64,000 bases of DNA from Anaerolineae bacterium (GTDB lineage Bacteria > Chloroflexota > Anaerolineae > UBA1429): positions 2,592,001-2,656,000 of the forward strand of contig OY776562.1 of NCBI GenBank assembly GCA_963675785.1, written 5' to 3'. Positions 1 through 64,000 of the stretch are shown here, piece by piece; within the stretch, counting starts at the first letter, position 1, and every line of letters begins with the position of its first letter. Made by a program: the position numbers and the translations under genes. Under the pieces are notes generated by a model that saw only the letters and a list, made by a program, of their open reading frames with translations, had not been told where the DNA came from and did no database searches.

Positions 1-2
1 CA

Positions 3-1133
3 CCCACCCTGTACTGGGCGCGCATCCATCTAAAAGCTCAGGGCGCCGTGATGGTGACTGCTTCGCATAATCCTGCCGAATACAACGGTTTCAAGTTCAT
101 GCTGGGCGCTCTGCCCATAGCCCCAGAAGAGATCGAAGGTATTGCCCAAGACGTCTTTGAGGGTTTGGAACTGCAAGTGCTGCCCGGTACGATTGAGCAA
201 CGCAACATCCTGGACGAATACGAGACTTTTTTGATCACCTCCGTCGTACGTCTCAAGAGGCGCCGCGTAGTGGTTGACGCGGGTAACGGCTCACTTTCTG
301 AGATGGCCCCGCGTGTCCTTGCCCACTTGGGTCTTGATGTGGTGCCCCTTTTTTGCTCGCCCGATGGCTCTTTTCCCAATCGCGATCCCAACCCGGCTGT
401 GCCTGAGCATATTGAGACGCTGTGTCGAGAGGTAGTCAGCAGTGGAGCAGATTTGGGTATTGCTTACGATGGAGATGGCGATCGCGTCATTTTTTGCGAC
501 CACACCGGCCAGACTTGCACAGCCGACCGCGTCTTTGTGCTCTATATCGATAATCTGCTCAAAAAACAGCCGGGTGCTGGCGTTGTCTATGATCAAAAAT
601 GTTCCGAAGTGGTGCCCGAGGCCATTGTGGCCCACGGCGGCATTCCCCTTGTCGAGCGTTCAGGCCATGCTTTTATCAAGCGCCGTCTGTTGGATGAGGA
701 CGCCGCGTTGGGCGGCGAGATCAGTGGGCACTATTTCTTCCAAGAACTGCAAGGGGATGACGCCCTTTTTGCCACGCTACGACTGTTGGCTATTCTCGAT
801 AAAGAACAAGCTAGCCTGTATGATCTACTGGCAAAGGTGCCGCAATACGTCACTACACCCGATATCCGCATCCCCTGTCCGCCCGATATGGCGGCCAACA
901 TCCTGCAAGATATGGCACGCTCGTTGGCCGATTACCCGCAGCAGCACATTGATGGCGTGCGCATCCAGTTCCCCGATGGCTGGGCCCTGGCGCGGCTTTC
1001 AGTCACCGAGCCCTTGCTGACCTTGCGCTGTGAGGCCCATACAGATGCCGCGCTAGAGCGCATCAAAAATAAATTGTGTGATTCATCGCCAGCCTTACAC
1101 AATTGGCTGGCTCAAATAGGCAAAAGTTTGTAA
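3..1133 (+). CDS. Phosphomannomutase/phosphoglucomutase (5'-truncated by window edge)
   Basis: TASHNP phospho-Ser motif, DGDGDR metal loop, GEISGH sugar-binding loop; frame is open to the window start. Confidence 0.92.
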   Translation, partial: PTLYWARIHLKAQGAVMVTASHNPAEYNGFKFMLGALPIAPEEIEGIAQDVFEGLELQVLPGTIEQRNILDEYETFLITSVVRLKRRRVVVDAGNGSLSEMAPRVLAHLGLDVVPLFCSPDGSFPNRDPNPAVPEHIETLCREVVSSGADLGIAYDGDGDRVIFCDHTGQTCTADRVFVLYIDNLLKKQPGAGVVYDQKCSEVVPEAIVAHGGIPLVERSGHAFIKRRLLDEDAALGGEISGHYFFQELQGDDALFATLRLLAILDKEQASLYDLLAKVPQYVTTPDIRIPCPPDMAANILQDMARSLADYPQQHIDGVRIQFPDGWALARLSVTEPLLTLRCEAHTDAALERIKNKLCDSSPALHNWLAQIGKSL

Positions 1134-1145
1134 AGGAGCTATCCC

Positions 1146-1748
1146 ATGTACGATCCCAAACAGCACATGATCGAGATCGCTAAACTCGTATACGGACGCC
1201 ACCTCAGCGACACAGCAGGCGGCAACATCAGCTTGCGACACGAGGGGCTCATCTATGTCTCGCCGCGCTTTATGGGTGCCCAGTACCACTATAACATCAC
1301 GCGTGAGCAAATCTCGGTTCTCAATGCCGAGCATAACGTGCTCGAAGGCCCCACCGATCTCTCGCGCGAATCCAAAATGCACCTGGCGGCTTATGACAAC
1401 TTTCCCGAGGTGAACAGCGTCATCCACGCCCATCCGACCTACCTGATGGTCTATGCGGCGGCCTCTAGAACAATGAAACCCGTACTGGAATACACCGAGA
1501 AATTCGGCGACATAGAGTGCATCCCCGAATCTCCGGCTCACTCGCCTGATTTGGCCCAACATGTGGTGGAGATGGGACAGCGCCGGCGCGAGCAGCTCAA
1601 ACGTGTAGCCATGGGTGTCATTCTGCCCAAGCACGGCGTGGCCGTTCTGGGCCATGATCTCAACAACGCCTTTGATACGCTCGACCGTCTCGAAAAGAAC
1701 GCTCAGGTCTCGTTGCTGCTTGGCTCATTGCCCGAGGAAACCGCGTGA
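1146..1748 (+). CDS. Class II aldolase/adducin family protein (FucA/AraD-like)
   Basis: GGNIS, SxExxMH, VIHAHP and HG Zn-binding motifs; SD AAGGAG upstream. Confidence 0.88.
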   Translation: MYDPKQHMIEIAKLVYGRHLSDTAGGNISLRHEGLIYVSPRFMGAQYHYNITREQISVLNAEHNVLEGPTDLSRESKMHLAAYDNFPEVNSVIHAHPTYLMVYAAASRTMKPVLEYTEKFGDIECIPESPAHSPDLAQHVVEMGQRRREQLKRVAMGVILPKHGVAVLGHDLNNAFDTLDRLEKNAQVSLLLGSLPEETA

Positions 1749-2674
1749 TTCTGACCATCACGCCCAACACGGCCCTCGACAAGGTCATTTTTGTCGATGA
1801 TTTCCAGATTGGCCAGACAGTACGCACCAACGAGACGGTAGATGGTATGGGCGGCAAGGGGGCCGTTACATCCTGGGCACTGGGGCATCTGGGTGTGGCC
1901 TCGACAGCAACGGGTTTTTGCGGCGGCGCCACTGGCAAGCACATCGAGGCGATGCTAACCGACAAAGGCGCACACACCGCTTTTATCCATGTCGCCGGTG
2001 AGACACGCCTCAACTATGTCATTGCCCGTCGTGTCGATGGCGCCCAGGGCACCATTACCACCGCTGGTTACAGCGTAGAGCATAAAGATATTGCGGCATT
2101 GGAAGAATGCATCAGCAATCTACTCCCACAGGCAAAGTTTATGCTCTGCGGTGGCAGTATGCCGGTGGGTATGCCACCCAATTGGTACGTGAACATCATC
2201 CATGAGGCCCGTCATCACAAGGTGACCATCTTGGCGGATGTCAGCGGCCAATATATGGAACCCACTTTTGGCGCACTGCCCGATATCATCAAACCCAACG
2301 AGCACGAAGCAGAAGCTCTGTTGGGTAGATCGATCTGCACACTCGATGAAGCAGCAGAGGCAGCACGCGCCCTGCAGTCACGCGGCATCCCAGCGGTCAT
2401 CATTACCATGGGCCACAAGGGGGCCGCTGCAGCTACACCCGCAGGGGCTTTTATCATGCCGCCAGTACCGGTTCAGGCAGTCAACACCGCCGGTGCCGGC
2501 GATAGCTTTAACGCTGGCCTCATCATGGGGCTCAGCGCAGGCCAAGATTGGCCGATTGCGCTGAAGCAGGCCACGGCTACCGCCACCGCTTCAGTGCTCA
2601 CCCCGGCAACGGGTGCCGTGCGGAGCGAGGATGTAGCTAAAATCCTGCCAAACGTGATAGTACAGTTAGTCTAA
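1745..2674 (+). CDS. 1-phosphofructokinase family hexose kinase (PfkB)
   Basis: ILTITPNTALD N-terminus, GGKG, IKPNEHE, NTAGAGDSF PfkB signature; GTGA overlap with upstream gene. Confidence 0.9.
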   Translation: MILTITPNTALDKVIFVDDFQIGQTVRTNETVDGMGGKGAVTSWALGHLGVASTATGFCGGATGKHIEAMLTDKGAHTAFIHVAGETRLNYVIARRVDGAQGTITTAGYSVEHKDIAALEECISNLLPQAKFMLCGGSMPVGMPPNWYVNIIHEARHHKVTILADVSGQYMEPTFGALPDIIKPNEHEAEALLGRSICTLDEAAEAARALQSRGIPAVIITMGHKGAAAATPAGAFIMPPVPVQAVNTAGAGDSFNAGLIMGLSAGQDWPIALKQATATATASVLTPATGAVRSEDVAKILPNVIVQLV

Positions 2675-2751
2675 AGATGCGTTCTTTAGAATTCTGACAG
2701 CTATGATATATAGTAACAAACGTGGTGTTTTTGTTTGTTGGGAGGAAACTA

Positions 2752-3957
2752 ATGGGCAAGGCAAAAGGCAACCTTGTTGTCGGACAGTCCGGCGGCCCCA
2801 CGGCCGTCATCAACAACAGTCTTGTGGGCGTCGTTCAGGAAGCGATGAAACACGAGGAAATCGGCGATATCATGGGCATGGCCCACGGTATTGCGGGTAT
2901 TCTCAATGAAGAATTCGTTGATATGCGCAAAGAATCGCCCGAGACGCTCGAACTCTTGCGCGATACTCCTGCTTCTGCCCTCGGCACAGTACGCTACAAG
3001 GTTTCAGAAAAGGACTATGAGCGCATCCTCGAGGTGTTCATGGCCTACGATGTACGCTACTTTTTCTACATCGGCGGCAACGACTCGATGGATACTTGTT
3101 ACAAGATGTCCTTGCTGGCGGCAGACCGCGGTTATGAGTTGCATGCCATCGGCGTTCCCAAGACGGTGGACAACGACCTGGCCGAGACCGATCACTGCCC
3201 CGGCTTTGGCAGTGCCGCTCGCTTTGTAGCTTCGTCAGTACGTAATACGGCCTTTGATACCAAGGCCATGGGAGACAGCAGCCCTATCAAGCTCGTCGAA
3301 GTGATGGGCCGCAATGCTGGCTGGCTTACGGCCGCGACAGTGCTAGCCAAAGAAGACCCCGACGATGCACCGCATCTCATCTACATGCCCGAGCAGGGTA
3401 AATCCCTCGAGTCGGTCATTGCGGATGTGGAAAAATGGTACAAGAAGTTGGGCTATTGCGTCGTCGCAGTAAGCGAAGGCTTTACGAACGAAGAGGGTAA
3501 AGGTTTTTCCTCCTCCAACGAGGTTGATGCCTTTGGCCATGCTCGACTCGGCGGCGTAGTAGAAGCGCTCGAAGAGGCCATCTCCGACGCTTTGGGACTT
3601 AAAACCCGCTACGACAAACCAGGCTATCTTCAGAGATCTTTTGGAGAATTGCAGTCCTCGGTGGATCGCGAAGAGGCTTACATGGTAGGCTGTGAGGCGG
3701 TTCGGGCCGCTCTGGCCGGAGAGACTGGAGTGATGATCTCCTTGGTGCGTGAAACAGGACCAAAATATGTTTGCCGACCTGGGCTCGCTCTTCTTTCCGA
3801 GGTAGCAAATGCCGAGCATGTGCTTCCCAGAGAATGGATCAACAGCGAAGCCAATGGCGTAACCCAGGCTTTTATCGACTATGCCAAACCTCTCATTGGT
3901 GGCCCACTCAAGCCTTATGGCTGGCTTTCAATGAACATCATGCCCAAAAAGCTCTGA
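2752..3957 (+). CDS. 6-phosphofructokinase, probably PPi-dependent
   Basis: QSGGPTAVIN, GGNDS (Asp typical of PPi enzymes), PKTVDND, MGR motifs; SD GGAGG before ATG 2752. Confidence 0.9.
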   Translation: MGKAKGNLVVGQSGGPTAVINNSLVGVVQEAMKHEEIGDIMGMAHGIAGILNEEFVDMRKESPETLELLRDTPASALGTVRYKVSEKDYERILEVFMAYDVRYFFYIGGNDSMDTCYKMSLLAADRGYELHAIGVPKTVDNDLAETDHCPGFGSAARFVASSVRNTAFDTKAMGDSSPIKLVEVMGRNAGWLTAATVLAKEDPDDAPHLIYMPEQGKSLESVIADVEKWYKKLGYCVVAVSEGFTNEEGKGFSSSNEVDAFGHARLGGVVEALEEAISDALGLKTRYDKPGYLQRSFGELQSSVDREEAYMVGCEAVRAALAGETGVMISLVRETGPKYVCRPGLALLSEVANAEHVLPREWINSEANGVTQAFIDYAKPLIGGPLKPYGWLSMNIMPKKL

Positions 3958-3967
3958 TATCCTAAAC

Positions 3968-3999
3968 AAAAAAGGAGAGGGACTTGCCCTCTCCTTTTT
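3968..3999. terminator. Bidirectional intrinsic terminator
   Basis: AAAAAAGGAGAGGG-acttg-CCCTCTCCTTTTT between convergent genes. Confidence 0.85.
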
Positions 4000-6900
4000 C
4001 TATTCGAGTGGTTCCAGGGTAGTGTTTCCCCAAATCGTTATTTCGTCCGAGTGAGCATAAGCGATCACATTTCCCGACTCGATCACGGCGATCCGAAAAC
4101 GAACGCTCGTTCCCGTTTTGACGCTTTGGGTATCCCACAAGTAGCTATCTGTAAGGGCCTTGTCCGTTGCACGCACGCGCCATGTCTGGCCGCCATCGTA
4201 AGAAACATCGAGCTGTACTGTTGCATCACAATCCACAGATGATACGCCCGTCCATGATACCCGCTGAACACCCGTCCAAACAGGTTCCGAAGGCGTCAAG
4301 AAAAATATATCTGGATTGCCCTCATTCAAAATTTCGACAGGCCCAAGATAATCGTTAACAGCGTATCTTCCGTCTGTGGCAGTTATCCTAAGCCACAACC
4401 GATCCGTATTGGGCAAATCCCGCGTATCCCACAGCACACTGCCCTCTGCTTGGTCATCTGTAGCGAACGTCGTCCATGTTGCGCCCTCATCCAAGCTGTA
4501 TGCAAGAGCGATCGAGATCGAATCGTTATCTTCGTCGATGACATCCCAGGCTATTCGTTCCAAGCCGCTCATGGGAAAGCCCTCAGTTGCAACAATGAGC
4601 GAAGCAAGCGGTTGATTAAAAGTCGCATTGTTCACTTCAAAGGGACCGCTGATCTCTGATCTTGAGGTTTCATTGACCGCTACCAAACGCAGCCAATACC
4701 ACCCGTTCATCATATCGCGGGTATCAAACAAAAACACACCTTCGTCGGATATCCTTGTTGCAATCGATTCCCAATTCTGTCCATCCATACTGATTTGGAT
4801 ATCGATTTCGAGCGGATCGATCTCGCCGTTTGAAGGTTGCCAGCGCACAATTTCTAGCCCACTCCAACGATCCCCGGCCAAAGGCGCTTCGATATACACA
4901 AAAGGCCTGGATGATAGGTTGATATCTCCAGACATCCAACTGGTAGAAAAAAGGCCGTCTGTGGCTGAGATTCTTATTCGTGATTTACTGCCCAGAGGAA
5001 GACTAGATAGATCATACGTACCACTGGCATCTAGCCTGGCAGCCAACACATCCCAAGAAACTCCATTGTCCGAGCTCAACTCGATGGATACAGAGACATC
5101 ATCGTCATCCGAATCGGAAGCCATCCACACAAGTTGTCCATCGGCCAAGACATCATCAGAATCTGGCGATCCTACTTCCAATAGAGGAGGGTGAGAATTA
5201 CCGAGTACACAGAACGCTCCTTCCATTGCACTCGAAACACGCGTTGCATCATCCACAATGGTCACACGAACCATCGCAGACGTAGCAATGCCAAACCTTG
5301 CCTCATTCAAAATATACCGCTCAGACTGAGCATCAGTAGACCCAACCTGCACCCAATTCGGCTGAGCTTCTGTCCATAAATCGATCTGGGCTGTCGCCTG
5401 AGTGGAAAAACCACTCAGTGCCCAGGAAACAACAACATCGCCATTCACGCTCTGCCCTGCTGAAGGAGATAGCAGGATCACAGAAGGCTCTGTCACAATG
5501 GAGCCCACCGTAACCGATACTTCATCCACAACATCCAAAAGCTGGTATCGGCCTGAAGTACGTCCGAATATACCAAGGACGAGTTGATAATCTCCTGTCA
5601 GGCCGGTGGCATCCCAAATGCCAAAGTTACTCTGAGAGCAATCTTCTGTGATCAACTGCCAATCGTTGCTATTCGCCTCTCGGACCATGAGGGCCACTGG
5701 TGTAGCTTGCTCTGATTCGTCAAGAGCCCGCCAACACAGCAAAACACTTCCCTCCAATTGGTCTCCCTCACGGGGAGACACGAGTTCATAGGCTGCATCA
5801 GTTGGTGTGCCAATTGTCAACAAGCCTCCCGTCTCTGCCGATCCGGTAGCTTGTCCATCATTCGCAATGACACGAAGCCGGTATTCGTCACCCGCTGGCA
5901 AAAACGAGAATTTCCATAAATAGTATCCAGTATTGTCCAAGTCTTCGGCCAGAGGTAGCCATGTTTTGCCGGCATCATAGCTGTACTCGATAGAAATGGT
6001 CAGGTCATCGCCATCCTCATCATACGTATTCCAGAGGACGATTGCCTCATCTTCAAGCTCAATGTTTTCCAGCGGCGCATTTAGGCGAATCACAGGGGCC
6101 GAATTGCCCGAAATATACACTGGATACACCGAGTCTTCGCCAACAGCACCATCAGGATCAAAAACTTTGATTCGCACTTGATAGGTTCCAGGCGTCACAT
6201 TGCGAACAAGCCAGGTAAGCTGACCTTGGTTCTCAGTCTGTTTGGCGATGATCTGCCATTCACCACCTGCCACTCGGTACTCAACCTGTGCCGACAGTGT
6301 ATCATCATCAGTATCATAGGCCTGCCAAGTTATCAGACATTGGGAACTGATGATGTAATCAGGAACTGGAGACGAACAATATACAACAGGTGCATCGTTC
6401 ACATTGTTCACTACTACAGGCCGTTCTGCAGACAAGATGCTCTGCGGTGTTACTGCGATAACCCGCAAGACTCCCTCGGTGCTATCCGCATTATCGCGTG
6501 TATCCCATTGATACGGCGCTTCCAACTCACCTGAAGCTAGAACTGTCCAATGATCTCCTGCATCAGGACTGTACTGGATGGTAACACCGTTTTCTACAGC
6601 CACTCCCTCAATAGTCCAATTGACCGCGACAATGCCTTTGAGTGTCTCATCATCCTCTACTGTCAACGTCAACGCTCTCTGCTCAGATACAAGTTGAATA
6701 TCTCGTTGAATGATCGTAGTTTGCCCTGTCAGATCATCCTCAGCCATCAAAGACAGCACATATTTGCCAGCAAGCAAACCTTCTGTGCTAAAAACACTGC
6801 TTGCTATATCTTCAGAAATAGCCATATCTGGCAAAGTAATCACATTGCCCAACTCATCCACCATCTGAACACCAATTACAGAGCACGTTCCCGCCACGAT

Positions 6901-8460
6901 TTGAGCCTTAATCGCAATTTGCCCGGCAACGGGAGCCTCGGACGGAAGGGACAAGAGGTTTAGACGAGGCGCATTATTCACGACACTAACAAGTTGAACA
7001 GGAGAGAGGGTATTTGAGCCGTCCAACATCTCTCCTACCACGTAAAGACCATATTCACCGTCGGGCAAATCAGTGGTATCCCACTGAACCTGCCAAAGAT
7101 TACCGACTTGGTTCATATTCCCTACACAGATACCCAGGCCCGACTCGTTACGAGCATAGAGCTCAAGTCCAGAAACATTCTGAGGATTATCGGGCACAGC
7201 GACCTGCACGCGGCTCGATCCACTTACAGTCTGTCCCTCCAGCGGCGAACCCACGACTGCCCTGGCCTGGCCCTCGAGAAGTATGGTAACGGGCTCTTCC
7301 GTCGAACTCCAGCCCGCCAAGCCAGACGAGTCCCAGGCAATAGCAAAGATGTACCAGCCATCACCTTGCCAGTCTTCAGGTAGGCGGGCTTGGATGCGCC
7401 AGCCATCGACACTGCTGGAATCCGTTCCCAACCACATCATATTGCCCGGATATGGTTGTTCGCTTTCTATGCCCGGGCACAACGTCACATCCTGATATAT
7501 GTAAACATCGATGCGTTCGATGGCACTATCTGCATCTTGAGCGATTAGAACGATATCAAAAGGAGAAGAAACTGCGGAAAGTGGCGCAGGTTCTATTATC
7601 GATACAGAAGGAGCCATGTTTTGCTGCACCACCAAAGATTGGCTCGTCGTTGTGCCAATGCTTGATTTGCCGCTATTGCTGCCGAGGATGGAAACATCAT
7701 AGATACCGTTCGCCAGAACATTTGTGAGATCAATGGAATCCCAGAACCCCTTGGTCCAAAGGCCAGAGATCCCATCGCCAACTACCCCGATCAAACGCCG
7801 AAGGGGTGAGCTGCTTACGGTGGGGGGGACAGTTTCCTGGCTTACAGCAAGCAGTGCTGCCGAATCGTCATCGGCAAGGGGCAATACAGCTAGAGGAACA
7901 GATGCCGGATCCGCTGTATTGAGTGCGGGGGTAACCAAAAGAGCCGCCTGCGGCGAGTAAAAAGATGTTGATTCAGCCCACATAACTTGAGAATCTGACA
8001 ACGAGGCCATCGCCATAATGCGACAAGGATCCAAGAAGGACAGTTTTTCAGCATCAACAGAGATAGACCAACCATCCTGACCGTTCTGGTCAATGCCAAG
8101 CAGATACAGTTGCACCGGCAATGTCTCGGTTGCGTCAGTAGTGCGCACATAAAAGGCGATACTGGTAATTGCCTCTGGGGGCTGGTTAGTGAAAGCAAAG
8201 ATGGAGAATTGTTGTGAGGACTGATCCAATTGAAAAGGTACAGAAACCTGAATTTGTACGGGGATATCAATATCGGTTTGGTCAGGATGATTAAGCAAAG
8301 ATTGTGTAACAGTGGGGGATATTACCTCGAGAGAAGAAACGAGAGGCGCCAAAAACAGACTGGCCAGAACGATTGCTGGCATCATACATAGAAAAGCTAG
8401 TCCCCTTTTATTGATCAGGGCCAAGCTCTTCAGACGATTCAACTGCAGTTTCAGAGTCAT
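4000..8460 (-). CDS. Large secreted/surface protein with tandem Ig-like repeats
   Basis: 1486-aa ORF with N-terminal hydrophobic segment and recurring motifs like 'SP..G....G...I.W...D.D.D...I.YS.D.G.TW..LA....G.Y.WDT..LP'; real start may be ATG 8385. Confidence 0.75.
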   Translation of the reverse strand: MTLKLQLNRLKSLALINKRGLAFLCMMPAIVLASLFLAPLVSSLEVISPTVTQSLLNHPDQTDIDIPVQIQVSVPFQLDQSSQQFSIFAFTNQPPEAITSIAFYVRTTDATETLPVQLYLLGIDQNGQDGWSISVDAEKLSFLDPCRIMAMASLSDSQVMWAESTSFYSPQAALLVTPALNTADPASVPLAVLPLADDDSAALLAVSQETVPPTVSSSPLRRLIGVVGDGISGLWTKGFWDSIDLTNVLANGIYDVSILGSNSGKSSIGTTTSQSLVVQQNMAPSVSIIEPAPLSAVSSPFDIVLIAQDADSAIERIDVYIYQDVTLCPGIESEQPYPGNMMWLGTDSSSVDGWRIQARLPEDWQGDGWYIFAIAWDSSGLAGWSSTEEPVTILLEGQARAVVGSPLEGQTVSGSSRVQVAVPDNPQNVSGLELYARNESGLGICVGNMNQVGNLWQVQWDTTDLPDGEYGLYVVGEMLDGSNTLSPVQLVSVVNNAPRLNLLSLPSEAPVAGQIAIKAQIVAGTCSVIGVQMVDELGNVITLPDMAISEDIASSVFSTEGLLAGKYVLSLMAEDDLTGQTTIIQRDIQLVSEQRALTLTVEDDETLKGIVAVNWTIEGVAVENGVTIQYSPDAGDHWTVLASGELEAPYQWDTRDNADSTEGVLRVIAVTPQSILSAERPVVVNNVNDAPVVYCSSPVPDYIISSQCLITWQAYDTDDDTLSAQVEYRVAGGEWQIIAKQTENQGQLTWLVRNVTPGTYQVRIKVFDPDGAVGEDSVYPVYISGNSAPVIRLNAPLENIELEDEAIVLWNTYDEDGDDLTISIEYSYDAGKTWLPLAEDLDNTGYYLWKFSFLPAGDEYRLRVIANDGQATGSAETGGLLTIGTPTDAAYELVSPREGDQLEGSVLLCWRALDESEQATPVALMVREANSNDWQLITEDCSQSNFGIWDATGLTGDYQLVLGIFGRTSGRYQLLDVVDEVSVTVGSIVTEPSVILLSPSAGQSVNGDVVVSWALSGFSTQATAQIDLWTEAQPNWVQVGSTDAQSERYILNEARFGIATSAMVRVTIVDDATRVSSAMEGAFCVLGNSHPPLLEVGSPDSDDVLADGQLVWMASDSDDDDVSVSIELSSDNGVSWDVLAARLDASGTYDLSSLPLGSKSRIRISATDGLFSTSWMSGDINLSSRPFVYIEAPLAGDRWSGLEIVRWQPSNGEIDPLEIDIQISMDGQNWESIATRISDEGVFLFDTRDMMNGWYWLRLVAVNETSRSEISGPFEVNNATFNQPLASLIVATEGFPMSGLERIAWDVIDEDNDSISIALAYSLDEGATWTTFATDDQAEGSVLWDTRDLPNTDRLWLRITATDGRYAVNDYLGPVEILNEGNPDIFFLTPSEPVWTGVQRVSWTGVSSVDCDATVQLDVSYDGGQTWRVRATDKALTDSYLWDTQSVKTGTSVRFRIAVIESGNVIAYAHSDEITIWGNTTLEPLE

Positions 8461-10639
8461 CAGTAGTTAACACCTGGCGGGAGCGTCCACCCGTCTCCGG
8501 TGGTCCAACAATTCCATGTTCCTCAAGTTGGTCGATCAAACGGGCTGCCCGAGGATACCCCACATGTAACTGGCGCTGCAAAAAGCTGGCCGAAGCCTGG
8601 CCGTGTTCTCGCACCAATTCGGTAGCCGCTTGTAGCACATCATCATCGCCTTCATCCCGGTCAAGGTCCATTCCTTCCCAGGGGGCTACTTCTTCTACTT
8701 GATCCTCATAAGCACTCTGCCGCCAAAAGGCAGTCACGTCATCTATCTCTTGTTCAGATATCCAGCAGCCCTGAATGCGCAAAAGATCAGACTGATCCGA
8801 GGCCATATAGAGCATGTCGCCACGCCCCAACAGTTTTTCAGCGCCTGGGACATCCAGAACAACGCGAGAATCTACCTGAGATGACACAGCAAAGCTAATG
8901 CGCGAAGGGAAATTGGCTTTGATGAGCCCGGTCACAACGTCTACGGATGGCCGCTGTGTAGCCAACACCAGATGAATGCCCGTTGCCCGTGCCATCTGCC
9001 CCAGTCGAGCTAGGGCTCGTTCACACTCTTCAGGTGACATGACCATCACATCGGCCAGTTCGTCGATGACAATAACAATGCGCGGCAAAATCGGCTGATC
9101 ATCGGCCCGTTGCATCTCGTTGTATGTATCAATGTTACGAGCGCTCGCATTGGAAAAAAGCTCGTACCGATGCTCCATTTCTTTTAACGTCCACTTGAGC
9201 GCCACAATGGTCTTTTCGACATCGACGACGACCGGGGCCAAAAGATGCGGTATCCCGTTATATCGCGACAACTCGACGCGTTTGGGATCAACCAGTAAAA
9301 GCTGGAGTTGATCTGGTGTGTAATGGAACAACAGAGAAGCAAGAATTGCATTGAGGCAGGCGCTCTTGCCGGTACCTGTAGCTCCTGCTAGCAACAGATG
9401 CGGCATACGAGTCAGATCGGCCACTATGGGCTCACCAGATACATTTCTGCCCAAGGCGATACGCAAACGCCCTCTGCTCATTTTGTAGGCTTTGGATTCA
9501 AGCACACCTCGCAATCCGACAATGGCTTTTTTCGGATTGGGGACTTCGATACCCACCATGGCGCGCCCAGGAATAGGAGCTTCGACACGAATAGGAGAGG
9601 CCGCTAGCGCCAAAGCAAGGTCATCCGCCAGGGCCGTAATTTTACTCACACGAACGCGCTTGCTGCCCGATTTTGATTCGACATAGCCAGGCACAACGCC
9701 AAACTGTGTAATCGTCGGGCCGCGTTTCCACTCTGTTACCCTGGCAGGCACGCCAAACTCTCGCAGAGTCTTTTCGATGATTTGCGCCTGCATACGCGAA
9801 TCAGCATCACTCCCCTCGTTCTCCGTGTCACTAATGAGCAGATCGAGAGGCGGTAGTTTACGCGAGCGGCGCTGAGCACGTCGAGGCGCGACAGTAGAAT
9901 CCGAATCAGGATTAGCAAGGACCGCCTGACGAGTAGCAACAGGTTCAGCAAGTAGAATGGGGATTTCTACTTGCTGCGCCAGTATGGCCTGTTCTTGCAG
10001 CAAAGCCTCTTGGCGCAGTGCCAGGTCAAGCTCAAGCCGCTGGCGAAGCCGAACACCGAGTGAAGCAAAAGCAGTACGTATGCCCCAAATAACTGTACGC
10101 CAATTCGTACGAGTTGCCAATAGCAATGAGGCAATGAATGCTATCGACAGAATGAGAATAGAAAAGGCACGTCCAATAATCGGCACCAAGAGGCGATAAA
10201 AAGCCCAGCCGAAAAAGCCGCCCCACATGCCATGGCTTGCGTACGAAAATGCCACATAGACGTCTTTTGCTGCGATGACGTGTACAAGTCCCAATAACAC
10301 AAAGAAGATCAATTCGACGCCAAGTAGAGTTTGCCACGATGGCGTCAGCTTATCTTCCAACGATTCCCAGAACAGGATGAGTACACCAGAAGCCAGAATG
10401 CCGGGGCCAACGATATAAGCGCCAAAGCCAAATAGTTGCTCCAGCATTGTGCTCCAGGCGCCGGTCCATACGCCTTGGTCACCAGAAAACAAGGCAATAT
10501 TCGTAACAGCGCCCACAGCCGTCAGAACGATGCCCCACACTTCGCGCTGCATAAGCCAACGACCAACGCGCTGTAACACTTGCACAAAACTAGATGTTTG
10601 TGCCTTGCGCCGCCTTGATTTTTTTCGCCTTGTTGCCAT
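8408..10639 (-). CDS. ftsK: DNA translocase FtsK/SpoIIIE
   Basis: N-terminal TM domain, PHLLLAGATGTGKS Walker A, IDELAD, ATQRPSVDV, gamma domain SFLQRQLHVGYPRAARLID. Confidence 0.96.
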   Translation of the reverse strand: MATRRKKSRRRKAQTSSFVQVLQRVGRWLMQREVWGIVLTAVGAVTNIALFSGDQGVWTGAWSTMLEQLFGFGAYIVGPGILASGVLILFWESLEDKLTPSWQTLLGVELIFFVLLGLVHVIAAKDVYVAFSYASHGMWGGFFGWAFYRLLVPIIGRAFSILILSIAFIASLLLATRTNWRTVIWGIRTAFASLGVRLRQRLELDLALRQEALLQEQAILAQQVEIPILLAEPVATRQAVLANPDSDSTVAPRRAQRRSRKLPPLDLLISDTENEGSDADSRMQAQIIEKTLREFGVPARVTEWKRGPTITQFGVVPGYVESKSGSKRVRVSKITALADDLALALAASPIRVEAPIPGRAMVGIEVPNPKKAIVGLRGVLESKAYKMSRGRLRIALGRNVSGEPIVADLTRMPHLLLAGATGTGKSACLNAILASLLFHYTPDQLQLLLVDPKRVELSRYNGIPHLLAPVVVDVEKTIVALKWTLKEMEHRYELFSNASARNIDTYNEMQRADDQPILPRIVIVIDELADVMVMSPEECERALARLGQMARATGIHLVLATQRPSVDVVTGLIKANFPSRISFAVSSQVDSRVVLDVPGAEKLLGRGDMLYMASDQSDLLRIQGCWISEQEIDDVTAFWRQSAYEDQVEEVAPWEGMDLDRDEGDDDVLQAATELVREHGQASASFLQRQLHVGYPRAARLIDQLEEHGIVGPPETGGRSRQVLTTDDSETAVESSEELGPDQ

Positions 10640-10779
10640 TTTGCGTGTCCTGAAAATCTAAATTGCTGCGTAAGGTAATATCGCATGAAGTTGTCGCCTT
10701 GTCAACGACCCTAGAAAACCACACACCCCAGACAAGTGTGGTCTTGCCTGGGGCGTATTGGAGGGAAGGGAGCCAAGAA

Positions 10780-11847
10780 CTAGCAGTAAGCGCTTGAATC
10801 GTATTGACCATCCCATCGGGATTCGCGCTCATCAATCGAACTCGATAGCTCATCCGAAGAATCCAGCGATTCTTCTTCATCGATGCGCATACTCAATCCA
10901 AGCCGATGATTTACACTATCGATGCGTAAAATCCTTACTCGGACAACCTGTCCAGGAGAAACAACCTCTGAAGGATGCTCCAGATGGTGTGCCGAAATCT
11001 CTGAAAGATGAACAAGACCTTCTAATCCTTCTTCGATCTGAGCGAATGCCCCGAACCCTACAATATTGGTGATACGGGCATCCAGCTCTTGGCCCAGGGT
11101 GTACTTTTGTTCGACCACAGTCCATGGATCGGGTTGCATGCGTTTGAGGCTGAGTGCGACGCGTCTTCTGTCTCGGTCCACACTCATCACATACACTTGA
11201 ACCCGATCACCAATGGAGAGAATCTCGCGTGGATGCGTTACTCTCCCCCAAGAAAGCTCGGAAAGATGCACCAGACCATCGACTCCGCCCAGATCGACAA
11301 AAGCACCAAAATCACAGATATTGCTGACCACACCCGGGCATATATCACCAGGGGCTAGTTCATCCAGAACATGTTCGCCATCTTTGGCGCCCCAACGCGT
11401 GGCGCGCTCTGAAAAGACGAGGCGATTGCGAGAGCGATCGAGCTCGATGACTTTGAGGGAAACTTGCTTGCCAACCCAACGAGAGAGTTTTTCCTCTCGC
11501 GAAGCATCATCATCAAAGACAGGGACATCCGCCAACTGAGAAGCGGGGACAAAACCTTGTAACCGATCCCAACGAACAAGCAAGCCACCCCGGTTCCAGC
11601 CAGTGACCGTTGCGCTTACAACCTCGCCCGCATCAAAAACACTTTGAGCTTCTGCCCAGGCCTTGTCCAGCAAAGAAAATGTCGGCTGATAATCAACGTT
11701 GGGATTTACAAACGGCATGGATTGACCGTCCACAACGTCTGGTTGTGCATCCAAATCAACTTCAGGCACATCAGAAACATCCCGTCGTTCCTTGGCCCGT
11801 CTGATAAACCTCGCCATAGAGGTCAGAGAAAATTGTTGATCATCCAT
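10780..11847 (-). CDS. S1 RNA-binding protein with three S1 domains (ribosomal protein bS1-like, possibly a paralogue)
   Basis: NRGGLLV..GFVPASQL, FGAFVDLGGVDGLVHLSELSW, FGAFAQIEEGLEGLVHLSEI. Confidence 0.88.
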   Translation of the reverse strand: MDDQQFSLTSMARFIRRAKERRDVSDVPEVDLDAQPDVVDGQSMPFVNPNVDYQPTFSLLDKAWAEAQSVFDAGEVVSATVTGWNRGGLLVRWDRLQGFVPASQLADVPVFDDDASREEKLSRWVGKQVSLKVIELDRSRNRLVFSERATRWGAKDGEHVLDELAPGDICPGVVSNICDFGAFVDLGGVDGLVHLSELSWGRVTHPREILSIGDRVQVYVMSVDRDRRRVALSLKRMQPDPWTVVEQKYTLGQELDARITNIVGFGAFAQIEEGLEGLVHLSEISAHHLEHPSEVVSPGQVVRVRILRIDSVNHRLGLSMRIDEEESLDSSDELSSSIDERESRWDGQYDSSAYC

Positions 11848-12038
11848 GCACTTCCCCTTTCAAGCAGCAAACATCCACGTCACCCACCCCAGCCATAGAT
11901 ACGCAAAAACGGACCCCACCAGTCAGCAACAGCTCTGTTGCACCGTACTGGAGATCCGTTTCACTGAGCACCGCATAACAAGTTTAGTATGCAAACCCTA
12001 ACTCGCATGAGACTCTAGGGGGGCAACAATACGTGAAT

Positions 12039-12067
12039 ATTATAGGCCAATCTGTCAAATATGTCAA
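12039..12067 (-). promoter_or_regulatory. Consensus sigma70/sigmaA promoter for the S1 gene
   Basis: TTGACA-17 nt-TATAAT on the minus strand. Confidence 0.8.
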
Positions 12068-12180
12068 TCATCTAGGTATTTATACCTAGAAAAATCTTGT
12101 TATTTGATTTGCACAGAACCCCGAGTCGAGTAAACTCCGCTGGCAGTTCATCAATTGAACATGTCCAGGAGGTAGTCGCC

Positions 12181-13290
12181 GTGAAGACTGTTAAAATCGG
12201 TATCATTGGATGTGGAAATATCTCATCCTCATATTTTGAGACAGCAAATGCCTTTGGCGCCATCGAATGTGTGGCCTGTGCAGACCTTGACCTCGAACGC
12301 GCCCAAGCGAGAGCGGAAGAATTTGGGATTCCTTGTGCTTGTACTGTAGACGAGCTCTTGGCCAACAAGGAAATCGAAATCGTTATCAACCTGACCACTC
12401 CTCAGGCCCACCGAACAGTGAGTGTTGCTGCGCTGCAAGCGGGTAAGCACGTCTACACTGAAAAGCCGCTGGCCGTAACCCCAGAAGATGGCATGGCCAT
12501 CCTGGAAGCGGCCCAAAAAGCCAACTTGCGGATTGGTTGCGCCCCGGGTACACCTCTCGGTGCCGGGCTGCAAACTTGCCGCAAGCTCATTGATGATGGC
12601 GTCATTGGCACACCCGTTGCCTGCTCGGCCTTTATGATGAGTCACGGCCACGAGAGCTGGCATCCCGATCCTGCTTATTATTACCAAATCGGCGCTGGCC
12701 CCATGTTCGATATGGGCCCCTATTATCTCACCGCTCTTACCACCCTGCTTGGTCCTATTTCGCGCATCTGCGGCACAGCCGGTATTCAGATCCCCGAACG
12801 CACCATCACCAGTCAGCCTAAATACGGCGAAAAGATCATCGTGCGCACACCAGACCATGTAGCCGGCACCATGACCTTTGCCAGCGGCGCCATTGGCACC
12901 ATCATTACCACCTTTGCCACCTGGCCCTCGCAACTGCCACGCATCGAGATCTATGGCACCGAAGGAACACTCAGCGTGCCCGATCCCAACACACTAGGTG
13001 GCCCCATCAAGCTTTGCAAGGCGGGCAGCAAAGAATGGGAAGAGATTGAACTAGCCTTCCCACACAGTGTGCGCAAAGATATGTGGGGACTCGGCGTGGT
13101 AGATATGGCCTATGCGATCCGCAGCAATCGTCCCCAGCGCATCACGGGCAAGCAGGCGTACCATGTACTCGAGTGTATGCAGGCATTTCTCAAATCGTCC
13201 GAAGAAGCCCGTTATTACGACGTCCAGAGCACTTTTGACCCTCCCGCACCATTGCCGTTGGGACTCGACGCTTATGAACTCGATGAATGA
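12181..13290 (+). CDS. Gfo/Idh/MocA family oxidoreductase
   Basis: IGIIGCGNIS Rossmann motif, HVYTEKP, GPMFDMGPY; SD AGGAGG before GTG 12181. Confidence 0.92.
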   Translation: MKTVKIGIIGCGNISSSYFETANAFGAIECVACADLDLERAQARAEEFGIPCACTVDELLANKEIEIVINLTTPQAHRTVSVAALQAGKHVYTEKPLAVTPEDGMAILEAAQKANLRIGCAPGTPLGAGLQTCRKLIDDGVIGTPVACSAFMMSHGHESWHPDPAYYYQIGAGPMFDMGPYYLTALTTLLGPISRICGTAGIQIPERTITSQPKYGEKIIVRTPDHVAGTMTFASGAIGTIITTFATWPSQLPRIEIYGTEGTLSVPDPNTLGGPIKLCKAGSKEWEEIELAFPHSVRKDMWGLGVVDMAYAIRSNRPQRITGKQAYHVLECMQAFLKSSEEARYYDVQSTFDPPAPLPLGLDAYELDE

Positions 13291-13308
13291 TCAAAACGAG
13301 GGCTTGGC

Positions 13309-13337
13309 TTGACAGACATACAGCCCTGCTGTAGACT
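13309..13337 (+). promoter_or_regulatory. Promoter of the arg leader/operon
   Basis: TTGACA-17 nt-TAGACT. Confidence 0.75.
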
Positions 13338-13361
13338 GTTGCTATTATGCAAGGGAAAAAG

Positions 13362-13415
13362 ATGATCGTGATCGCTAACTTTCAGAGGCGCAGCATGAGG
13401 ACTAGGCCGGACTAA
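13362..13415 (+). CDS. Putative arginine attenuator leader peptide MIVIANFQRRSMRTRPD
   Basis: SD-like AAGGGA; 17 codons with 4 Arg (AGG, CGC, AGG, AGG) clustered before the stop; in-frame upstream ATG at 13347. Confidence 0.75.
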   Translation: MIVIANFQRRSMRTRPD

Positions 13416-13456
13416 TGTCTGGGTAGTTGCGCTTGAGTTGGGAACATGATACCCAC

Positions 13457-13486
13457 AAGGGCTCTCCAGACGGAGAGCCCTTTTTT
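13457..13486 (+). terminator. Attenuator terminator upstream of argC
   Basis: AAGGGCTCTCC-agac-GGAGAGCCC-TTTTTT, 23 nt before the argC ATG. Confidence 0.88.
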
Positions 13487-13509
13487 CGTTTATGGCCAGG
13501 AGCAGAACT

Positions 13510-14532
13510 ATGATCAAAGCAGGGGTCTTGGGCGCTACAGGATTCGCGGGTAACGAGCTCGTAGATATTCTTTTACGGCATCCCGAGGTTGAAATTGCCT
13601 TTCTTTCTTCCGCAAGCTATGCTGGAAAACGCTATTGTGATACCTGCAGGTCAACCTTTAAGATGACTTTGGTGACCCCTGAGGCCGTGCCCTATGCAAA
13701 CGCTGATATAGTCTTTTTATGCCTGCCTCATGGTGCCTCATCTGCTTATGCCAAGCTAGCCATAGAGGCTGGAGCCTGCTGTATTGATCTCTCGGCGGAT
13801 TTCCGCTTGCGAGATCTAAGCATCTACGAAACATGGTACGGCCAACATCAGGCACCCGAACTACTATCGCAAGCGGTTTACGGCCTCACCGAGGTTTATC
13901 GCGACAGCTTGGTCGGGGCCAAATTGGTAGCTAACCCGGGTTGCTACCCCACCGGTCCCCTGCTAGCGCTCATTCCCTGGCTCAAAGCCGGTTTGATCAA
14001 ATCCAAGCACCTCATTATTGATGCCAAGTCGGGCACATCTGGAGCGGGGGCCAAACCGTCCGAAAAAACGCACTTTATGAACGTGCATGAGAATTTCTCG
14101 GCGTATAACATCGGTCGGCTACATCGCCATGTGCCTGAAATCGAACAGGAACTTGCTGGTGCAGCCGAACAGGATATTCAGATCGTTTTTAGCCCTCACT
14201 TGCTGCCGATTACACGTGGCATTCTCTCCAATATTTATGTCACCGCAATAGATGGTACTAGTGAGCAAGACCTACGCGCGAGTTGGGAAACAACCTATGC
14301 CGATGAGCCCTTTATCACGCTATGTGCAGCGGGCAAACTTCCCGAATTGGCAGATGTGGCCCGTACCAACGCCTGCCACATGGCGTTGACACCCGCTGGA
14401 CGTGAAGGTGAGTTCATTGTCACCACGGCCATCGACAATCTGGTCAAAGGCGCTTCTGGCCAGGCCGTGCAGAACATGAACGTGATGTTTGGACTAGAAG
14501 AAACCCTGGCGCTGACCGGAGGCAAAGCCTAA
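13510..14532 (+). CDS. argC: N-acetyl-gamma-glutamyl-phosphate reductase
   Basis: GATGFAG, DLSADFRL, ANPGCYPT, SGTSGAG, DNLVKGASGQAVQNMN. Confidence 0.96.
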   Translation: MIKAGVLGATGFAGNELVDILLRHPEVEIAFLSSASYAGKRYCDTCRSTFKMTLVTPEAVPYANADIVFLCLPHGASSAYAKLAIEAGACCIDLSADFRLRDLSIYETWYGQHQAPELLSQAVYGLTEVYRDSLVGAKLVANPGCYPTGPLLALIPWLKAGLIKSKHLIIDAKSGTSGAGAKPSEKTHFMNVHENFSAYNIGRLHRHVPEIEQELAGAAEQDIQIVFSPHLLPITRGILSNIYVTAIDGTSEQDLRASWETTYADEPFITLCAAGKLPELADVARTNACHMALTPAGREGEFIVTTAIDNLVKGASGQAVQNMNVMFGLEETLALTGGKA

Positions 14533-15308
14533 TGCCACCTATCCTCGTTCTCAAAGTTGGTGGGGCCGAGCTAGCAGACCGAGAAGCACTTGAGTTGTTC
14601 GTTCAGGCTGCTGTGGCTGCAACTCGGAAGGCCCATCTCATCATTGTTCACGGCGGCGGCCCTGAAATCGCTGCAACCCAGCAAGCCTTGGGCCTAGAGC
14701 CACGCTTCGCCGACGGCCTGCGCATCACCGATGACGCCTCTTTGCGCGTAGCCGAGATGGTACTCTCTGGTCTGGTGAACAAGCGCTTGGCTGGCGCCCT
14801 GACTATCGCGGGAGCCCCAGCTCTGGGCATCTCCGGCATCGATGCAGGCCTGCTTACTGCCCAGCGGCTTACTCCCCAAGGCCAGAATATTGGCTGGGTG
14901 GGCGACATACACAGCGTCAAGGTCGGATTATTGATCAGCTTGTCTTCACTAGGTCTAATTCCCGTGGTCTCACCCATCTCAATGGATGAGACAGGGCAGC
15001 ATTACAACGTTAACGCCGATTCAGCAGCGCTGGCCATCGCTCAAGCACTCAGCGCCGATGAACTGGTCTTTCTCACCAACGTACCTGGTGTACTCCTCAA
15101 TGCCCAACTCTTGTCCACGCTAGATGGCACCGACATCGAAAACCTGATTGCCGAGGGTACTATTTCCGGAGGCATGATCCCAAAAACACGCTCCGCCGTA
15201 CAAGCAACCCGCCAGGGTGTGGCCTGCGTACGTATCACTAACCTAGAAGGACTCGCCACCGACAGCGGTACCCGCGTCGTTCTGCACAAAGTACAGGAGC
15301 AAGCCTGA
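14532..15308 (+). CDS. argB: Acetylglutamate kinase
   Basis: VLKVGG, VHGGG, GLRITD, NVNAD, GGMIPK. Confidence 0.94.
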   Translation: MPPILVLKVGGAELADREALELFVQAAVAATRKAHLIIVHGGGPEIAATQQALGLEPRFADGLRITDDASLRVAEMVLSGLVNKRLAGALTIAGAPALGISGIDAGLLTAQRLTPQGQNIGWVGDIHSVKVGLLISLSSLGLIPVVSPISMDETGQHYNVNADSAALAIAQALSADELVFLTNVPGVLLNAQLLSTLDGTDIENLIAEGTISGGMIPKTRSAVQATRQGVACVRITNLEGLATDSGTRVVLHKVQEQA

Positions 15309-16507
15309 TGACGAACACACAAGAAATCCGCGACCTAGAGAACAAGTACGTACTCCAAACCTATTCACGAGCGCCCTTTGTGCTCGACCATGGTGAAGGC
15401 GTCTATCTCTATGACACCGATGGTAAAGCCTATTTGGACTTTGTCAGTGGTATTGCGGTAAACGCTTTGGGCTATGGGGACCTAGAAGTACGCGAAGCCA
15501 TCGTCGATCAAGTCGACAAGCTGATCCACGTCTCCAATTTGTATTACACCCAGCCACAGGCTGAACTGGCCGAACTGTTGGTCAAGACATCCTTCGCCGA
15601 CCGCATCTTTTTCTGCAACTCGGGCGCCGAGTCCGTTGAAGGAGCCATCAAGTTTGCTCGTAAATGGGCAAAAACTCATTACGGCAAGGGCAAGAACTGT
15701 TTTGTCTCGCTCTCGGGTGCATTCCACGGACGCACCATGGGGGCCTTAGCCCTTACGCCGCGTCCTCATTATCAGGACGCCTTCCGGCCGCTCATGCCTG
15801 GCGCACGTTTGGCCGAATTCAATAACCTCGATTCGGTGGCAGCCCAGATGGACGAATCCGTTTGCGCCATCATCGCTGAACCGGTGCAAGGCGAAGGGGG
15901 CGTGAATCCTGCCGATCCCGAATTTCTTCAGGGACTGCGCGAACTGTGCGACCGCTATCACGCCCTGTTGATCTTTGATGAGGTGCAATGTGGCCTGGGC
16001 CGCACCGGCAGCCTCTGGGCACATCAACAATACGATATCGAACCGGATATGATGACCACGGCCAAACCCGTCGGGGCAGGCCTCCCCATGGGGCTGGTTT
16101 TCTTAAAGCAGCATGTGGCTGATGCCATTGAACCCGGCGATCACGCCAGTACCTTTGCCGGTGGGCCGGTGGTTTGCGCCGCCTCAAAGGTTGTCGTATC
16201 GCGCGTTGCCAATCCCAGTTTTCTAGCACACGTACAAGAGATGGGTGACTATCTCGTCGCCGGCTTGAAGGATATCGCTTCACGCCAGCCTGTCGTTGAA
16301 GAGGTACGTGGCTTGGGTTTGATCATCGGCATTCAGTGCAGCTCCAGTGTTGGCCCTGTGGTCAGGGCCTGCTATGAAGCCGGTTTGCTCACCTGTAGTG
16401 CAGGACCCAACGTGCTGCGTCTGTTACCGCCACTGATTATTGAAAAGGGCGACGCCGACAAGGCACTCGCCATGATTGAGGAGGCTTTGCGTGTCATCGG
16501 GGAATAA
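15308..16507 (+). CDS. argD: Acetylornithine aminotransferase
   Basis: NSGAES, FHGRT, EPVQGEGG, DEVQCGLGRTG, TTAK PLP lysine. Confidence 0.94.
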   Translation: MTNTQEIRDLENKYVLQTYSRAPFVLDHGEGVYLYDTDGKAYLDFVSGIAVNALGYGDLEVREAIVDQVDKLIHVSNLYYTQPQAELAELLVKTSFADRIFFCNSGAESVEGAIKFARKWAKTHYGKGKNCFVSLSGAFHGRTMGALALTPRPHYQDAFRPLMPGARLAEFNNLDSVAAQMDESVCAIIAEPVQGEGGVNPADPEFLQGLRELCDRYHALLIFDEVQCGLGRTGSLWAHQQYDIEPDMMTTAKPVGAGLPMGLVFLKQHVADAIEPGDHASTFAGGPVVCAASKVVVSRVANPSFLAHVQEMGDYLVAGLKDIASRQPVVEEVRGLGLIIGIQCSSSVGPVVRACYEAGLLTCSAGPNVLRLLPPLIIEKGDADKALAMIEEALRVIGE

Positions 16508-16508
16508 A

Positions 16509-17009
16509 GTGCTCTGCCAGGAAGGTGCTATCATCGTTCGTAAGGCGCATATTGATGATGTGCCGGCCATGGCAGAGCTGATCAACAGCTATGGGCGTCA
16601 AGGCATCATGCTGGCACGCTCACGTCACCAGCTCTATCAATTCATCCGAGATTTTGTTGTTGCAGAGAATGAGCAAGGTCGTATCATTGGATGTGGTGCG
16701 CTTTCGATTGTCTGGTCCGATCTCTGCGAAATCCGCTCTCTCGCCGTCCAGGACGGATGGCTCGGCAAAGGTGTCGGTGGTCTTATGGTTCGGGCGCTCG
16801 CCCGTGAAGCGCAACAGCTCGGTGTCAGCCGAGTGTTTGCACTCACCTACCGCGTGGGATTTTTTGAGCACTTGGGATTCCATCAGGTCCCCCACGCAGA
16901 GCTGCCCCACAAGATTTGGGGAGATTGTTTGAATTGCCCCAAATATCCCAACTGTGATGAAGTTGCACTCATGATGCAACTAGACGCCGAACACAAGGAG
17001 AACAACTAA
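16509..17009 (+). CDS. argA: Short GNAT N-acetylglutamate synthase (ArgA-type)
   Basis: [30 protein letters not shown]; located inside arg operon. Confidence 0.82.
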
Positions 17010-18217
17010 TGTCCGTCAAAAAGTGTGTACTGGCCTATTCCGGTGGACTCGATACCTCAGTCATCGTGAGCTGGCTCAAAGAAAACTATGGCTGTGAAGT
17101 CATCTGTGTCACCGCCGACCTAGGGCAGAACGAGGAACTGGACGGCCTGGAGGCAAAAGCCTTGGCTACCGGTGCCAGCAAGATCTATATCGAAGATATG
17201 CGCGAAGAGTTTGTCAAAGATTATATCTGGCCGACACTCAAAGCCGGCGCCATTTATGAGCGTGATTACCTCTTGGGAACCTCATTTGCCCGCCCACTCA
17301 TTGCCAAGCGTATGGTCGAAATCGCCGAAAAAGAAGGGGCCGACGCTGTAGCCCACGGCTGCACTGGCAAGGGAAACGATCAAGTTCGATTTGAACTTTC
17401 TTTCAAGGCCTTGAATCCCAAACTAACCATCATCGCCCCCTGGCGCGAATGGGACATCCGCTCGCGTGAAGACGCCCTGGAATACGCTGCCGCACACAAT
17501 ATTCCGGTAGCTCAGAGCAGAAAATCCATCTACAGTCGTGACCGCAACATCTGGCACATGAGCCACGAAGGCGGCATCCTCGAAGATCCTTGGGAAGAAC
17601 CTCTTGAAGATATGTTCGTGCTGACCAAGAGCCCTGAAGAAGCCCCGAATGTGCCCGAATATATCGAGATAGGTTTTGAAGAAGGCGCGCCCGTCACCTT
17701 GAATGGCACCAGCTTGAGCCCCCTACAGATGGTTACATCATTGAACGAGCTCGGCGGCAAACACGGCATTGGCCGGGTTGATATGGTAGAAAACCGCCTG
17801 GTGGGTATTAAATCGCGTGGCGTCTACGAGACGCCCGGTGGCACTATACTCTATGCCGCCCACAAGGGCCTTGAAAACCTTACTCTCGACGGTGAAACCT
17901 TACACTATCGAGACCTGCTCTCGCAGAAATACGCCGAAGTGGTTTACAACGGCCGTTGGTTCACCCCCTTGCGTGAGGCTCTTGATGCCGCTATCAATGT
18001 AATCGAAAAGACCGCCACCGGCACCGTGCGCGTCAAGCTCTACAAGGGTCAGGCCACCGTCGTCGGTCGTAAGTCACCCTATAGCCTCTATCGTGAAGAC
18101 TATGCCACCTTTGGTGAGGATGATGTATACAACCAGGCCGATGCAGAGGGCTTTATCAATCTCTTTGGCCTTTCCATGAAGGTGCGCGCTTTGCTCAACA
18201 AAGAAGGTCAGGAATAA
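17009..18217 (+). CDS. argG: Argininosuccinate synthase
   Basis: [34 protein letters not shown]. Confidence 0.97.
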
Positions 18218-18220
18218 ACC

Positions 18221-19594
18221 ATGCCGGCACTCTGGGGAGGACGATTCACCGAGGATACTGACGCGCTCATGTGGGCCTTTAATGCTTCCATCAGTGTCGA
18301 TCAGCGCATGGCGTTGGTCGACATTTGGGGCAGCCAAGCCTACGCACGCGCCATCCAAAAGGCCAGCGTGCTCACAGAGAACGAGCTAACTAAACTCGTC
18401 AGCGGCTTGGATGTAGTCGCTGACGAGTTTGAGCAAGGCACCTTTGCCTTGGCCGATAAGGACGAAGACATCCATACCGCTGTCGAACGGCGTTTAGGCG
18501 AGATCATCGGCCCACTGGCTGGCAAGCTACATACCGGCCGTAGCCGTAACGATCAAGTGGCTACCGACGTGCGCCTTTACATGTTAGAAGCGCTGGGACA
18601 CCTCAGTGAAATGCTTGACGCCACCTGCAAAACCATTGTGGACAAAGCCGCCGAGCATATCGATGTACTGATGCCAGGCTATACTCATATGCAGCCCGCG
18701 CAACCGGTGCGTTTCTCTCATTGGCTCATGTCCTACTTTTGGATGTTGGACCGCGATCGAGAGCGCTTGGCCGACCTGACCAAGCGGGTATCGTGCTGCC
18801 CCTTGGGAGCCGGTGCTTTGGCTGGCAACGCTTACGGTATTGACCGTCAGGCTCTGGCCAAAGACCTAGGATTCGATGACATCACATGGAATAGCATGGA
18901 TGCTGTCGCCGACCGTGACATGATCATCGAATGCCTGTCTTGGGGAGCGCAGATTGGTTTGCACCTCAGTCGCCTGGCCGAAGATATCATCATCTGGTCG
19001 ACGCGCGAGTTTGGTTTTGTGCACCTCTCAGATCGCTATTCGACCGGATCGAGCATCATGCCCCAGAAAAAGAATCCCGACAGTATGGAGCTGGTGCGCG
19101 GCAAAACCGGCCGTCTGCTGGCCAACCTGATCCAGATCATGGCCGTATGCAAGGGCATCCCTTCCACCTATGACAAGGACCTGCAGGAAGACAAAGAAGC
19201 CCTGTTCGACACGCTGGATACCTTGGGGATGCTGCTGCCCATCACGGCTGGTGTTGTCGCCACCATGACGATCGATGCGGACAAGATGGCCGCCGCATTG
19301 AGTGATGAACTCATCGCCACCGATATCGCTGATTATTTGGTGAAAAAAGGGCTCCCCTTCCGCGAAGCGCATGGTATAGTTGGCAGATTGGTACTACTAA
19401 GTGAGGACAAAGGCGTAGGTTTGTGCAGCCTTTCCTTGGAGGATTATCGCTCGACTTGCGAATTGTTTGAGGCCGATGTGCAAGGGGTGTTGTCTTTTGA
19501 GGCCTCTGTAGAGGCGAGGGACACAGCAGGAGGCACAGCACGTTCGGCTGTGTTAGAACAAATCACCGAGGCGCGGAAGCGTTTAGCCCAGTAA
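18221..19594 (+). CDS. argH: Argininosuccinate lyase
   Basis: LWGGRF, HTGRSRNDQ, GSSIMPQKKNPD. Confidence 0.97.
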   Translation: MPALWGGRFTEDTDALMWAFNASISVDQRMALVDIWGSQAYARAIQKASVLTENELTKLVSGLDVVADEFEQGTFALADKDEDIHTAVERRLGEIIGPLAGKLHTGRSRNDQVATDVRLYMLEALGHLSEMLDATCKTIVDKAAEHIDVLMPGYTHMQPAQPVRFSHWLMSYFWMLDRDRERLADLTKRVSCCPLGAGALAGNAYGIDRQALAKDLGFDDITWNSMDAVADRDMIIECLSWGAQIGLHLSRLAEDIIIWSTREFGFVHLSDRYSTGSSIMPQKKNPDSMELVRGKTGRLLANLIQIMAVCKGIPSTYDKDLQEDKEALFDTLDTLGMLLPITAGVVATMTIDADKMAAALSDELIATDIADYLVKKGLPFREAHGIVGRLVLLSEDKGVGLCSLSLEDYRSTCELFEADVQGVLSFEASVEARDTAGGTARSAVLEQITEARKRLAQ

Positions 19595-19622
19595 AAAAGC
19601 ATATCACGTGCTTTATCAAACT

Positions 19623-19655
19623 AGGGGGGGCTGACAAAGATCAGGCCCCCCTTTT
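19623..19655 (+). terminator. Intrinsic terminator after argH
   Basis: AGGGGGGGCTGA-caaaga-TCAGGCCCCCC-TTTT. Confidence 0.75.
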
Positions 19656-19844
19656 ACATTTGGGCTACAAAATCTTTTTTCCTTTGAAAAAGGGAAAGGG
19701 GGTATAAATACCTCGAATAGAATAATCCGCCTCATAAAAAGGAACCTCCTCCCATTGCCCCTCGTATACATACAAGATAACCAGTCCTTTTAGCAGAATG
19801 CCAAGTCTATGTCTAGAGAAAGACACTTGTAGAGAGGAAGTGAA

Positions 19845-20492
19845 ATGTTTGAACACAAACTAATGAACAGTGCTAAAAGCTATTGGCTAGTTGCTGGCCT
19901 GGGGTTCGCAGCTGGGGTATTGACGGTACTATTGGATTTCTTTCCCCCAGATACCTTATGGACCTGGAGCTCTTTTTCAGGATGCTTTGGCTTTTGGATC
20001 GTCACCACGACGATTCTCATTTTCTTGAGTGATTCACGCAAGGTCGCAGGGTGGAACGCATTTATCTATCTGAGCTCAATGAGCATTGCTTTCTATCTTT
20101 CCAAAGCAGTGGTTTACAAGTTCGTCTATTCTGCATCCCAATTTGAGCTAGAGTTTCTCTCCTTGACAGCTTTTTGGCTCGCAGCCTCGGCAATATGTGG
20201 CCTCTCCGCAAGTTTTGTATGGATAGGTCAGGGAGAGGGATGGTGGCCTGCTTTTTGGCGTGCATTGCCCATTGCAGGATTGATCATTGAAGCAACAAAA
20301 CTCGTTGCTTCAGTCATTGTCAATCAAAAATACTTGGCCCAAGCCATCTTTGATATTGTTTTCGCCTTTGTCCTATTTTTCGTTCTGAACAAAAACAGAT
20401 CACAAAAGTCTCGAACGTTTGTCTTCATCGTTCCAATTTCGGCGCTTGTCATCTTTCTAGTCTACAAAACAGGAACACTTGTTCAATATTAG
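19845..20492 (+). CDS. Multi-pass membrane protein (DUF6518-like)
   Basis: About 7 hydrophobic segments; AT-richer than neighbours; family assignment from recall only. Confidence 0.6.
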   Translation: MFEHKLMNSAKSYWLVAGLGFAAGVLTVLLDFFPPDTLWTWSSFSGCFGFWIVTTTILIFLSDSRKVAGWNAFIYLSSMSIAFYLSKAVVYKFVYSASQFELEFLSLTAFWLAASAICGLSASFVWIGQGEGWWPAFWRALPIAGLIIEATKLVASVIVNQKYLAQAIFDIVFAFVLFFVLNKNRSQKSRTFVFIVPISALVIFLVYKTGTLVQY

Positions 20493-20584
20493 GAGTGCCT
20501 TTTGCCAAGACGCAAAACAGCAGCATAGGATTACATCTGCTGCTGTTCACATGATTGAACTGACACTTGGCCTCGGCCAAAGAT

Positions 20585-21607
20585 TCAGAACTGGCCAGCA
20601 ATGACCGCTCCGCAGTAACCGCAACGATCGCCGTTCATGTGTTTGCCGCGTATCACATATCCAGAACGCTCGATAATCACTTTGCCACACACTGGGCAGA
20701 TCGTATCCTCACCCTGGCTGCCAGGCACATTGCCAATGTAGACATGTTTCAAGCCGTTTTCGTAACCGATCTCGCGGGCACGTACCAGGCGAGCAGGCGG
20801 CGTTGGCGACACATCCAACATGCGAAACGTTGGGTGAAAGCGACTCACGTGCCAGGGCGTATCCGGCCCCAGTTCGTGGGCAATAAAACTGGCAACATCC
20901 GCCAATTCTTCATCGCTGTCGTTCTTGCCAGGAATAACCAGCGTAGTCACCTCTAACCAGATACCTCGCTCTTTGATTAACTTTAGACTATCCAACACTG
21001 GCTGAAGCCGTGCGCCGCACTCTTGCCGATAAAAATCATCGCGAAAGCTCTTGAGGTCCACGTTCGCTGCATCGAGTAGAGGTGGCACCTCTCGCTCCGA
21101 AACCACTTCCAGCATCTCGCGGCTCATGTAGCCGTTGGTCACAAACACGTTGGCGATCTTGGCTTCACGAGCCAGTTGCGCCGTATCTCTTGCATATTCA
21201 AAAAAAACAGTCGGCTCTGTATAGGTATAGGCGATGGAACGACACTTGTAACGCAGGGCCGCGACGACCAAAGCCTCAGGAGAAACATACTGCCCCTTGG
21301 GAACAGCGTCATCCCGCAATTGCGAGATGTCGGCGTTCTGACAAAAGGTACAGCGAAAATTGCACCCTGCCGTAGCAAACGAAAACGCATCACTGCCCGG
21401 GTAAAAATGAAAAAGCGGTTTCTTCTCGATGGGGTCTACTGCCTGGGCAACAGGATAACCATACACCACTGTGTGCAAAACGCCGCCTTCGTTGCGCCGC
21501 ACACCGCAGATTCCGGTGCCGCCCTCGCGAATGAGGCACTGGTGCGCGCACAAACGACAGCGCACATCGTTACCCGGTAGTGTGTCAAACAATAAGGCTT
21601 CCCTCAT
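20585..21607 (-). CDS. amrS: AmmeMemoRadiSam system radical SAM enzyme
   Basis: CxxCxxxC N-terminus, DPIEKKPLFHF, GCNFRCTFCQN, AYTYTEP, HVSRFHP, YIGNV, C-terminal CxxC pairs. Confidence 0.92.
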   Translation of the reverse strand: MREALLFDTLPGNDVRCRLCAHQCLIREGGTGICGVRRNEGGVLHTVVYGYPVAQAVDPIEKKPLFHFYPGSDAFSFATAGCNFRCTFCQNADISQLRDDAVPKGQYVSPEALVVAALRYKCRSIAYTYTEPTVFFEYARDTAQLAREAKIANVFVTNGYMSREMLEVVSEREVPPLLDAANVDLKSFRDDFYRQECGARLQPVLDSLKLIKERGIWLEVTTLVIPGKNDSDEELADVASFIAHELGPDTPWHVSRFHPTFRMLDVSPTPPARLVRAREIGYENGLKHVYIGNVPGSQGEDTICPVCGKVIIERSGYVIRGKHMNGDRCGYCGAVIAGQF

Positions 21608-21655
21608 CACCGCCTCCTCTAGCAGGCGTCCCACCAATTATCAGGCAGTTCCTGC

Positions 21656-21994
21656 TTATTCAGGCCGAGGAATCACGCAGACAAACTGCATCAGGCTATC
21701 GCCTGTATTGATGAACTGGTGCTTTTCGTTGGGCGCCACATAAGCAAACATCCCCGGAACAAGTTCAGTGCGGTTACCATCTGCGTTTTGTACCTCACAC
21801 TTGCCGGCAACCATAAACACTTCGTGCTCCCACGGATGGGTATGATACTCGGTGGCTGCGCCAGGTTGTACCTCGATCATGCGCATGTAGAAATTGGGAG
21901 CATCCACATTCTTGGCCAGCATCCAGCGCACGCGCATGGTTCCAGCCTCATCCACATTCATTGCCTCAACCTGGTCCGTTCGCAACAACTTCAT
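21656..21994 (-). CDS. Cupin domain protein
   Basis: APNFYMR, HTHPWEHE, PNEKHQF metal-binding cupin motifs. Confidence 0.88.
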   Translation of the reverse strand: MKLLRTDQVEAMNVDEAGTMRVRWMLAKNVDAPNFYMRMIEVQPGAATEYHTHPWEHEVFMVAGKCEVQNADGNRTELVPGMFAYVAPNEKHQFINTGDSLMQFVCVIPRPE

Positions 21995-22865
21995 TTGCTA
22001 TCTCCTGCATTTCATCTCGAGAAGCGCCAACAAGCGTCCTCAGAATGTCCAAACTCCATTTGTCCTGTACAAGAGTTACGTCTTTGGGCGTCTCTAGTAC
22101 CATGGAAACACCAGCCAGGCGAGAATCGTTCGCCAATCGCCAAAAAGCGGCCAGGCCGATCATTCCCCGACCAATATGCTCATGCCGATCCACCCCACTA
22201 CCGAGTTCTCGTTTCGAGTCGTTCAGATGGATCAGATCGAGATGCTCCAGGCCGATGATTCGATCAAATGCCTGCCAGGTAATATCATAACCTTCTTGCG
22301 TGCTCAGATCATAGCCTGCAGCGAACACATGAGCGGTATCTAGACAAAAGCCCAGGCGTTGCGATTGATTTACCCGCTCGCCAATCGTAGCGAGTTCTTC
22401 AAATGTGTGCCCAATGCTCGTGCCCTGTCCGGCCGTCGTCTCTAGCAGCAGGCGTGTCTCTTCCGTTTCAGCCAGCACCCGATTAACGGCCTCAGCAACA
22501 CGTCGGATACCAGCATCTGCGCCACTACCCACGTGGGCCCCGGGGTGAAGCACATAACCGGGGATATCTAACATCTTGCTGCGCCTCAACTCGTCACGAG
22601 CGGCCTTTTGGGACTTTTGCCACAAGGCCTCATCCGGTGTAGCCAGATTGATGAGGTACGAGCCGTGGGCAGCAACAGCATGAACGCCTGTCTCTTGCTG
22701 AGCCGACTGCCAAGCGACAACCTGATCTGCGGTAAGAGCCGGTGCCTGCCAACGGTTGTTGTTCCGCGTAAACACTTGCACCACATCACAACCGACACTT
22801 TGGCCCCGCTCGATAGCTCGTACGGGCCCGCCAGCTATGGACATGTGTGCACCAAATTGTACCAT
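21966..22865 (-). CDS. nfo: Endonuclease IV
   Basis: GAHMSIAGG, HGSYLINLA, LETTAGQG, CLDTAH, HLNDSK, DRHEHIG. Confidence 0.95.
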   Translation of the reverse strand: MVQFGAHMSIAGGPVRAIERGQSVGCDVVQVFTRNNNRWQAPALTADQVVAWQSAQQETGVHAVAAHGSYLINLATPDEALWQKSQKAARDELRRSKMLDIPGYVLHPGAHVGSGADAGIRRVAEAVNRVLAETEETRLLLETTAGQGTSIGHTFEELATIGERVNQSQRLGFCLDTAHVFAAGYDLSTQEGYDITWQAFDRIIGLEHLDLIHLNDSKRELGSGVDRHEHIGRGMIGLAAFWRLANDSRLAGVSMVLETPKDVTLVQDKWSLDILRTLVGASRDEMQEIANEVVANGPG

Positions 22866-22909
22866 AGTCTCTCCCCAATTCTATGTTGACGACTCGATGG
22901 GGTCAATGT

Positions 22910-22946
22910 AAAAAAAGAGACGGAGAACACCCTTGTTCTCCGCCTC
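22910..22946 (-). terminator. Terminator of the trxA-fmdB-csoR operon
   Basis: Minus strand GAGGCGGAGAACA-aggg-TGTTCTCCGTCTC-TTTTTTT. Confidence 0.8.
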
Positions 22947-22959
22947 AAATATCTATTCC

Positions 22960-23226
22960 CTATGAAGGAAGATGAAGCAAAAAGTCCACAATCGTATCGA
23001 TATCATCACCAGAACTGCTGCAATCCGAACTGGATAGACAGGTCAAAGCGTACTGTCGGGCAAGCTCAACGCTGACGCTGCGCGTCGCAGCGCGAACGGA
23101 TGCAAGTTGGTTTAGAACCTCTTTGCAGTCCCGGTCTTCCTCCAGCATGCGCTGAATACCTTGCGTCTGTCCCTCGATGCGGCGCAGACGTCTGATGAGA
23201 TCATCACGCTGTTCTGGTGATATCAT
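22960..23226 (-). CDS. CsoR/RcnR family repressor (non-canonical Cys-Tyr-Cys fingerprint)
   Basis: RLRRIEGQ..GIQRMLEEDRDC..VLNQLASVRAA; YALTC where copper sensors have HxxxC. Confidence 0.9.
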   Translation of the reverse strand: MISPEQRDDLIRRLRRIEGQTQGIQRMLEEDRDCKEVLNQLASVRAATRSVSVELARQYALTCLSSSDCSSSGDDIDTIVDFLLHLPS

Positions 23227-23284
23227 CCCTTAAACTCCTGGGCCAACATTCTTGCGACGCTCACTAGCGTCGAGGACCAATGCC

Positions 23285-23470
23285 TCAACCGCCCGTAGGC
23301 GCACAGCTGGATGACCCTGAACCCCAGCTTCCGCCAAAGCTAGAAACTTGTTTAACACAATCCTTACTGTGACACTGCGGACACTCTATTTCACCATTAC
23401 TGTTAAAGGAACGCACCAGCTTTTCAAATACGTGTCCACACGTATTACAGCTATACTCGTAAATCGGCAT
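23285..23470 (-). CDS. FmdB family zinc-ribbon protein (possible Sec readthrough to 23264)
   Basis: MPIYEYSCxxCGHxFE...CPQCHS; ends CAPTGG-TGA followed by a hairpin. Confidence 0.88.
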   Translation of the reverse strand: MPIYEYSCNTCGHVFEKLVRSFNSNGEIECPQCHSKDCVKQVSSFGGSWGSGSSSCAPTGG

Positions 23471-23482
23471 CAGTTCACACCT

Positions 23483-23815
23483 CTAGGCCGTAATCGCTGC
23501 GTCGATCTTTTGCTTGAGCACAGGCTTGGGGGCGAACCCAACCATGCGATCGACTTCTTTGCCACCAGAGAACAGAATAAGCGTGGGAATACCACGAATG
23601 CCCAGTTTTCCAGGCACTTCGGGATTCTCGTCTGTGTTCACCTTGGCGACGACAAGCTTGCCAACGTACTCATCAGCCAGTTCCTCAACGATGGGGGCAA
23701 TCATGCGGCAAGGACCGCACCATGGCGCCCAAAAGTCTACCAATACCGGGGTTTCTGCCTGAAGAACATCGCTATCGAATGTGGCATCTGAAACGTGCTT
23801 GATCGCGTCACTCAT
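23483..23815 (-). CDS. trxA: Thioredoxin
   Basis: VDFWAPWCGPC, GIPTL; SD AGGAG before ATG 23815. Confidence 0.96.
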   Translation of the reverse strand: MSDAIKHVSDATFDSDVLQAETPVLVDFWAPWCGPCRMIAPIVEELADEYVGKLVVAKVNTDENPEVPGKLGIRGIPTLILFSGGKEVDRMVGFAPKPVLKQKIDAAITA

Positions 23816-23877
23816 TGCCTGACTCCTTGTAGCTAAGTGGATTCTCAATACTGCAGGGACTTTGTGTCGTCTATGGG

Positions 23878-23894
23878 ATACCCCCCTACAGTAT
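23878..23894. promoter_or_regulatory. Putative CsoR-family operator 1 (ATACCCCCCTACAGTAT)
   Basis: ATAC/GTAT inverted ends flanking a C-tract; overlaps the predicted start site of the trxA promoter. Confidence 0.7.
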
Positions 23895-23898
23895 TGAT

Positions 23899-23927
23899 AG
23901 TATAGAACACTCGGCGTACTATGTCAA
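23899..23927 (-). promoter_or_regulatory. Promoter of trxA operon
   Basis: TTGACA-17 nt-TATACT on the minus strand. Confidence 0.75.
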
Positions 23928-23943
23928 GAAGGATAAATCACAA

Positions 23944-24414
23944 ATGCTATCTTGTCCGATTCCGGGATACAGGGATTATCAGTTTGAATATCTCGTTCTA
24001 GACCTTAACGGGACGCTATCAATCGATGGCGTGCTGCTGGACGGTGTTAGTGAACGTCTGACCGAGCTCAGTCAACAACTCGAGATATACATGGTAACCG
24101 CGGACACCCAGGGAACGGCTGCAACCATCGCTACAAAATTGGGCATCCATTTGTACAAATTATCTGCCGAACTCGGCACTCCACAAAAAGCCCTGTTCGT
24201 TGAGCAACTCGGGGCCGAACACGTAGTGGCCATGGGTAATGGCGCCAACGATATGGCCATGTTCGAACGCGCTGCCCTTGGCATCGCCATCGTGGGAACA
24301 GAAGGTCTGGCTGTACAAGCATTAGCCCAGGCGGATATCGTGGTAACCAATCCATGTGATGGTCTTGATCTACTCATTCACCCTAAACGCCTGATTGCCA
24401 CGCTGAGGCGATAG
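23944..24414 (+). CDS. HAD family hydrolase (soluble P-type ATPase-like)
   Basis: LVLDLNGTL, TADT, MGNGAND motifs. Confidence 0.85.
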   Translation: MLSCPIPGYRDYQFEYLVLDLNGTLSIDGVLLDGVSERLTELSQQLEIYMVTADTQGTAATIATKLGIHLYKLSAELGTPQKALFVEQLGAEHVVAMGNGANDMAMFERAALGIAIVGTEGLAVQALAQADIVVTNPCDGLDLLIHPKRLIATLRR

Positions 24415-24531
24415 GGATATTGCTCCAGACAATAGCAGCGTGTACAATCAGTGGCGTACTGCTCCAGAAAATATTGGGCTTCCTCGCCCAGTTTGTGTGT
24501 CATAACCAGATAGTGCTCCAGGAGAAACGAT

Positions 24532-25242
24532 ATGCCCTACAAGGACTTTTCGGAGCTCGTCCTCCATGAACAACGAGAGCAGAGCTTTGAGATATCGATC
24601 ATCGACCGCAATGAACAAATCACCATGGCCGCGGTACATGGAGGTCCCATTGAGGTACTAACAGATCTCCTCGCTGAGCTTGCCGCTGGCAAAATCTGCA
24701 ATTACTATGTTTTCAAAGCGACAGATCCAACCAAAGCCGAGTCTTTTCGCATCCCGGTAACACGGTTCAATGAACTCCGCCTCAAGAACCTCATGGAACG
24801 CTCGCGCACTACGGTGCATATTGATGGCATTCCCGGCAGTGCACTTTGCGTTGGGCTGGGAACGCCCGATGAAAATCTTGGAACTGCCATGACGACGAGT
24901 TTGCAAGAGGCCGGATTTGAGGTCGGTGGATTGTGGCACCCAGCCGATGTGTACGGTGGCTATCATTTCTTTTCCCACGGCCGTGATGCCAACGTGCAGA
25001 TCGAACTCTCTACAGCGCTACGTGAAACTCTCGTTGAGGGTGGAGATGACGGCAGGTTCATGCTCAACGAACGAGCCCAGGCACTCGCCTCTGCCATACT
25101 CTCTGGCGCACGCACCTATCTCATCAATCGCGATATGGATCTCACTAGAACGATGGCCTGGTTCGATGAAACAACTGATCAAGTAAAAAAGGCAATATTA
25201 AAAGACGGTGGTGACCAACACCATCATCATGAACACGCTTAG
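24532..25242 (+). CDS. Poly-gamma-glutamate hydrolase-like (DUF867/YjqB) protein with His-rich tail
   Basis: AVHGGPIE, NYYVFK, TRFNE, VQIELS motifs; C-terminal HHHHEHA. Confidence 0.65.
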   Translation: MPYKDFSELVLHEQREQSFEISIIDRNEQITMAAVHGGPIEVLTDLLAELAAGKICNYYVFKATDPTKAESFRIPVTRFNELRLKNLMERSRTTVHIDGIPGSALCVGLGTPDENLGTAMTTSLQEAGFEVGGLWHPADVYGGYHFFSHGRDANVQIELSTALRETLVEGGDDGRFMLNERAQALASAILSGARTYLINRDMDLTRTMAWFDETTDQVKKAILKDGGDQHHHHEHA

Positions 25243-25253
25243 GGGAGGATGCT

Positions 25254-28200
25254 TTGGTCTCGTTCGTTCATCTGCATGTTCATAGCGAGTATTCGTTGCT
25301 TGACGGCCTGGCAAAACTGCCCGACTTGTGTACTCGTGCCGCAGAAACCGGTATGCAAGCACTGGCACTGACGGATCACGGATCCATGTATGGCACCATC
25401 AAATTCTCGCATGCGGCAGAAGCAGCCGGCATCAAACCTCTCTATGGTTGCGAACTGTATGAGGCTCCCCGCGCCCGCTATGACAAAGAGGCCCAGGATC
25501 GCCGACCATATCACTTGGTTCTTATCGCTGAGAATCAGATCGGCTACAAGAACCTGCTCAAGCTTGTTTCTTTGGCCAACTTGGAAGGCTTTTATTATAA
25601 ACCGCGAATTGACCGCGAACTCCTCCAGCAATACTCGGAGGGGCTGATCTGTCTTTCAGCCTGTTTAGCTGGCAGGCTATCGCGCTTGGTCGCCGAGAAT
25701 CGCATGGATGATGCCAGAGAAGCCGTGACATGGTATCTGGATACTTTTGGCCGCGGCAATTTCTTTATCGAAGTGCAGCGCCATGCAGGTATCCCCGAGC
25801 AAGAACCCGTCAACCAAAAGTTATTCCAGCTTGCACAAGAATTTGACGTGCCTTGTGTGGCTACCGCAGATGTCCACTATGCCCATCGCGAGGATGCCAA
25901 GGCGCAAGAGCTCTTGTTGGCCATTCAAACGCAAACCACGATTAACGATCCCAACCGTATGCGTATGGGCGGCGATGACTTTTACTTGCTTTCTCCCGAG
26001 GAGATGAACGACCTCTGGCCCGATCACCCTGAGGTCTTAGCGAACACCAACCTCATCGCCGAACGCTGCAATGTTTCGGTGGGTTTTACCGAGTACCATC
26101 TGCCCAAGGTTGATGTGCCAGAGGGCTATACCGCAGAAGAGTATCTCCGAAAAAAGGCGTACGAGGGATTGGCCTGGCGATATGGTCAGGTTACGCCCGA
26201 GCTTGAACAGCGCATGGATTATGAGCTGGGTATCATCCACGGCATGGGTTTTGATGACTATTTTCTCATCAACATGGACCTCATGGACTGGGCCAAGAAT
26301 CGCGCCAAAATGCTCATCGGGCCGGGGCGCGGATCAGCATCCAACAGCATTGTGAGTTATTCGCTCAACATCACCGATCTTGACCCCATTGCCAACGGCC
26401 TCCTTTTTGAACGTTTCTTGAACCCCGGGCGCATCACCATGCCGGATATCGACCTCGACTATCCCGAAGACCGTCGCCAAGAGGTTATCGACTATCTCAG
26501 CCAGCGCTATGGTCAGGATAAAACGGCCCAGATCGCCACCTTTGGCACCCTGGCACCGCGCATGGCTATCCGTGATGTAGGCCGTGCCATGGGTATCGGC
26601 ATTGCTGAAGTAGACCACATCGCCAAAATGGTGCCTTCAGGCCCCAAAGTACACATCTCGGATGCGCTCAATGTGCCCGAGCTCAAAGCCGAATACGATA
26701 CCATCCCTTGGGTACATGAACTCATCGACTATTGCGCCAAAGTTGAGGGTGTTTCGCGTCATCTCTCTACCCACGCCGCTGGTGTGCTCATCACCGATGT
26801 GCCCCTCGTCGAATATTGCTCGGTGCAACAGGCACCGCGTGGAGAGGGTATCATCTCACAGTATTGCATGAGCGATGTCGAAGAAATAGGCCTACTGAAA
26901 CTTGATGTGCTGGGACTTTCCACACTGACTATCCTTGACCGCACATTTCGCTGGATTAAACGCACGGCGGGAGAGGAAGTCAACCAGCACTCTATTCCGC
27001 TTGATGATCCCGACACGTATGCCCTTTTATCCAGAGGCGAGACCGTTGGTGTGTTCCAGCTCGAAAGCGGAGGCATGACGCGTACCGTCAAAGAAATGCA
27101 GCCCACCGAGTTCTCTGACATTGTGGCCTTGTTGGCACTCTATCGCCCAGGCCCTATGGAGTTCATCCCTAACTACATCGCCCGCAAATACGGCCGTGAG
27201 TCAGTCGAATACCGACATCCTTCTCTGGAACCCCTCTTGAAAGAAACCTACGGCATCATCGTCTATCAGGAACAGATCATCAAAATCGCCTCAGAGCTGG
27301 CCGGTTACTCGCTGAGCGAAGCCGATTTGATGCGCCGGGCCGTGGGCAAGAAAAAGCTCAAAGCGCTAGAAGAGCAGCATAGCCAATTTGTCACGGGAAC
27401 GATACACAACGGCATCCCCAAAGAGGCTGCCGAAGCCATCTTTGCCGATATTGAAAAGTTTGCCAATTACGGCTTCCCCAAAGGACATGCGGCCGGCTAT
27501 GCCGTCATTACCCTGCAAACGGCCTATCTTAAAGCCCACTACCCTGCCCAGTTCCTCACAGGTATGCTCTCGGTCGAACGAGGCAATGCCGATAAGGTTG
27601 CCCTCTTTATCAACGAGTGCAAACGCATGGGTATCGCTGTTAGACCCCCGGACATCAATCTGTCTGAAGTAGATTTTTCGCTCGAACCCTTGAACATAAA
27701 TAACGGCCAGCACGTTAGCGAGCAAATACTCGCAGCTGCAGATACCTATGCTATCCGCTATGGTCTGGGGGGAATCAAAAATGTGGGGGATGGGCCTGCC
27801 GGTACTATCGTTGAAGCACGCGGAGATCAGCCCTTTGAAAGCATTGGCGATTTCGTAGAGCGCGTTGACCTCCGACAGGTGAACAAGCGCGTGCTCGAAT
27901 GCCTCGTACGCGCCGGTGCTTTTGACTCGTTGGGCAATCGATCCGCTATTCTCGCCGATATCGACAAAATCGTTGGCGAAAGCCAGCGCATCCATCGCAA
28001 TAAAGAGATCGGACAGCGCAGTTTATTCGACCTAGCCCCCGCAAGCGGCAACGCTGAGCTTTCTACCTTTACCCTGAGTGCAAACGTACCCGATCTCAGC
28101 AGGCGCCAACGACTGCAGGATGAAAAAGAGCTTTTGGGCGTGTACATGTCGGCTCATCCACTGGACGGGGTCCGAACACAAGACGGCGAGAACATGAACA

Positions 28201-28745
28201 ACTCGGCCGATATTGACGAGACCATGAAGGGAAACAAAGTCCGGTTGGTGGGGTTACTTTCTGCCATCAGAACCATTACAACAAAGAAGAATACGCGCAT
28301 GGCCTTTGCCCAGCTTGAGGATATGACGGGAATCATAGAACTCACATTTTTCCCGCGAACTTATGAAAGCTGCAAGGATGAATTGACCGAAGAGAGCGTG
28401 GTTGTGCTGGAAGGCAAAGTGGACGTCCGTAATGAAAAATGCCAGATCATCGTGGATACTCTGTCCAAGTACGAGGCAACCAGGCCAGGCAATGGCAAAA
28501 GCTCGGCAAACAGATTAACGCTACGTGTCCCACTATCAAGCAGGAACAACTCGGAAGTTCAACTCATCGATCATCTTGTGCACCTGTTTGAGAACAATGC
28601 TGGTGCAGTTCCCGTCGAGCTTACCTTTGAAAGCACGGAGGGAGCAGTGAAGATGCAAATGAACAGCGGCGGCGTAAATTTGACGGACCTGCTCACGGGT
28701 GAGCTGGTCCGCCTAATTGGTCGTGATAACTTTTCCATAGCCTGA
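25254..28745 (+). CDS. dnaE: DNA polymerase III alpha subunit
   Basis: FVHLHVHSEYSLLDG PHP domain, GRGS, PDIDLD, C-terminal OB fold. Confidence 0.96.
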   Translation: MVSFVHLHVHSEYSLLDGLAKLPDLCTRAAETGMQALALTDHGSMYGTIKFSHAAEAAGIKPLYGCELYEAPRARYDKEAQDRRPYHLVLIAENQIGYKNLLKLVSLANLEGFYYKPRIDRELLQQYSEGLICLSACLAGRLSRLVAENRMDDAREAVTWYLDTFGRGNFFIEVQRHAGIPEQEPVNQKLFQLAQEFDVPCVATADVHYAHREDAKAQELLLAIQTQTTINDPNRMRMGGDDFYLLSPEEMNDLWPDHPEVLANTNLIAERCNVSVGFTEYHLPKVDVPEGYTAEEYLRKKAYEGLAWRYGQVTPELEQRMDYELGIIHGMGFDDYFLINMDLMDWAKNRAKMLIGPGRGSASNSIVSYSLNITDLDPIANGLLFERFLNPGRITMPDIDLDYPEDRRQEVIDYLSQRYGQDKTAQIATFGTLAPRMAIRDVGRAMGIGIAEVDHIAKMVPSGPKVHISDALNVPELKAEYDTIPWVHELIDYCAKVEGVSRHLSTHAAGVLITDVPLVEYCSVQQAPRGEGIISQYCMSDVEEIGLLKLDVLGLSTLTILDRTFRWIKRTAGEEVNQHSIPLDDPDTYALLSRGETVGVFQLESGGMTRTVKEMQPTEFSDIVALLALYRPGPMEFIPNYIARKYGRESVEYRHPSLEPLLKETYGIIVYQEQIIKIASELAGYSLSEADLMRRAVGKKKLKALEEQHSQFVTGTIHNGIPKEAAEAIFADIEKFANYGFPKGHAAGYAVITLQTAYLKAHYPAQFLTGMLSVERGNADKVALFINECKRMGIAVRPPDINLSEVDFSLEPLNINNGQHVSEQILAAADTYAIRYGLGGIKNVGDGPAGTIVEARGDQPFESIGDFVERVDLRQVNKRVLECLVRAGAFDSLGNRSAILADIDKIVGESQRIHRNKEIGQRSLFDLAPASGNAELSTFTLSANVPDLSRRQRLQDEKELLGVYMSAHPLDGVRTQDGENMNNSADIDETMKGNKVRLVGLLSAIRTITTKKNTRMAFAQLEDMTGIIELTFFPRTYESCKDELTEESVVVLEGKVDVRNEKCQIIVDTLSKYEATRPGNGKSSANRLTLRVPLSSRNNSEVQLIDHLVHLFENNAGAVPVELTFESTEGAVKMQMNSGGVNLTDLLTGELVRLIGRDNFSIA

Positions 28746-28753
28746 CGTATCTG

Positions 28754-29407
28754 CTAGATGCGCCTTATAACACCGATGAGGCGGCCCTGTATTTGTAGGT
28801 TAGCTGGATGAACATAGATCGGCGCCATATTGGGATTGGCCGGTTGGAGCCGAACAAGGTTCGTCCCTTTGTCCCAAAAGATCTGTTTTAGCGTTGTGGC
28901 TTTTTCATCATTCAGCCAGGCGGCTACCATATCGCCATTTTCGGCATTCTGTTGATACTGCATCAGCACGAGATCGCCATCATTGATCAAGGCATCGATC
29001 ATGGAAATACCGCGCACCCGAAGCGCGTAAACTTGATTGGCATCGCCAACCAATTCTTCGGGAACGGGAACAAGTTCCTGATTTTCATAGTCAGCATCTG
29101 GGATAGGGAGCGGCTCGCCAGCAGCGATAAAGCCTAACAACGGCACCATGGTCACATTCTCAGAGCCGCCCTGATCGTCGAGGGTTTCATCAATCAGTTT
29201 GAGGCCGCGCGAGACGTCGGGATCACGCATTAAGAAACCCTTGCGCTGTAGTACATCGAGGTTATAACTAACAACAGAGGTAGAAGAGATGCCGACTACT
29301 TCGCCAATCTGCCGCAAGGTAGGTGGATAACCCGTCTCGTCACAGAATTCGCGAATGGTTTCCAATATCTGACGCTGGCGTTCTGTAAGCCTCGGATGGT
29401 CTGACAT
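28754..29407 (-). CDS. lexA: SOS repressor LexA
   Basis: GYPPTLRQI wHTH, IAAGEP cleavage site, GISMIDA Ser, TLK Lys. Confidence 0.96.
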   Translation of the reverse strand: MSDHPRLTERQRQILETIREFCDETGYPPTLRQIGEVVGISSTSVVSYNLDVLQRKGFLMRDPDVSRGLKLIDETLDDQGGSENVTMVPLLGFIAAGEPLPIPDADYENQELVPVPEELVGDANQVYALRVRGISMIDALINDGDLVLMQYQQNAENGDMVAAWLNDEKATTLKQIFWDKGTNLVRLQPANPNMAPIYVHPANLQIQGRLIGVIRRI

Positions 29408-29434
29408 GGGCCCCTCTCTACATGATGTGGCCCA

Positions 29435-29463
29435 ATTATATGTGAACAAATGTTCTATGTCAA
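29435..29463 (-). promoter_or_regulatory. lexA promoter with SOS box GAAC-AAAT-GTTC (29444-29455) in the spacer
   Basis: TTGACA-17 nt-TATAAT; GAAC-N4-GTTC is the Gram-positive/Chloroflexi LexA box. Confidence 0.88.
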
Positions 29464-29508
29464 GGATTGCACAATAAACTCGTGCAGCATTGAAGGGAAT
29501 CCTCCACT

Positions 29509-30459
29509 ATGGCAAGTAGAGCCACTACGCCCCGCATCTCGGCCGTCTTTTGCAGTGCAAGATGCATCTTGCGTGATAGCGATATAGACCTCGACACTGC
29601 CCCAGAAAAGTGGGTGCTCGTTCCGGCTACGCTAGAAGCCGTGCGCTCTCTTGCTTCAGATTTTCGATTGCTTGTCCTCTTTGATGCCACAGCTGAAGGT
29701 TTGGCCAAGGATTCGCACAAAGCACTCGATGTGATTATCGAACAGGTAGAGGGTGCAGGCGGTCGTGTCGACGCGACAATCTCGTGTGCTTCTGTAGATG
29801 TGCCTACCTGGGGAGAAATCCCCTGGGCCTTGTGGCAAACAGCTGACGTGCTCTCTCTTGAACCCGAACGCTGCTATCTTCTTGCCGACGAACAAGAGGA
29901 TGTAAAGGCGGCTTATGCAGTCGGCATCCGGCCTATTATGGTGATGGGCGAACGAAACATCACCGAGCTTATGGGGCCAAGGCCTACTCACAAAGATTTC
30001 CCCGTAGCCACAGAGCTTACCAGTGCACTTAGTTACATTGCCACTGAAGATGAAATGACTAATCTACTCGGCCGTGTCCGCCAGATAGAGACGCCACAAC
30101 CACCGGAGGAAACCGCTCCTATAGAGATCGCAAGTGCACAATTCCTGCGGCTGACCAGCAGCAAGGCAAGAGATTTTCAGAGCCGGCTCAATAAATCAAA
30201 AACCCAGCTGCACGATTTAACGCGATGGCTTGCGTTCTTTGTACTCGGTGCAGCTGGGCTTAGTCTGGGTATCGCTTATCTATTAACACATCTTTACCGC
30301 GTGCAGCCGTTCCCAGATTTCGTCTATTATTTGACGCTGCAATTCATTCCGAGAATCTGGCGCGGTGTTCTATTTGTCGCCTGGGGCCTGGGTATCATCC
30401 TCCTGGCTCTGCGAAGCTATTTTCGTACTTCAGGCTTTCGCTTGCCCAAGCGCAAGTAA
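29509..30459 (+). CDS. Degenerate GmhB/HAD-like domain with two C-terminal TM helices
   Basis: AVFCSARCIL (cf. AVFLDRDG), CYLLADEQEDVKAAYAVGIRPIMV (cf. SYMVGD...D..AG..AG); hydrophobic C-terminus. Confidence 0.65.
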   Translation: MASRATTPRISAVFCSARCILRDSDIDLDTAPEKWVLVPATLEAVRSLASDFRLLVLFDATAEGLAKDSHKALDVIIEQVEGAGGRVDATISCASVDVPTWGEIPWALWQTADVLSLEPERCYLLADEQEDVKAAYAVGIRPIMVMGERNITELMGPRPTHKDFPVATELTSALSYIATEDEMTNLLGRVRQIETPQPPEETAPIEIASAQFLRLTSSKARDFQSRLNKSKTQLHDLTRWLAFFVLGAAGLSLGIAYLLTHLYRVQPFPDFVYYLTLQFIPRIWRGVLFVAWGLGIILLALRSYFRTSGFRLPKRK

Positions 30460-30473
30460 AACTAGCACAAGTC

Positions 30474-30845
30474 CTAATCGTCATCCTTGTTGACGCCGGT
30501 TAGCACACTCAGGATAAAGCTCGTCACGCTGATAACCAGCGAGGCCAAAATGGTGCTCCAAAATGAGGCTGTGCTTACGTCCATGCCGAATGCGTTGGCC
30601 AAGCGCACAGCAACCAACAAGGCGACTGCGTTGATGATGATCGTAAACAAGCCCAATGTCAGAATCATCAGCGGGCATGTGAGCGCCTTGAGCAGTGGCA
30701 CAATAAGTGCATTCACCAAGCCGAGAATCAGAGCAAAGAGCAAATAAGTGATCCAGTTTCCACCAAGATCAAAGGTGGGGATCACGGATACGGCCAGATA
30801 GACTGCCACAGCACTGATGATCCAGCGAAGAATGGCCTTCCTCAT
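30474..30845 (-). CDS. YvlD-like 4-TM membrane protein ('phage holin family')
   Basis: ALILGLVNALIVPLLKALTCPLMILTLGLF signature. Confidence 0.88.
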   Translation of the reverse strand: MRKAILRWIISAVAVYLAVSVIPTFDLGGNWITYLLFALILGLVNALIVPLLKALTCPLMILTLGLFTIIINAVALLVAVRLANAFGMDVSTASFWSTILASLVISVTSFILSVLTGVNKDDD

Positions 30846-30863
30846 TTCATTTTCCTCCCCTAC

Positions 30864-31226
30864 TCATTCAACGAATATTTCGATATATTCACGCTCGGCG
30901 TCATCCGTTGCGTCAAAAACACGACCAAGATGCCCTGCGCGAGCCTGTTCGAGCACATGTTCAAGATCGAACCGCGCGCCATCAGGTACATAACGTGCAC
31001 CAAGTCTCGCCCCAACCGAAACCAAGTCTATGGGCAAGCGAATGCTGATACGTTCCTTACCCGTATCCAATTCCGTGATGCGCACAATGAACCATCGTGC
31101 TCCCGGCAACTCCTCTTGAGTGGGAACTTGATCTTCCGCTTCCATCAAGCGCAGGGCTTCTTCCGGAATCAGTTTGCCTTCTTGTACGCTTTTAAGAATC
31201 GCCAACTTTTCACTTTGCTCAATCAT
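30864..31226 (-). CDS. SHOCT-like domain hypothetical protein (DUF2089-like)
   Basis: ILKSVQEGKL.PEEALRL, RWFIVRI, IRLPIDL, IEIFVE. Confidence 0.75.
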   Translation of the reverse strand: MIEQSEKLAILKSVQEGKLIPEEALRLMEAEDQVPTQEELPGARWFIVRITELDTGKERISIRLPIDLVSVGARLGARYVPDGARFDLEHVLEQARAGHLGRVFDATDDAEREYIEIFVE

Positions 31227-32182
31227 ATGATCACTTTTTCCGATTCATTGAGCACGAGTGCCATCTCATCCAAAATACGAAGCGGCCTCATCCCAAGTAC
31301 ACACGCAACCTCAAACGCCTCGCGGTGAGACGAAGAAATCAACATATTGATGGCCCGCTTTTGCACTTGCTGTGCAGACGCAAACAATGAATACAAAAGC
31401 TCATGCTCCACCAAGCCTCTGGCTTCCGGCAGAACCCGAATCTCGGCCTGATTGGGCCCATGGCCCGTGCGCAATCGCACTATCCCATAGCCCATCGTCT
31501 GGCCGTTATGCCGCACTGAACGCTCAACCAGCTGTTGTCCTTCTAACATGAATGCTATACGTGTGCCAAAGGAAAAAGGTGCTCCAAGCTGACTGGGCGA
31601 GCCTTGCTCATACAAACGTTTTACTGCCTTGCGATCCCATAACCAAGTGTGGTGAACATTAAAAGTGTTGCGACGCGCCTCAAACTTGTCTGTAGGGGGC
31701 AGTTGGAGTTCATGCCAACTTCGCTTGAGCATAAACCCCCGGCGTCCATACATTTCACGGGCAAGTTCATTGTCATGCCGAACTTGCAGTGTAATAGCAC
31801 TGCCGTTGGCACGAATGACATATTCGATGGCTACGTCAACAAGCCTACCACCAATGCCCCTGCCCCGATATTCGGGAAGCACAGCGACATTGCTCATCGT
31901 CCAAATACGCCGGACACTGTCTCGATTCAGGCTGACATTTCCAACGACTCGATCCTCATCTATCCACACAAAGCCGATAAACGGAGAAAGCAGATTGGCC
32001 GATTGCATAAGCAATGGGCTCCAGCTGGCCATTTGACGCAAATCCGTCACAATCGTGCTACCAGTCAGTTCAAGCTCACGCGAAAAAGCGACCTCAATGA
32101 GCGTAGCAAGGTCATCGAGATCGCGATGAGGAACAAAAGCACGTATGGGGCCGTGTTGTTTACGAGTATCTGCAATGGCCAC
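31223..32182 (-). CDS. GNAT family N-acetyltransferase
   Basis: SNVAVLPEYRGRGIG acetyl-CoA motif, LQVRHDN..A..MY...GF; start uncertain. Confidence 0.85.
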   Translation of the reverse strand: MAIADTRKQHGPIRAFVPHRDLDDLATLIEVAFSRELELTGSTIVTDLRQMASWSPLLMQSANLLSPFIGFVWIDEDRVVGNVSLNRDSVRRIWTMSNVAVLPEYRGRGIGGRLVDVAIEYVIRANGSAITLQVRHDNELAREMYGRRGFMLKRSWHELQLPPTDKFEARRNTFNVHHTWLWDRKAVKRLYEQGSPSQLGAPFSFGTRIAFMLEGQQLVERSVRHNGQTMGYGIVRLRTGHGPNQAEIRVLPEARGLVEHELLYSLFASAQQVQKRAINMLISSSHREAFEVACVLGMRPLRILDEMALVLNESEKVII

Positions 32183-32268
32183 AGCGCCGCCACCTTGATT
32201 CAATAAAAAGCAATAATATCCTGTATTAACTATACACGCGGGAACCGCCCCGGTCAACGAATTATTGA

Positions 32269-33066
32269 TTAGAGCTGGTGCCCGCGAAGCGTCACATCAC
32301 CCACATAGAATGTTCGGCACTCGCCATGAACATCTTGCACCAACAGCGCCCCAAACTCGTCAACGCCAACTGCTACCCCCGTAAACACACCTTCTGACGT
32401 GCCAACAGAGACCGTCTTGTTGATCGTCTCCAGGTTCGCTTGCCAATCAGTATGGGGCTGCCAGCCAGTATCAAGCAGATCGAGATACGCTTCCACATGG
32501 CGCAAAAGTGCGAGCAATACATCAAGACGCGACACCTCGTGCCCGGTCTCTGCCATCAGACTCGTTGCTGGTGTCATGATCTTTCCAAGGAGACTAGGGT
32601 CGAGATTCACATTAATGCCCATACCCACAACAGCATAGGCCAACTGAGAGCCCCTGGCACAAAGCTCTGTAAGCACGCCACCCAGCTTTTTGCCATTTAC
32701 CGTCAGATCGTTGGGCCACTTGATAAACACCCTAACGCCGGTCACCTCGCGGATTGCCCGAACGGCTGCTAACGAACAAATCATGGTAGTCCACTGGGCA
32801 TGCATCAGTTGGATATCGGGTCTGAGCACCAAGGAAAACAGCAGTGAGCTGCCCATCGGGGCCTGCCACGAACGCCCCAGCCGGCCTTTTCCAGCAGTTT
32901 GGGCATTAGCGACGACCAGTGTACCATGAGGAGCCTCGGCAACTGCCAGCGCCACGGCGCGTATGTTCGTTGAATCAATCGATTCATAAAACTCGCCGTG
33001 CCGTCCGACAAACCGAGTTTGTAATCTCTTTTGAATTGTCTCAAACGTCAATTGTGACATGTTCAT
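32269..33066 (-). CDS. birA: Biotin--[acetyl-CoA-carboxylase] ligase without HTH domain
   Basis: DSTN, QTAGKGRLGRSW, KWPND, KLGGVL, GMGINVN. Confidence 0.94.
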   Translation of the reverse strand: MNMSQLTFETIQKRLQTRFVGRHGEFYESIDSTNIRAVALAVAEAPHGTLVVANAQTAGKGRLGRSWQAPMGSSLLFSLVLRPDIQLMHAQWTTMICSLAAVRAIREVTGVRVFIKWPNDLTVNGKKLGGVLTELCARGSQLAYAVVGMGINVNLDPSLLGKIMTPATSLMAETGHEVSRLDVLLALLRHVEAYLDLLDTGWQPHTDWQANLETINKTVSVGTSEGVFTGVAVGVDEFGALLVQDVHGECRTFYVGDVTLRGHQL

Positions 33067-33077
33067 TCTTTCATAAC

Positions 33078-33104
33078 AAAAAAACCCTCTCTACAAAGAG
33101 AGGG
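33078..33104 (-). terminator. Terminator downstream of tRNA-Val
   Basis: Minus strand CCCTCTCT-ttgt-AGAGAGGG-TTTTTTT. Confidence 0.75.
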
Positions 33105-33110
33105 CCAGTG

Positions 33111-33184
<74 letters not shown>

Positions 33185-33259
33185 AACACCGCGAGTATAG
33201 CACAGTGATTCTTTGCGAGCAAATGGCCTGGCGATGCACAAAAGCGAATGTCTGCCATT

Positions 33260-33288
33260 TTGACAAAGATAACACCCAGCGATATACT
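33260..33288 (+). promoter_or_regulatory. Promoter of rplU operon
   Basis: TTGACA-17 nt-TATACT. Confidence 0.75.
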
Positions 33289-33368
33289 TTGTATCTGCCT
33301 AGGCCGGGGTCTCGATGAATGAGTCCGGTCACGACTAGATATAACGAGGCTCCCGGAGGTAAGGGAAC

Positions 33369-33680
33369 GTGTACGCAGTAATAGAAACTGGTGGCAAGCA
33401 GTACAAGGTTACGGCAGGCGACACTGTCGCTGTTGAAAAGCTCGATGCCGAGGTCGGCGATATAATCGAGCTGGATCGCGTATTGATGGTCTCGGACGAA
33501 AATGGTGTGCGAGTTGGTCAACCCGCTGTCGATGGCGTTAGCGTCAAGGCAACTGTGGTGGATCAGGCCAAGGGCCGTAAGGTTCTTGTGTTCAAGTATC
33601 GCGCCAAGCAGCGTTACCGCCGCAAGGTGGGTCATCGTCAGCCTCTGACACGTCTGCATATTGACGAGATTAGCGCGTAA
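33369..33680 (+). CDS. rplU: 50S ribosomal protein bL21
   Basis: YAVIETGGKQYKV, GHRQ. Confidence 0.97.
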   Translation: MYAVIETGGKQYKVTAGDTVAVEKLDAEVGDIIELDRVLMVSDENGVRVGQPAVDGVSVKATVVDQAKGRKVLVFKYRAKQRYRRKVGHRQPLTRLHIDEISA

Positions 33681-33703
33681 AACGGTCTGGGAGGGATTGA
33701 CAG

Positions 33704-33964
33704 ATGGCACATAAAAAGGGTGGCGGAACTAGCTCGAATGGCCGCGATAGTAATGCCAAGCGTCTTGGCGTCAAGCGGTTTGGTGGTCAAGAGGTAAACG
33801 CTGGCACAATCATTGTTCGTCAGCGCGGTACCCGTATCCATCCCGGAACAAATGTCGGCTGCGGTAGCGACTATACGCTCTTTGCCAAGGTGGATGGCTA
33901 TGTTACGTTCGAAGACTTTGGCCGCGGCAAGAAGAGAGTCTCTGTTTACTCTGAAAGGAACTAG
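33704..33964 (+). CDS. rpmA: 50S ribosomal protein bL27
   Basis: [24 protein letters not shown]. Confidence 0.97.
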
Positions 33965-33966
33965 CC

Positions 33967-34311
33967 GTGAAAAAAGATATTCATCCTACGTATTATGAGG
34001 ATGCTACAGTAACTTGCGCTTGTGGCAACACTTGGACAACCGGTTCGACGCAGAAGGAAATTCGTACTGACGTTTGCAGTCAGTGTCATCCTTTCTTTAC
34101 TGGCCAGCAGCGTATTGTTGATACGGCAGGCCAGGTAGAGCGCTTTACCAAGCGTTTCGAGACTGCCCAAATGCTGCGCGAGCAGGACAAGGTACGAGCC
34201 AAGGCCCGTGCCGAGCGTGAGCGCGAACGAGCTCTGGTTGAGATCGTTGACGAGGACGACTCGGTTGAAGGTCTTGACAGCCTGGTTCAGGAAGCTGATA
34301 GCGCCGAGTAG
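33967..34311 (+). CDS. rpmE: 50S ribosomal protein bL31 (Zn-binding type) with long C-terminal extension
   Basis: [27 protein letters not shown]. Confidence 0.96.
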
Positions 34312-34332
34312 GCCCAGTCTTTCATGACATCC

Positions 34333-34368
34333 AAGGGGGCAGAGTGAGTTCACTCTGCCCCCTTTTTT
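34333..34368 (+). terminator. Intrinsic terminator after rpmE
   Basis: AAGGGGGCAGAGTGA/TCACTCTGCCCCC followed by TTTTTT. Confidence 0.85.
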
Positions 34369-34386
34369 CTTACCCAGGAGAAGGCC

Positions 34387-34986
34387 ATGTCATTCAATCG
34401 TTATAACGGCGGCTGGATCGAAGTAATTTGTGGGTGCATGTTTAGCGGCAAGACTGAAGAACTCATTCGCCGCATCAACCGTGCAGAAATCGCCCGGCAG
34501 CGCGTCCAAGTCTTTCAACACAGCCTGGATGAAAGATATGGAACACGCCGTATTGCTTCCCACTCGGGAGCCTGGGCTGACGCTACCACCGTCAAATACT
34601 CTCAGGATATTATTCAAGCAGTCGAACCTGATACCACTGTTGTCGCGATTGATGAAGTTCAATTCTTTGACGACGAAATAACCAGCGTTGCCGAAAAACT
34701 GGCGGCGCAGGGCATACGTGTCATCGCTGCGGGCCTGGATATGGATTTCAGGGGAGAGCCCTTTGGCCCCATGCCACAGATGATGGCCGTGGCCGAGCTC
34801 GTCAGCAAGCTACACGCCATTTGTATTCAATGCGGCGCTTCAGCGACTAGAACGCAGCGCCTCATTGATGGCCGACCAGCATATTATGATGATCCAATCA
34901 TCCTCGTTGGCGCTAGCGAAGTCTATGAAGCACGATGCCGGGCATGCCATCAGGTACCCAAAAAGGAGCACAATGACCAAATTTAA
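34387..34986 (+). CDS. tdk: Thymidine kinase
   Basis: [31 protein letters not shown], Zn-binding Cys. Confidence 0.96.
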
Positions 34987-35887
34987 CTATGGGGGGCAGG
35001 CAGTCATTGAAGGCGTCATGATGCGCGGAGAGCACGAATTTGCAGTTGCCGCCCGCAAGCCCTCGGGCGAAATAGCTGTGCACCGTGATAAACTGAACGA
35101 AACGCTATACGGTCGCCTGCTCAAAATTCCCTTTTTACGCGGGTTGGTCATGCTCTGGGATTCGATGGGATTAGGACTGCAAGCTTTGATGTGGTCTGGT
35201 GATACGGCCCTGGAAGAAGAGGAAGATGTTAGTTTCTCCGGCCCTGCCGCCTGGGGTACAGTGGCCGTCTCGCTGTTACTCGGCGTGGGTCTCTTTTTCG
35301 TGTTGCCTATGTTCATCACCACCGCACTGGACAAGTTCATTATCTCGGACTTTTGGAGCAATGTGGTAGAAGGCCTGGTTCGCCTGGCAATATTCCTCAT
35401 CTATTTATCAGCCATCAGCCTCATGCCCGATATTCGACGCGTGTTTGCCTACCATGGTGCAGAGCATAAAACTATCAACGCTTACGAAGCGGGAGCCCCG
35501 CTCATACCAGAAGAAGTCGCCAAGTACTCGCGCACCCACACACGCTGCGGCACGGGTTTTCTGCTCATCGTCATGCTTGTTTTCATTCTGGTGGCCGCCT
35601 TATTTGGCCGTCCCATCCTTATTTGGCGCCTGCTCTCTCGCATCGTGCTCATTCCCATTGTGGCTGGCATCTCTTACGAAATCATGAAACTCTTGGCCAA
35701 GAATTACGAAAAACATGCCTGGGCACGCATTCTGGTGGCTCCAGGCCTGACTCTCCAAAAGCTTACTACACGCGAACCCGAAACTGATATGCTGGAGGTG
35801 AGCATTGCGGCTCTCAAAGCGGTGCTTGATTCAGAAGGGCTTACAGACGAGCCTGGCAGTGTAGAGAGTATGAGCGATGCCAACTAG
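34973..35887 (+). CDS. DUF1385 family membrane protein
   Basis: [33 protein letters not shown]. Confidence 0.9.
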
Positions 35888-37235
35888 AGACGAACAGTTA
35901 GCCAAAGCAAATGCACCGGCGCAGCGCGCCATGCAATTGCACCCCTATTATCACGGCAAGATCCAAACGACTGCCAAGGTGCCCGTAAAAAGCCTGCAAG
36001 ACTTTTCTGTGTGGTATACACCCGGGGTTGCCGAACCTTGCAAAGCCATCGCAGCCGATCCCTGTCTGGTATATGAACACACCAACAAGGGCAATACGGT
36101 CGCCATCGTCAGCGATGGAACCCGCGTCTTGGGATTGGGCGATATTGGCCCTCGTGCAGCTATGCCGGTGATGGAGGGTAAAGCACTGCTCTTTAAATAT
36201 TTGGGCGGCGTAGACGCTGTGCCTCTCTGCATCGACGCAGAGACCCCGGAAGAAATGATATCCTTTGTGCGGGCCATCCAGCCCACTTTTGGCGGTGTCA
36301 ATCTGGAAGACATTGCCCAGCCCAAGTGCTTTCGCATTCTAGACACCTTGCGCAATGATCCGAACATGCGGATCCCCGTATTCCATGACGACCAGCAGGG
36401 CACGGCTACGGTGCTCCTTTCCGGCCTGCTGAATGCCCTAGAAATTGTCGGCAAAGAATTGCGGGATATTCGCATTGCCCTGGTAGGCACAGGTGCCGCC
36501 AATATCGCCGTGCTGCGCCTGCTGATGGCCAGTGGCGTCTCGATGGCACAAATCACCGCCACCGACGTACGAGGTATTTTGCACGAGAACCGCAAAGATT
36601 TGCGCGATGAATCTGAAGACTGCCCCGACCGCTGGCAACTTTGCCTGCAGGGAAACCCCGATAACCGCCGCGGCGCCATTGCTGAAGCCATGGAGGATGC
36701 CGATGTGGTCATCGCCTTTGCCTGTCCAGGACCCGGTGTCATCAAACCTGAATGGGTGCACACCATGGCGGATGATGCTATCGTCTTTGCCTGTTCCAAC
36801 CCCACGCCAGAGATCTGGCCTTGGGAGGCCAAAGAAGCGGGGGCAAGAATCGTAGGCACCGGGCGATCGGACTTTGCCAACCAGTTGAATAACTCACTGG
36901 GCTTTCCAGCAATTTTCCGCGGTGCATTGGATGTTCGCGCCCAAACGATTACCGATGAGATGTGCCTGGCCGCCGCCCACGAACTAGCCACAACGGGGCA
37001 AGAACGCGGCCTCTCTGAAGATACAATCCTGCCCAAGATGGATGATTTCGAGATCTATCCCCGCGAGGCCCTTGCTGTGGGCTTGTGCGCCATAGAACAG
37101 GGCGTTGCTCAGATCGAGATGTCTCGGGATGAGCTTGAAAAGACTGTACGCAGCCGTATTAATACCGGCAGAGAAATGATCGAATCCATGATGGAGCATG
37201 GCCTCATTGCGCCAGCTCCAGGGCAAGACGAGTAG
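35877..37235 (+). CDS. NAD(P)-dependent malic enzyme
   Basis: YTPGVA, GLGDIG, MEGKALLFK, NLEDI, HDDQQGTA, NQLNN. Confidence 0.94.
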   Translation: MPTRDEQLAKANAPAQRAMQLHPYYHGKIQTTAKVPVKSLQDFSVWYTPGVAEPCKAIAADPCLVYEHTNKGNTVAIVSDGTRVLGLGDIGPRAAMPVMEGKALLFKYLGGVDAVPLCIDAETPEEMISFVRAIQPTFGGVNLEDIAQPKCFRILDTLRNDPNMRIPVFHDDQQGTATVLLSGLLNALEIVGKELRDIRIALVGTGAANIAVLRLLMASGVSMAQITATDVRGILHENRKDLRDESEDCPDRWQLCLQGNPDNRRGAIAEAMEDADVVIAFACPGPGVIKPEWVHTMADDAIVFACSNPTPEIWPWEAKEAGARIVGTGRSDFANQLNNSLGFPAIFRGALDVRAQTITDEMCLAAAHELATTGQERGLSEDTILPKMDDFEIYPREALAVGLCAIEQGVAQIEMSRDELEKTVRSRINTGREMIESMMEHGLIAPAPGQDE

Positions 37236-37245
37236 GACTTGGACC

Positions 37246-37926
37246 GTGACAGATTCTAGAAAGAGCTTTAAATATTTCGAGTTTGTGATGATGAGCTTTG
37301 TTGCTGTACTCATGATCAGCAATATCGCCTCCACCAAGATCCTTGATCTCGGACCTTTTACTTTTGATGGCGGCACGATTCTTTTTCCGTTGAGCTATAT
37401 CTTTGGCGATGTGCTCACCGAAGTTTACGGCTATGCCCGTTCGCGGCGCGTCATCTGGTCGGGATTTGCAGCAGCAGCCTTGATGGCCGGTGTGTTGGCT
37501 CTAGTAGGGGCATTGCCGGCAGATGCCAGTTGGAGCGGCCAAGAAGCCTATAACACCATCCTGGGGCAAACACCGCGCATTGTCGCTGGCAGCCTCATTG
37601 CCTATTTTGTAGGCGAGTTTTCCAACTCAGTAGTCCTGGCCAAGCTCAAAGTACGCACAGAGGGCCGCTGGTTATGGATACGCACCATTGCCAGTACACT
37701 GGTAGGTGAAGGTCTCGACACAATCATCTTTGTCTTGATCGCTTTTTACGGCACTCTGCCCAGCGAGACGTTGATAGCCGTGATGCTCTCGAATTACGTG
37801 TTCAAGGTGGGGTTAGAAGCACTGCTTACACCAGTGACCTATTGGGTAGTAAACAAGCTCAAAAAGGCCGAACAAGAAGATTATTACGATCGAGATACGG
37901 ATTTTAACCCGTTTACCCTCGACTAG
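37246..37926 (+). CDS. Queuosine precursor transporter (YhhQ/VUT family)
   Basis: SNIASTK, FPLSYIFGDVLTEVYG, RIVAGSLIAY, RTIASTLVGE..DT. Confidence 0.92.
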   Translation: MTDSRKSFKYFEFVMMSFVAVLMISNIASTKILDLGPFTFDGGTILFPLSYIFGDVLTEVYGYARSRRVIWSGFAAAALMAGVLALVGALPADASWSGQEAYNTILGQTPRIVAGSLIAYFVGEFSNSVVLAKLKVRTEGRWLWIRTIASTLVGEGLDTIIFVLIAFYGTLPSETLIAVMLSNYVFKVGLEALLTPVTYWVVNKLKKAEQEDYYDRDTDFNPFTLD

Positions 37927-37938
37927 CGGAGTGTGTGC

Positions 37939-38874
37939 ATGACGACGGATCAAGAACTCTTATTTGACGATAATCTGCCTCCCGACCATCGTAGTGGCTT
38001 TGTGGCGCTGGTGGGCAAGCCCAATGTGGGAAAATCTACCCTTCTAAACCGCTGGCTGGGCGTCAAACTCGCTGCTGTCTCACCCAAGCCGCAAACAACC
38101 CGTAACCGCATCTTGGGGATATTGACCCAAGAAAAGGCGCAAGTCATTTTTATGGATACGCCCGGAATTCACTTGCCACACAGCAAACTGGGCGAATACA
38201 TGGTCCGAACCGCCTCAGATACACTCCGTGATGCAGATGTTGTCGTCTTTATGGTTGATGGGCAAAGCCCGCCCAACGAAGCCGATCGTCAGGTTGCACA
38301 GGCTGTTGCCGGAGCCAGATGTCCCTCTATTTTGGCAATCAATAAAGTCGATGCCGTTGCTTCGGGCGCTTTGCTGACAAACTGGGCCGCTTATGCCGAG
38401 TTGGGCGAGTTTGATACGGTGATGGGCATCAGTGCCCTTGAGGGTACTATGACCGATGAGCTTTTTGCAGAGCTGCTCGGCAAGTTGCCCTTTGGGCCAC
38501 GGTTTTTCCCTGAAGATCAGATTTCCAATGTGCAAGAGCGTTTTATCGCTTCAGAACTCATTCGTGAACAACTGTTGAGAAACCTCGAACAAGAGGTGCC
38601 CTACGCCTCGGCTGTGATCGTTGACGAGTTTACTGAAGCTGAAAACCACATTGAGATCTTGGCAACGGTGTTTGTTGAAAGGGAATCGCAGAAACGCATT
38701 GTCATTGGCAACAAGGGCAGCATGATCAAACATATTAGCGAAGCTGCAGCCAAGGACATCAGCAACTTTTTCAGCAAACGCACCAAGGTCAGGCTTTGGG
38801 TCAAGGTCCGAGATAACTGGCGCAAAGATAACCGCTCATTGCAAGAGTTCGGTTATTCATTCGAGGACAAATAA
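37939..38874 (+). CDS. era: GTPase Era
   Basis: GKPNVGKST, PQTTR, DTPG, NKVD, KH domain. Confidence 0.96.
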   Translation: MTTDQELLFDDNLPPDHRSGFVALVGKPNVGKSTLLNRWLGVKLAAVSPKPQTTRNRILGILTQEKAQVIFMDTPGIHLPHSKLGEYMVRTASDTLRDADVVVFMVDGQSPPNEADRQVAQAVAGARCPSILAINKVDAVASGALLTNWAAYAELGEFDTVMGISALEGTMTDELFAELLGKLPFGPRFFPEDQISNVQERFIASELIREQLLRNLEQEVPYASAVIVDEFTEAENHIEILATVFVERESQKRIVIGNKGSMIKHISEAAAKDISNFFSKRTKVRLWVKVRDNWRKDNRSLQEFGYSFEDK

Positions 38875-38986
38875 TTCTGGCAAGACTCTAGACTATAGAG
38901 GCACTACTCGCTATACTCTAATTAAGAACTGCATCCAATAGGCATTGCCCTTCTTTAAGGGCACAACTCGCTGCAGGGGGTATTCC

Positions 38987-39634
38987 ATGTTTGTACGCGA
39001 TCGAATGTCCCACCATCCTATCACTGTCACACCTGATACATCGCTGCATGAAGCCCTAAAACGGATGCACGAGGAACACGTGCGCAGGCTCCCCGTTCTC
39101 GACAGACACGGGAAACTCGTCGGCATTGTGAATGAAAGAGATCTCTTATACGCCTCGCCATCTCCGGCTACCAGCTTGAGCGTATATGAGCTCAATTACC
39201 TCGTCTCTCGCGTCTTGGTTTCAGAGCTCATGACAAAGACCGTGATCACCGTCACCGAGGACACACCTCTAGAAGAGGCAGCCCGAATTATGGAGGACAA
39301 CGACATCAGCGGTTTGCCCGTCATGAGAGGCGATACGCTCGTCGGGATGATCACCGAAAGCGACCTTTTCAAAATATTCCTGGAAATGTTAGGAGCACGA
39401 GCTTGGGGATTGCGAATTTCTCTCAAAGTGGCCGATAAAAGAGGTGTTCTCGCCACAATTACCCGAGAGATATCTGATGCAGGCGGTAACATTGTCGCCC
39501 TGGGAACCTTTTGGGGGGACGACCCCACGAGTGGTCGAATTGCCATGAAAGTTCAGGGAATAGAAAAAGAAAAGATCGAAGAGATCATGCAGGATATCGA
39601 TGCCGAAATCACCGACATCCGCGAAACAAAATAG
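38987..39634 (+). CDS. CBS-pair + ACT domain protein (AcuB-like)
   Basis: Two CBS repeats with SPSPATSLSVYEL, C-terminal ACT (D.RGVLA). Confidence 0.88.
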   Translation: MFVRDRMSHHPITVTPDTSLHEALKRMHEEHVRRLPVLDRHGKLVGIVNERDLLYASPSPATSLSVYELNYLVSRVLVSELMTKTVITVTEDTPLEEAARIMEDNDISGLPVMRGDTLVGMITESDLFKIFLEMLGARAWGLRISLKVADKRGVLATITREISDAGGNIVALGTFWGDDPTSGRIAMKVQGIEKEKIEEIMQDIDAEITDIRETK

Positions 39635-39638
39635 AGCT

Positions 39639-39671
39639 AGAGGGGAGAGCGTGATCGCTCTCCCCTCTCTT
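39639..39671. terminator. Hairpin terminator between convergent genes
   Basis: AGAGGGGAGAGCG-tgat-CGCTCTCCCCTCT. Confidence 0.75.
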
Positions 39672-39672
39672 A

Positions 39673-40257
39673 TTAAGGCCGTAAAACTGCCCTAATTGCC
39701 GTTGCAGCCCTGGCCCGGTGGCTCAACTGGTTCTTGGTTTTTTCGTCGAGTTCCGCCATGGTTTTGCCAAGAGTTGGCAGATAAAAGACGGGATCATAAC
39801 CAAAACCGTGTTCGCCATGGGGCTCATCAGCAATTAATCCTTCGCATGCCCCGGATGCCGTCTCTAGACGACCTTCTGGCCAAGCCACGGCGATGACACA
39901 GCAAAAACGCGCTGTTCGCTGCATGCGCGGCACATTCCGCAGCTTATCGAGCACGAGCTCAAAGCGGTCACGATCATCTAAACCCTGACCGCCGTATCGC
40001 GCCGAATACACCCCTGGCTCGCCATGTAAAGCATCCACATTCAAACCAGAGTCATCGGCCAGTGTCATCATGCCAGATATTGCCGCATACTCCTTGGCCT
40101 TGAGAATTGCATTCTCCTCAAAGGTTTGGCCAGTTTCTTCAACTTCTCCTATGATGCCTGCTTCATCAAGCGTCAAAAGTTCGTATCCCAAATCAGCCAG
40201 TAACTCGGCATATTCGCGCTTTTTGCCGGCATTGTGTGTCGCAATCAAAAGCTGCAC
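39673..40257 (-). CDS. rdgB: Non-canonical purine NTP pyrophosphatase (RdgB/HAM1)
   Basis: ATHNAGK, ADDSGL, PGVYSARY, FGYDPVF, SHR. Confidence 0.95.
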   Translation of the reverse strand: MQLLIATHNAGKKREYAELLADLGYELLTLDEAGIIGEVEETGQTFEENAILKAKEYAAISGMMTLADDSGLNVDALHGEPGVYSARYGGQGLDDRDRFELVLDKLRNVPRMQRTARFCCVIAVAWPEGRLETASGACEGLIADEPHGEHGFGYDPVFYLPTLGKTMAELDEKTKNQLSHRARAATAIRAVLRP

Positions 40258-40271
40258 CTTTTCAACTCTCC

Positions 40272-40970
40272 TCAGATTTTCTGATCTGTACGCGTCGCTC
40301 GGGAAAAGGTTAATCCATACACTTTTGAGGCCCCTGCCTCTCGTAAAGCGGCCGCTGCGGCTTCAAGAGTGGCCCCTGTCGTTAATACATCATCAACCAG
40401 CAAAACGCTAATGCCATCCAACTGTTTGTTACAGATAAAGGCATCTTGAACATTTTGCCAACGCTCCTGACGCCCCAGGCCAACCTGGCTCATCGTCTGC
40501 TTTTGCCTCACCAGGCAATCTTTATCCATCATCAGTCCCGCACGGCCTGCAATCTGGTGAGCTAAGAGTGCTGCCTGATTATACCCCCTAGAGCGCCTGC
40601 GCCTCTTGTGCAACGCTACCGGCACAACAAGGTCCACATCGATCCCAATTTGACGCCAGTAATCATACATCATCTCCCCAAGCGGCTCAGCAAGTATCCG
40701 AAGCCCCTCATACTTTAGCGCCAGAGCCGATGAGCGAGCCGGGCCGCTGTGCCAGCAGAGCGAATATACTTGATCGAGATGGGATGGAGCAAAACGCGTG
40801 CGCTGTACGTCAGAAAAGAATACCAATCCACCCTTGCATTTGGCGCAAAGCCATGCCCCCGCACAGCCGCAATGAACGCAGTGTGGTGGAAAGAAGAGAT
40901 CTGCTATTTGGTTGGTGAAACCGCTGATATAAGGCCCAATATCCACAATACTATAGTAACCGCACACCAT
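40272..40970 (-). CDS. ComF family protein (Zn ribbon + PRTase)
   Basis: CxxC..CxxC, RGYNQA, LLVDDVLTTGAT; start uncertain. Confidence 0.92.
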   Translation of the reverse strand: MVCGYYSIVDIGPYISGFTNQIADLFFPPHCVHCGCAGAWLCAKCKGGLVFFSDVQRTRFAPSHLDQVYSLCWHSGPARSSALALKYEGLRILAEPLGEMMYDYWRQIGIDVDLVVPVALHKRRRRSRGYNQAALLAHQIAGRAGLMMDKDCLVRQKQTMSQVGLGRQERWQNVQDAFICNKQLDGISVLLVDDVLTTGATLEAAAAALREAGASKVYGLTFSRATRTDQKI

Positions 40971-41268
40971 CCACTAGGCAACAGATGATTGCTCGCCAAG
41001 AGGCCCTATGTTATACTCCGACTCACATGAACGGCCCCTTGAATTACACTTGCCCCGTACTGCGTAAAGGCATCTGCTCAGGTGGAAACCCACTTGTCTG
41101 GTTATATATAATAGCGCCAATACGAATGTTTCGAGCTCGCGATTCGAAAAATGCGGATGCCGTGACGTTGTTGGATTATTCGATATCTCGGTTTCACCAA
41201 AACATCTGACCGTATAATATGCATACAGAATGGGTACACAGCGATCTGAGAACCAGAAAGGTCTCACG

Positions 41269-43338
41269 TTGAGAAATCCTTATGTGACATCACGCCCTCT
41301 TGAAGAGGGAGATCTATACACAGGCCGAGAGTCAGAATTCAAAACGCTAGATGACTACCTGCACGATGGCAAACGGCTCGTACTCGTATTCGGTGCCCCG
41401 CGTGTTGGCAAAACATCGTTCCTCAAACAGCTTGCCCGCGTAGGCATTGGCGCATATCACATTCACATCACCCAGCTACCCTCTGCCCCCAACCTATTGA
41501 CGGGTTTATTGCTTGGCATTCACTCTGCTCTAGGGGGTCCGCTCCCCGGAGTATGCCAAACTGTCACAGAGGCCAAAGACTATATCCTGAGCATCAAGAA
41601 AAAGAATGAAGAAACGCTGATTTGTATCGATGGCCTGGAACCTGCCGATCTGCCCACATCACAGGCTCTTGAAGATATTGCCTGGACGCTCAGCGCAGCC
41701 GGCGGCGTCTCGGTCATCGTCACGGTTCGCGGTTTGCCCTCTCAACTCAGCTGGAGCGCCATCGGTATTCCGTATGTGGTCATTCCTCCTTTCACCGAGC
41801 AAGAAACTGCTGACACCCTCATGGTTCCAGTACGCGGTATCCTCGCCTATGACCTCGATGTGGTTCACCAGATTCACCGTTTTTCTGGCGGTATACCCTA
41901 CTATGTACAGATCTTTGGCAGCTTGATCTTTGAGAAACGAGCCGCCAAAGGCTGGGTGGGTAAGGCTGAAGCAGAAGAAACTCTGCCCCAAGTGTTACGA
42001 ATGGCCGATGAAGAACTCAAGATACTTTGGGATCAGTGCACGAGAATTCAACAGGTTGTACTATGCGCACTAGCCGAGATGAAGGGATTTCATGGCGTCG
42101 CTTCACCCGACGATGTCATGGTCTATATTCGGCGTCAGCAGTACAACGTTTCATTGGAAAAGATAAGATCTGCCTACGACCAACTGCTGCGCTCGGGGTT
42201 ACTCAAGCAATTGGGGGGCTCTACAGCCCGTTTTGAGAGCGAACTACTTCGACGTTGGGTACAAATCCATGTAAGCTGTGAGGATGTCCTTAAAAAGGCC
42301 AATCTCCACCGCGTTAGTGAGCCCAAGCAGGAAAATTTTCGGCGCCGTGAGGTTGACTGGGTAGGCGTGCTGCTTTGGATCATTGCCATCGTTCTTATTA
42401 TCGGGGTGACTTGGATTTGGCGGTCAAGGGAGACCAACATCTCTATCGGAGACCCTGCCGATGTTTCTTCGGTGAATGGAACTCTTTTGCCAGGAACCGG
42501 CCCCACACCCGAGATTGCTGCAGCCAGTGATGGTAGTCAGGGGCAAATCACTTATCAGTCTCGTAGCGATTCCAGCGATGACTGGGATATCTATGTCATG
42601 GAGGCGGACGGCAGCAATCCCACACAGTTGACCACAGATATGGCAGAAGATACTTTACCGCAGTTCTCGCCCGATGGAAGCAAGATTGCTTTTGTTAGCG
42701 ATCGCGATGGCAACCGCGAGATATATGTGATGGATGCAGACGGCAGCAATCAGAGCAACCTAACGCGTTCTTCTGGCGATGACTGGGATCCCACATGGTC
42801 GCCAGATGGGGAGTACCTTGCCTTTTCGTCATTCCGAGATGGTGATTGGGACATTTATATTTGTAAAGCCGACGGCAGCAACGTAACCCAGCTCACTACC
42901 ATGGATTCGGCTGAACGCGCACCATCCTGGTCGCCTGACGGCCAGAGAATCGCCTTTATGTCGGATGCAATGGGCAATTGGGACATTTATTCCATGGCCT
43001 CTAATGGTGCCGATATGGTGCAACTCACTGTGGATTCCTCAACGGACCAGTACCCAAGATGGTCGCCCTACGGACAATATCTATTGTGGGGCAGCTATCG
43101 CGATGGGAACATGGAGATATATGTCGCTTTGACCGATGGTAACGACAAGCGCGCTGTTAGTCTGGATGCAGAAGCAGACGACCAGGCAGGAGCCTGGTCG
43201 CCATGGGGTACTGATATCGTTTACTATAGCAATGTCGATGGTGGATGGGACATTATCGTGCTTAACCTAGAAACAGGTGATAAAACCAACCTCACCTCAA
43301 GCACTGCAGAAGAGCAATGGCCCTCGTGGGGACCTTGA
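41269..43338 (+). CDS. P-loop (STAND/AAA-like) ATPase - TM helix - TolB-like PD40 beta-propeller protein
   Basis: NPY..SRPL, GAPRVGKTS, SGGIPY, TM helix WVGVLLWIIAIVLIIGVTWIW, repeated P.WSPDG..IAF.S..DG..DIY.M..DG. Confidence 0.8.
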   Translation: MRNPYVTSRPLEEGDLYTGRESEFKTLDDYLHDGKRLVLVFGAPRVGKTSFLKQLARVGIGAYHIHITQLPSAPNLLTGLLLGIHSALGGPLPGVCQTVTEAKDYILSIKKKNEETLICIDGLEPADLPTSQALEDIAWTLSAAGGVSVIVTVRGLPSQLSWSAIGIPYVVIPPFTEQETADTLMVPVRGILAYDLDVVHQIHRFSGGIPYYVQIFGSLIFEKRAAKGWVGKAEAEETLPQVLRMADEELKILWDQCTRIQQVVLCALAEMKGFHGVASPDDVMVYIRRQQYNVSLEKIRSAYDQLLRSGLLKQLGGSTARFESELLRRWVQIHVSCEDVLKKANLHRVSEPKQENFRRREVDWVGVLLWIIAIVLIIGVTWIWRSRETNISIGDPADVSSVNGTLLPGTGPTPEIAAASDGSQGQITYQSRSDSSDDWDIYVMEADGSNPTQLTTDMAEDTLPQFSPDGSKIAFVSDRDGNREIYVMDADGSNQSNLTRSSGDDWDPTWSPDGEYLAFSSFRDGDWDIYICKADGSNVTQLTTMDSAERAPSWSPDGQRIAFMSDAMGNWDIYSMASNGADMVQLTVDSSTDQYPRWSPYGQYLLWGSYRDGNMEIYVALTDGNDKRAVSLDAEADDQAGAWSPWGTDIVYYSNVDGGWDIIVLNLETGDKTNLTSSTAEEQWPSWGP

Positions 43339-43349
43339 GTTTGGTTGTT

Positions 43350-43601
43350 CTAGGCTAACGATGAGAACAACATCTCGATAACTTGAAGCACGACAATGGC
43401 CACCATTGGGGAAAGATCCATGCCACCAACAGGTGGAATGAGGTTCCGCAACGGGCTCAGGATCGGCTCGGTTGCCGAGTAGATAATCTGGTAAAAAGTG
43501 CCTTCACGGGAAATTGGGAACCACGACAAGAGGGCACGAAAGATGATCAGAGCGCTCAATAACTCTGCAACGACAACAATAAAGCTTATCAAATATCCCA
43601 T
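43350..43601 (-). CDS. YggT family membrane protein
   Basis: LLSWFP, TEPILSPLR..IPPVGGMDLSP. Confidence 0.92.
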   Translation of the reverse strand: MGYLISFIVVVAELLSALIIFRALLSWFPISREGTFYQIIYSATEPILSPLRNLIPPVGGMDLSPMVAIVVLQVIEMLFSSLA

Positions 43602-43604
43602 AAA

Positions 43605-44432
43605 CTAGTTCTCTCCTAGCTCCTTTGCACGTTTGAATGCTGCAAAAACTGCTTTACCCACTGTGGCTCGCAGCTTACCGTCCTCTAGCTCGAACAGCCC
43701 TGCAGCCGTTGTGCCTCCCGGAGAAGTCACTTGATTGCGCAACATGGCCACGTGCTGTGGCGATTGAGCGGCATACATCGCCGAACCGCGCACCGTTTCG
43801 ATGGCCAGCTTGGTAGCCACATCCCGAGAAAAGCCCAATTGTACCCCTGCATCTGCCAACGCTTCGATAAACATAAAGACATACGCCGGCCCAGAGCCAC
43901 TCAAAGCCGTCGCCATATCCAAATAAGATTCCTTTTCCACATAGATCTGTTCTCCCAAAGCAGAAAGTAGCTGTCCAGCCATCTCTTTCTGCTCTGAAAA
44001 CACTCCTGCCGACGTTGTCCACACCGATATACCCTCGCCGATTTGGGCGGGCGTATTGGGCATTACTCGAACGATAGCAGATTGGCCAAGATCTAGCCCC
44101 AAACCGGAAGCAATTGTCTTCATTGTGGCCCCGGCGACAATAGAGAGAATCAGATAATCCGCGCATTTGCCCGCAAGAGGTTCTAGCACGCGACTGAGCA
44201 CTTGTGGCTTGACGGCCAGCACCAGAAACTTGACTACATCAAGCACATCCTCGTTAGCAGCATACGTTCTGATTCCCAATTCGTTTTCCAGGTAAGCGCG
44301 GCGCTCTGCATTGGGCTCGCCAACATGAATCGAGCTGGGATCGACCAACTGTTGGCGTATAGCCCCACGCACAATCGCTTCGGCCATGGTGCCGCCGCCG
44401 ATGACGCCGATAGCTGCTAGAGTCTGAGTCAT
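43605..44432 (-). CDS. proC: Pyrroline-5-carboxylate reductase
   Basis: IGGGTMA, AVKPQ, RVMPNTP, SGSGPAY, VTSPGGTT. Confidence 0.96.
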   Translation of the reverse strand: MTQTLAAIGVIGGGTMAEAIVRGAIRQQLVDPSSIHVGEPNAERRAYLENELGIRTYAANEDVLDVVKFLVLAVKPQVLSRVLEPLAGKCADYLILSIVAGATMKTIASGLGLDLGQSAIVRVMPNTPAQIGEGISVWTTSAGVFSEQKEMAGQLLSALGEQIYVEKESYLDMATALSGSGPAYVFMFIEALADAGVQLGFSRDVATKLAIETVRGSAMYAAQSPQHVAMLRNQVTSPGGTTAAGLFELEDGKLRATVGKAVFAAFKRAKELGEN

Positions 44433-44436
44433 GCCT

Positions 44437-45162
44437 TTATACCTCCCGCGGGCCGAACAGGGCTCGCCCCACTCGTATCAAAGTGGAACCTTCTGCAATA
44501 GCAATCTCGTAATCATCCGTCATACCCATGGAAAGCTCACTCCATGAGCTAAAAGAAGCCGCACGTACACACTCTTCTGCCAACAGCCGCGCACGCGCGA
44601 AAACCTCGTGTAAAGTATGCTCATCAACTCCCTGGGGCGCCATGGTCATCAATCCACGTACATCCAGATGGTCGAGAGGCTCGAAAGCCTCAAGTTGAGA
44701 GAGAAACTTGGCTTTGCTGAATACGTCCGCTGCCGAGAATCCGTATTTCGATTCTTCGCCAGACACATTCACCTCAAGAAACACTGGCAACGGGCTCTGC
44801 CGCTCTGCCGCAAAGCGATTTAGACGCTGCGCCAACTTGAGCGAATCTACAGAATGCACGACAGAAAAGAGCTGTACTACATCCTCGGCCTTGCGGCTTT
44901 GAATGTGGCCAATCATATCCCACCGCACCTCGATATCCGGGCGCATATGGCTCACTGTTGGGATCTTGACTTCGGCCTCTTCAACGCGGTTCTCCCCAAG
45001 CACGACAAGCCGCGCATCGAGAGCCTCAACCACTTCTTCGGGCGTGCGAGTTTTGGTGACAGCAACAAGAGTCACCTCATCTGGGCTTCGATCTGCCTTC
45101 TCGCAGGCACACCGCATTTTCTCTCGCACGTCACCCAAGTTGCGTCGAATCACAGAACTCAA
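44437..45162 (-). CDS. yggS: PLP homeostasis protein YggS
   Basis: VAVTK, GENRVEE, IGHIQSRK, GLMTMAP, LSMGMT, RVGRALFG. Confidence 0.94.
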   Translation of the reverse strand: MSSVIRRNLGDVREKMRCACEKADRSPDEVTLVAVTKTRTPEEVVEALDARLVVLGENRVEEAEVKIPTVSHMRPDIEVRWDMIGHIQSRKAEDVVQLFSVVHSVDSLKLAQRLNRFAAERQSPLPVFLEVNVSGEESKYGFSAADVFSKAKFLSQLEAFEPLDHLDVRGLMTMAPQGVDEHTLHEVFARARLLAEECVRAASFSSWSELSMGMTDDYEIAIAEGSTLIRVGRALFGPREV

Positions 45163-45163
45163 A

Positions 45164-45952
45164 TCATTCCCCCTTTAGGCCGATAAGAGCAGCAAACCGG
45201 CCAGCGTGCCCTCCGCTTGCCCGATGGGAAAAGAATCTATCACTATGGCATGCCGTGCAAATACGCGCAACCTCGATATGCCGGACACCGGCATTTTCGA
45301 GCTGAGCGGCGTTGGCCTGCCACAAATCGACATAAGGCTTACCCGAGGATTGCCACACTATCACGCTTTCCGGTATGGCAGAATTAGCTTTCATAGCCTC
45401 CACCACATCTGGGCCCACCTCATAACAGCAAGGGCCAATGGAAGGGCCAATCACAGCAATTAAATCCGCTGGATTGCAATCAAACTCTCGCTGAAGGGCC
45501 TCAACAGTATGCCCTACTACACCGTTGGCTGTGCCACGCCAACCCGCGTGAGCAATGCCCGCAACGTGCTTGTGCGGGTCATAAAACAAAATGGGCACGC
45601 AGTCGGCAAAACGCATCAGCATAAACACGTTGGTATCAGATGTAACCATACCGTCGGCATTGCCTAGGACCGCACCAGCATTCTCGCGGCCAACTCGCAC
45701 TACCTGGTTGCCGTGAACCTGATGAACAGAAACCACATCCGCCTGGCTGATACCCAAAGCACGGCACAGACGCTTGTGGTTCTCGCTCACATTTTGAGCA
45801 TCGTCACCCACATTGCTGCCCAGATTGAGCGTATTCCACGGAGCCGGGCTAACGCCACCAAACCTCTCGCTGACTGCCTGAACCAATGAATAAGGCTCGA
45901 GCAATGTTGAGCGGTAAAAATGGATGCCTGACGTATGCGTCGCTTCGTTCAC
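45164..45952 (-). CDS. pgeF: PgeF/YfiH family purine nucleoside phosphorylase / peptidoglycan editing factor
   Basis: QVHG, ADCVP, HAGWRG, GPSIGPCCYEV, CTAC..FFSHR. Confidence 0.93.
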   Translation of the reverse strand: MNEATHTSGIHFYRSTLLEPYSLVQAVSERFGGVSPAPWNTLNLGSNVGDDAQNVSENHKRLCRALGISQADVVSVHQVHGNQVVRVGRENAGAVLGNADGMVTSDTNVFMLMRFADCVPILFYDPHKHVAGIAHAGWRGTANGVVGHTVEALQREFDCNPADLIAVIGPSIGPCCYEVGPDVVEAMKANSAIPESVIVWQSSGKPYVDLWQANAAQLENAGVRHIEVARICTACHSDRFFSHRASGGHAGRFAALIGLKGE

Positions 45953-46036
45953 TCCAACTCCATCTGCAAAATGAGCGGCTTAATCATCGATGATAGATGC
46001 CGGCTCCGAGAGTGTCAAACAGCCGCCTGAAGCATT

Positions 46037-46065
46037 TTGACACACGCATCGGCAGAACTTACACT
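46037..46065 (+). promoter_or_regulatory. rnpB promoter
   Basis: TTGACA-17 nt-TACACT just upstream of the RNA 5' end. Confidence 0.7.
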
Positions 46066-46071
46066 GAATAA

Positions 46072-46437
46072 GAGTGGGCCGGGCAGTCGCGTGGCGGCAT
46101 TTGCCGTCCCGAGGAAAGTCCGAACTCCATAGAGCACGCTGCTGGGTAACACCCAGGCGGGGCAACCCGACGGCAAGTGCAACAGAAAGCAGAAACGCCC
46201 CGGCTTTGGCCGGGGTAAGCGTGAAACGGTGGTGTAAGAGACCACCAGCAGGCCAGGTAACTGGTCTGGCTAGGCAAACCCCAGCGGGAGCAAAACCAAG
46301 CATGGAGCGAGCGAATTTATTCGCGACGGACGGCTCGTTCGCGCTCTGGGTAGGTTGCTCGAGGCGGCAAGTAATTGCCGCCCTAGATAGATGGCTGCCT
46401 CCCTTTTGGGAACAGAATTCGGCTTATAGGCCCACTC
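46072..46437 (+). ncRNA. rnpB: RNase P RNA (type A-like)
   Basis: GAGGAAAGTCCGAACTC, AGTGCAACAGAAAG, GGTGTAAGAG, GGAGCAA, AACAGAATTCGGCTTA; P1 helix GAGTGGGCC/GGCCCACTC. Confidence 0.96.
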
Positions 46438-46461
46438 AACCTTTTTTTTGTAATATTCCCC

Positions 46462-46490
46462 TTGCAAAGCATACCCCCCTATAGTATAAT
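46462..46490 (+). promoter_or_regulatory. Promoter P1 of ferritin/encapsulin locus with CsoR-type operator 2 (ATACCCCCCTATAGTAT, 46471-46487)
   Basis: TTGCAA-17 nt-TATAAT; operator matches 23878-23894 at 16 of 17 positions. Confidence 0.75.
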
Positions 46491-46541
46491 GGTGCCGATC
46501 AGTTATGGGCACAATGCTCTATCAGGCTCGTTCTTAATACC

Positions 46542-46570
46542 TTGACCTTGCATTTCGCAACAGTTATACT
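46542..46570 (+). promoter_or_regulatory. Second promoter P2 of the locus
   Basis: TTGACC-17 nt-TATACT; TTGC-N5-GCAA inverted repeat in the spacer. Confidence 0.55.
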
Positions 46571-46618
46571 TTTTATGTTAGCTTTTTCATATCTCTCGCC
46601 GTTCAAGTTGAGGAAACT

Positions 46619-47074
46619 ATGCCTGCGTTCTCTGATATTCTCCGCATAGCTATCCGCCGGGAAATGGATAGTTATGCCCTGTATACGCAAACCGCCGAAA
46701 TGGTGGAATCGTCCTCCGGCAAAGAGCTCCTTCACGATCTTGCCAAACAAGAGGCCCTGCACCGCGAAAAACTGGAACAGCTTTTGGAGACAGGATCGGT
46801 CGATCTCGATTCCAACGCTGAAAAGCGCGTTGTCGATCTCAAAATCACCGATTATCTGGTCGAACCCCAGTTAGAACGTGGCTCAGACTTTCAACAAATT
46901 CTTATTGTTGCTGCTAAACGGGAAAAGGCCGCCTACGATCTGTATCTTGCCATGGGGCAGGTTACAGAAGACAGCCAGATCCGTAGCCTTTTCGAGTTTC
47001 TCGCCGGCCAAGAACTGGAGCACAAACAGAGGCTCGAAATCTTTTATGACGACATCGTTCTACGCGAAAACTAG
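46619..47074 (+). CDS. Rubrerythrin-like ferritin-family protein (no rubredoxin domain)
   Basis: AIRRE..Y, QEALH, AAKRE..Y, QELEH diiron motifs. Confidence 0.88.
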   Translation: MPAFSDILRIAIRREMDSYALYTQTAEMVESSSGKELLHDLAKQEALHREKLEQLLETGSVDLDSNAEKRVVDLKITDYLVEPQLERGSDFQQILIVAAKREKAAYDLYLAMGQVTEDSQIRSLFEFLAGQELEHKQRLEIFYDDIVLREN

Positions 47075-47094
47075 CAATTGAGGAGTAAGAAACA

Positions 47095-47256
47095 ATGAAA
47101 TGGGAATGCCTGGTTTGTGGCTGGATTTACGACCCCGCTGTGGGCGATCCTGATGGCGGCATTGAACCCGGTGTCGCCTTTGAAGACCTCCCAGATGACT
47201 GGGTGTGCCCTGAGTGTGGTGCGACCAAAGACATGTTTGAGGCTATCGAGGAATAA
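47095..47256 (+). CDS. Rubredoxin (53 aa; absent from the ORF track)
   Basis: [53 protein letters not shown]; SD GAGGAG. Confidence 0.96.
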
Positions 47257-47409
47257 GCTTTGCAATTGCGCCCCAAAAAAACGCTGATCAGCAGTCAGAT
47301 AGCCTAGCAGAAAAGAACGTTAGGCAAAACGGGTGCTTGCGTATGTGCCCAGTAGCCGATGTCTTTTGGGCATCTTTTTCATTATGTAAAGACTAGAGAC
47401 GGAGGCATT

Positions 47410-48333
47410 ATGCAGGACAAGATCATAGAAATGCTGCGCGCAGACATGCGCGGCGAGCATCAAGCCATCATACAATACCTGTTCCACGCCTATGCCATGG
47501 GTGAAGGCGAACTGGCCTGTGAAATCGAAGCCATCGCCCGCGAGGAAATGCGCCACCTCGATTGGTTGGCCGACGCCATCATCGAACTTGGCGGAGATCC
47601 TTCCATGGACCGTGACCCCGTTGATTTTGCCATGGACCTTGTAAGCGCTCAGATGGCCAAAGATGTCATTCTTGAAGAAAGGGCCATTGCTCAATACCGC
47701 GCTCATATGGAAGCCATTGAGGACGAAAAAATTCGCCGTCTTTTGGCGCGCATCGTCCATGACGAGGAATCGCACCATGGCGATTTTGAGCACTTTGTCG
47801 AAAAAACCGCAGCAGAAGAACAAGCAACCGAAGGCGCCGAGGCACCCGCTCCCTCTCCCATGGCTCAGCGCTTGGCTGAGATCCTGAACCAGGGTATTCA
47901 CCACGAGTACAGCGTTCTTTTACAATATATTTTCCATTCGTTCGTTGCACCAGATAAGGAACGGGCGGAAGAGCTACAGAACATAGGCATCAATGAGATG
48001 CAACACATGGGCTGGCTTGCTGAGGAAATGATGGGCATGGGAGGAATGCCCATATTTGAGCATGGCGATCTCGTGCTTACCCATGATATGGAAGAGGCAT
48101 TGGAAGCTGATATTGAGGTCGAGCGCGAGGTGACTAACACCTACAGTCGACAGATTCCCGAAATCGATGACCCCGGCATCAAGAGCCTTATCGAGCGCAT
48201 TCGAGACCACGAGATCTATCACGATGCCGTCTTTACCGATCTACTGGAAGAAACGCGCGAGCAGGAACCAGAGAAGAAACCTGAAGACAAAAAGACGTCA
48301 ACCCCACCCAGCGTGGGTAGTCTTAAAAAGTAG
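47410..48333 (+). CDS. Tandem bacterioferritin-like protein; encapsulin cargo with C-terminal targeting peptide
   Basis: Two four-helix bundles (E..AI.QY..H, EEMRH/NEMQH, DEESH/HEIYH); charged linker ending PPSVGSLKK. Confidence 0.88.
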   Translation: MQDKIIEMLRADMRGEHQAIIQYLFHAYAMGEGELACEIEAIAREEMRHLDWLADAIIELGGDPSMDRDPVDFAMDLVSAQMAKDVILEERAIAQYRAHMEAIEDEKIRRLLARIVHDEESHHGDFEHFVEKTAAEEQATEGAEAPAPSPMAQRLAEILNQGIHHEYSVLLQYIFHSFVAPDKERAEELQNIGINEMQHMGWLAEEMMGMGGMPIFEHGDLVLTHDMEEALEADIEVEREVTNTYSRQIPEIDDPGIKSLIERIRDHEIYHDAVFTDLLEETREQEPEKKPEDKKTSTPPSVGSLKK

Positions 48334-48347
48334 CCCAGGAGGGCAAT

Positions 48348-49130
48348 ATGGCTGATTATTTGATGCGTGAAACAGCTCCCTTTGATCTAGAAGATTGGGC
48401 CAAAATCGACGAGATGGTCGTCACAGTGGCCAAAAAAGAACTCGTAGGCCGCAAGGTACTCGATATGGTGGGTCCCCTGGGCTGGGGTACTGAAGTTGCC
48501 CCGTTGTTCGGTTTTGAACAAAAGGACGGCTCGTCCGTCATCTCAGAGAAGACGACTTATGCCCCACTGGAGACGCTTCAGGCAGATTTCCAGCTTCGCG
48601 CCAAGCAATTGGCCGTGCGCGATCAAACCTCCTTCAAGATGGATCTCGGGGCTGTTGCCATCGCCGCCTCGCAATTGGTCCGTGCTGAAGATGCTCTCAT
48701 CATGGGCGCTTTGAAAAAAGCAGGCAAAACCAAGGCACCCTTGGGCGATTGGGACACCATTGGTGGTCCGTTTGCTGCTATCTCTGCTGCCATTGCCACC
48801 ATGCGAGATAACGGCTTTGCCTCGCCCTTTACATTGGTCATGAGCCAGGCACACTATGCCAAACTAGCCAGCCTCATGTCGCAGGGACGCCGTGAAATCG
48901 AGATGATCAAGGCACTGGCAGATGGCGGCATTTTCGCCACCACCAGCCTGACAGCGAATGATCCCGTTCTGCTGCTTTGCCCGGCCGACTGGAATATGGA
49001 CCTCGTCGTAGGTCAGGATATCGCCACGGCCTATATGGGCAACGAAGGCCTAGATCACCTCTTCCGAATTCTGGAGACACTCCTCGTGAGGGTCAAGAGG
49101 CCAGGGGCCATCTGCTTGCTCAAAGATTAA
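48348..49130 (+). CDS. Family 1 encapsulin shell protein (Linocin_M18/HK97 fold)
   Basis: YLMRETAPF...W..ID....V....LVGRK..D..GPLGWG, AED.LI, DLVVGQD..TAY, ETL..RVKRP.AI. Confidence 0.92.
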   Translation: MADYLMRETAPFDLEDWAKIDEMVVTVAKKELVGRKVLDMVGPLGWGTEVAPLFGFEQKDGSSVISEKTTYAPLETLQADFQLRAKQLAVRDQTSFKMDLGAVAIAASQLVRAEDALIMGALKKAGKTKAPLGDWDTIGGPFAAISAAIATMRDNGFASPFTLVMSQAHYAKLASLMSQGRREIEMIKALADGGIFATTSLTANDPVLLLCPADWNMDLVVGQDIATAYMGNEGLDHLFRILETLLVRVKRPGAICLLKD

Positions 49131-49134
49131 GAAA

Positions 49135-49163
49135 ACAGAGGGCCGCGCATGCGGCCCTTTTGT
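49135..49163 (+). terminator. Terminator-like hairpin after encapsulin
   Basis: GAGGGCCGC-gcat-GCGGCCCTTTT. Confidence 0.65.
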
Positions 49164-49200
49164 CATCTCCTCAACGCGATACACCAAAGGAGACCCGTTT

Positions 49201-50922
49201 ATGACGCATACTGATTTCGTATTCCGAATCGGAGGCGAGGCGGGCCAGGGCGTGGAATCCAGTGGTGCAGGATTCGCTACTGCATTTACACGCGCCGGAT
49301 TACACGTCGTTGCCGTCCCCGATTACTATTCCCGAATCCGCGGCGGGCACAACTTTTTTTCGATCCGTGTCAGCCCAGAACCTATCTATGGCCTCATCGA
49401 ACGCGTAGATATTCTCATTGCCCTCACCGATGAGACAATCGAAAGACATCTGGAGGCGATGGCCGAGGGTGGCATCATCATCTTGGATGACCAATCCCAA
49501 GTGAGTGGTGAGAGCATCCCCGCCAGTGTGACCCTGCTCAGGGCACCGCTCAATGAGATCGCTGAAAAACACGGCGCCGCCGTCATGGCCAATACAGCAG
49601 CAGTGGCGGTCGCTGCAGGCTTGGTCGATTTCGACCTCGACTACCTCAAGGGCGTCGTTCGCGATAACTTTGGCAGCAAGGGAGAGGCTATAGTTGACGC
49701 CAACCTTGCCGTCCTTACCGATGCCTATCAGTGGGTAAAAGAACAGGCCTCCTTTGGGCGCACGCTCAAACCACAGGAATCGCCCAAGCGCATTGCCTGC
49801 AACGGCAATGAAGCCTTTGCCATGGGGGCACTTACCGCCGGCTGCAAGTTTGTGGCTGCCTACCCCATGACACCAGCCACCAGTGTGTTCGAATATATGT
49901 GCAAACATGCCGCCAAGTGGGGCATTGCCACAAAACACGCCGAAAGCGAAATTGCAGCCATTAACATGTGCATTGGCGCGGCTCACGCCGGCGCTCGCGC
50001 TATGGCTCCCACATCCGGCGGCGGGTTTGACCTGATGACCGAGGGATTGAGCCTGGCTGGCATGACTGAGACGCCCTTGGTGATCTACTTGGCCCAGCGC
50101 CCTGGCCCAGCCACAGGTTTGGCCACACGCACCGCTCAAACAGATCTCAACCTGGCCATGTATGCCGGACACGGCGAATTTCCTCGAGTCATTATGGCTC
50201 CGGGTACGCCCGAACAGGCCTTTGACTGCGCTCATCGCGCTTTCAACATTGCTGAAAAGTACCAGTGTCAGGTCATCGTCCTCTCGGACCAGTATCTGGC
50301 CAGTAGTATCTTTTCGCAGGATCGTTCGGCGTTTAACGTCACCTCGCCCATCATCGACCGCGGCAAGCTGCTTTCGGCGGAAGAAGTTGAAGCGACGGAT
50401 GAGTACAAGCGTTACGCTTTGACTGAAGATGGCGTATCACCCCGTGCACTACCAGGTTCCAGTCCAAAGACTGTTTATCTGGCCACAGGCAACGAACACC
50501 GCGAGGATGGGCATATCACCGAGGATGCCAGCTTGGCCGAAGCAATGACCTTGAAACGCAACAAAAAGCTGGAAGGAATCGCCACCGAGATGCAGGCGCC
50601 TACGCTGTATGGCGATCCTGATGCCGAGTTAACGCTTGTAGGCTGGGGTTCGACCTGCGGCGCCCTTGTCGAAGTCGTCGATATACTCAACGCAAAAGGC
50701 AAAGCAACCCGTCTGGTGCACTTTTGCGATATATGGCCCTTTCCCGCAAATGCACGAAAGATTTTGGGCGATAAAGCCGTCATTGTCGTAGAGCAGAACG
50801 TACACGGGCAATTCGAAACGCTGCTCAAACAGGCAACAGGTATCACTGTCAAAGGTCATATTCATCGTGTTGACGGCCGGCCCTTTACAGTCGAGTACAT
50901 TCTGCGGGAACTGGAGGCATAA
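49201..50922 (+). CDS. 2-oxoacid:ferredoxin oxidoreductase alpha subunit (gamma-alpha fusion)
   Basis: IGGEAGQG, SRIRGGHN, AYPMTPAT, ESEIAA, QRPGPATG. Confidence 0.94.
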   Translation: MTHTDFVFRIGGEAGQGVESSGAGFATAFTRAGLHVVAVPDYYSRIRGGHNFFSIRVSPEPIYGLIERVDILIALTDETIERHLEAMAEGGIIILDDQSQVSGESIPASVTLLRAPLNEIAEKHGAAVMANTAAVAVAAGLVDFDLDYLKGVVRDNFGSKGEAIVDANLAVLTDAYQWVKEQASFGRTLKPQESPKRIACNGNEAFAMGALTAGCKFVAAYPMTPATSVFEYMCKHAAKWGIATKHAESEIAAINMCIGAAHAGARAMAPTSGGGFDLMTEGLSLAGMTETPLVIYLAQRPGPATGLATRTAQTDLNLAMYAGHGEFPRVIMAPGTPEQAFDCAHRAFNIAEKYQCQVIVLSDQYLASSIFSQDRSAFNVTSPIIDRGKLLSAEEVEATDEYKRYALTEDGVSPRALPGSSPKTVYLATGNEHREDGHITEDASLAEAMTLKRNKKLEGIATEMQAPTLYGDPDAELTLVGWGSTCGALVEVVDILNAKGKATRLVHFCDIWPFPANARKILGDKAVIVVEQNVHGQFETLLKQATGITVKGHIHRVDGRPFTVEYILRELEA

Positions 50923-50924
50923 TC

Positions 50925-51797
50925 ATGGCAACGGCAAAGGATTTCTCCAACGACATTCGGCCGACCTGGTGCCCCGGTTGTGGTGACTATGGCATTTGGA
51001 ACGCCCTAAAGCGCGCCCTGCCCGAAGCTGGCTTGGAGCCCCACACTGTGATGATGGTGACAGGCATTGGCTGCGGCAGCAAAATGAACGACTATTTGCA
51101 CATCAATGGCTTGCACACCCTGCATGGACGGGCTCTACCCGTAGCAACCGGCTACAAACTGGCTCACCACGACATGACCGTAGTATGCGTGCATGGCGAT
51201 GGTGACGGTTATGGCATGGGCGGCAATCACTTTCTCCATGCCGTACGCCGCAATATCGGCCTGGTGGATATTGTGGAAAACAACCACGTCTACGGCCTTA
51301 CCAAAGGCCAGTATTCACCCACCAGCCGACCAGGCTTTGTTACCAAAACATCGCCAGAGGGCACAATTGATCGGCCCGAAAACTCGTTGGCCCTGGCTCT
51401 CTCGCAAGGGGCAACCTTTGTAGCGCGCACTTTTACCCTCGATCTCAAGCACATGATCGCGGTAATGGTAGCGGCAATGAATCACCGCGGCTATGCCTTG
51501 GTGGATGTGATGCAGCCTTGTGTGAGTTTCAACCGCGGTATGGACTATGATTGGTACAAAGACCGCGTTTACAAGGTCGATGAAGAAGGTCATGATCCCA
51601 AGGATCGCATGATGGCTATGGCACGTGCCTGGGAGTTTCCTGGTGAGGGAAGAATCCCCATTGGTATTCTCTATCAAACTGAAGACATTCCGACGTATGA
51701 AGAGCAGGTTCCAGCTCTAGAGCGCGGCCCTCTTTGGCAGCAGCCGCTGAGGGAAGATCCGGCCAAGTACAAAGCCCTGCTCGACGAACTATCCTAA
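50925..51797 (+). CDS. 2-oxoacid:ferredoxin oxidoreductase beta subunit
   Basis: WCPGCGD, GIGC, LHGR, GDGD TPP motif, YGLTKGQ.SPT. Confidence 0.95.
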   Translation: MATAKDFSNDIRPTWCPGCGDYGIWNALKRALPEAGLEPHTVMMVTGIGCGSKMNDYLHINGLHTLHGRALPVATGYKLAHHDMTVVCVHGDGDGYGMGGNHFLHAVRRNIGLVDIVENNHVYGLTKGQYSPTSRPGFVTKTSPEGTIDRPENSLALALSQGATFVARTFTLDLKHMIAVMVAAMNHRGYALVDVMQPCVSFNRGMDYDWYKDRVYKVDEEGHDPKDRMMAMARAWEFPGEGRIPIGILYQTEDIPTYEEQVPALERGPLWQQPLREDPAKYKALLDELS

Positions 51798-51810
51798 GGG
51801 AGTAAACACC

Positions 51811-52323
51811 ATGACGGTGACTGTCTATTCAACCCCGACCTGCCCGTATTGCGTGCAGGTCAAGCGATATCTGGAACAAAAGGGCATCACGTATAACGAC
51901 ATTGACGTATCGCGCGACTCGACGGCGGCCGCAGAAATGGTGCGCATCTCGGGTCAGCGCGGAGTTCCTGTGACAGTGATCGATGAACACTTTGTTGTGG
52001 GATTCGATCCTTCCCAACTGGACCAACTGCTTTCCAGCGCCAGACGTCCTCGCCTTGGGGCTGCCATCGCCGACGCTGAAACGATGGCCCAACAGGGCAA
52101 ATGCGTCGAAACAGTGGGCGCCTATGTGGGCGCTGTCCGCCCAGAATCTGTTGCCGGACGCGCCAGCATAAAACCGGGCGATGTCATCATCTCCATAGCT
52201 GGGCAACCCATAAGGCATGCCAGCGATATAGAAAGGCTGCTACCAAGGATACACCCCGACCAGCGCGTGCCGCTTATCCTCATTCGGGGAGACCAGCAGC
52301 AAGAAGTGTACCTCCGTTTCTAG
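51811..52323 (+). CDS. Glutaredoxin (CPYC) - PDZ fusion protein
   Basis: YSTPTCPYC, SGQRGVPV, VGFD; then RLGA..GAYVGAV.P.SVA.RA.I.PGDVI.SI.G. Confidence 0.88.
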   Translation: MTVTVYSTPTCPYCVQVKRYLEQKGITYNDIDVSRDSTAAAEMVRISGQRGVPVTVIDEHFVVGFDPSQLDQLLSSARRPRLGAAIADAETMAQQGKCVETVGAYVGAVRPESVAGRASIKPGDVIISIAGQPIRHASDIERLLPRIHPDQRVPLILIRGDQQQEVYLRF

Positions 52324-52343
52324 CACCCAAAGGGGGGAAAACA

Positions 52344-52835
52344 ATGGCAGAGATCAGCACAGATTGTTGGGCACTCAACCAAGCACTGGAACTGGAACAA
52401 GAGGGCTATGACTTTTATCAGCGAATGGCAGGCAGCGTAACGGACGCCGCCTGTAAAGACACTTTTGCTTCACTCGCTGACGACGAAAGACACCATGCCG
52501 ATCTGATCACGCAGCAAATCAACCAGATTGAGACCTGTGGCATTTTCGTACGCCTGCCTGGCGTAGAGCCCGTCGATATCGACATCGATGTTCGCCTTTA
52601 CGCTCCGAGCATGGACACCAACAAGGATTTGGGGGAAAAGGCTACGGAAATCCAGGCCATGCACATCGCCCTGGATACTGAAATTCGCACTTATAACATG
52701 TACCGACATGCTGCGGCAAATACCGAGGACAAGGCAGGCCAGGAGATGTACCGTTGGCTGGCCGCAGCGGAACTGACGCATTTCAATTTGCTCATGGCCA
52801 ACTACCAAGCAATGACTGGCCTGGGCTATATCTAG
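52344..52835 (+). CDS. Rubrerythrin-like ferritin-family protein
   Basis: ALELEQEGYDFY, DERHH, ALDTE...Y, AELTH. Confidence 0.85.
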   Translation: MAEISTDCWALNQALELEQEGYDFYQRMAGSVTDAACKDTFASLADDERHHADLITQQINQIETCGIFVRLPGVEPVDIDIDVRLYAPSMDTNKDLGEKATEIQAMHIALDTEIRTYNMYRHAAANTEDKAGQEMYRWLAAAELTHFNLLMANYQAMTGLGYI

Positions 52836-52855
52836 TATCGAAAGGAACTGCCTTC

Positions 52856-53383
52856 ATGGATAAGCAAGCTGCTTTGGATGTCATCAAGAGGGGCATGTCC
52901 ACCGAGATCTGGGGGCTGCGCTTTTACGAACAGGCCGTTGCCCGCACCAAAGATGAGATGGGTAAGCAGGTCTTCCAGTCGCTCTTGAATGACGAAGAAG
53001 AACACCTAACCATTCTGCGTGGCGAATATGCCTCAATAGAATGCAATAGTTGCTGGATCAGCCGTGACCAAGCCGTCAAAATGGCTGAACAGGTTGAACC
53101 CACCGATATCTTCCCGGATGCCAAGAGCGCCGAACAGCTCATCCCCGAGGGTGCCTCTGACGAGGATGCGCTCAAGATGGCCCTTGATTTTGAAAGGCGC
53201 GGCTATGACATGTATGCCGAGCAGGCAGACAAGGCTACTTCAGCAGATGCCAAAAAGATGTGGGGCTACCTTGCCAAAGCAGAAAACGCTCACTATGCCT
53301 ATCTCGACAAGAGCCTTGATTTTCTTGCCTCAAATGGTGTTTGGTATTTCGACGAGAATGAACTGCCCTTCTTTGAAGGCTGA
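52856..53383 (+). CDS. Rubrerythrin-like ferritin-family protein
   Basis: STEIWG..FY, DEEEH, ALDFERRGY..Y, AENAH; C-terminal WYF..ELPFFEG. Confidence 0.87.
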   Translation: MDKQAALDVIKRGMSTEIWGLRFYEQAVARTKDEMGKQVFQSLLNDEEEHLTILRGEYASIECNSCWISRDQAVKMAEQVEPTDIFPDAKSAEQLIPEGASDEDALKMALDFERRGYDMYAEQADKATSADAKKMWGYLAKAENAHYAYLDKSLDFLASNGVWYFDENELPFFEG

Positions 53384-53394
53384 TTCGGCTCAAC

Positions 53395-53426
53395 AAAAAA
53401 GGGGCGGCAAATTGCCGCCCCTTTTT
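53395..53426. terminator. Bidirectional terminator
   Basis: AAAAAAGGGGCGGC-aaatt-GCCGCCCCTTTTT. Confidence 0.88.
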
Positions 53427-53433
53427 ACTTTTG

Positions 53434-54114
53434 TCAGCCCTTGCTGGGAATGTACTGGGCTATCTTGGCGGCGAGATTGGAGAGAGGCATACTCTGCAGC
53501 CAGATCTTGCCCGGGCCTTTGAGCGTAGCCAGAAAGAGGCCTTCGCCCGAGAAAAGCATGTTGGTAACACCCTTGACCGTGGTAATGTCGTAATCCACAG
53601 AAGGCTCGTACATGGCGATATGTCCTGGATCCACACGCATCACTTCGCCAGCAGTCAGGTCATATTCACGTACATCGCCGGCCATCTCGATGAACACAAC
53701 GCCCGGGCCCGTTATCTTTTGCAGAATAAAACCCTCGCCGCCGAAAAAACCAGTGCCAAGACGCTTGCGGAAATGCATCTCAATTTTGACCGAAGTTTCG
53801 GCCGCCATAAATGCATCCTTCTGGGCGATGATGCTCTGGCCTGCGGCAAGCTCCATGGCCATCACAGTGCCCGGCGCCTCTGGCGTAAAGGTTACCACGC
53901 CCTCGGCACTACGGCAGGTGTAGGTGGTCATGAACAATGACTCACCAGCCAACTTGCGACCCAGGCCTGCGAGCAAACCGCCTTGTGTGCCAGTATTCAT
54001 ATCGATATTGCCGCGCATCCAAGCCATGCCACCACGCTCGGTATATATCGCTTCTCCCCCCTCGAGGATCACGTCAACCGAAGGCAATGTTTCTCCATGA
54101 ATTTCATAACGCAT
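53434..54114 (-). CDS. AIM24/TIGR00266 family protein
   Basis: ERGGMAWM, AGESLF, QKDAFMA, FGGEGF, GEGLF..L.GPGKIWLQS. Confidence 0.92.
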   Translation of the reverse strand: MRYEIHGETLPSVDVILEGGEAIYTERGGMAWMRGNIDMNTGTQGGLLAGLGRKLAGESLFMTTYTCRSAEGVVTFTPEAPGTVMAMELAAGQSIIAQKDAFMAAETSVKIEMHFRKRLGTGFFGGEGFILQKITGPGVVFIEMAGDVREYDLTAGEVMRVDPGHIAMYEPSVDYDITTVKGVTNMLFSGEGLFLATLKGPGKIWLQSMPLSNLAAKIAQYIPSKG

Positions 54115-54236
54115 GATCTTCCTCCCCTTTTATGTGGTTAAAAGATAGTAGATTTCACTATCTCTACGCCATAGTAAGTCATTCGGTTCGGCAAAAAAGA
54201 AAGCGAGCCTGTATCAACTACAGAACTCGCCTAGAG

Positions 54237-54309
54237 AGCCACCCTCGAGAGTTGAACTCGAAACCTGACACTTACGAAGCGCCTGCTCTGCCGATTGAGC
54301 TAGGGTGGC
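54237..54309 (-). tRNA. tRNA-Thr(CGT)
   Basis: GCCACCC-TAGCTCAATCGGCAGAGC, anticodon arm GGCGC-TTCGTAA-GTGTC, AGTTCAACT; CCA not encoded. Confidence 0.9.
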
Positions 54310-54520
54310 ATACGAACGCGAGCAGTATATCATTAGCAACTTTTAGCGTCAAATGCATAGACGACCAAGCCTTGGCCATTCAGTGTCGCTTTGGCAGGGT
54401 ACAGGGGCCCAAGCTATAATCCAAAGAACAAATACTGCATCACTTGCGTCCATATCCCGGATAGTATGCCCAAAGGCATCTGGGATTCTCGATACCGCGC
54501 CATAGCCCAGGGGGTTCAGA

Positions 54521-57500
54521 TTGCACAAACAAGGCAGGCGTCAAGACCTGATCATCATCGCACTCTACATTCTATTGCCCATCTTGTTCCTCTGGCCCGT
54601 AACTATTGGCGGCCAGACCATGGTACCTGCCGACAATGTGTTTGTGTGGGAGCCATGGGCTAGCTATGCCGATGAAGCCGGCGTGGATACACCACAAAAC
54701 GATCTCCTCAGCGATCTGTACCTCGAGAACTATGCCTGGAAAGAATTTATCTCTGAATCTGTGCACAACCTCGAACTGCCCCTGTGGAATCCCTATATCT
54801 TTGGCGGTATGCCTTTTCTGGCCGGAGGGCAACATTCGGCCATGTATCCGCTCTCGATCTTGTTTTACGTGATCCCCGTAGCTCATGCCTACGGCTGGTT
54901 TGCGGCACTGCACCTTGCCCTGGCGGGCGCTTTTGTCTATCTGTTCTGTAGAACCTTACGGCTGGAACGCGGCGCCTCGTTCCTCGGCGGCCTAGCCTTT
55001 ATGTTTGGCGGATTCATGGTGATACGCAACGTCTTTCCCATGATCATTGCCGCCGCGGTTTGGCTGCCTTTTGTGCTGGCCATGATCGAGCTGATCATTC
55101 GCAAAGCCGAGGAACAGGAGACACGTACGCTTAGCCTGCTGCCCTATGCCATTCTGGGAGCCATTGGCTATGGCATGGTACTGCTGGCCGGTCACCCCGA
55201 AATGTACTATTACATCGCCTTGGCCTCGGTCACCTACGCTTTGTTCCGGCTGAGCCTGTACATTCATCGACAAAAGGGCAATCCGCGCCGTTGGAAGATC
55301 GGTGCCAAGCTGGGGTTGGTGCTCGTTTGTATGGCTGGCGTGGGCGTCGGCCTGGGCGCCGCCCAGTTACTGCCTCTCTACGAGTTGGTACAAACCAACT
55401 TTCGTTCTGGTTCGGCCAGTTTTCAAGAAGTGCTCAGTTGGGCCTACCCCATCCGGCGTGTCATCTCGCTCTTTATCCCCAACTTTTTCGGCAATCCCTC
55501 TGCCCACAGCTACTATGATCTCTTTACCGGCTCAACCGTCTCGGTAACAGTCAACGCCCTGGGCGAACAGATTGATAGCATCTATTGGGGCATCAAGAAC
55601 TATGTCGAAGGGGCCAGCTATATCGGCATTCTGCCCGCACTACTGGCTCTCATCGGCCTCATTAAAAGCAAAGACAAGAAAAAGTGGTTTTTTGCCGTCT
55701 ATGCGGCGCTCTCACTGCTATTCATGTTCGGCACGCCGCTCTACTATCTGGTTTACAAGCTACCCGGGCTCAATCAGGTGCATTCGCCCTTTAGATGGGT
55801 CTACACCTACAGTCTGTTCATTGCCATCCTTGTGGCCTACGGCGCCCATAGCATTATCACCCGCATTAAAGGAGCCGATGAACCACAAGGCAAACGCTTT
55901 TGGCAGGTGTTGGCAGACAAGATCATCCCCTGGGCAGCCGTCATCGGTGGCGGTGTTGGTATCATCGGCCTGGGCGTCTCCCTTCTATTCAAAGAGCAGG
56001 TAGCCCAGCTCGCCGAAAAGGTCATGTATCAGCTCACGTTTGCCACCAATGCCTTTAGCGATGGCGCCATGTTCTACTCTTACGAGTTCCCCCAGTTCCT
56101 GCTCTTTTTCAGTGCCCTGTTGCTTGGTGGCCTGCTGTTGTTGCTGAGAAAACGCTTCAAACGGCCCTTCGTCTGGGTAGCGCTGGCAGCGACCGTCATT
56201 TGCGGTGAGTTATGGGCCATCGGCATGCCATTTTTCACCCACGTGGACGCCGATCTGGTGGCCTATGAGACTCCAGCCATCGAGTTCCTGCAACAGGATG
56301 ATGACCTTTTCCGCATCACCACCCTCAACAGCGGTGATGAAAAAACGCTCAACGCCAATATGGCCATGATCTATGGCCTGTACGACATACGCGGCTATGA
56401 TTCCATCATTTCCAAGCAATACGTGAACTATATGTCATTACTCAGTCCGCAATTCGAGCTGGACTATAACCGCATCGCGCCGCTCACCACGGATTACCTG
56501 GAAGCACTCGATTCGCCTCTGCTCGATGCGCTCAATGTTAAATATGTGCTCACTGCAGCCGACCGCACCATCGATAATGAGAACTACCAACTGGTATACG
56601 ACGGCGAGATTCGCATTTATGAGAACCTAGATGCCATGCCTCGCGCCTACCTGGTTTCGAATGCAGTCATCGTCAATAACGAAGAAGGGCTGGAAACAGC
56701 CTTGCTGAACCTTGATCCGAAAACCACCGTTGTCCTTGAAGGACAGCCCGATATGGTCATCGAGGCCAGCGAGACGGTGGGCCAGGTTACCCACATCGAT
56801 TACACCGCCAACGAGGTAACCATTACCGTGCACACGGATGCACCGTCCTATTTGGTGCTGGCCGATACCTACTTTGATGGTTGGAAAGCCTACATCCGCG
56901 AAGCAGGATGCACCAATACCGATGATTGTGAAACCGAGCTTGGCATCTATCGGGCCAACGGCAATTTTAGGGCTGTTACGGTGCCCGCCGGCGAATATGT
57001 GATCCGCTTTAAATATTCGCCCATGACTATCAAGATTGGCCTATATGTCACTTTTGTTGCTTTAGTTATCCTTTTATTGGCTTTTTTACTCTGGCTAGGG
57101 CAACGCTATTACCGCAACCCTGAAGATGCTGAGGACGTGACGAGGGTCTCGCGCAACGCCGTGACACCCATGCTGCTGCAACTGCTCAACAAAATCGTCG
57201 ACATGGTTTTTGCCATGCTCATGCTACGCATCCTGGGCCCGACGGAGAACGGCGAATATGCATTGGCCATCGTCATCATCGGCTGGTTCGATATCCTCAC
57301 CAACTTTGGGCTGAACCCCTTGCTCATGCGCGAGATCGCCCGAGATCGTTCCAGTGCCAACAAACTGTTGAGCAACGCCACAGCTCTACGTCTGCTGCTT
57401 TCTGTAGCGTCCGTTCCAGTACTGGGGGCCTTTATCTGGTTGCGGCAGGGCACATCGCCGCTGCCCACGGGCACGATTATGGCTCTCGGGCTCTTTGCCC

Positions 57501-58624
57501 TTGGGATGCTGCCCTCGAACATCGCCTCTGGCTTTGCCGCCGTTTTCCAAGGGTACGAACGCATGGAGATTCCCGCGTTCATTTCCACCGTATCCACCGT
57601 CATCAAGGTGACGCTGGGAGCCATGGTGCTGCTGGCCGGCATGAGCTATGTAGGGCTGGCAGGGGTCTCAATTGCGACCAACATCGCCACAGCGATCATG
57701 TTGGCCGTGCTCATGCGTCGATTGCTTTTCCGTCCACACGCCGAATTCGACTGGTCGATACAAAAATGGATGTTCAAGCAGTCATACCCGCTGATGATCA
57801 ACAACCTGCTGGCCACCCTGTTCTTCAAAGTGGCAGTCGTGCTGTTAGAGTGGATCCTGGCTGATTCGACGGTGGTAGGCTGGTATAACGCCGCCTATAA
57901 ATATGTGGATGCCGTACAGATCGTGCCGGCCTATCTGACCATGGCCGTGTTCCCGGTCATGTCGCGCTATGCGGTAGATGCCAAAGAATCGCTCATCAAA
58001 GCCTACCGCCTGAGCTGCAAAGTGCTGCTCCTGGTGGCCATTCCCGGGGCACTCATTGCCTGGGCCCTGGCCACGCCGCTCATTAGCATCCTGGCAGGCA
58101 GTGAATTCCTGCCAGAATCAGCAAGCATTTTGAGTGTGATGATCTGGTACATGCCCTTTGGTTTTCTCAACTCGGTGACTCAATATGTACTCATCGCTCT
58201 CAACCGTCAGAACTATCTCACGCGGGCTTTTGCCATCGGGCTGACCTTTAACCTCGTCGCCAACCTGATCCTGATCAACCAGTTTGGGTATATGGCCTCG
58301 GCTTGGGTAACCATCGCCTCAGAGATCGTGCTGCTTGTTCCATTTACCATCGGCATCAATCGCTATCTTGAACACATCTCCTGGTTCGAGATGCTCTGGC
58401 GGCACGTTGTAGCCGCTCTGCCGCTCATTACCGCCGTCACACTGCTGGATTCCAGCTATCGCTTTTGGAGCGTGTTGATCGGATTGGTCGTCTACGGCGT
58501 GCTCCTCAAGGTACTCAAGGTCTTTAACACGCAAGAAACCGCCGCTCTGGGACGCGTCATTAATCTAGACAAGCTCCGCAATAAAGGGCGGGGACTGTTG
58601 CATAGAATCTTTGACCACGCCTGA
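54521..58624 (+). CDS. YfhO-family GT-C glycosyltransferase fused to a Wzx/MOP-type flippase
   Basis: PLWNPY..GGMPF, YP, IRGYDS, LNVKYV, PRAYLV, YFDGWKA, FRAV.VPAG; then LRILGP..G.Y..DILTNFGL..LLMREIAR, ERM, VGWYNAAYK. Confidence 0.85.
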   Translation: MHKQGRRQDLIIIALYILLPILFLWPVTIGGQTMVPADNVFVWEPWASYADEAGVDTPQNDLLSDLYLENYAWKEFISESVHNLELPLWNPYIFGGMPFLAGGQHSAMYPLSILFYVIPVAHAYGWFAALHLALAGAFVYLFCRTLRLERGASFLGGLAFMFGGFMVIRNVFPMIIAAAVWLPFVLAMIELIIRKAEEQETRTLSLLPYAILGAIGYGMVLLAGHPEMYYYIALASVTYALFRLSLYIHRQKGNPRRWKIGAKLGLVLVCMAGVGVGLGAAQLLPLYELVQTNFRSGSASFQEVLSWAYPIRRVISLFIPNFFGNPSAHSYYDLFTGSTVSVTVNALGEQIDSIYWGIKNYVEGASYIGILPALLALIGLIKSKDKKKWFFAVYAALSLLFMFGTPLYYLVYKLPGLNQVHSPFRWVYTYSLFIAILVAYGAHSIITRIKGADEPQGKRFWQVLADKIIPWAAVIGGGVGIIGLGVSLLFKEQVAQLAEKVMYQLTFATNAFSDGAMFYSYEFPQFLLFFSALLLGGLLLLLRKRFKRPFVWVALAATVICGELWAIGMPFFTHVDADLVAYETPAIEFLQQDDDLFRITTLNSGDEKTLNANMAMIYGLYDIRGYDSIISKQYVNYMSLLSPQFELDYNRIAPLTTDYLEALDSPLLDALNVKYVLTAADRTIDNENYQLVYDGEIRIYENLDAMPRAYLVSNAVIVNNEEGLETALLNLDPKTTVVLEGQPDMVIEASETVGQVTHIDYTANEVTITVHTDAPSYLVLADTYFDGWKAYIREAGCTNTDDCETELGIYRANGNFRAVTVPAGEYVIRFKYSPMTIKIGLYVTFVALVILLLAFLLWLGQRYYRNPEDAEDVTRVSRNAVTPMLLQLLNKIVDMVFAMLMLRILGPTENGEYALAIVIIGWFDILTNFGLNPLLMREIARDRSSANKLLSNATALRLLLSVASVPVLGAFIWLRQGTSPLPTGTIMALGLFALGMLPSNIASGFAAVFQGYERMEIPAFISTVSTVIKVTLGAMVLLAGMSYVGLAGVSIATNIATAIMLAVLMRRLLFRPHAEFDWSIQKWMFKQSYPLMINNLLATLFFKVAVVLLEWILADSTVVGWYNAAYKYVDAVQIVPAYLTMAVFPVMSRYAVDAKESLIKAYRLSCKVLLLVAIPGALIAWALATPLISILAGSEFLPESASILSVMIWYMPFGFLNSVTQYVLIALNRQNYLTRAFAIGLTFNLVANLILINQFGYMASAWVTIASEIVLLVPFTIGINRYLEHISWFEMLWRHVVAALPLITAVTLLDSSYRFWSVLIGLVVYGVLLKVLKVFNTQETAALGRVINLDKLRNKGRGLLHRIFDHA

Positions 58625-58671
58625 GGCAATGGCTAGAATGTGCCCCAGACTAAATTGCAGGGAGGCAAAAC

Positions 58672-59967
58672 GTGGCTGATCACGTCTATATCCGCGATAT
58701 CGCAGCCTATGATGGCCAGGAAATCACCATCAAAGGTTGGCTTTACAACAAACGCGACAAGGGGCGACTTCAGTTCCTGATTTTGCGCGACGGCACCGGC
58801 TCGATACAAGGTGTGGCTTTTCAAAAGGAGATGAGCGAGGAGGCTTTTGAGGCTGCCTGCGCTGCAACGCAAGAATCCTCTTTGATCGCCACGGGCATGG
58901 TTCGTGCGGACGATCGCGCCCCCGGCGGCTATGAACTCTCGCTCACCAACGTCGAGATCGTTCAGCTCGCCGAGGATTACCCCATCACGCCCAAAGAGCA
59001 TGGCGTGGATTTTTTGATGGATAACCGTCACCTCTGGCTGCGCTCGTCGCAACAGTGGGCTGTTTTACGCATCCGCGCCACGGTGGTCAAGGCCATTCGC
59101 GACTATTTGGACGATCATGGCTTTACGCTGGTTGATGCTCCTGTGCTGACACCCAGCGCCTGCGAAGGCACCACCACCTTGTTCGAAACCGAGTATTTTG
59201 GCGAAAAAGCTTACCTGACCCAGTCGGGCCAGCTTTACAACGAGGCAACCATTGGCGCATTCGGCAAGACCTATTGCTTTGGCCCGGCCTTTCGCGCCGA
59301 AAAGAGCAAGACGCGCCGCCACCTCATCGAGTTTTGGATGGTCGAGCCAGAGATGGCTTATGCCGACCTCGACGAGTGCATGCGCGTAGAAGAAGCGTTT
59401 GTTTCCTACATCGTGCAGCAGGTTTTGGCCAAGAACGGCCCAGAGCTCGACATCCTGGAGCGCGACAAGTCTGTGCTCGAAGGCATCGTCGCTCCCTTCC
59501 CGCGCATTACCTACACCGAGGCGCTCAAGATCGTGGAAGAAGCCGGTCTGGAACTCCCCTGGGGCGAAGATTTTGGTGCTCCGCACGAGACGGCCATCTC
59601 GGACCACTTTGGCCGGCCGGTGTTCGTGCACCGTTACCCCACACGCTGCAAGGCCTTTTATATGAAGCCAGACCCCGAGGATCCCGAACTTTCTCTCTCG
59701 GTGGACCTATTAGCCCCTGAAGGCTATGGCGAGATCATCGGTGGCGGGCAACGCATTGCCGACTTGGACTTGCTAGAGAAACGTATCGAGGAACATAACC
59801 TGCCCAAAGAAGCCTTTGCATGGTATTTGGATCTACGACGTTACGGTTCAGTGCCTCATTCGGGGTTTGGTTTGGGTGTAGAACGCACGGTTTCTTGGAT
59901 TTGCGGCATTCATCACATCCGCGAGACCATTCCCTTCCCCCGTACATTGGGACGTATCTATCCCTAA
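58672..59967 (+). CDS. asnS: Asparagine--tRNA ligase
   Basis: [50 protein letters not shown]. Confidence 0.96.
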
Positions 59968-60033
59968 GTGTGGAACGGGCAATGCCCGAGCTTTGACGGA
60001 TATGGCAGGGGTGGCTATAATGGACGAGTATTT

Positions 60034-60106
60034 GAGCCGTTAGCTCAGTCGGCAGAGCCCCTGCCTTTTAAGCAGGTTGTCGTGGGTTCAAGTCCCACAC
60101 GGCTCA
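60034..60106 (+). tRNA. tRNA-Lys(TTT)
   Basis: GAGCCGT-TAGCTCAGTCGGCAGAGC, anticodon arm CCTGC-CTTTTAA-GCAGG, GGTTCAAGTCC; upstream TTGACG-17-TATAAT. Confidence 0.92.
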
Positions 60107-60108
60107 CT

Positions 60109-60140
60109 AGGGGTCGATCAAAAATGATCGACCCCTCTTT
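60109..60140. terminator. Terminator after tRNA-Lys
   Basis: AGGGGTCGATCA-aaaa-TGATCGACCCCT-CTTT. Confidence 0.78.
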
Positions 60141-61353
60141 AGTAGCAGAAACTATCGACCAAGTTCCCCTCGGCATCATAAAGATAGCCACAATCGTGCG
60201 TGTTACGCCACACAGGCACCGTACTGCCAAAAGTACAGCCCGCGCAGGAATTCTCGTGCACCTCGTTGGTGTAAATGCGGCAGCGTCCATAACGCGGTAA
60301 TATCGCGTCCTCTGGAAAAATCACATCCTGTCCCTCTTGGCCAGCATTCAACTGCCATCCAGCAAGGCTCACTGGCCCACCGTAATTGATCAATTCGCAG
60401 TATTCATCACTCTCTGTCTGGGGCACCTCCCCATCGGCGTGGATACTGGAAATGCGCACATCAGGGGCATCCAAATCGGCCCAAGCTACTAGGGGGATCG
60501 TTACCTGACAGACCGGCTCTGCCTCGGCATAGACGCGATAGCCGTAAGCGCCGATATCAATACGGATGTTCCCCTGTAAATCCGTGCGATACGTTGTGAT
60601 ATCATTATCTACCAGGCGATCCAGAATCACTGGCGAAGGCTCCTCGCCGCAAGAGATGATCGCTGCCTCGGGTGAAACTGCGTCCAGCAGACCAGTCGAA
60701 GTCGAAGTGATAGTCCCATGGTTGCCTAATTTAATCACCTCGGCTGTGAGAGATTGCCCTGAAGCAAGCAATGAATTTTCGGCATCCCAACCTGCATCTC
60801 CCATTAGGAGCACATCTACATTCCCCCGAGAAAGCATGACCACCAACGAGTTTTCACCCGCGTCTCCATAGTCCTGTTCGGGGTGCAGCACAGTGAGGAT
60901 ATTCAACCCCCAGGTAAGCGTGTCGTCTTGACCAACACCAACCAAGGGAACCGTTTCACTGGCTGCTGCTGCCAACACGTTGTTCATCAAGCCGGAAGTG
61001 CTGGCGAATCCATTAAAGACAATCGCGCCAACCGGCAAGGTGTGCAGCAATTCCGGCAATCCGCCGCCATGCTCCTCACGGTCGCAGGTCCAGAGCACAC
61101 TATCTAGGTAATTCACGCCCTCCAATGCCGAAAGCACCAGCGCCAGGTGTTCAGCATCACCGGTATCGATCAGGCCGTTGAACCCAGATTCATCGCGCAC
61201 CCAAATCGCATCTCCCTGAGATACATCTAAAAAAGTGATGTGTGTATCTGCGAAAATTCGCCAGGGTAAAAATAAATCAAAGACAAATACGCATCCTACT
61301 AGGAAAAGTAAAATGCGCTCTTTTATGCTTTGATCTGAAAATTTATCTTTCAT
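60139..61353 (-). CDS. Exported ComEC/Rec2-like metallo-beta-lactamase-fold protein (degenerate metal site) with lamin-tail domain
   Basis: N-terminal TM; FLDVSQGDA, LIDTG, NSLV, LMGDA, RTDLQG; C-terminal EYCELIN...LAGWQL...WRN..D..YLYD..G.LVD. Confidence 0.8.
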   Translation of the reverse strand: MKDKFSDQSIKERILLFLVGCVFVFDLFLPWRIFADTHITFLDVSQGDAIWVRDESGFNGLIDTGDAEHLALVLSALEGVNYLDSVLWTCDREEHGGGLPELLHTLPVGAIVFNGFASTSGLMNNVLAAAASETVPLVGVGQDDTLTWGLNILTVLHPEQDYGDAGENSLVVMLSRGNVDVLLMGDAGWDAENSLLASGQSLTAEVIKLGNHGTITSTSTGLLDAVSPEAAIISCGEEPSPVILDRLVDNDITTYRTDLQGNIRIDIGAYGYRVYAEAEPVCQVTIPLVAWADLDAPDVRISSIHADGEVPQTESDEYCELINYGGPVSLAGWQLNAGQEGQDVIFPEDAILPRYGRCRIYTNEVHENSCAGCTFGSTVPVWRNTHDCGYLYDAEGNLVDSFCY

Positions 61354-61509
61354 GAGAGCACAATAATTGATGAAAAAAGGTACGTCAAGCAACTTGCGAT
61401 ATTGACAGTTTTGCGCAGGCCGTGCTATCGTCATAGCCATAAAGGAATGGGCGGAGAGTTCGATGGTGAAATCTCCGGATGCTGCAGAGATGATAGAGGG
61501 TACGTTGGC

Positions 61510-61854
61510 ATGCGCAGAATTGACTGGGAATGCCCCGAGTGCGGACTCGTTATTAGCGGAATCACACCTCCCCAAGAATGCCCTGCTTGTGGCGAACTTG
61601 GAGAACTCTTTGAGCCAGTCGAATATGACATGGATGATGACGAATGGCTTGAAGAGGAATTGGAGGAAGAAGTCGATGATGAGAGCGACATCGATGAGGT
61701 GGATGCTGTTGTAGAAGAAGATGAAGATGAGGTCGACCTCGACGAAGAAGACCAGGCCATATTGAGGGCTGTCCATGAGGTCTTTGGCCTTGATGAGGAG
61801 GATGACGAGGACGAAGATATCGACCTTGATCTTGACCTCGAAGAATTCGAATAG
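61510..61854 (+). CDS. Rubredoxin-like zinc ribbon with very acidic C-terminal tail
   Basis: WECPECG.....PP.ECPACG...F; 45 of the last 75 residues are Asp/Glu. Confidence 0.8.
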   Translation: MRRIDWECPECGLVISGITPPQECPACGELGELFEPVEYDMDDDEWLEEELEEEVDDESDIDEVDAVVEEDEDEVDLDEEDQAILRAVHEVFGLDEEDDEDEDIDLDLDLEEFE

Positions 61855-61871
61855 ACATGCCCCGCATAAGT

Positions 61872-61901
61872 GGCGCCGGCATACATGCCGGCGCTCTTTT
61901 T
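61872..61901 (+). terminator. Intrinsic terminator
   Basis: GCGCCGGCAT/ATGCCGGCGC followed by TCTTTTT. Confidence 0.7.
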
Positions 61902-61934
61902 ATTGGGTATGGCAGACGCAACGGAGATTAATTA

Positions 61935-64000
61935 ATGGATTTCACCCGGGGATTGAACGCTGTTCAAGCCAAGGCCGTACTCGCCAGCGACGGCCCTGTT
62001 CTCGTATTGGCAGGCCCCGGCTCTGGCAAGACCCGTGTACTAACTCATCGTGTCGCGCATCTCATTGAGAATGAGGGGGTTTATCCCTACCGCATTCTCG
62101 CTGTGACTTTTACTAACAAAGCGGCACGAGAAATGGTCTCTCGTCTGGAGACACTCATTGGACCGGCCACGAAAGACCTAACCATTGGTACATTCCATGC
62201 TATCTGTGCTGGCATTCTGCGACGTGAGGCAGAACACCTGGGCATCTCGCGCAACTATGTCATCTATGACGCCGATGACCAGCGGCGGCTTGTCACTCGT
62301 ATTCTCAAACAGCTCAACGTCGATTCCAAGCAGTTCGCGCCCAATGCAATGCAAGCGGCGATCTCACGGGCCAAGAACGACCTGCAGACACCCGATACTT
62401 TTGCGCCAGTGACCTATCGCATGGAGATCGTCAGCCGTGTATTCAGACAATACGAGCAAGAAAAGGCGGCCAGCAAGGCCCTGGATTTTGATGACCTGCT
62501 GGTCAAAGCGGAAGAGCTCTTTCGCGAGCATGACGATGTGCGCGAGCGCTACCAGCACCGCTACCGCTATGTACTGGTAGACGAGTTCCAGGACACCAAC
62601 CGTGCCCAATACGAGATCGTTCACCATCTGGCTGGTCAGAAAGCTAATGTCTTTGTCGTTGGCGATGAAGACCAGAGCATCTACAGCTGGCGCGGAGCTG
62701 ATTACCGCAACGTGAACCTTTTTCGAGAATCCTATCCAAAGGCACAAACCTACGTCCTAGAACAGAATTATCGTTCCACTGGTACTATTCTTGCCGCAGC
62801 CCAAGCCGTTATTGGCAAAAACCGACACCGTATCCCCAAACAACTTTGGACAGAGAATCCCACAGGGGAACAGATTCATCTTTTCGAGGCCTATGACGAG
62901 AACGAAGAGGCCGAATATGTGGCGCAGCAAATGGCGTCATTGGCGCTACGTGGACAGGGTGAGTATGGCGAATGTGCCGTCATGTTCCGAACCAATGCTC
63001 AATCGCGTGCGCTGGAGCAGGCGCTGTCGAGCCACCGCATTCCCTACCGCCTGGTGGGCGCTGTACGCTTTTACCAGCGGCGAGAGATCAAGGACGTGCT
63101 TGGCTATCTCCGTCTCGTCTTTAATCCAGACGATGAAGAAGCCCTACGGCGCGTCATCAACGTACCCACACGGGGCATCGGTGCCCGTACCATCGAAGCA
63201 CTGGAATCCACAGCCGCTCGCAGGGGGATGTCGCTGGGTTCTTGTCTCTTACAAATCGCCCAGGTTGCTGAAACATCGCCAGAGAAGCTGAACCTCGATA
63301 GCAGGCCGCGCAAGCTACTGGCCAATTTCGGCAGCAGCCTTCAGGGTCTTGTCGCCGTTCACGACCAAATAGTCCCTTCTGAATTGCTGCGCCAGGTACT
63401 GGACAAGACAGGTTATCTCGATTACCTGAATGACGGCACTGACGAAGGAACCGAGCGCATCGAAAACGTCCGGGAGCTCTTTACGGCGATGGAACGCTAT
63501 GATGGTTTGCCGTTAGAATCCGCCCTGCCAGCCTTTTTACAGGAAGTGGCCCTCGTCGCTGATATTGACGAACTTGATGACCAGACCAGTGCCGCGACGC
63601 TGCTCACGCTGCATTCGGCCAAGGGCTTGGAATACGATACCGTGTTCATTGTCGGTATGGAAGAGGGCATTTGCCCACACATCCGCTCGCTAGAAGACCC
63701 CGATGCCATGGAAGAAGAGCGTCGGTTGTGCTATGTCGGCATCACCCGCGCCCGTAAACATCTCTACCTGGTGCGCACCTTTAGGCGTACGTTGTACGGC
63801 AGCTCCGAGGTCAAAGAACCCTCGCGCTTTTTGCTCGACATCCCTGCCGAACTTTTGGATAACCCACTGCGCTCCCGCAGTACGGTTCGCCAAACACCGA
63901 GCTTTAGCTACAACTCGGACGATCGCCGCTCCCTCTATGCCGAGCGGCAACGTCGCGTGCAACGCCAGCGGCAAACCTTGGATGAGGATGATACCGAAAG
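61935..64000 (+). CDS. pcrA: ATP-dependent DNA helicase PcrA/UvrD (runs off the window end)
   Basis: LAGPGSGKTRVLT, TFTNKAAREM, VDEFQDTN, GDEDQSIYSWRGA, LEQNYRST, TLHSAKGLE, EEERRLCYVGITRA. Confidence 0.95.
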   Translation, partial: MDFTRGLNAVQAKAVLASDGPVLVLAGPGSGKTRVLTHRVAHLIENEGVYPYRILAVTFTNKAAREMVSRLETLIGPATKDLTIGTFHAICAGILRREAEHLGISRNYVIYDADDQRRLVTRILKQLNVDSKQFAPNAMQAAISRAKNDLQTPDTFAPVTYRMEIVSRVFRQYEQEKAASKALDFDDLLVKAEELFREHDDVRERYQHRYRYVLVDEFQDTNRAQYEIVHHLAGQKANVFVVGDEDQSIYSWRGADYRNVNLFRESYPKAQTYVLEQNYRSTGTILAAAQAVIGKNRHRIPKQLWTENPTGEQIHLFEAYDENEEAEYVAQQMASLALRGQGEYGECAVMFRTNAQSRALEQALSSHRIPYRLVGAVRFYQRREIKDVLGYLRLVFNPDDEEALRRVINVPTRGIGARTIEALESTAARRGMSLGSCLLQIAQVAETSPEKLNLDSRPRKLLANFGSSLQGLVAVHDQIVPSELLRQVLDKTGYLDYLNDGTDEGTERIENVRELFTAMERYDGLPLESALPAFLQEVALVADIDELDDQTSAATLLTLHSAKGLEYDTVFIVGMEEGICPHIRSLEDPDAMEEERRLCYVGITRARKHLYLVRTFRRTLYGSSEVKEPSRFLLDIPAELLDNPLRSRSTVRQTPSFSYNSDDRRSLYAERQRRVQRQRQTLDEDDTE

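Follow-up and report, generated by a model that had tools for sequence, protein, structure and literature searches.

Gene organization of the arg locus

The window analysed here is a stretch of 64,000 nucleotides from the genome of an Anaerolineae bacterium. It carries an argC-argB-argD-GNAT-argG-argH operon, whose genes were assigned by NCBIfam matches above curated cut-offs. An oxidoreductase-like gene precedes the operon on the same strand and ends at 13290, and a sigma-70-type promoter and a short leader region lie between that gene and argC. The promoter and the genes are arranged as follows.

13309..13337, + strand, sigma-70-type promoter: TTGACA at 13309-13314, an N17 spacer and TAGACT at 13332-13337, with 10 of 12 consensus positions matched
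13498-13502, + strand, ribosome-binding site of argC, AGGAG
13510..19594, + strand, argC-argB-argD-GNAT-argG-argH operon
13510-14532, + strand, argC, first gene of the operon (TIGR01850)
14532-15308, + strand, argB (TIGR00761)
15308-16507, + strand, argD (TIGR00707)
16476-17009, + strand, GNAT gene, argA-like (NF005840)
17009-18217, + strand, argG (NF001770)
18221-19594, + strand, argH (TIGR00838)

The start of argC was placed at 13510, which corrects the start at 13492 given in the list of open reading frames. Both promoter boxes lie where a preliminary description of this DNA, made from the sequence, had put them. The promoter was kept in 22 of 24 family loci as TTGAC[A/T]-N16-18-TAnnnT, located 80-113 nt 5' of a CCGGAC core (98-113 nt in 21 of the loci). 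The argF and argJ genes of the same genome are located elsewhere and were found without such a leader.

Search for ArgR, T-boxes and other control systems

The preliminary description had noted that no T-box was visible and had named argR as a gene to look for. The interval 12800-14000 was searched with Rfam cmscan at E values up to 10, and neither a T-box (RF00230) nor any other family was matched on the + strand. The one match listed was a weak match to the L2 leader on the minus strand, inside argC. The ArgR domains PF01316 and PF02863 gave no match in this genome, which is a single contig estimated to be 94.8% complete by marker genes. The C-terminal domain (PF02863) was matched in 0 of 42 family genomes compared to 8 of 14 control genomes. 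The lack of a T-box in this interval was thereby borne out, and argR was not found.

A short leader open reading frame rich in AGG codons

Downstream of the promoter lies a short open reading frame in which arginine accounts for 4 of 17 codons.

13362..13415, + strand, leader open reading frame of 17 codons, MIVIANFQRRSMRTRPD followed by the stop (ATG at 13362, TAA at 13413-13415)
13386..13406, + strand, regulatory Arg codons: AGG 13386-13388, CGC 13389-13391, AGG 13398-13400 and AGG 13404-13406

The frame, its four Arg codons and the three AGG codons among them had all been claimed beforehand and were found at these positions. An alternative in-frame ATG at 13347 would give a 22-codon leader, and the Shine-Dalgarno sequence of the leader itself is weak (GGGA, 13353-13356). 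AGG had been judged rare from the neighbouring genes alone, and a count over 2035 long open reading frames showed that no sense codon of the genome is used less often (3.15 per 1000 codons; 5.5% of Arg codons). A single tRNA-Arg(CCU) gene serves this codon. In the six operon genes 5 of 102 Arg codons are AGG, versus 3 of 4 in the leader, and an excess of this size has a binomial probability of about 6e-4 at the genome frequency.

Mutually exclusive pairings and an intrinsic terminator

The leader transcript contains three complementary segments and an intrinsic terminator, which overlap one another as follows.

13365..13412, + strand, segment 1, located within the leader open reading frame and forming the protector's 5' arm in the minimum-energy fold; core CCGGAC at 13407-13412
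13417..13450, + strand, segment 2, the partner of segment 1 or of segment 3; core GUCUGG(G) at 13417-13423
13456..13471, + strand, segment 3 (CAAG..GC..UCCAGAC), which can pair with segment 2 and forms the terminator's 5' arm and loop
13457..13488, + strand, intrinsic terminator 3:4, with a stem at 13457-13482, the loop AGAC and a U-run; 11 pairs, 7 of them G-C

In the minimum-energy fold of 13345-13495, the protector 1:2 pairs 13365-13412 with 13417-13450. This fold has a z score of -4.59, and none of 200 shuffled sequences folded as well. The GCGCA, ACTA and CCGGAC pairings that had been claimed for the protector are present, within a helix longer than the one described. The antiterminator 2:3 pairs GUCUGGG at 13417-13423 with UCCAGAC at 13465-13471 and CUUG at 13432-13435 with CAAG at 13456-13459. 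Among the 12 terminator-like sites listed in 12000-21000, the terminator 3:4 ranks first both in pairs and in G-C pairs. Both of these structures agree with what had been claimed, and the three pairings are comparable in stability, at -20.3 kcal/mol for 1:2, -20.0 kcal/mol for 2:3 and -20.7 kcal/mol for 3:4.

Modelled effect of ribosome position on the switch

The switch was modelled by folding transcripts that end at segment 3, and the probability of the antiterminator core helix was taken as the measure; the mean pairing of the terminator 5' arm was too blunt a measure and was replaced. In free RNA, the core-helix probability was 0.00 for the leader of the window and averaged 0.11 over 25 sequences. 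Placing the ribosomal A site at the third Arg position raised it to 0.98 in the leader of the window and to a mean of 0.97 over the 25 sequences. With the ribosome at the stop codon, it was 0.00 in this leader and in 14 of the 25 sequences in all. The model therefore agreed with the earlier proposal that a stall at the Arg codons masks segment 1, in that, for the leader of the window, segment 2 was freed by such a stall and not in free RNA or when the ribosome stood at the stop.

In the other 11 of the 25 sequences, the antiterminator probability with a ribosome at the stop codon was 0.62-0.99, and the stop lies 13-16 nt before segment 2; this spacing was found in 20 of 39 leaders in a wider count. 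In such relatives, termination under arginine plenty would have to rely on release of the ribosome. When the complete leader was folded together with the terminator, the terminator was dominant at equilibrium for every ribosome position. Antitermination must therefore be kinetic, which is beyond the reach of folding.

Conservation of the leader among family relatives

A covariance model, designated R1, was built from 25 leaders and matched all 42 family genomes, and in each genome the best match was the sole match of at least 51 bits. Twenty-four of the 42 best matches lie directly 5' of the ArgC match of their own genome; the other 18 are 350-base stretches in which the gene is unnamed. Leaders from 39 of the 42 genomes were anchored automatically, and the remaining three (L009, L022 and L023) were inspected by eye and contain short frames with Arg codons.

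At least three Arg codons occur within the 11 codons before the CCGGAC core in 38 of the 39 anchored leaders, Lys codons occur there in 0 of 39, and an in-frame ATG is present in 38 of 39. Short ATG frames with their end ahead of or within segment 2 are present in 38 of 41 leaders for frame 0 and in 1 of 41 for each of the other frames. The leader peptides vary in length (11-28 codons) and in N-terminal sequence, and the frame is constant. Of 38 leaders, only 25 have a Shine-Dalgarno-like 4-mer ahead of an in-frame ATG. AGG accounts for 113 of the 142 Arg codons in the 39 family leaders. The sequence AGGAGG is also Shine-Dalgarno-like and could slow ribosomes independently of tRNA supply.

The pairing potential of the three segments was assessed in 83 aligned copies of the scaffold. 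The GTCTGG hexamer of segment 2 is present in 80 of these, the 1:2 core pairs at 6 of 6 positions in 77, and the 2:3 core pairs at 6 of 6 positions in 74. In separate counts, the proportion of paired cells was 89% for 1:2 and 90.9% for 2:3, compared to 14-55% when partners were slid (32-44% for slid 2:3). Covariation was weak. Applied to the 25 leaders, RNAalifold gave a consensus limited to the upper 1:2 hairpin and the terminator; in the latter, 5 pairs were changed on both sides. In the 2:3 helix, no pair was changed on both sides and shuffles reached the observed scores; in the 1:2 helices, three pairs were changed on both sides and 72 of 500 shuffles scored as high. Among the 83 copies there is essentially one candidate for a three-way compensatory change, L089, which carries GCCUGG, CCGGGG and CCAGGC. 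Compensatory base changes are few, since the sequences of the three-way pairing have been kept and not varied, and the structural support therefore comes from conserved pairing potential rather than from covariation. The comparative tests that the preliminary description had suggested all spoke for its reading: the Arg-rich frame, the three segments and the terminator are kept in all 42 family genomes.

Other families of the class carry unrelated leaders before argC that combine a run of Arg codons with a terminator, including CGA CGA CGA (L024) and CGT CGT CGT (L026). Among the relatives, the sequence 5' of the promoter differs while the leader stays with argC; one locus, L002, has a tRNA-like sequence there, as judged by eye.

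The same scaffold with Lys or Pro codons

A second R1 match was found in the genome of the window (E 7.7e-9, G000:C1:820647-820769). This copy contains a frame ending in LSKKSKSKKPDPWSG and a stop, and lies ahead of lysW (TIGR01206) and a homocitrate synthase gene (TIGR02146). Copies of this Lys type in relatives contain at least three Lys codons in 16 of 17 cases. R1 matched 87 of 151 genomes of the class, and 80 loci from 58 genomes were inspected. Beyond the family, codon blocks and downstream genes were compared at 60 loci in other families of the class. Arg codons outnumber Lys codons in 25 of 29 loci with leaders before argG or argC-like genes, and the reverse holds in 1. Before hcs or LysX, Lys codons outnumber Arg codons in 19 of 21 matches and Arg codons outnumber Lys codons in 1. 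Frames rich in Pro codons lie ahead of proS in 3 loci. In the genome of the window, the ProRS is of a type other than TIGR00408 and lacks an R1 match, and the homologue of the 'MLEFSK' synthase is preceded by a promoter and a terminator-like hairpin, without an Arg frame.

The scaffold copies with a Lys or Pro block are a natural codon swap, and this is the strongest support for reading the element as an attenuator, one that the preliminary description had not foreseen. The codon block alone varies with the pathway, so that the scaffold provides evidence for the mechanism without experiment. We favor, with moderate confidence, a history in which one scaffold spread by duplication within Anaerolineae and was re-aimed by swapping the block of regulatory codons. 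The shared core would be ..CCG GAC nnn nGG UCU GGA UAG.., followed by a terminator with CCAGAC in its 5' arm and loop. Under this history, an Arg block would precede argC, argG or a homocitrate/citrate-synthase-like gene, a Lys block would precede lysW, hcs or lysX, sometimes in tandem, and a Pro block would precede proS.

An exact-pattern scan of 185,579 species genomes returned 41 stretches. Three of these, labelled Actinomycetes, Arsenicibacter and Rokuibacteriota, had no match to the model, and one labelled Desulfobacterales had a weak match; all four were taken as chance or unclear. The R1 match L098 was rejected as a false positive, as it consists of a tRNA gene, recognized by eye, followed by a similar terminator.

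Discussion

The element upstream of argC is very probably a transcription attenuator of the classical leader-peptide kind, mediated by the ribosome. It would sense charged tRNA-Arg, chiefly the isoacceptor that reads the rare AGG codon. The anatomy of the leader, its conservation, its frame specificity, the match between codons and pathway, and the energetics of the switch are observed; from them we infer that the leader is translated, that transcription terminates at the hairpin and that the system responds to arginine. Transcription would start a few bases past 13337, and a ribosome would translate the 17-codon leader. When arginine is plentiful, the ribosome would reach the stop codon at 13413-13415 and cover the start of segment 2, or it would leave and allow segments 1 and 2 to pair again. 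In either case segment 3 would be free, the 3:4 hairpin would form and RNA polymerase would halt at the U-run ahead of argC. Under a shortage of charged tRNA-Arg, the ribosome would stall at the AGG and CGC codons at 13386-13406 and cover segment 1. Segment 2 would then pair with segment 3 once the latter is transcribed, which would block the terminator, and readthrough would allow transcription of argC-argB-argD-GNAT-argG-argH.

The nucleotide conservation of this leader is unusually high for a leader-peptide attenuator. The sequences AGGAGGAGC, CCGGAC, GUCUGGAUAGU and CUCUCCAGACGG are near-invariant across genera in which ArgC is only 52-61% identical, and this conservation, together with the weak covariation, would suit a riboswitch or the target of an RNA-binding protein, where the factor sets the choice of terminator and the short frame is incidental. 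Such a sensor is very unlikely, since the frame is specific (38 of 41 leaders, against 1 of 41 for each other frame) and the codon block alone shifts systematically with the pathway, Arg with arg, Lys with lys and Pro with proS; a ligand pocket is not expected to read as cognate amino-acid codons. The occurrence of unrelated Arg-run leaders before argC in other families and the lack of an Rfam match also argue against it. The sequence conservation can be explained by the constraint of three-way pairing alone, so that a ligand is not needed. It is unlikely, too, that the leader frame senses general translation status rather than arginine, whether through an SD-like pause at AGGAGG or through Rho-dependent or translational coupling. 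The hexamer does resemble a Shine-Dalgarno sequence and is conserved at the nucleotide level, and passages of a study of the Salmonella speF leader (PMC6386406) describe consecutive Arg codons that work with Rho and RNase G and without an intrinsic terminator. However, the Lys and Pro scaffolds have the same architecture without AGGAGG, the leader of the window itself has AGG CGC in place of AGGAGG, other families use runs of CGA or CGT, and a canonical hairpin and U-run are kept directly 3' of segment 3.

The position of the hairpin at 13457-13482, about 170 nt past the stop codon of the oxidoreductase-like gene and on the same strand, suggests a simpler assignment, namely that it terminates this upstream gene, that the argC promoter is separate and unregulated, and that the rest is chance. 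This is scarcely credible, given that a consensus promoter separates the hairpin from that stop codon and is kept in 22 of 24 family loci, that the upstream sequence varies among relatives while the leader stays with argC, and that R1 matches 42 of 42 family genomes.

Arginine biosynthesis is classically controlled by the ArgR repressor, and by T-boxes in some Firmicutes, and leader-peptide attenuation is known for Trp, His, Leu, Thr, Phe and Ile/Val. The proposed attenuator resembles the enterobacterial trpL, hisL, leuL, thrL, pheL and ilvL systems in its short leader frame with cognate codons, in its segments 1-4 with mutually exclusive 1:2, 2:3 and 3:4 pairings, and in its intrinsic terminator directly 5' of the first biosynthetic gene. 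In the leader of the window, as in those systems, the stop codon is positioned for a terminating ribosome to block segment 2. It differs from them in that the amino acid sensed would be arginine, in having 3-5 regulatory codons, mostly the rare AGG, rather than a long run, and in an RNA core common to attenuators for other amino acids. The argC leader has no sequence similarity to the Rfam leader families. For the lysine (alpha-aminoadipate) gene cluster of Thermus thermophilus, a leader-peptide attenuator was reportedly described by Tsubouchi et al. in J Biol Chem in 2005. That system shares with the second scaffold copy of the genome studied here a peptide with Lys codons and a terminator before an AAA-pathway lysine operon; it concerns lysine, whereas the argC leader concerns arginine, and the two were compared by description rather than by sequence. 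We know of no report for Thermus of one scaffold common to Lys and Arg leaders.

The full-text literature searched, with subscription journals outside its scope, held no description of a leader-peptide attenuator for arginine biosynthesis, which accords with the novelty that the preliminary description had claimed. The conclusions of one paper (PMC1262725) list histidine, threonine and phenylalanine under attenuators and arginine under T-boxes. Passages on the Salmonella speF leader describe orf34 (speFL), in which the progress of the ribosome over two consecutive Arg codons reports arginine supply and picks the mRNA structure, and give Rho-dependent termination, unfolding of a ribosome-binding site and decay by RNase G as the output (PMC6386406). 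As described in those passages, orf34 (speFL) differs from the argC leader in that its target is ornithine decarboxylase rather than arginine biosynthesis and it has no intrinsic 3:4 terminator. ArgR with its ARG boxes and the Arg T-boxes share with the argC leader the task of feedback control of arginine biosynthesis, but the proposed sensor here is the translating ribosome.

The locus and its 41 family relatives indicate that a whole Chloroflexota lineage without ArgR may control arginine synthesis by ribosome-sensed attenuation, with the rarest Arg codon as the preferred sensor codon. If one scaffold was spread and re-aimed as proposed above, a homologous family of codon-programmable leader-peptide attenuators takes the role that ArgR and similar repressors fill elsewhere, and its members offer the attenuation model a natural set of codon-swap mutants. 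The shared scaffold also suggests how attenuators may evolve new specificities, and it provides a searchable RNA model for the annotation of mostly uncultured genomes.

The leader upstream of argC

All elements from promoter to terminator lie within 220 bases 5' of argC, and together they very probably constitute a ribosome-mediated arginine attenuator. Segments 1 to 4 of the leader RNA can form the protector (1:2), antiterminator (2:3) and terminator (3:4), with core sequences CCGGAC in segment 1, GUCUGG in segment 2 and CCAGAC in segment 3.

Features of the argC leader and operon
13309-13337, + strand, near-consensus promoter TTGACA-17-TAGACT
13362-13415, + strand, leader reading frame of 17 codons, MIVIANFQRRSMRTRPD and stop
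13365-13412 paired with 13417-13450, + strand, long 1:2 hairpin of the minimum-energy fold
13457-13482, + strand, stem of a strong intrinsic terminator (11 pairs, loop AGAC, U-run)
13498-13502, + strand, AGGAG
13510, + strand, start of argC
13510 to 19594, + strand, gapless operon of argC, argB, argD, a small GNAT (argA-like) gene, argG and argH, all six above NCBIfam cut-offs

The RNA from 13345 to 13495 folded at -58.4 kcal/mol (z = -4.59), which was equalled by none of 200 shuffles, and the 5' arm of the 1:2 hairpin falls within the leader frame. When segment 1 was withheld, 13417-13435 paired with 13456-13471, a stretch that makes up the terminator's 5' arm and loop; this antiterminator was calculated at -20.0 kcal/mol versus -20.7 kcal/mol for the terminator. 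The coordinates and mutually exclusive pairings proposed in the preliminary description were thus all borne out by fold and energies, the 1:2 hairpin being longer than claimed. A perfect (12/12) promoter consensus, TTGACA-17-TATAAT, was also seen at 12039-12067 on the - strand, directed away from the arg region and facing an S1-domain (rpsA-like) gene at 10780-11847.

Conservation of the leader and its reading frame

Of 41 related genomes, 39 yielded ArgC homologues, whose upstream regions were inspected. The ArgC proteins of these relatives are only 52-61% identical, yet nearly all genomes of the family (42 genomes, including this bacterium's own) carry the leader pattern ..CUG AGG AGG AGC nnn AGG nnn nnn CCGGAC n4-5 GUCUGGAUAGU .. 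GCCUGGGC .. CCAGCUCUCCAGACGGAGAGCUGG UUUUUU. A covariance model, R1, was built on 25 argC leaders and matched 42/42 family genomes, the best match in each alone reaching at least 51 bits. That match lies just 5' of an ArgC match in 24 genomes; in the other 18, only the 350 bases around the match were covered. The promoter is conserved in 22 of 24 family loci; it lies 80-113 nt 5' of the core, and 21 loci fall within 98-113 nt. When one genome per species (185,579 species) was scanned for the exact pattern, 41 stretches were returned, 37 of them full R1 matches, and all 37 were labelled Anaerolineae, Anaerolineales or Chloroflexota MAGs. At locus L002 (G021:C28), a tRNA-like sequence (judged by eye) with its own promoter-like site, TTGCCA-17-TATACT, stands immediately 5' of the Arg leader. 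The leader has no TTGACA promoter of its own there and may be co-transcribed with that sequence.

Automatic anchoring succeeded for 39 of the 42 family leaders; the exceptions (L009, L022 and L023) have Arg-containing short frames by eye. Within the 11 codons before CCGGAC, at least three Arg codons were present in 38/39 anchored leaders and Lys codons in none, and an in-frame ATG was found in 38/39. The conserved Arg-rich uORF that the preliminary description had proposed to look for in aligned argC upstream regions is therefore present. A short ATG frame ending before or inside segment 2 occurs in the Arg-codon frame (frame 0) in 38/41 leaders, and in each other frame in 1/41. Despite a preserved frame, the leaders differ at the N-terminus in both sequence and length (11-28 codons). 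By stop codon position they fall into two main groups, 20 with the stop 13-16 nt ahead of segment 2 and 16 with it inside that segment; in three more, the own leader among them, the gap is 2-4 nt. Since half of the leaders end before CCGGAC, the conserved 'PDxWSG' encoded by the core reflects an RNA constraint and not a peptide constraint.

The Arg codons of the own leader are AGG, CGC, AGG and AGG, and AGG accounts for 113 of the 142 Arg codons of the anchored family leaders. In 2035 long ORFs of the own genome AGG is the rarest sense codon (3.15 per 1000 codons, 5.5% of Arg codons); the six operon genes use it for 5 of their 102 Arg codons, and tRNA-Arg(CCU) has one gene in that genome. Elf and colleagues (2003) reportedly argued on theoretical grounds that codons of rare isoacceptors are the most sensitive to starvation and that attenuator leaders prefer them.

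Pairing and switch geometry

The proposed pairs were formed in 89% (1:2) and 91% (2:3) of cells, compared with 14-55% when the partners were slid by 1-3 columns. Changes on both sides of a pair were scarce (three pairs in 1:2, none in 2:3) and did not exceed shuffles. The segment 2 hexamer GTCTGG was present in 80 of 83 scaffold copies (the scaffold being the RNA frame matched by R1), and across the 83 copies variation in segments 1 and 3 is confined to forms still able to pair with it via G-U (CCGGAC, CCAGAC, CCAGGC, CCAGAU). Such freezing is expected because segment 2 must pair with two partners, so the structure is backed by conservation and not by covariation. At L098 (G063:C72), a terminator in the style of 13457-13482 (..CUUUCCAGAUGGGGAG.. 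and a U-run) follows an apparent tRNA gene (by eye) in a relative; the CCAGA-loop terminator may be a general form in these genomes that the attenuators exploit.

With the full terminator present, the terminator was dominant at equilibrium whatever the ribosome state. In classical attenuators the choice between terminator and antiterminator is kinetic, so this dominance is expected, and folding was therefore redone on transcripts ending at segment 3. The ribosome was modelled by removal of the covered bases, 12 or 15 nt past position 1 of the A-site codon.

Probability of the antiterminator core (GUCUGG with CCAGAC) by ribosome state, in the own sequence and in 25 sequences
Free RNA: own 0.00; mean 0.11
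A site at first or second Arg position: own 0.01-0.26; mean about 0.55-0.60
A site at third Arg position: own 0.98; mean 0.97
Ribosome at stop codon: own 0.00; 0.00 in 14/25

The remaining 11 of the 25 have their stop codon 13-16 nt upstream, and for these the folding model gave an antiterminator core probability of 0.62-0.99 with the ribosome at stop. On this model, termination under plenty in those 11 would have to depend on ribosome release and re-pairing of 1:2.

Lys and Pro versions of the scaffold

A second R1 match in the own genome (G000:C1:820647-820769, + strand; E 7.7e-9) has the same core and a terminator, and its frame ends ..LSKKSKSKKPDPWSG and stop, with codons AAG AAA AGC AAG TCG AAG AAG.

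Features of the own Lys copy in the fetched locus L032
1380, promoter-like TTGACA
1454-1555, leader ORF, start TTG behind GAGGTG
1501-1623, R1 match

This copy precedes lysW (TIGR01206, 77 bits) and homocitrate synthase (TIGR02146, 488 bits), and lies about 5 kb 5' of an argC paralogue (825762-826790) in the same alpha-aminoadipate lysine cluster. Relatives have 19 second copies, of which 17 were anchored; at least three Lys codons were found in 16/17 (66 AAG, 1 AAA), and the stop codon lies inside segment 2 in 17/17. Across the class Anaerolineae, R1 matched 87 of 151 sampled genomes, from which 20 loci of 7 genomes and 60 loci of 51 further genomes were inspected.

Genes downstream of the scaffold in the 60 loci
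argC-like: 15
argG: 14
HMGL-like / homocitrate synthase: 12
LysX: 6
Other families: 4
Not assigned: 9

In the 11-codon block, Arg exceeded Lys before arg genes in 25/29 loci (the reverse in 1) and Lys exceeded Arg before lys genes in 19/21 hits (the reverse in 1), figures given as counts without a test because of the non-independence of related genomes. At L154 and L160, two argC-like loci where few Arg codons were counted, AGG AGG lies one position out of frame with the core (by eye). Pro-rich scaffold frames were found at L084, L092 and L095 (G127:C164, G145:C89, G179:C245), and also at L189, L174 and L186. Three such frames, ending ..NPGSPNPTPDRGSG, ..SPNSPNPTPDCRSG and ..KPLPGGPGPRPDPGSG and stop, precede TIGR00408-type proS, and a class II aminoacyl-tRNA synthetase gene lies behind another Pro-containing frame (..ESPTSPDRGSG and stop); judging by its N-terminus, that gene probably encodes a bacterial-type ProRS. 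The codon block is the sole part of the scaffold that tracks the pathway, which fits ribosome-mediated sensing and not a ligand-binding RNA. Leader conservation, frame specificity, the folding model and this codon swap all support the arginine attenuator first proposed from sequence.

Several further variants were seen. Two Pro-rich frames precede a LOG-like and a metallophosphatase gene, neither with an obvious link to proline. Two Lys-codon attenuators stand in tandem before homocitrate synthase at L083 (G127:C190:88-398), L166, L170 and L191. At L035 (G012:C118) and L202 (G030:C287), Arg-type frames (..NRIRRARAKPGHLSG and stop; ..ARSPRRKKPD..) precede a LysW-like and a LysX-like gene, which suggests that some LysW-type clusters of the class serve arginine and not lysine synthesis. 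A second conserved motif, roughly CAUCAnCGCCCGGnCCCGCAGUGUCGCCCCGGUGAUG, with ends able to pair (CAUCAUCG with CGGUGAUG), lies between terminator and lysW at L033 (about 90-125 nt past the leader stop codon), L034, L040, L042, L043, L047 and L048; many relatives have it after the Lys attenuator, and it was not evident in the own genome. Shorter, weaker R1 matches with AGG AGG frames (e.g. ..ESRRPGRLQGASPE and stop) in family and class relatives (L049-L053, L055, L056, L059) precede a conserved 'MLEFSK...' HMGL-like synthase below every NCBIfam cut-off, which may act as a Re-citrate or a homocitrate synthase; at the own copy (G000:C1:889868), a promoter and a terminator-like hairpin are present and an Arg frame is absent.

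Known systems and other arg genes

Leader-peptide attenuation is a textbook mechanism, and the mechanism here is classical. For the AAA lysine cluster of Thermus, Tsubouchi et al. (2005) reportedly described an attenuator with a Lys leader. No description of a leader-peptide attenuator of arginine biosynthesis was found in the full-text literature searched, which included few subscription journals; within that literature, attenuation for this amino acid, in this lineage and with one scaffold reused for several amino acids was not described. One source names His, Thr and Phe as subject to attenuators and assigns T-boxes to Tyr and Arg (PMC1262725). The Salmonella speF upstream frame is known to sense Arg codons, but its target is a polyamine gene and it is reported to act via Rho, RNase G and unfolding of the RBS (PMC6386406).

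The check for argR proposed in the preliminary description agreed with the attenuator reading: no ArgR domain was found in the own genome, and the ArgR C-terminal domain was detected in 0/42 family genomes and in 8/14 control genomes. In the own genome argF and argJ lie elsewhere, directly after other genes, without such a leader. Among other families of the class, L025 had no comparable Arg leader before argC and L029 was too short to judge. At three further loci, argC is preceded by a leader of unrelated sequence that follows the same logic and has a terminator behind it: CGA CGA CGA at L024, CGT CGT CGT at L026, and a CGT CGT pair inside an 8-Arg frame at L028.
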